From Bdellovibrionota bacterium (GTDB lineage: Bacteria; Bdellovibrionota_C; UBA2361; OMII01), in the NCBI GenBank assembly GCA_044356215.1, contig JBIKWQ010000065.1, positions 1 through 18,766 on the forward strand: a DNA stretch of 18,766 nucleotides. Direction: 5' to 3'. The notes beneath the pieces were generated by a model that was not told where the DNA came from, searched no databases, and worked only from the letters and a program-made list of their open reading frames with translations. Shown here one piece after another: positions 1 to 18,766 of this stretch. Within the stretch, counting starts at the first letter, position 1. Each line of letters starts with the position of its first letter. The position numbers and the translations under genes were made by a program.

Positions 1-124
1 ATCAACAAATCTTGGCCCCTGTTTGCCAAGCACGATAGCTTTTTACTTGTAGCCTACCGATCATCGCAGATAAGAAATTCCCATCAAATCGCCAATTAAA
101 CAGCGTGCTAACCGATCAAACCTG

Positions 125-143
125 ACGAGCACGAGCACGAGCA
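125..143. repeat. Short hexamer tandem repeat (ACGAGC)x3
   Basis: acgagc acgagc acgagc a read directly, just downstream of the 181..2145 stop; a small hairpin cctaaa-gccta-tttagg follows at 154-170. Confidence 0.6.
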
Positions 144-180
144 GGTGCAGGTACCTAAAGCCTATTTAGGGATTGACTAC

Positions 181-2145
181 CTATCCCACCCTAACAAAAG
201 CATACCGCAGCATCGGAATTCCCTGCGGATCCCTCTCCCCCGGGATCCACAGGTACTGCGGTATCAGATCGCTTAGATCCTGAACCAGTTTCTGTGATTC
301 TCGCGGCCAGATCTTCGTATCCCACGGAACGATAACTAACTGCAGCTCGCCGCGCCGCGAGGTAATCGTGTTTCTGAGCTCCTCCAGAGAAAAAGCGCGC
401 ACAACCTCGGGAAAGTTCGAGGCGGCTCCTTGCGTGTCAGCGTTGTATTGCTCAAAAACAACTGTCGGTATCTTTTGCGCACCAGCCTCACGGGCAAGCT
501 TCATCATCGCTGTGGATGAAAGCCCGCGATCTCCAAGCTCAAAAAACTGCTTTGGCTCGGGGTGGCTGTACGTCGTAAACGCGTAATAGATATTAATCCC
601 TATTGAGAGGACGCAAAGAGAAGTAGCCAGAGAAACAGCGCGCGCGTGAGAAACTAAACGCGAGCTTAAGAGATCAGCGCCGATCCCAGCTAGCCAGGCG
701 ATAAAAAAAGAGGCGCAGATCATGCGCCGCGCCAATCCCTGATTGGCGCTCTCGACAGGAAAGCTAAGCGCCATAGGAAGGATAAATACGATCATTCCAA
801 CCAAAGCAAATCGCCCCGCTTGAAAGCTAACGATCCTAAACAGCGAGTAGATGACTCCGACAGAGAAGAGCGCTGAGAATATCGGATCAAGGATCGGCCG
901 GTCAGGGCGAAAAACGTGGCGGCTGCGGTCAAAGATCTCTGTCTGAAGTTGTCTTAGTCCATCTAAGGTAATTAACGCCGTGGCTGAGTACTCGTTCAGC
1001 CCCATCTTTGGAAGCTCATTAGCTCTAAGAGTCGCGGCTTCTTTCTGTCTACTAAACTGTCCTCCATTCGCTTTGAGAGCGATTAACTCAGGCTCATAGG
1101 TGAGAACTAGCCCGATCGCGACAAAGCAGAAAGTTAAGATAAGTTTAAAACGATCGGCTCGTGCGGTTAATATTAAAAGTTCTAATCCGATGTAGCCAAG
1201 AAGGGGCAGCAGCATTACGCCGACTTTCTGCGTAATTAGCGCTAGTCCACAAGAGAGCCCGGCGAAAGCGGCATAAGTGAAGCTAAATCGGCGAGTAGCT
1301 AGGACAAACATCAGAAGGCCAAATGTGATGTTGGCCATATCAAGGGGGTAAGCGTAAACGAATCGCGAATTAATCCAGTGCCATCCCCAACAAGAGAGAA
1401 GAAGGGCGGAATAAAGCGCGATTCTACGGCCACAGAGAACACGGACGGAGCCGTATAAAAATACAACAGAGAAAGAAGATGAGATAAATGAAACGGCCTT
1501 TAAAAGTGGCAAGAGCTCGATGAAATCTCTTGTCGCGTAGTGCAACCAATAGAGGCAGTAAAGCACGAAGTAAGGATAGGTGGTTGAAGTGGATCCAAGT
1601 GGACCGGTGCTAAGAGGTGTGCTTTTAGATATCTCTAAAACCTGCGAGATCTCATCGACTACCCAACTATTAGGCCCCCAGATCCGCGCTAAGAGACTTA
1701 AAGAAAATATCCCGCAGATAATTAACAGCTCATCGCGATTAATCTTAATCCAAGAGATCCTTCTCCGTAGATCCAGAGACACGCAGCAGCCGACAAATGC
1801 CAAGAAAGCCCCGGCCCAGAAGATAAGCATTTTAGGCACAGTGGCCGTTCTAGGTTCAATTGCACTTAAAACATCAAGGGTTGGAGCGTAAAGCTTATAC
1901 GCGCAGAAAGCGGAGACTATACCGAGTAAGATCGGAGTTGTCCTCGATGACCAGAGCGCGCTCGGGCCGCGTTCCGATGAGGCTTTTGGAGAGAATACAA
2001 TTCCGGCCGCTCCGAGGGCGGTGAGGATATATGCTTTGGCTATCGCGATAGAGCCGCTCTCTAGCCCCCAGACACCATAAGCCAACAAACCGCACGAGAC
2101 GATCGTAAAGACCGCGCGAGCCGACAAAAGCGCTTGATTAAGCAT
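181..2145 (-). CDS. Polytopic membrane glycosyltransferase, GT-C fold (ArnT/PMT_2, GT39/GT83-like)
   Basis: 654 aa ORF with many hydrophobic segments, an acidic pair (VVDE) in the loop after LLARIW, a helix pattern typical of PMT_2 (ALYSALLL..., AFAGLSCGLALITQK) and a soluble C-terminal domain. Confidence 0.75.
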   Translation of the reverse strand: MLNQALLSARAVFTIVSCGLLAYGVWGLESGSIAIAKAYILTALGAAGIVFSPKASSERGPSALWSSRTTPILLGIVSAFCAYKLYAPTLDVLSAIEPRTATVPKMLIFWAGAFLAFVGCCVSLDLRRRISWIKINRDELLIICGIFSLSLLARIWGPNSWVVDEISQVLEISKSTPLSTGPLGSTSTTYPYFVLYCLYWLHYATRDFIELLPLLKAVSFISSSFSVVFLYGSVRVLCGRRIALYSALLLSCWGWHWINSRFVYAYPLDMANITFGLLMFVLATRRFSFTYAAFAGLSCGLALITQKVGVMLLPLLGYIGLELLILTARADRFKLILTFCFVAIGLVLTYEPELIALKANGGQFSRQKEAATLRANELPKMGLNEYSATALITLDGLRQLQTEIFDRSRHVFRPDRPILDPIFSALFSVGVIYSLFRIVSFQAGRFALVGMIVFILPMALSFPVESANQGLARRMICASFFIAWLAGIGADLLSSRLVSHARAVSLATSLCVLSIGINIYYAFTTYSHPEPKQFFELGDRGLSSTAMMKLAREAGAQKIPTVVFEQYNADTQGAASNFPEVVRAFSLEELRNTITSRRGELQLVIVPWDTKIWPRESQKLVQDLSDLIPQYLWIPGERDPQGIPMLRYAFVRVG

Positions 2146-2148
2146 TGG

Positions 2149-3804
2149 CTATCTCTCCACTATAACCCCTGATTTGTTGGTGGCGGAAGCCTCGTATATC
2201 GCCCAGGCCCCAACATCAAAGGGAAGTTCAATCTTTTTTAAATCTGGGAAGACTGCTGACATAGCAGCGAATTGCCTCTCATCTGGCCCACGCGAGATAA
2301 ACACAACATCGCGGTTTAACTTAATAGCGACAGATTTTACCCACTCAAAATCGTTCTGCCGATCGCTCTCAGATCCTAAAACGACCTGCTCTCTTGGCCC
2401 GTAGAGGCTCTTGTTATAGAGCGCGTTCCAATTAGTTGTTACCTGAACGTGAGTCTTGGCGTAGCGTTCGTTTACCACCTCAAACAACCGCCAGAGATTC
2501 AAGTGGTACGGACCATTAGTCGAGCGAGGTGTCTCGATAAGCCCTCGATACGCGGAGATGTTAGCGTAGACAAAAACCGCGATAGCGGCGACCTGCGCGC
2601 TCCTTGTGATGATCTTAAATCTCTTGGCGGTGAAGCCCCATCCAGCAACTGCGGCGCAAACTAGAAAGACGAATCCGGGAATAACGTGGTGCGCGCCATA
2701 AGAGCGAGAAGAGGCTGAAACGATCACCGAGGTTATAACGAAGCCTAGGAGATTTAAGCTAATCCAACCGCGCGCTCTCCAAGAGGCGGCGCAAATTAAT
2801 GAGATTAAAAAAAACGCTGCGGCGCTGTAGAGATATAGCTCCTTAATTTGAGCGCTACTAGGGGCGATACCGCAACAGATATGTGATGTTGAAGCTGGAT
2901 CAAAGAAGAAGCTAGAGAGCCTATTAGAGAAGTGGCTCCAGATAAGCCCTAGGCTGGTTGCTTGATCAGAAGATGACTGAGTGGTCATCATCTCGTAATA
3001 GCGCAGCCCGTGTTGGTCCCTAGCGAATAGAAGCGCCGCTGTAAGGATTCCCCAAGTGGTAGTAAAGAGCGAGCCGATCGTAATAATCCAGCTAAAAGCC
3101 CCGCGCACGATACCTTTAGAGATCGCTTTAGCTATAAGTGTTACCGCCAAAAGGATCCCGCAAGCGGGGAGGAGAAACGCAAACGACAGCCTTAAATAAA
3201 ACCCTAGTCCAAGTGTAGCTCCAAGGGCGAGTGCTAGTAAGATATCACGTTTAGTTGACCCAGAGGCGCGAAGTTTTAGTAGCAAGAGTTGAAAAGCGAC
3301 TACTAGGGTGGTTTGAACGGTAAGATGCCCGATATCAACCAGGTGATGATAGGCATATGGGAGCCAAGCTAGGCAGATAGCGAAGATCGCCAAAGGATTT
3401 ACCCTATAAGCCCTGCCTAGCATAAAGGCTTGAGCCGCGACCATCATAATACCGAAAAATCGGGCTGAATGTTGGTGTTTCCAGGCCAGAAAAAACGGGA
3501 GGTAAAGTAACGACTGAATGCTTCCAACGTAGTTGTAGCTTCTTAAAGGAAGCGAAGTTGAGAATCCGGGGATCGTAAGTGGCCAGGCGTTACAGGCGCC
3601 AGAGCCGGTATTAAGCCAATTAAGTGGATAATAGAGGCACGCCAGCATGTGGTGCTGCAGCACCTCGTCTTGGTCGAAGGGAACATAGAGGGAGATAAAA
3701 AGGGTAAACCAGAGCGCTAGTCCAGTGATGCACGTTAAGTATAGCGCTGATGTAAAGAGCTTTGGGCCACGGCTCTGATTAGGTCTCTTAAGAAGCGATA
3801 CCAT
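2149..3804 (-). CDS. Polytopic membrane protein, probable GT-C glycosyltransferase
   Basis: 551 aa with an N-terminal TM helix followed by FDQDE, about 10 further hydrophobic segments including LALGATLGLGFYLRLSF; stop lies 3 nt before the start of the next gene, suggesting an operon. Confidence 0.65.
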   Translation of the reverse strand: MVSLLKRPNQSRGPKLFTSALYLTCITGLALWFTLFISLYVPFDQDEVLQHHMLACLYYPLNWLNTGSGACNAWPLTIPGFSTSLPLRSYNYVGSIQSLLYLPFFLAWKHQHSARFFGIMMVAAQAFMLGRAYRVNPLAIFAICLAWLPYAYHHLVDIGHLTVQTTLVVAFQLLLLKLRASGSTKRDILLALALGATLGLGFYLRLSFAFLLPACGILLAVTLIAKAISKGIVRGAFSWIITIGSLFTTTWGILTAALLFARDQHGLRYYEMMTTQSSSDQATSLGLIWSHFSNRLSSFFFDPASTSHICCGIAPSSAQIKELYLYSAAAFFLISLICAASWRARGWISLNLLGFVITSVIVSASSRSYGAHHVIPGFVFLVCAAVAGWGFTAKRFKIITRSAQVAAIAVFVYANISAYRGLIETPRSTNGPYHLNLWRLFEVVNERYAKTHVQVTTNWNALYNKSLYGPREQVVLGSESDRQNDFEWVKSVAIKLNRDVVFISRGPDERQFAAMSAVFPDLKKIELPFDVGAWAIYEASATNKSGVIVER

Positions 3805-4069
3805 AATTATTTATAACTAGGCCCCATGAGCTGGGGTGGCGCTGATCCCGGTTGAGGCTGGGTGGGTAAACTCAACTATATCAGCGGTAAGAGGTGTTTA
3901 GTTAGATTTGTCATAAGAACACTAGAAACTGTAGCTGTGTCAGGGGGGCTGGGCAACCGGGAAAGTGGGAGGGGGGATAACGCCTTTTCCCCGAATCCCC
4001 CTAAGAGCTTCTCGCATCGTAGATCATTAGCGCCTGTGTTTTGTGCGTTTTAGAAAAGGGTCTCAGACT

Positions 4070-4561
4070 ATGACTAGAGATAAATTAGCCAGCATTACCA
4101 GTTACATGACTTACCTAACAGCGGCTTTAGTGAGTGTTTTGCCACTCGCCGCGAATGCGCAGGACCAGGGTGATGGCCCAACGATGCAGCTTTTAAGGGC
4201 TAGTGACCGTAAGGAGATGTCGGCGGTAGAGCCGCTAAGGTTCGCGAAGGTGGCTCAGCGCAAGTGCGGTAAAGATAGAAAGAGCAAGTACGCATTCGCC
4301 GGGCACTCTATGCCTAATCGGTACAAGATGAATTTTAAGAGTGACAAGGTAACAACTGATTGCACCGAGCGCTTCCCTCTTTTAGCGACCTACAACGTAA
4401 TGACTCGAGGTGCTGTAACGATGCGTTTTCGTGGCGAGTTAGTTCCGAGTGGCACCGAGGGGATCTACGAGGGGTTAATGATTCAGCAGATGGGTAAATC
4501 AAAGCGGGCTCCAGAGTTTATCATCGAGATCAGAAAGTTTCCTGTGAAGGATGTGAAGTAG
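4070..4561 (+). CDS. Exported small two-Cys protein, conserved module gene A, copy 1
   Basis: ATG at 4070 preferred over GTG at 4043. Signal peptide ends ...PLAANA|QD. Shares KEMSA, RKC, CxERFPLLxTY, FRGELVPS and IYEGLMIQQM with 9193..9675. Confidence 0.85.
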   Translation: MTRDKLASITSYMTYLTAALVSVLPLAANAQDQGDGPTMQLLRASDRKEMSAVEPLRFAKVAQRKCGKDRKSKYAFAGHSMPNRYKMNFKSDKVTTDCTERFPLLATYNVMTRGAVTMRFRGELVPSGTEGIYEGLMIQQMGKSKRAPEFIIEIRKFPVKDVK

Positions 4562-4621
4562 AGATATTTAGCAGGACGAGAAGAGAAATTTTATTAAGAG
4601 ATGGCAGCGAGGTAGAGAGTT

Positions 4622-5716
4622 ATGAAGCGCTTAAATAAATTCCCCAGAAAGCTAAGAAACTATACCTGTATCGCCCTGGTGGTTGGGGTGTTGGGGTGGA
4701 GTGGTAGTGGGGTGGGGCAGGAGTATTATTATAATGGGAGGGGCCAGGCTTCGACAAATAAAGTGAGCGGGCCTAATTTTCCGTTTGAAAATTCGCCTAG
4801 TTCCAGTGATTCGCAGACGGAGGAAAAAAATAAAGACAAGACTAGCGAGATAGGTAATCCTGTGATGCCACCGGGTAGAGAAGGTAGTGCTGGCCAAGCC
4901 CCTAACAGTAGTGAAATTTTGAAACCAAATACAACAGAAGGTTCAAGCAACAATCCGACGAGCGGCGAAGCAGGAAAAGGTAGCGACGGAAAAGACCCCA
5001 CCCCTAATTCGTCTGGTGCCAGCGGCGGTAATGGCCCAAGCTTTGCTTCACCGATAATGAATTCCGGTTGTGACACCGACGCAGATTGCAAAGCACAAAT
5101 CACGGGCGGCCAAGCCTACGATGGTATATGTTGTCTAAAGAAGCAAGACAGCGATGCTATTGGGCGAGCAGGCTTCTGTGTGGATAGTAAGAAAACTTGT
5201 GAAAGTATGAGCAAGCCGCCCGGCGGGGATCCTCCTTCAGGCGATAATCCATCGCCGCCTTCAAATGCTGGAGATGGAGACAGTGGTGCAGCCGGTTGTA
5301 GGGAAGATAAAAACTGCAACCACCTAGATTGCGGCGATTCGAACTTAGTCGGATGGCCAGAGTGCAAAGATGGCAATTGTTCTTGCAAGTATTTGAGCCA
5401 GTTTGAGTGCCGAAACGACGGAGATTGCGCCGCTTGGTACGGCAAGCCTTGGGATCCAAAGAGTCCAGGATGTGACAGTGCTAAAAACTTTAAATGTGAA
5501 GGCGCCACCAAATTAAAATACGGTCAGTGCCAATGCCAAAGCGGAGATCAATCCTCCGGAGGAGATAGTTGCGCAAGTAAGAGGTGTGGAGATCCATGTA
5601 GTGGGTGTAAACGTGATGAACAGTTATCGGGAGATTGCACATGCGTGCCAGTGAAAGGCACGGAAGGATTGACGTGCCTGCAAGCCGATCTTCCGAATTG
5701 CTCAAGTGGGAGTTAG
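4622..5716 (+). CDS. Exported protein with Ser/Gly/Pro/Asn-rich linkers and four Cys-rich mini-domains (module gene B, copy 1)
   Basis: 364 aa; basic N-terminus plus hydrophobic stretch; GAGGTAGAGAG upstream; 26 Cys in the mature part in blocks of 6, 6, 6 and 8, three of which begin CxxDxxC. Confidence 0.85.
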   Translation: MKRLNKFPRKLRNYTCIALVVGVLGWSGSGVGQEYYYNGRGQASTNKVSGPNFPFENSPSSSDSQTEEKNKDKTSEIGNPVMPPGREGSAGQAPNSSEILKPNTTEGSSNNPTSGEAGKGSDGKDPTPNSSGASGGNGPSFASPIMNSGCDTDADCKAQITGGQAYDGICCLKKQDSDAIGRAGFCVDSKKTCESMSKPPGGDPPSGDNPSPPSNAGDGDSGAAGCREDKNCNHLDCGDSNLVGWPECKDGNCSCKYLSQFECRNDGDCAAWYGKPWDPKSPGCDSAKNFKCEGATKLKYGQCQCQSGDQSSGGDSCASKRCGDPCSGCKRDEQLSGDCTCVPVKGTEGLTCLQADLPNCSSGS

Positions 5717-5738
5717 CTGCGATCACTTCGATATCCCC

Positions 5739-5901
5739 GATTTCTGGCGAGGCTCTCGGTGTCTTTTAAGCCCTTCTTTGTGTCCTTTGAGTCCTTTGTG
5801 TTGAAAAAAATCTCTGGCCCTTGAAAGGTTATAACTTTCACCCGACATGGTATCCGGCGCGGGATATTTTTTACCACAAAGGACCCAAAGGACACAAAGG
5901 T
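5739..5901 (+). repeat. Dispersed palindromic element family A, copy 1
   Basis: Aligns with 7566-7715, 8068-8235 and 17327-17456. Arms ctttgtgtcctttgagtcctttgtg and cacaaaggacccaaaggacacaaag are inverted repeats enclosing tgaaaggttataactttca. Confidence 0.9.
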
Positions 5902-5973
5902 GAGGACCTTCTCTATCTAACGCCATGCGCCATGCCTAAGACATAAACCGATTTTCAAAGAGGCAGCTAAGCA

Positions 5974-6168
5974 CGGTTGCTCAGTCCGCCATGAGCCTGT
6001 CTAATGGGAGAGCAGCCCTCCAGGTTACTGTAATTTCATCTGGCGATCCGTGTTACATCGCTGCGATCCTGGAGGGTTGACCGCCCATTCGACAAGCTCA
6101 TGGCACGCTGGTCAACCGAAAGCCACAGCACACGGATCTATCCCAGGAATCAGCGAAATAATTTCACC
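5974..6168 (+). repeat. Dispersed nested-palindrome element family B, copy 1
   Basis: Aligns with 7802-7951. IR gccatgagcctgtctaatggg / cccattcgacaagctcatggc (5988-6104) encloses IR ccctccagg / cctggaggg. Confidence 0.85.
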
Positions 6169-6193
6169 ACAGGTTACGCTACTGTTGAAAAAA

Positions 6194-6223
6194 TCTCCGT
6201 GGCTCTCAGTGATCTCAATGTAG
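6194..6223. repeat. Short dispersed repeat C, inverted relative to 10552-10581
   Basis: tctccgtggctctcagtgatctcaatgtag matches the reverse complement of 10552-10581 at 25 of 30 positions. Confidence 0.7.
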
Positions 6224-6349
6224 CTTAGAGCCGTTATAAAATCCGGGTTCCCGTATCTCCCCGGACGTCCTATAGCCGCAGCTTTCTTAGGCCTCTTCCT
6301 ACCAACGTAACAGCTTGTCAAGCCTAGACAGGCATGCTTTGATAATACC

Positions 6350-7531
6350 ATGGATATTCAAAGTATGCTTGCGAGAGAGCTTAACCTACCGAAAAGCCAC
6401 AGTTTTTTTCTCTTCGGTGCTCGGCAGGTAGGCAAAACATCACTGGTAAAGACATCATTTAACCCAAAAACAACTAAATACTACAACCTATTTGTTACCG
6501 AAGATTACTCCCGACTCATCGCGAACCCCGGGATTCTAAGAGAGGACCTTGAAAACGTTGGCCCAGATATTACGCATGTGTTTATCGACGAAGCGCAGAG
6601 AATTCCTGAGCTACTCAATGAGGTGCAGTACCTACTCGATAACAAGACCACCCTTCATTTTATCTTGTCTGGCTCCAGCGCGCGAAAATTGCGCAGAGGA
6701 AAAGCTAATCTGCTAGCTGGCCGCGCATGGGCTTACAACCTTCATCCCTTAACTCTACAGGAGCTACCATCACATTACACGCTGAATAAGATTCTCGCGT
6801 TCGGAACCCTGCCTCCAAACGTAATAGCGAACGATGATTTCACACGAACCGAAAATCTACGAGCCTACGTTGACGTTTACTTACGAGAGGAGATTGAGAT
6901 GGAGGCCCTATCGAGAAATATCGGGGGCTTCATCCGTTTCTTAAGCATCGCCGCTCAATGCAACGGTGAGCAGATAAATTTCTCAAATATCGCCAGGGAT
7001 GTTGGCTTAAGCGATGTGACGGTAAAAGAATATTTTAAGATCTTAGAAGACACACTGCTCGGGACTTTTCTGATGCCATTCGCTCACTCTGAGCGTAAGA
7101 GACATAAGCTAAGCCCAAAGTTTTACTTCTTTGATACAGGGGTCCTTCGAGCTACGCAAAAAAAATTAAGCCTGCGAATTGAACCTCAAACTTTCGAATT
7201 TGGCTCATACTTTGAGACCTGGATTATCAATGAGGTCCGGAGAATATCTGAGTATTCGCGCAAAGACCTAGAGATGTCATTCTTAAGAACCGCGAATAAT
7301 GTGGAGACAGATTTAGTTATTACATTTCCCGATGGGCGCGTCTGGGCGATTGAAATCAAAAGCAAAAAAGATCCGATCGCGAAAGATTTCGTATCGGGCT
7401 TTGAGGCGCTTCTTGCGGTATCTCCAGAGGCGAGGTGTATCTGTGTTTGCAACGGCGATCGCGCTCGCAAAGTCGCGGGATATGACGTGATTCCCTACGC
7501 GGAGTTTTTTAAAGAGCTGCGCGCCGCTTAG
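6350..7531 (+). CDS. AAA+ ATPase with DUF4143 C-terminal region (COG1373-type)
   Basis: Walker A GARQVGKT, Walker B VFIDEAQ, SGSS..LAGRA, KFYFFDTG and a C-terminal ETDLV...AIEIK restriction-endonuclease-like motif; 393 aa is the typical length. Confidence 0.92.
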   Translation: MDIQSMLARELNLPKSHSFFLFGARQVGKTSLVKTSFNPKTTKYYNLFVTEDYSRLIANPGILREDLENVGPDITHVFIDEAQRIPELLNEVQYLLDNKTTLHFILSGSSARKLRRGKANLLAGRAWAYNLHPLTLQELPSHYTLNKILAFGTLPPNVIANDDFTRTENLRAYVDVYLREEIEMEALSRNIGGFIRFLSIAAQCNGEQINFSNIARDVGLSDVTVKEYFKILEDTLLGTFLMPFAHSERKRHKLSPKFYFFDTGVLRATQKKLSLRIEPQTFEFGSYFETWIINEVRRISEYSRKDLEMSFLRTANNVETDLVITFPDGRVWAIEIKSKKDPIAKDFVSGFEALLAVSPEARCICVCNGDRARKVAGYDVIPYAEFFKELRAA

Positions 7532-7546
7532 GGAGGCGCTAGTAGA

Positions 7547-7565
7547 AATCAGCGAAATAATTTCA
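7547..7565 (+). repeat. Isolated 19-nt tail of element B
   Basis: aatcagcgaaataatttca is identical at 6148-6166, 7547-7565 and 7931-7949. Confidence 0.85.
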
Positions 7566-7715
7566 GATTTCTAGCGAGGGCGCTCGGTGTCTTTTGAGCC
7601 CTTCTTTGTGTCCTTTGGGTTGAAAAAATCTTTGGCTCTTCAAAGGTTACAACTTTTATCCGACAGGATATCTGGCGCGGGAGGTATTTTACCACAAAGG
7701 ACGCGAAGGTTGGGA
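7566..7715 (+). repeat. Palindromic element family A, copy 2
   Basis: Colinear with copy 1, with two 9-nt units in each arm. Confidence 0.9.
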
Positions 7716-7801
7716 GCTCGGCTGGGTTGTGAGATGTGCCAAGTCCAGGGTCTAACGTAAGGCGTAATAAATTAACCTAATTTCAACGAGGAAGATGCAC
7801 G

Positions 7802-7951
7802 CGGTTGACCAGCCAGCCATGAGCCTGTCGAATGGGGAGGTCAACCCTCCAGTATTCGTTACATCGCAGCGACAATGGAGGGTTGACCTCCTGGTCAACC
7901 GAAAGCCACAAGTCCCGAGTCTATCCCAGGAATCAGCGAAATAATTTCACC
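7802..7951 (+). repeat. Nested-palindrome element family B, copy 2
   Basis: Outer IR cggttgaccag / ctggtcaaccg; perfect 16-bp IR at 7836-7851 / 7876-7891; shares the tail tctatcccaggaatcagcgaaataatttcacc with copy 1. Confidence 0.85.
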
Positions 7952-8013
7952 GCAGAGAACGCGGAGGCGAGGATCTCGTGTGCGACAGGCGTAGTAACCT
8001 ATTACGCTAGACA

Positions 8014-8235
8014 CATGTTGTTTAATGTTTTGCGTGGGACGTTAGCTATGGTCTCTTGGGGTTCTCTGATTTCTAGTGAGAGCTCTCGGTGTCTTTTGAA
8101 CTTTTCTTTGTGTCCTTTGGGTCCTTTGTGTTGAAAAAAATCTCTGGCTCTTGAAGGTTATAACTTTTACCCGACACGATATCCGGCGCGGGAGATTTTT
8201 TACCACAAAGGACGCAAAGGACACAAAGGTTGGGA
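8014..8235 (+). repeat. Palindromic element family A, copy 3 (core 8068-8235, with a 5' extension shared with copy 4)
   Basis: Three 9-nt units per arm; upstream catgttgtttaatgttttgcgtgggacgtta is also present at 17273. Confidence 0.9.
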
Positions 8236-8271
8236 TCTTGTGAAAAATTCCAGGGCCAAGGTCGTCCGCTA

Positions 8272-8305
8272 GGCGACATGCGTAAGACGTATTACGCATG
8301 TCACC
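8272..8305. terminator. Strong hairpin, possible terminator downstream of 8419..9171
   Basis: ggcgacatgcgtaa-gacgta-ttacgcatgtcacc forms a 14-bp stem with one mismatch; a related gcgtagtaacctattacgc is at 7989-8007. Confidence 0.45.
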
Positions 8306-8418
8306 CACCTTTTAACGTTTTAAGCGAGCATTCGCGCGCTTTCTATAGATACTTTCACTAAGTTGGCACGCATGTGAGCACGGCGCCTAATTCAATTAAG
8401 AAGTAGGCAGCGTACGGA

Positions 8419-9171
8419 TTAAGGTTGGCACTGGCAGTCAAGCAGCACCATGTGGCAGTAATCCGGTCGATTCTCAACAGGTTTTGCACAGCATGGTTCG
8501 CTTGAACCGCAAGTGGTGCCAGACGGCGGATTGTTCGTGGGCGGTTTTCGGCATTGACCTGACGGGCACGTCGTAAGTTCGCTATCTCGGCCACTATCGG
8601 AATTATCGCTATTATTATTATCAGAGGCGCTGGGTAATTCTTGGGTAGAATTATCTTTGCTATTACTGGTACTATCGCTAGCAGGATCACCGGCACGACC
8701 GGCACCGCCAGCACCACCACCGCCACATTTAACAAGTACGTCATTCTCGCAACAGCATGGACTATCCGTTGCTCTTTTGTTGTAGGATTCACAACCCATT
8801 TCTACCTTCTGTCCCTCCCAAGGGCAGTCAGCAGATGATCCCGGGTCCTTTCCTTTATTGCTGCCCCCACCATTTGGGTTAGAAGGGCCGACGGCATCAG
8901 CCCCCGAAGTCCTAGTCTCAGGTTGTTGTGCAGCAGGTGATTGTTTTTGTCCATCTTTTGAAGCCTGGTTTTGCGGTAAAAAATTACTACCGCTAGTGTT
9001 TTGTGCGAAATAAAAACTGTTAGTATCCGTCGGCGCACTCGATTGTGGAATAGCGCTTCCATCGTCGATGTAGACAATATCCTCCCCCCAAGCCCGCCCC
9101 GCAGCCAAGCAAGCTATGCTTACTCCTAGACACGCTAGTAATCTTAGATTTTTTAAACTTGTTCTTTTCAT
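8419..9171 (-). CDS. Exported protein with Gly/Ser/Asn/Asp-rich linkers and two Cys-rich mini-domains (module gene B, copy 2)
   Basis: 250 aa; MKR start; signal peptide ends ...GRAWG|ED; Cys blocks of 6 and 8; SGSNF and GKDP motifs echo SGPNF and GKDP in 4622..5716. Confidence 0.85.
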   Translation of the reverse strand: MKRTSLKNLRLLACLGVSIACLAAGRAWGEDIVYIDDGSAIPQSSAPTDTNSFYFAQNTSGSNFLPQNQASKDGQKQSPAAQQPETRTSGADAVGPSNPNGGGSNKGKDPGSSADCPWEGQKVEMGCESYNKRATDSPCCCENDVLVKCGGGGAGGAGRAGDPASDSTSNSKDNSTQELPSASDNNNSDNSDSGRDSELTTCPSGQCRKPPTNNPPSGTTCGSSEPCCAKPVENRPDYCHMVLLDCQCQP

Positions 9172-9192
9172 GATCGGCTCTCTTTGTAGAAA

Positions 9193-9675
9193 TTATTTCT
9201 TCGAATCACTCACTTTAAAGTTCTTCACCACCAATACAAACTCAGCGACCTGATCCGGCTTCGCCATCTGCTGAATCATTAGCCCCTCATAAATCGTCGG
9301 GTCACTTAAGCTGGGAACTAATTCACCACGAAAATTTAATTTGGTTCCTTTTTTGTTTTTACCGGTCTTTACTACGTAAGTTGAAAGAAGAGGAAAACGC
9401 TCGGCGCAGATTGTCGAGCGCTTATCAGCCCTAAAACGCATGGAGAATCTATTTGGCTTGGCGTCACCCTCAAAACGATAGAGGCTCTTCTTGGCTGTGC
9501 ATTTTCTAAGAGCCGCCTTCGCGATCTTAATCCTCTCAGGCGCGGACATCTCCTTTCCGTCCTTGGCGTAAACTATCTGAACAGTCGGACCAGCCGCCAT
9601 ATTCTGAGCGAAAGCTGGCGCTCCGCTTAAGAGCACCCCGGTCGTCAGGGTAAATAAAAATAGAGCTTTTTTCAT
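9193..9675 (-). CDS. Exported small two-Cys protein, conserved module gene A, copy 2
   Basis: 160 aa; classic signal peptide ...APAFA|QN; roughly half of mature residues identical to 4070..4561 by manual alignment. Confidence 0.9.
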   Translation of the reverse strand: MKKALFLFTLTTGVLLSGAPAFAQNMAAGPTVQIVYAKDGKEMSAPERIKIAKAALRKCTAKKSLYRFEGDAKPNRFSMRFRADKRSTICAERFPLLSTYVVKTGKNKKGTKLNFRGELVPSLSDPTIYEGLMIQQMAKPDQVAEFVLVVKNFKVSDSKK

Positions 9676-9840
9676 GATCTTTGCTTTCTCCGCTTTTTTA
9701 CAAAAACTGACCTCAATGCCTTAAGAAGCAGGAAGTGAGGGTTTGGATGCGGGAATTTTTTAAGAAAAAATGTAACCACTTGCCAGAAAAGGCACCCCCG
9801 CTAGTAAGCAGTCCACGGTCGTTAGAGAGAAAGAGAGTTG

Positions 9841-9870
9841 TTGACTAGTGTGTATCCTGTAGGATACGAT
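9841..9870 (+). promoter_or_regulatory. Sigma70-type promoter with palindromic operator for the TA operon
   Basis: TTGACT (9841-9846), 18 nt, TACGAT (9865-9870); palindrome gtatcct-gt-aggatac at 9852-9867 overlaps the -10; ATG follows 6 nt after the -10. Confidence 0.75.
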
Positions 9871-9876
9871 TAGGGT

Positions 9877-10236
9877 ATGGGAGAAAATGAGCGAATTGTC
9901 ACGCTATTGGAAACGGAGAGTGGCATTTGTCCATTTGATCGGTGGTTCCAGGGTGTAAGGGACAAAAAAGCAAGGGCCTCAATTGGCTCAAAGATTACGC
10001 TCCTTCAGGACGCAACTTATAACAACTTTAAGTCTGTTGGTGAGGGGGTATATGAGCTGCGTATCTTTCTAGGGCCAGGTTATCGAATATACTTCGCGTT
10101 TTCGGGAAGTACAGTAGTAGTGCTCATTGCGGGTGGTGATAAGAATTCACAAGAAGAGGATATAAAAAAAGCAAAACATATCTGGAAGGAGTATAAAGAT
10201 GAAATTGAAAAACATAAGCGAGAGCTCTCTCTTTGA
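9877..10236 (+). CDS. Type II TA toxin, RelE/HigB superfamily (addiction module killer protein type)
   Basis: PFDRWF...FKSVGEGVYELRIFLGPGYRIYF...LIAGGDKNSQEEDIKKAK is the characteristic signature; toxin-first gene order. Confidence 0.93.
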   Translation: MGENERIVTLLETESGICPFDRWFQGVRDKKARASIGSKITLLQDATYNNFKSVGEGVYELRIFLGPGYRIYFAFSGSTVVVLIAGGDKNSQEEDIKKAKHIWKEYKDEIEKHKRELSL

Positions 10237-10504
10237 CGATCTTAAAGATCCTGAGTTTGCGGCCGCATATCTTGAGGCGGTTCTTCAGGATGGATCCCTT
10301 AATACTTTTCTTATCGCCCTTCGTAACGTAGCCGAGGCGACTGGAGGGATCGGCGCTCTTGCTAAAGCTACCGATTTAGGTCGAGAGAGTATGTATAAAA
10401 CACTCTCTGAAGAGGGAAATCCTCAGTTTTCAACGGTTCAAACTATACTCAAGGGATTGGGACTAAAGATATCAATCTCCCCAAACGATCAAGAAGCGGC
10501 TTAG
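10199..10504 (+). CDS. Type II TA antitoxin, HTH (addiction module antidote protein type)
   Basis: LKDPEFAAAYL...FLIALRNVAEATGGIGALAKATDLGRESMYKTLSEEGNPQFSTV; overlaps the toxin 3' end by 38 nt. Confidence 0.93.
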   Translation: MKLKNISESSLFDDLKDPEFAAAYLEAVLQDGSLNTFLIALRNVAEATGGIGALAKATDLGRESMYKTLSEEGNPQFSTVQTILKGLGLKISISPNDQEAA

Positions 10505-10551
10505 CGGAGTAAATCCGGTAAGTAGCGTGCGTACGTTTTTATCCTTAAATT

Positions 10552-10581
10552 CTACATCGAGGCCACGGAGGGCCACGGAGA
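10552..10581. repeat. Short dispersed repeat C, containing a ggccacggag tandem
   Basis: Inverted counterpart of 6194-6223; ggccacggag occurs twice in tandem at 10561-10580. Confidence 0.7.
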
Positions 10582-10618
10582 GCGGTGGCGGGTCAAACAT
10601 CGCGATTTCAGACCCTAA

Positions 10619-10678
10619 GCGGCGCGATTAGCGCCGTTACCGAGCAAAAACTCGCGTAAGCGAGGTTCTCCCTCGCTT
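10619..10678. terminator. Two GC-rich hairpins between convergent genes
   Basis: gcggcgc-gatta-gcgccgt and aagcgagg-ttctc-cctcgctt; neither has a clear U-tract. Confidence 0.35.
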
Positions 10679-10693
10679 CCTTAGCTAATTCCC

Positions 10694-11161
10694 TCATCTT
10701 GGTTCGTGGCTTCCCTTTAATTTCTTTAATAGCTCCGCGTCGGCGAGATCCTGCGGTCGTGCGGTGGCTAGCTTGTTTTGGATCAGGTCATCGAGAGATA
10801 TTACATTCACAATCAGGCCATCTATCTCAATAGGAGTTCTTCTCTCCCATGCTTCTTTGAACGCAACTCCTTTGATTTCATTTATTAAGTCAATTCGATG
10901 TGGCTCGATTCCCAATTGAATAATCTGACCAGCGCACTTGAAATCAGCTTCACTGATCCCCATAGAGGTAAAGCCAAACTCATCAATTACTTTTTTCATT
11001 TTTTCAGAGTTGTCATCCGAAGCGAGCAGGAAGAAGTCAATGTCTTTCGTATAACGAGGACGCCCGTGCAAGGCTACTGACCAGCCCCCAATCAGTAGAT
11101 ACTTAACACTATGAAAGTTTAATAATTTTATAAACTCTTTGAAGTCGCTGTTCAGTTTCAT
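10694..11161 (-). CDS. Minimal nucleotidyltransferase (Pol-beta superfamily, DUF6036/AbiEii-related type)
   Basis: LIGGWSVALHGRPRYTKDIDF (GG...DxD), RIDLI and C-terminal LIQNK..TARPQDLAD motifs. Confidence 0.85.
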   Translation of the reverse strand: MKLNSDFKEFIKLLNFHSVKYLLIGGWSVALHGRPRYTKDIDFFLLASDDNSEKMKKVIDEFGFTSMGISEADFKCAGQIIQLGIEPHRIDLINEIKGVAFKEAWERRTPIEIDGLIVNVISLDDLIQNKLATARPQDLADAELLKKLKGSHEPR

Positions 11162-11297
11162 TGGCTTTAGTCTGAGAATCTAAAATTTGGAAAAACTCAA
11201 GCAGCTTATCTCTATAGGACATATTCTTATAGAGCTCTATCTCTGCTTTCTCGGCATCTTCAAATGAGCTGAATTTACGTATAGTTTTTTCCGCCAT
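11109..11297 (-). CDS. Small helical partner protein of the nucleotidyltransferase
   Basis: 62 aa with FSSFEDAEKAEIELYKNMSYRDKL; overlaps the NTase start by 53 nt; has its own promoter upstream. Resembles the small genes commonly paired with this NTase class. Confidence 0.8.
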   Translation of the reverse strand: MAEKTIRKFSSFEDAEKAEIELYKNMSYRDKLLEFFQILDSQTKANETEQRLQRVYKIIKLS

Positions 11298-11303
11298 GTA
11301 TTG

Positions 11304-11312
11304 AGTATATCA
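11304..11312 (-). promoter_or_regulatory. Extended -10 promoter element (TGaTATACT)
   Basis: Minus strand reads TG-A-TATACT-caatac-ATG, with no Shine-Dalgarno sequence. Confidence 0.65.
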
Positions 11313-11397
11313 CAATATGACCCCATGCGCCTCTCTTAAAAATCATGGCGGCCCTCCCTCGGATCATTCCTCGGTGCCCCTTGTGATTCTCGTTCAA

Positions 11398-12015
11398 TTA
11401 CTTCCGTGAACCATCCACCAAAGAATTAACCCTACTAAGCACGGCTCTTCTTTTGGATTGATTCGGTATCCGGTCAATAAATTTATGAGCGCGCTCTAAG
11501 CTAAAGGTTCGTGGCAGCTCTAGCTCCGGAAGAGCGCCAAATAATTTTGAGCGACCGAGAGAGAGGTAGATGTAATCAACTAGGGCCTTCTCTGGTAACG
11601 CCATCTTAATCGTAGAACGTCCCAGCGTCTCGTAACCAAAAAAGAAGCCGGGCTCTACGTGGTGAATTGAGAATTCCCCGATCAGATTCCTGTAGCGCTT
11701 GGTTCTCGCGAGCGATACAGCGTAAACCACGGCGGGGATCTGAGATATCATCCCATGATGATAAAGAGCTGATTGTAGTGATATGTAGGTTTGATACGGG
11801 GTGGTCAAATACTCGGGAACGGCGAACGGATCGACCTTGTTTCCGATTAACCAGCGCCCACGACCAAGCCGTGTAACTCTCCGCTCCCTTACTAATCGAC
11901 ATAGGATATTAGATGCGTAAACAGTGGTGACATTTAGATAAGCCGCCACTTCGCGCGTTGTTAGACACGAAACCCCAATCTGAAGCAGTTTTGAGTCCGC
12001 CTGGAGGAGATTCAT
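11398..12015 (-). CDS. AbiEi-family (type IV TA antitoxin) transcriptional regulator
   Basis: N-terminal winged HTH (LTTREVA...RLGRGRW), YISLQSALYHHGMISQIP and ALPEKALVDYIY motifs; GAAGGA RBS at 12024-12029. Confidence 0.85.
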   Translation of the reverse strand: MNLLQADSKLLQIGVSCLTTREVAAYLNVTTVYASNILCRLVRERRVTRLGRGRWLIGNKVDPFAVPEYLTTPYQTYISLQSALYHHGMISQIPAVVYAVSLARTKRYRNLIGEFSIHHVEPGFFFGYETLGRSTIKMALPEKALVDYIYLSLGRSKLFGALPELELPRTFSLERAHKFIDRIPNQSKRRAVLSRVNSLVDGSRK

Positions 12016-12049
12016 CGGGCTAGTCCTTCGTTACTTTTTATAAGCTCCT

Positions 12050-12083
12050 ATAATACCAATAGTTTACAATACAGTAAACTATT
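12050..12083 (-). promoter_or_regulatory. Promoter with inverted-repeat operator upstream of the AbiEi gene
   Basis: Minus strand TTTACT, 17 nt, TATTAT with an extended TG; perfect 10-bp IR aatagtttac-aataca-gtaaactatt at 12058-12083 covers the -35. Confidence 0.75.
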
Positions 12084-12340
12084 TGCTTTTTAGCCTAAGC
12101 TAAATACCTAAAACCAATACCTAAATAGAAAACATACCTCTTGGACCGCGAGCTTCTAGCTCGCCTGGTCTTTAAGCCCCCCCCAACCAAGATTCTTTCT
12201 CCCTAATAAAATCTCCTAAACCCTTTTCACCCTAAACCATCATCTTAGTTTCGAGCACTCAGAAGTAACAAAAACTATTAAAGCTCTATCGAAATACTTT
12301 CGACGCTTCAAAGAGAATCAGGAAAGTAAGGGGGAAGATA

Positions 12341-12931
12341 ATGACCATAGATCACCGACAAAAACTTTTTAGTGGCGCGAAGCCTCTATCATTTACGCGA
12401 TATTTAACCGGCAAGGTTTTAAGCACTGTTTTTTTAAGTCTCTCTCTTAATGTAGCTGTCGCCAACGCCGCTCCATCAGCTCAGATGTACGACGCGGCGA
12501 TGAACGCGCCGCTTTCGGCAATTGCCCGACTAGATATTAAAGCCGCCGCTACAAAAAATTGTGGCCAAGCCAAAAATAAGAAGCGCGCCCAACAGCGCTA
12601 CGCCTTCCGCGCCGAGACGACTATCTCCGGAGCAAAGCTAGTAGTCTCCTCTGGCAAAGCGACCCCTAACTGCTCAGATGAGTTCCCAGTAGTAGCGACC
12701 CTCGCGGCTCCGGCTGATAAGCAAGGAGCTAAATCAAAGGATAGCTCAAACAGAGCGCGAGTCACCTTTAGGGGCACTCTCGCTAAGCGAACTGATAGCC
12801 CAAATGAGTATCACGGAGTCCTGATAGAGAATAATAAGGGGAGCGGAGCTCAATCAAAGAGAGCCAAGAATAGCAACGCCCCGCAGTTAGTAATTCAACT
12901 AGCCGACATAACTGTTTCTGAGGCGAGGTAG
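12341..12931 (+). CDS. Exported small two-Cys protein, conserved module gene A, copy 3 (divergent)
   Basis: 196 aa; GGGGGAAG RBS; signal ends ...VANA|AP; KNC, RYAF, CSDEFPVVAT, FRGTL, YHGVLI and APQLVI align in order with copies 1 and 2. Confidence 0.85.
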   Translation: MTIDHRQKLFSGAKPLSFTRYLTGKVLSTVFLSLSLNVAVANAAPSAQMYDAAMNAPLSAIARLDIKAAATKNCGQAKNKKRAQQRYAFRAETTISGAKLVVSSGKATPNCSDEFPVVATLAAPADKQGAKSKDSSNRARVTFRGTLAKRTDSPNEYHGVLIENNKGSGAQSKRAKNSNAPQLVIQLADITVSEAR

Positions 12932-12942
12932 AGAGAGAGAAG

Positions 12943-14667
12943 ATGAAAAGATCAACCAAAAAGACCACACGGCTAGAGCTGGGAGTTTTGTTCGGAGCGC
13001 TTTTAAATTTAGCGGCCACGCCCATAGCGAGCGCGGCGCCAAGTTTAGCTTTTTTTGATAAGGGAGCTAAATTAGTCGATATCACAACGGCAGGCGATTC
13101 AGGTAAGACCCGTGCCGGGGCGACTGTTGGTATTACAGCCCAGAACCCAGAGACGATCGCGGGGCAGAATGTAATTAAAGTTACCGTCGCTCTAACAAAT
13201 GGCGATAAGTCACAAGCTCTCTATTCAGGACTTATAACTCAAGATGGTGATGGATCGTATCAAGGAGCCTTAAAAGGCACAGCCGGAAGCTACGTCTCAA
13301 TCGTTGATCTATTAGTGACCGGAGGAGGTCAAAACGGAGGCGCGGGAGGTGCTGATAGCGCAGGCGGAGAGGGAGGCGATAGCTCAGGAAAAAATGGCAA
13401 CCCTAACGGCTCTGGAGGCGGAGGTAATTTTGCAGGTGGAGGCTGGGGTAAGTTTGGAGATTCTGGCAAAAACGGTGGTGGCTCAAATAACGGCGATGGT
13501 AATCGTCCAGCGGTAATGCCACGAAGAGATCTAATAGTAAGACTCTGCGGAGCTGATTTCGTGGAGATGACTGATAAAGACAATCCCCCCTTTGATCAAT
13601 TAACAAAGGTCTTCTGGCGCGACGCGGCTTGGCAGGGAGAGTTAAACGCTCTTTTAAGTGATATTGAAACGAGCAAGAAAAATAGCGGCAGTATCGACCA
13701 AGCTCTAGTTAAACGCACGCTAGAGGCGCTAGCAAAGTTGCCGATTGCGACGCACACATCGGTATCGGCCACCAGAAACTCTCAAGATCAACAGGTTTCT
13801 GAGTTAACCAAAGCAAACGGCTCAAGTCTGATTCTACGTAGCTTCGCGATCATCTATCCAGAGCTCGTTACTTACCTAGACCGCGCCGCGCGAACGAGTA
13901 ACGCGGTGGCGTCAGCAAGTGGATTAAGCTTTGAGGCTAAAGACGCCGCTAAGGTTCTTGGGCTCTTAGGTGGCCTAGATTCTGAGTGGGCGGTAGAGCC
14001 GGGTAATACAAAGCGTAGGGATGAGATAAACGCCCTTCTAGCTAATCCAGAGGAGTCACGGCAGCACAAGCAGGCTGTGATAGCCACGGTGCTAGCTGTT
14101 TGGTTTAGCGCCTCGATGACAGATGAGAAGGAGATGGCGCTCTATTTAGGTTTCGCTGACACGTATCTAAACACAGTGGGGGCGGGTTCTGTAGCGACGG
14201 TAGCCGGAGTTCAAGGATGGGTTAAGAACACCCTACACCTAGTAGCGCCGCGTTACACGCAGACACAGGATTCGCAGTGGCAAGCTCAGCGCGATCTATT
14301 AAACGCCAACATTAAAGACGCTCAAGACACATGGATAGCTTACTTAAAGCGCGAAGTTTTAGATCCAGAGAGGCTTGTAGCGTTTAAAGCGCGTTTTGGT
14401 GATTACGCTGAAGACCTAAGGGATCTCTCACAGGCGTTAGTGGATTACTCAACTGACGAGAAGAAGAAGATAGAGATCTTCGTTCGCATCGCGAGCTCCC
14501 TAGCGGGCAAAGATGGACTCCCACCAAACTGGCCGATACAGCGGTGGGTAACGGAGTTCTTTAAAGAGAATGAGGCGTTGTGTATGGAGGACTCAGGGGA
14601 CACCCAGCAAGACGCCGAAGCCGCCGATTTCGCGCTTAATCTGATTAGGTTGTTTTTGGCGGTGTAG
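12943..14667 (+). CDS. Exported protein: N-terminal beta-rich domain, Gly-rich linker, large helical domain (module gene B, copy 3)
   Basis: 574 aa; MKR start; signal ...IASA|AP; Gly/Asn/Ser linker at about 13321-13503; Ala/Leu/Glu-rich C-terminal region bracketed by the only two Cys. Confidence 0.85.
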   Translation: MKRSTKKTTRLELGVLFGALLNLAATPIASAAPSLAFFDKGAKLVDITTAGDSGKTRAGATVGITAQNPETIAGQNVIKVTVALTNGDKSQALYSGLITQDGDGSYQGALKGTAGSYVSIVDLLVTGGGQNGGAGGADSAGGEGGDSSGKNGNPNGSGGGGNFAGGGWGKFGDSGKNGGGSNNGDGNRPAVMPRRDLIVRLCGADFVEMTDKDNPPFDQLTKVFWRDAAWQGELNALLSDIETSKKNSGSIDQALVKRTLEALAKLPIATHTSVSATRNSQDQQVSELTKANGSSLILRSFAIIYPELVTYLDRAARTSNAVASASGLSFEAKDAAKVLGLLGGLDSEWAVEPGNTKRRDEINALLANPEESRQHKQAVIATVLAVWFSASMTDEKEMALYLGFADTYLNTVGAGSVATVAGVQGWVKNTLHLVAPRYTQTQDSQWQAQRDLLNANIKDAQDTWIAYLKREVLDPERLVAFKARFGDYAEDLRDLSQALVDYSTDEKKKIEIFVRIASSLAGKDGLPPNWPIQRWVTEFFKENEALCMEDSGDTQQDAEAADFALNLIRLFLAV

Positions 14668-14684
14668 GGGGGGGGCGGAGAGAT

Positions 14685-15596
14685 ATGGAGCTGAGAGGGA
14701 TGAGAGATAGAAGATTGTTTAGGCGCTGGGTGATTGTTAGCTTTGCAGTGGTGGCTTTTGTTGGGTTGGGGGGAGTTGAGGGGGTGAGGGGGGAGGATGG
14801 GGAATCTTCCGGATCATCAAACACACAGGGGCCAAGACTAGTTGCGAAGGGTCCGTGCCATGTGCCTATTAACATCGTCTATAGCTCTTCAACAGGGGAT
14901 GCTGGCGATGGGAATGGCCAGCTTTTTTTCTTCTTCAATTATGAGCAGGACCAAACTAAAGGCGCGGATATGATGCTATTAGTGAGCTTGCCAGCAGGGT
15001 GTGGATTATACGAAAACGCAGGACAGCAATTTATTAAGTGCAAAGATGAAAACCCAGAAGTTAATATCATAGCCAAATTCGAGGGGCGACTAGATCAACA
15101 AACAAATACATCTGTAACGGGGGGCTTCAGCGTCCCGCTAGGACCGAACGGAGGCTTGGGTGGTGGAAAAGGAGCCAGTTGGACTAAAGTAAGTTCGACG
15201 AATACAGTTAATTTTCTAAGCGACGAGATGTACCGGCAGGGGGTACTGAAACCAATACCTGTCAAATTACCCTCACAAGCGAACGAGCCGATTATGGTTG
15301 ACGCCGTTCTAAACGCGCAAGCACAAGACCGTCGCGGAAAAGAAAAAAGTGTATTTGATTTATTAGATGAGGCAACACTGAAGTACATAGAGTTCGCTGA
15401 AACATTTAATGCTAATCAAAAACATACAACCCCTTGGATTAGAAAGATGTTTACTCCGGATCAACAATGGGATTCTGATGCTCAATTGAGAACCACATCC
15501 TTTATTAGTGGCCAAATTAAAGATAAAAAGAGAAAAGAGAAACAGGAACATTATAATCTTCAATATCATGTGCTGCCGTTAAAAAGCTTGAATTAA
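14685..15596 (+). CDS. Exported hypothetical protein
   Basis: 303 aa; GGAGAG RBS (alternative start 14700); Arg-rich N-terminus plus hydrophobic helix ending ...GVRG|ED. Confidence 0.8.
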   Translation: MELRGMRDRRLFRRWVIVSFAVVAFVGLGGVEGVRGEDGESSGSSNTQGPRLVAKGPCHVPINIVYSSSTGDAGDGNGQLFFFFNYEQDQTKGADMMLLVSLPAGCGLYENAGQQFIKCKDENPEVNIIAKFEGRLDQQTNTSVTGGFSVPLGPNGGLGGGKGASWTKVSSTNTVNFLSDEMYRQGVLKPIPVKLPSQANEPIMVDAVLNAQAQDRRGKEKSVFDLLDEATLKYIEFAETFNANQKHTTPWIRKMFTPDQQWDSDAQLRTTSFISGQIKDKKRKEKQEHYNLQYHVLPLKSLN

Positions 15597-15626
15597 CAAA
15601 CCCACATCCATCTAAAGAACAAAGAT

Positions 15627-16634
15627 ATGAGAAAACTTAAAATATTTTTAACTTTATCCGCATTAGCTATCGTTCTGTCGCCTGGTGTGAGCTCAGCGAC
15701 CGACAAATACAAAAAGGACATGATAAGGAGAGCGCAGGCAAATGCGAGTGGGCCCCTAGCAATTAGAAAAATGTTGGATCAAAATAGTCGACTTACGCTC
15801 ATAGACGGCGATCAGTGGGTACGCATAGAAAACGGGAAAGTAGTAAGTGTTTCTACTAACGGCGGCGCGCCAGAAGGTAACAGAGCTTACAAGCCAACAG
15901 GAAACGAGCTGGCATTCTATCCATCAGACCTTACCCTGGTTCAGAATGGAGGTTTCAAGCCCGGCGGCAGAACTAGGGAGAATAATTTCGGCGAGATCCC
16001 TAATCCGCTTTCAAATACGCCTATTACGTATGATCCTAACCACAACTGGGACGATCCCAGAAGCGCTTTAAGTGCCGCTAGTCATCTGCAAGGAACAACA
16101 CTGCTTGTCGAGTACGTTCCTCCAGGAGGTGATCCGCGATACGATAAAAGATCAGCAGTTGTAACAGTTGGAGAGCCGCTACCGCCGGTATTAGAAAAAG
16201 AAGGAGCCTCAATAATTAGAGTGCAAAGGTTGTATAAACAGGTGGCTCTCTATAAGAATCGCGAACCTACGGAGGCGCAGAAGGTAGAAATGGAGGCCAA
16301 AGGGGCGCAGGTACGGGGAAATCTTCAGCAGATTATTTCAGAAGAAGGACTCAACGGAAAATTAGGTGGCAGATACGGGAATGTCGTTGTTCATGCGACA
16401 GACCCAAACACCAATAATACAGTAGTAATTAAAGGTGAGTATCTCGGCTCTTACAGCTACAATTCACCCGAGGGTCTTAAAACAGGAATTAGGGTAAGAA
16501 GCTCGGAGGATGGTCAGCTATATCATATCCCGGAGCCAGATCTGAACTTTGTGGCTTCCGCTAGTAGTGGCTCTGCAACTGAAAATAAAGGTACAAAGTA
16601 TAACCAAGGGAGCGTAATTTATGGGGAAGATTAA
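15627..16634 (+). CDS. Exported hypothetical protein
   Basis: 335 aa; classic signal peptide MRKLKIFLTLSALAIVLSPGVSSA; no Cys; starts 30 nt after the previous gene. Confidence 0.85.
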   Translation: MRKLKIFLTLSALAIVLSPGVSSATDKYKKDMIRRAQANASGPLAIRKMLDQNSRLTLIDGDQWVRIENGKVVSVSTNGGAPEGNRAYKPTGNELAFYPSDLTLVQNGGFKPGGRTRENNFGEIPNPLSNTPITYDPNHNWDDPRSALSAASHLQGTTLLVEYVPPGGDPRYDKRSAVVTVGEPLPPVLEKEGASIIRVQRLYKQVALYKNREPTEAQKVEMEAKGAQVRGNLQQIISEEGLNGKLGGRYGNVVVHATDPNTNNTVVIKGEYLGSYSYNSPEGLKTGIRVRSSEDGQLYHIPEPDLNFVASASSGSATENKGTKYNQGSVIYGED

Positions 16635-16736
16635 TGGTCCCATCAAACCGATCCTTAGTTTCTAAATCGTGAGGCCCAACCAAGTAATCCTCGATGCATA
16701 GGCAGATAGACTTCAGAGGTTGGTTAAACTTAGAGA

Positions 16737-17228
16737 ATGAACCTGCTTCGCTAGTCTTACTGTTGACGAATATTATTTTCGGCCTAGCAGAAAAGCCGTA
16801 TCTCTGCTTCTAGCGATGTTTTTGACGGTTTAGTGTGCGGAGATGTATTTGACGCAGCGAGTAGAGACACCACCTATTGCGCATATGGTGTGACCGCCAT
16901 AGGCCACTGATAGGTCGAAAATTTAGACGTAGCTTCCGGCGACACCCTAAGAAAGCAATCAAGATTACTAGGATGAATTTATTGTTGGATTTGATCCTTA
17001 GCTGCCGAGGCAACTTCAATTGTGTATAACCCCGGGCTGTTCCCGATAGGAAGTAATCCCCTTGATAAGATTAATGAAGTAAAGAAAGCATCTCTTATGC
17101 TTGAAGTTCTTGAAACTCAACCAGATGCCATACAACGAATAGCAGGCGGGCTTCTTAAAGAACTCGATAGTCAAGTAAAGAGAACAAGCAGTGGGCCGCA
17201 GCCGACAATTATTTCAGTAAAGCATTAG
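16737..17228 (+). pseudogene. Possible degraded gene remnant (includes ORF 17022..17228)
   Basis: Protein-like fragments in shifting frames (LVLLLTNIIFGLA; SASSDVFDGLVCGDVFDAASRDTTYCAYG; AAEATSIVYNPG...) separated by stops. Confidence 0.25.
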
Positions 17229-17272
17229 GGCTTATACTGACTATAACCTAAGAAGCGCCGTTTAATTAGTAG

Positions 17273-17456
17273 CATGTTGTTTAATGTTTTGCGTGGGACG
17301 TTATCTGTGGTCGCTTGTGGTTCCCTGATTTCTAGTGAGAGCTCTCGGTGTCTTTTGAGCCCTTCTTTGTGTTAAAAAAATCTCTGGCTCTTCAAAAGTT
17401 ATAACTTTTATCCGATACGATATCCGTTGCGGGATATTTTTTACCACGAAGGGACA
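17273..17456 (+). repeat. Palindromic element family A, copy 4 (with 5' extension)
   Basis: Colinear with 8014-8235; one unit per arm; perfect central palindrome aaaagttataactttt. Confidence 0.9.
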
Positions 17457-17522
17457 TAGTAATTAGTTCATAGATTGTCAAAAAATTTACCGGGATCTGG
17501 AAGCGCTGCTTCATTGGGTCTA

Positions 17523-17629
17523 CCCCCGCTCACTCCTCCTCCCCCGGAATCCTCTGAAACGCGATCGCGTTAGTCTTTGTCTTAAGCGCTGGCTGCGCGT
17601 CAGCTACATACACTGTTAATTCGCGGTAC
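17523..17629 (-). repeat. Direct duplicate of the 3' end of the DinB-like gene (18523-18629)
   Basis: 107 bp with 5 mismatches, offset by exactly 1000 bp. Confidence 0.95.
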
Positions 17630-17840
17630 TTAGCTGCAATCGATCCTCCTAATCTCGGCATTCGCCTTCCTCGTGTTGTTAATGCAGAGCTTGGCTAAGG
17701 AAGTTTTGCCTCGCTTCCTTAACGCGGGTTTAAGCTTAGCTATCAGATTTGTAAGAGGGCCTTTAATCGGAGTGTATAGAAACGCTATTTATGCTACAAT
17801 CTGCCACACGGTCGCGATTTTCTATTCTTAAGGTACCGAT

Positions 17841-18104
17841 ATGAGCAAAATATTATCGTGGGACGAAATTAGGAATCTATACCCTGATCAGTGGGTCGAA
17901 CTTGTGGATTTTGAGTGGGATGAATTTGAATCAGACCCGCGTTCTGGAGTGGTGCGTCGGCAAGCAAAAGAACGTAAAGAACTTCATGGCCAATTCATGA
18001 AAGATCCAGTGGATAATTCAGCAATAGTATTCACTGGAACGATCAAGATACCAGATGGGGCTGTATTTAGCGCGAATTTACATCAGTACGGTGTCAATAA
18101 GTGA
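17841..18104 (+). CDS. Small protein coupled to an aspartyl protease gene (DUF5678-like)
   Basis: 87 aa with LSWDEIRNLYPDQWV; GTGA overlap with the protease; extended -10 TGcTACAAT at 17792-17800. Confidence 0.8.
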   Translation: MSKILSWDEIRNLYPDQWVELVDFEWDEFESDPRSGVVRRQAKERKELHGQFMKDPVDNSAIVFTGTIKIPDGAVFSANLHQYGVNK

Positions 18105-18502
18105 AAAGAGCTTTCAAGTTTGATACGACTAAGCCTCTGCCACTAGTTTTTGCAAAAATTACGGGAAGGAGAAGAACAAGGCCGCTTCGCTTGGTATTTG
18201 ATACCGGCGCGTTTATGACGCAGATTACTACCTCGGTGGTAGAAGAGCTAGGGTATACGGCATTTGATGCGATCAGGCGAATCTCAACGTATGGACCTTC
18301 CGGACCTATTGATGAAGGATACGCTGTTAAATTGGAGTCTCTCGAATTGTTCGGTAAGAACTTTGATGGACTTGTGGTTGCTGCTTATGATTTTAGCAAT
18401 CTTGAAGCAGATGGAATTGATGGGCTCCTTGGGTTCGATGTTATCAAGCAGCTACATCTGGAGATGAATGGGCCGGCAGGCGAGTTGGTAGTTTTTGATT
18501 AG
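18101..18502 (+). CDS. Retropepsin-like (clan AA) aspartic protease
   Basis: LVFDTGA catalytic motif and IDGLLGFD motif; single-lobe size of 133 aa; no signal peptide. Confidence 0.9.
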   Translation: MKRAFKFDTTKPLPLVFAKITGRRRTRPLRLVFDTGAFMTQITTSVVEELGYTAFDAIRRISTYGPSGPIDEGYAVKLESLELFGKNFDGLVVAAYDFSNLEADGIDGLLGFDVIKQLHLEMNGPAGELVVFD

Positions 18503-18529
18503 CGAGCTGCCCCAATCCCCCCCCCCCGC

Positions 18530-18766
18530 TCACTCCTCCTCCCCCGGAATCCTCTGAAACGCGATCGCGTTAGTCTTTGTCTTTAGCGCTGGCTGCGCGT
18601 CAGCAACATACACTGTCGATTCGCGATACCTGTTGTTTACCTGATCTAGCGCCTCCATCAGGGAATCTCTGCGCTTGTCCTCAAAGAGGCTTAATTGGTG
18701 ATTTCCAGCCTCAACTAATCCACCTAAAGCTCTGACTATTACCCACATCTAGCGGTTGTTCTACCT
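18530..18766 (-). pseudogene. 3' end of a DinB-like Y-family DNA polymerase gene, apparently frameshifted near the window edge
   Basis: QLSLF beta-clamp motif, LMEALDQVNNRY and terminal IAFQRIP. An in-frame TAG lies at 18749-18751, while another frame reads VEQPLDVG openly to the window edge. Confidence 0.55.

Follow-up and report, generated by a model that had tools for sequence, protein, structure and literature searches.

The question raised by contig JBIKWQ010000065.1 (C47) of a Bdellovibrionota bacterium (assembly GCA_044356215.1, hereafter G000) is what kind of object a multi-stem element with arms of repeated 9-nt units is, i.e., a structured RNA or a piece of mobile DNA without a gene of its own, and how it came to be present four times within a short distance. 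The window here means the whole 18,766-nt stretch of this contig that was analysed.

Layout and surroundings of the four copies

All four co-oriented copies named in the preliminary description are present in the window where it had placed them (Table 1), and reading of the sequence bears out its unit counts (left/right 3/3, 2/2, 3/3, and 1/1 for copies 1–4) as well as the inner stem of an A run and a T run and the perfect AAAAGTTATAACTTTT of copy 4. Outside the arms, the copies are 84–90% identical among themselves. In all four, the arms point outward and the A and T runs lie inside; there are no common ends, the outer limits differing from copy to copy and the inverted arms being internal. 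In every copy, a further pair of degenerate 9-nt units, plus a 3-nt spacer, lies upstream of the left arm and has no partner on the right side; at the related loci on contigs C96 and C110, units of this degenerate type serve as ordinary arm units. About 55 further upstream bases are common to copies 3 and 4 (from 8014 and 17273) and in part to copy 1, where a remnant of the block starts at 5706 and overlaps the stop codon of the ORF at 4622–5716. On the right, copies 1–3 have a degenerate tail in common; in copy 4 the homology ends after one unit, with the GTTGGGA-type tail absent and no clean two-unit deletion, and a weak match beyond this end lacks significance (p = 0.115). In unit 2 the middle base varies; both full copies have a mismatch there, and it is compensated in none.

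Table 1. Coordinates of the element copies and neighbouring features in the window
Feature	Position	Strand	Details
Copy 1	5739..5901	+	left arm 5776-5802 (3 units), core, right arm 5873-5899 (3 units)
Second hairpin family B1 + 22-nt motif S	5934..6166	+	arms 5974-6024, 6068-6118; S 6145-6166; co-duplicated with copy 1
AAA_14 + DUF4143 ATPase gene	6350..7531	+	between copies 1 and 2
Third motif S copy	7544..7565	+	immediately precedes copy 2
Copy 2	7566..7715	+	left arm 7604-7621 (inner unit lost), right arm 7691-7708 (outer unit lost)
B2 hairpin + motif S + degenerate two-unit purine arm	7762..7966	+	S 7928-7949; purine arm 7949-7966; co-duplicated with copy 2
Copy 3 + upstream block	8014..8235	+	block 8014-8067; unpaired degenerate units/spacer 8085-8105
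Copy 3 parts		+	left arm 8106-8132, core 8133-8201, right arm 8202-8228
Copy 4 + upstream block	17273..17452	+	left arm 17365-17373 (two units deleted), right arm 17443-17451 (one unit)

The copy, the B hairpin, and motif S are duplicated together as a block (5739–6172 versus 7566–7955). Accessory genes (the AAA/DUF4143 ATPase and toxin-antitoxin-type pairs) lie between the co-oriented copies, and the passenger intervals hold complete operons in both directions. The ATPase gene has a counterpart in genome G021 with 89% DNA identity; across the genus, a core gene shows 68–76%; because this counterpart is without the flanks found here, we consider the gene passenger DNA rather than part of the element. 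The possibility that the copies are the ends of an ATPase cassette was ruled out, as no arms are found at the ATPase homologues in G021 and G009. A neighbouring 172-aa protein, used as a query, gave no match in 34 genus genomes. No empty site, no clear target duplication, and no movement was seen for the copies.

Folding and arm lengths

All four copies fold into long stems. For copy 3, the fold has z = -6.1 on the + strand and z = -7.6 on the - strand, with 0/200 shuffles equally stable, and the RNA folding energy is lower on + than on - in 4/4 copies. Single arms alone barely fold (three at -0.1 to -0.7 kcal/mol). The strong fold and its lower energy on +, the nine one-sided changes that retain G-U pairs in the + consensus fold, and the start of copies 1 and 2 at 23 and 35 nt past a + strand stop codon would all fit selection on the + strand for a structured RNA, or for a hairpin at mRNA 3' ends, that stabilises or ends transcripts. 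We regard this as improbable, however. The consensus fold was selected to maximise pairing; one-sided G-U changes also accumulate in that of the - strand, where the z value is the stronger one, and copy 3 is located downstream of a - strand gene. As to the G-U bias on the + strand that had been described earlier, changes of the G-U type do exist, but where pairing is unambiguous, in the outer stem, the bias is weak (3 G-T versus 1 A-C in four copies). Two-sided changes occur in 0/36 pairs, although only these four close sequences could be compared, and no measure exceeds shuffles. A search of Rfam 15 gave no match at the gathering score; with the limit relaxed to E = 1, there were six matches, all to generic miRNA hairpin models and all scoring far below the threshold. 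A promoter and terminator scan of 5400–8600 gave no signal above shuffle level, and no terminator tail is present at the stem. The full element was not found in 40 relatives, six of which have arm-only matches, and its right half has been lost in sister strains.

The preliminary description had taken the matched loss of units on the two arms as a sign of selection on the folded strand, a claim that we find unsupported, since it rests on two shortened copies and unmatched forms occur elsewhere. The units lost from copy 2, inner on the left and outer on the right, do not pair with each other, and copy 4 is truncated on its right side. Copy 2 is polymorphic in sister-strain contigs, which have arm counts of 1/0 (runs X4 and X5) and, in a hybrid, 3/2 (X5); X5 has a junction in which the left half of copy 3 is joined to the right half of copy 2. 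Please note that these strain joints come from contigs matched at 85% likeness, where repeat artefacts are possible. Two X5 joints, 5984–7842 and 6128–7544, that would represent a form free of the ATPase gene were not counted (one has a depth of 2, and the other has only the 22-nt motif S on its short side). In the genome's own MITE, a length change is seen in 7/70 copies and is always one-armed (5/70 left, 2/70 right), never two-armed; in an independent outward family, arm lengths are unmatched in 3/10 loci. There is a loose trend in which short left arms accompany short or missing right arms (six variants), and shortening of both arms in 2/4 copies exceeds the expectation from the MITE loss rate. 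The match between the two arms does not hold strictly. Unit number may shift by slippage in each arm separately, starting from an ancestral 3/3, and copies 2 and 4 are probably decaying on both sides, so that the apparent left/right match could result from this two-sided decay; if the copies are decaying duplicates, their striking symmetry is mostly inherited from the ancestral 3/3.

GxxExxY nuclease genes and the distribution of the arm

GxxExxY proteins (TIGR04256; PF13366) are a nuclease family of very wide occurrence. A gene for such a protein, with the same unit on its flanks, had been put forward as the possible partner of a REPIN-like non-autonomous element, and GxxExxY genes with these arms were indeed found in relatives within the genus; the repeat on either side of them is the arm of three 9-nt units. 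The right arm of copy 3 is letter-identical to the arm upstream of the GxxExxY gene in loci L005/L040 and L032, and the arms of the element have the form of the family, i.e., about three purine-rich 9-nt units behind a T run. In L004 and L005, TIGR04256 proteins (E 2e-41 and 2e-42) lie between inverted arms. Seventeen genus loci were examined, and the motif is present in 11; by eye, a periodic purine arm lies upstream in 11/11 of these and an inverted copy downstream in 10/11, three of them of the CACAAAG type. L005 also has an outward arm pair immediately next to its GxxExxY gene. No description of these gene-flanking arm repeats was found in a search of the open-access literature, supplements excluded. 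The entry for PF13366 (PDDEXK_3) in PMC3424549 lists its function as 'Unknown', and the arms are a ready substrate for testing GxxExxY, a family of unknown function.

Neither a GxxExxY gene nor a relic was detected in G000 (96% complete) with PF13366, TIGR04256, or tblastn, and no GxxExxY motif was found within 700 nt of 48 metagenome arms, in a scan whose sensitivity is such that a similar motif recovers only 11/17 true loci; the link of the element to the nuclease is therefore by sequence only.

The genome-wide search for further copies that had been proposed showed the full element to be confined to a 12-kb stretch of C47, and the core with its upstream block has no match elsewhere in G000. 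A metagenome scan with an upstream anchor of the element itself gave 0 matches, and a distant-mode search of a plasmid collection gave none. Among 124 genomes of the phylum, the outward pattern occurs in G000 alone; in 185,579 genomes, its strict form occurs at three loci with unrelated cores, two of the three being junctions of tandem units. At the 48 metagenome loci, the same arm recurs in inward or outward orientation, alone or in tandem, together with unrelated cores, so that the conserved part is the arm rather than the fold as a whole. Other arm subfamilies of G000 outside the MITE are likewise local and co-oriented on four further contigs (three copies on C124 and two each on C45, C83, and C96), one of these clusters being a direct repeat of about 100 bp and 92% identity around a single segment; one relative of the C45 subfamily sits on C23. 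When the genes flanking the C124 cluster were compared with relatives, only a core gene matched widely.

Origin of the doublets and comparison with known systems

We consider, with a probability of roughly 0.6, that the element is a gene-less outward doublet of GxxExxY-type arms, likely derived from neighbouring cassette ends and then likely copied locally. It is likely an orphan REPIN-like DNA doublet of a selfish-DNA family rather than a new RNA. The doublet likely unites a cassette's right end with the left end of its neighbour, and its local spread likely took place via duplication and recombination, for which the confinement to 12 kb, the co-duplicated common flanks, and the strain variants speak. 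Judged from their sequence, the arms would be recognition sites on DNA for a GxxExxY (PD-(D/E)XK) nuclease; as no gene for it was found in G000, the copies may now be passive recombination substrates. What is new at the C47 locus is the outward arms and the local co-oriented clusters. It adds that such arms are retained, in the form of inside-out doublets, by a genome that yielded no GxxExxY gene, and that the copies of each such arm subfamily cluster locally, in one orientation, amid accessory genes.

The clusters could also be read in another way, with the doublets serving as active sites of gene capture or recombination. In this view, a nuclease that attacks the extruded hairpin or cruciform would cleave next to the arms, passenger DNA would be taken in while the site is duplicated, and slipped-hairpin repair would shorten the two arms together. 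Consistent with this are the accessory genes that separate the co-oriented copies, the seemingly recent exchange of the ATPase gene (89% in G021 versus 68–76% for the core gene), the co-oriented clusters on the four other contigs, the X5 junction, and the loose correlation of arm lengths. We hold it to be unlikely: a cognate nuclease gene was not found in G000, the ATPase gene stands without arms in G021 and G009, no empty site was seen, the two deletions of copy 2 are not opposite each other, and the X5 junction is explained by ordinary recombination between direct repeats. More speculative, and rather doubtful in our judgement, is its extension to an undescribed capture system in which GxxExxY, supplied in trans or lately lost, would cut the hairpin and passengers would enter with site duplication, and local, integron-like arrays of defence and toxin-antitoxin genes would be built up with neither integrase nor transposase. 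Should the clusters serve for capture, they would represent a new route to building gene arrays.

G000 does have an integron integrase, on contig C13, and the copies, as co-oriented imperfect palindromes between accessory genes, could be attC sites of an array detached from it; a GxxExxY-plus-arms unit in G009 has attC-like limits. This explanation is nevertheless hardly credible. A crude scan of C47 detected no pair of AAC/GTT end boxes accompanied by L boxes (it also missed the site beside the integrase); by eye, the copies have no complementary end boxes and show no likeness to the site beside the C13 integrase; and the intervals contain whole operons in both directions.

Bacterial MITEs are short, non-coding, multi-copy, and hairpin-forming, and the element is all of these. 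A MITE of G000, with at least 70 full copies, carries a variant of the same kind of arm, so that mobilisation by a DDE transposase, as for an ordinary MITE akin to this dispersed family, has to be weighed. Locus L081 has outward arms inside terminal inverted repeats, and 8-bp direct matches flank copies 3 and 4 (p about 0.02–0.03, uncorrected). These matches, however, do not sit at common ends, lie in visually picked windows, and have no equivalent at copies 1 and 2. The element differs from the G000 MITE, whose arms point inward, by its outward arms, and it has no terminal inverted repeats at its outer limits, no limits common to the copies, and no dispersal. A MITE origin is very improbable and already largely excluded.

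The preferred reading, i.e., a gene-less doublet of GxxExxY-type arms, has its counterparts among repeats associated with nuclease or transposase genes. Compared with the GxxExxY loci of relatives, the window has arms only. In the Ssn systems, as covered in the relevant parts of Chenal et al. 2025 (PMC11893778), nuclease genes are flanked on both sides by their own NTS/SRM repeat, with gene-less copies elsewhere; the likeness lies in a small nuclease gene between its own repeats and in gene-less copies elsewhere. The differences are that Ssn is a GIY-YIG nuclease whose repeat forms a hairpin by itself, whereas here the putative nuclease is a TIGR04256 protein and the arm has no fold alone.

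REPINs, in the features that the pertinent passages of Bertels and Rainey (PMC3337134) set out, share with these doublets two inverted short repeats, a spacer of about 70 nt, a hairpin fold, occurrence in both orientations, tandem arrangements, and the lack of an own gene. In contrast to REPINs, the arm here is a tandem array of 9-nt units and not an imperfect palindrome, the subfamily is local to C47 and not genome-wide, and the gene associated with it in relatives encodes a PD-(D/E)XK GxxExxY nuclease and not a Y1 transposase of the RAYT type. The earlier suggestion of a HUH/RAYT gene flanked by the same unit did not hold: for four PF01797 matches, the nearest arm is 7.4 kb or 21 kb away or there is none on the contig. 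The closest resemblance in arrangement is to the rare reversed AA-TT REPIN doublets, in which, according to the same passages (PMC3337134), the A/T runs lie inside, as they do in the element, and for which the proposed origin is the ends of two neighbours.

Four copies in accessory DNA

The sites, the single orientation and the unit counts claimed for the four copies in the preliminary description are all confirmed, with the arms (tandem 9-nt units, ctttgtgtc on the left and cacaaagga on the right) in strict register. Outside the arms, the copies are 84-90% identical. Copy 3 folds at -65.2 kcal/mol on the + strand (z -6.1) and at -58.1 kcal/mol on the - strand (z -7.6), and 0 of 200 shuffles were as stable. 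The repeated unit is larger than first stated: copies 3 and 4 have a common 5' block starting at 8014 and 17273, part of which is present in copy 1, and a degenerate right tail is common to copies 1-3 (p 0.001 or less versus shuffles), with no significant match in copy 4 (p = 0.115). Two extra degenerate units without a partner precede every left arm; thus, the arrays are asymmetric overall.

The window is contig C47 in full, from a genome (G000) that is 3.24 Mb and 96% complete, and the runs holding the window are labelled lake or freshwater metagenome. Among 34 genus genomes, the window has no match except its ATPase gene and short repeats, and is therefore accessory DNA. Each of three paralogues, for which the same 34 genomes gave no match in our query, heads a similar set of ORFs that are rich in Gly/Ser or Cys and begin like signal peptides, and one element copy lies downstream of each set. 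The second hairpin family, B, has no Rfam match. Near the contig end, a direct repeat flanks a two-gene cassette (an 87-aa ORF and an aspartyl-protease-fold ORF). On the - strand, a DUF4113-like fragment overlaps this repeat, and the arrangement resembles an insertion that left a long target duplication.

Coordinates of the features (window positions unless another G000 contig is named)
Feature	Position	Remarks
Copy 1	5739-5901	3/3 units (left/right)
Copy 2	7566-7715	2/2
Copy 3	8068-8235	3/3
Copy 4	17327-17456	1/1
Paralogous proteins, 160-196 aa	4043-4561, 9193-9675, 12341-12931	no Pfam match
Three toxin-antitoxin-type modules in a row	9877-12015	Gp49-like + HI1420-like; nucleotidyltransferase + small ORF; weak AbiEi-antitoxin-like gene
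Hairpin family B	5974-6118, 7802-7900	related pieces on contigs C102 and C96
CACGGAG-type 9-nt-unit arms	6194-6223 (-), 10552-10581 (+)	about 30 matches in G000
107-bp direct repeat	17523-17629, 18523-18629	95% identity
About 100-bp direct repeat	C83:41761-42741	92% identity
Integron integrase + first cassette	C13:23679-26107	TIGR02249, 436 bits

Arms with and without a GxxExxY gene

G000 holds 254 arrays of 9-nt units, whereas two shuffles gave 7 and 9. The majority are parts of a dispersed inward-armed MITE, with 85 close inward pairs. Neither the core of the window element nor its upstream block matches anything in G000 outside C47, and in the 40 relatives searched the arm alone matches, in six genomes. 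In two of these six, a GxxExxY gene lies between the arms (L004 and L005; TIGR04256, E 2e-41 and 2e-42), so the earlier suggestion to look for such a gene between the same arms was borne out in relatives, with no match in G000. A GxxExxY match is present in 15 of 35 genus genomes. We inspected 17 of the 30 loci returned and obtained the motif at 11, where a periodic purine arm stands upstream in all 11, an inverted copy downstream in 10, and the arm is CACAAAG in three.

The exact 27-base arm was found at 48 metagenome loci with unrelated cores, inward, outward (15 loci), single or tandem, and no GxxExxY motif was found within 700 nt of these arms. The arm is therefore the conserved part and often stands without a gene, and the outward form has arisen more than once; its origin is illustrated by L005, in which a spacer and a new left arm come after the right arm of the gene. 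At one metagenome locus, at least seven single arms run head-to-tail at about 70-nt spacing.

Taken together, we consider the element an orphan, a doublet of GxxExxY arms in inside-out order that was copied locally and shortened arm by arm (probability about 0.6). The arms would be putative nuclease sites, judging from their position around the gene; the doublet would have been copied through duplication and recombination, and each arm would shorten separately by slippage. The doublets sit amid accessory genes, including an AAA_14/DUF4143 ATPase and toxin-antitoxin-type genes, as active capture sites might; however, with no GxxExxY match in G000, this alternative seems unlikely. That the copies are integron attC sites is scarcely credible, as neither a crude scan of the contig nor inspection by eye showed attC boxes. 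In another relative (G009), units of about 610 bp with GxxExxY plus arms (L031, L042 and L049) are 98-100% identical at three different sites; they are bounded by AAC/GTT boxes and carry an attC-like palindrome on one side, which gives them the look of integron cassettes, and their mobility may be the integron's doing rather than the nuclease's. The unit neighbouring L042 holds a gene-less arm hairpin. G000 itself has an integron integrase on C13, where inspection by eye shows an attC-like site close to the end of the contig.

Probable local copying and loss of arm units

By simple arithmetic, four copies in 12 kb of 3.24 Mb have a chance of about 2e-7, so this is not random spread. Copy 1 with its family B hairpin and a 22-nt motif aligns with the corresponding stretch of copy 2 over 446 columns; the block has been duplicated, and the ATPase gene lies between its two copies. 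This gene is probably a recent passenger, because its homologue in another relative (G021) is 89% identical without any of the window's flanks, versus 68-76% for a core gene across the genus. The other non-MITE arm subfamilies are clustered too, always in one orientation: C124 carries three copies inside 3 kb, and C45, C83 and C96 carry a pair each. The C45 pair has one relative on C23. Around C96:15971, a MITE left end, a two-unit arm and a tail resembling that of copy 2 suggest exchange between subfamilies. The C83 direct repeat begins just before a single arm and brackets a gene fragment that we take, by eye, to resemble the class D beta-lactamase fold. No terminal repeats were found at the copies, which makes an ordinary MITE very improbable; no firm target duplication was found at them, and no Y1 transposase near an arm in G000.

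Matched unit loss had been taken to imply that selection or some mechanism acts on the folded strand, and this is not supported. There are only two shortened copies. Copy 2 lost the inner unit on the left and the outer one on the right, and the losses are not facing, because the middle unit's marker base is retained in both arms; after the first loss a spare unit overhangs, so by reasoning the second adds no pairing. Copy 4 has a clean two-unit loss on the left, while right homology simply ends after one unit. Nor is the left/right match strict elsewhere. The 70 MITE copies for which both flanks are present comprise 63 that are 3/3; five are short on the left only, two on the right only (one lacking about 12 nt) and none on both. 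An independent outward family (12 loci, less a duplicate and a locus truncated by the end of its contig) is 3/3 in 7/10 and left-shortened in 3/10, doubly short copies being invisible here because the search required three right-arm units. Four metagenome runs with sister-strain contigs were aligned on 5300-8700 at 85% likeness, a level at which repeats may give artefacts: two agree with the window; the third (X4) has a 1156-nt contig of about 98% identity in which copy 2 has a one-unit left arm and lacks 7663-7765, its entire right half; the fourth has this form too, and a 466-nt contig joining the three-unit left arm of copy 3 to the two-unit right arm of copy 2. Two doubly shortened copies of four exceed the MITE rate, which counts against independent loss, and as a loose trend a short left arm goes with a short or missing right one. 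This is explained by dead copies decaying on both sides; repair guided by the hairpin and trimming both arms is still conceivable.

Strand preference and known systems

A structured RNA or mRNA end hairpin would fit the + strand being favoured by RNA energies in 4/4 copies (DNA energies, 2/4). However, Rfam gave no match, and the + consensus fold of the four close sequences has 0 two-sided changes in 36 pairs, with no measure above shuffle level; we hold this reading to be quite improbable. The G-U bias described for the + strand is weak: nine one-sided changes keep G-U pairs, in a fold selected for pairing, but the - strand fold has changes of like kind and the outer stem has just three G-T versus one A-C over the four copies. 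Both full copies have a mismatch at the central base of unit 2, and MITE arms have G-T 18 versus A-C 12 (25 distinct arm pairs).

A search of the open-access literature found no description of these arms, and PMC3424549 lists the function of PF13366 as unknown. What this locus adds is the outward arm form and local co-oriented clustering. In PMC3337134, rare reversed REPIN doublets have internal A and T runs, and an origin from two neighbours' ends is proposed for them; the window's outward doublet, reversed and with A/T runs, is a parallel. The element acts like a REPIN-type non-autonomous repeat but lies outside the REPINs, and it likewise resembles in its working the Ssn/SRM pairing (PMC11893778) but does not belong to it.
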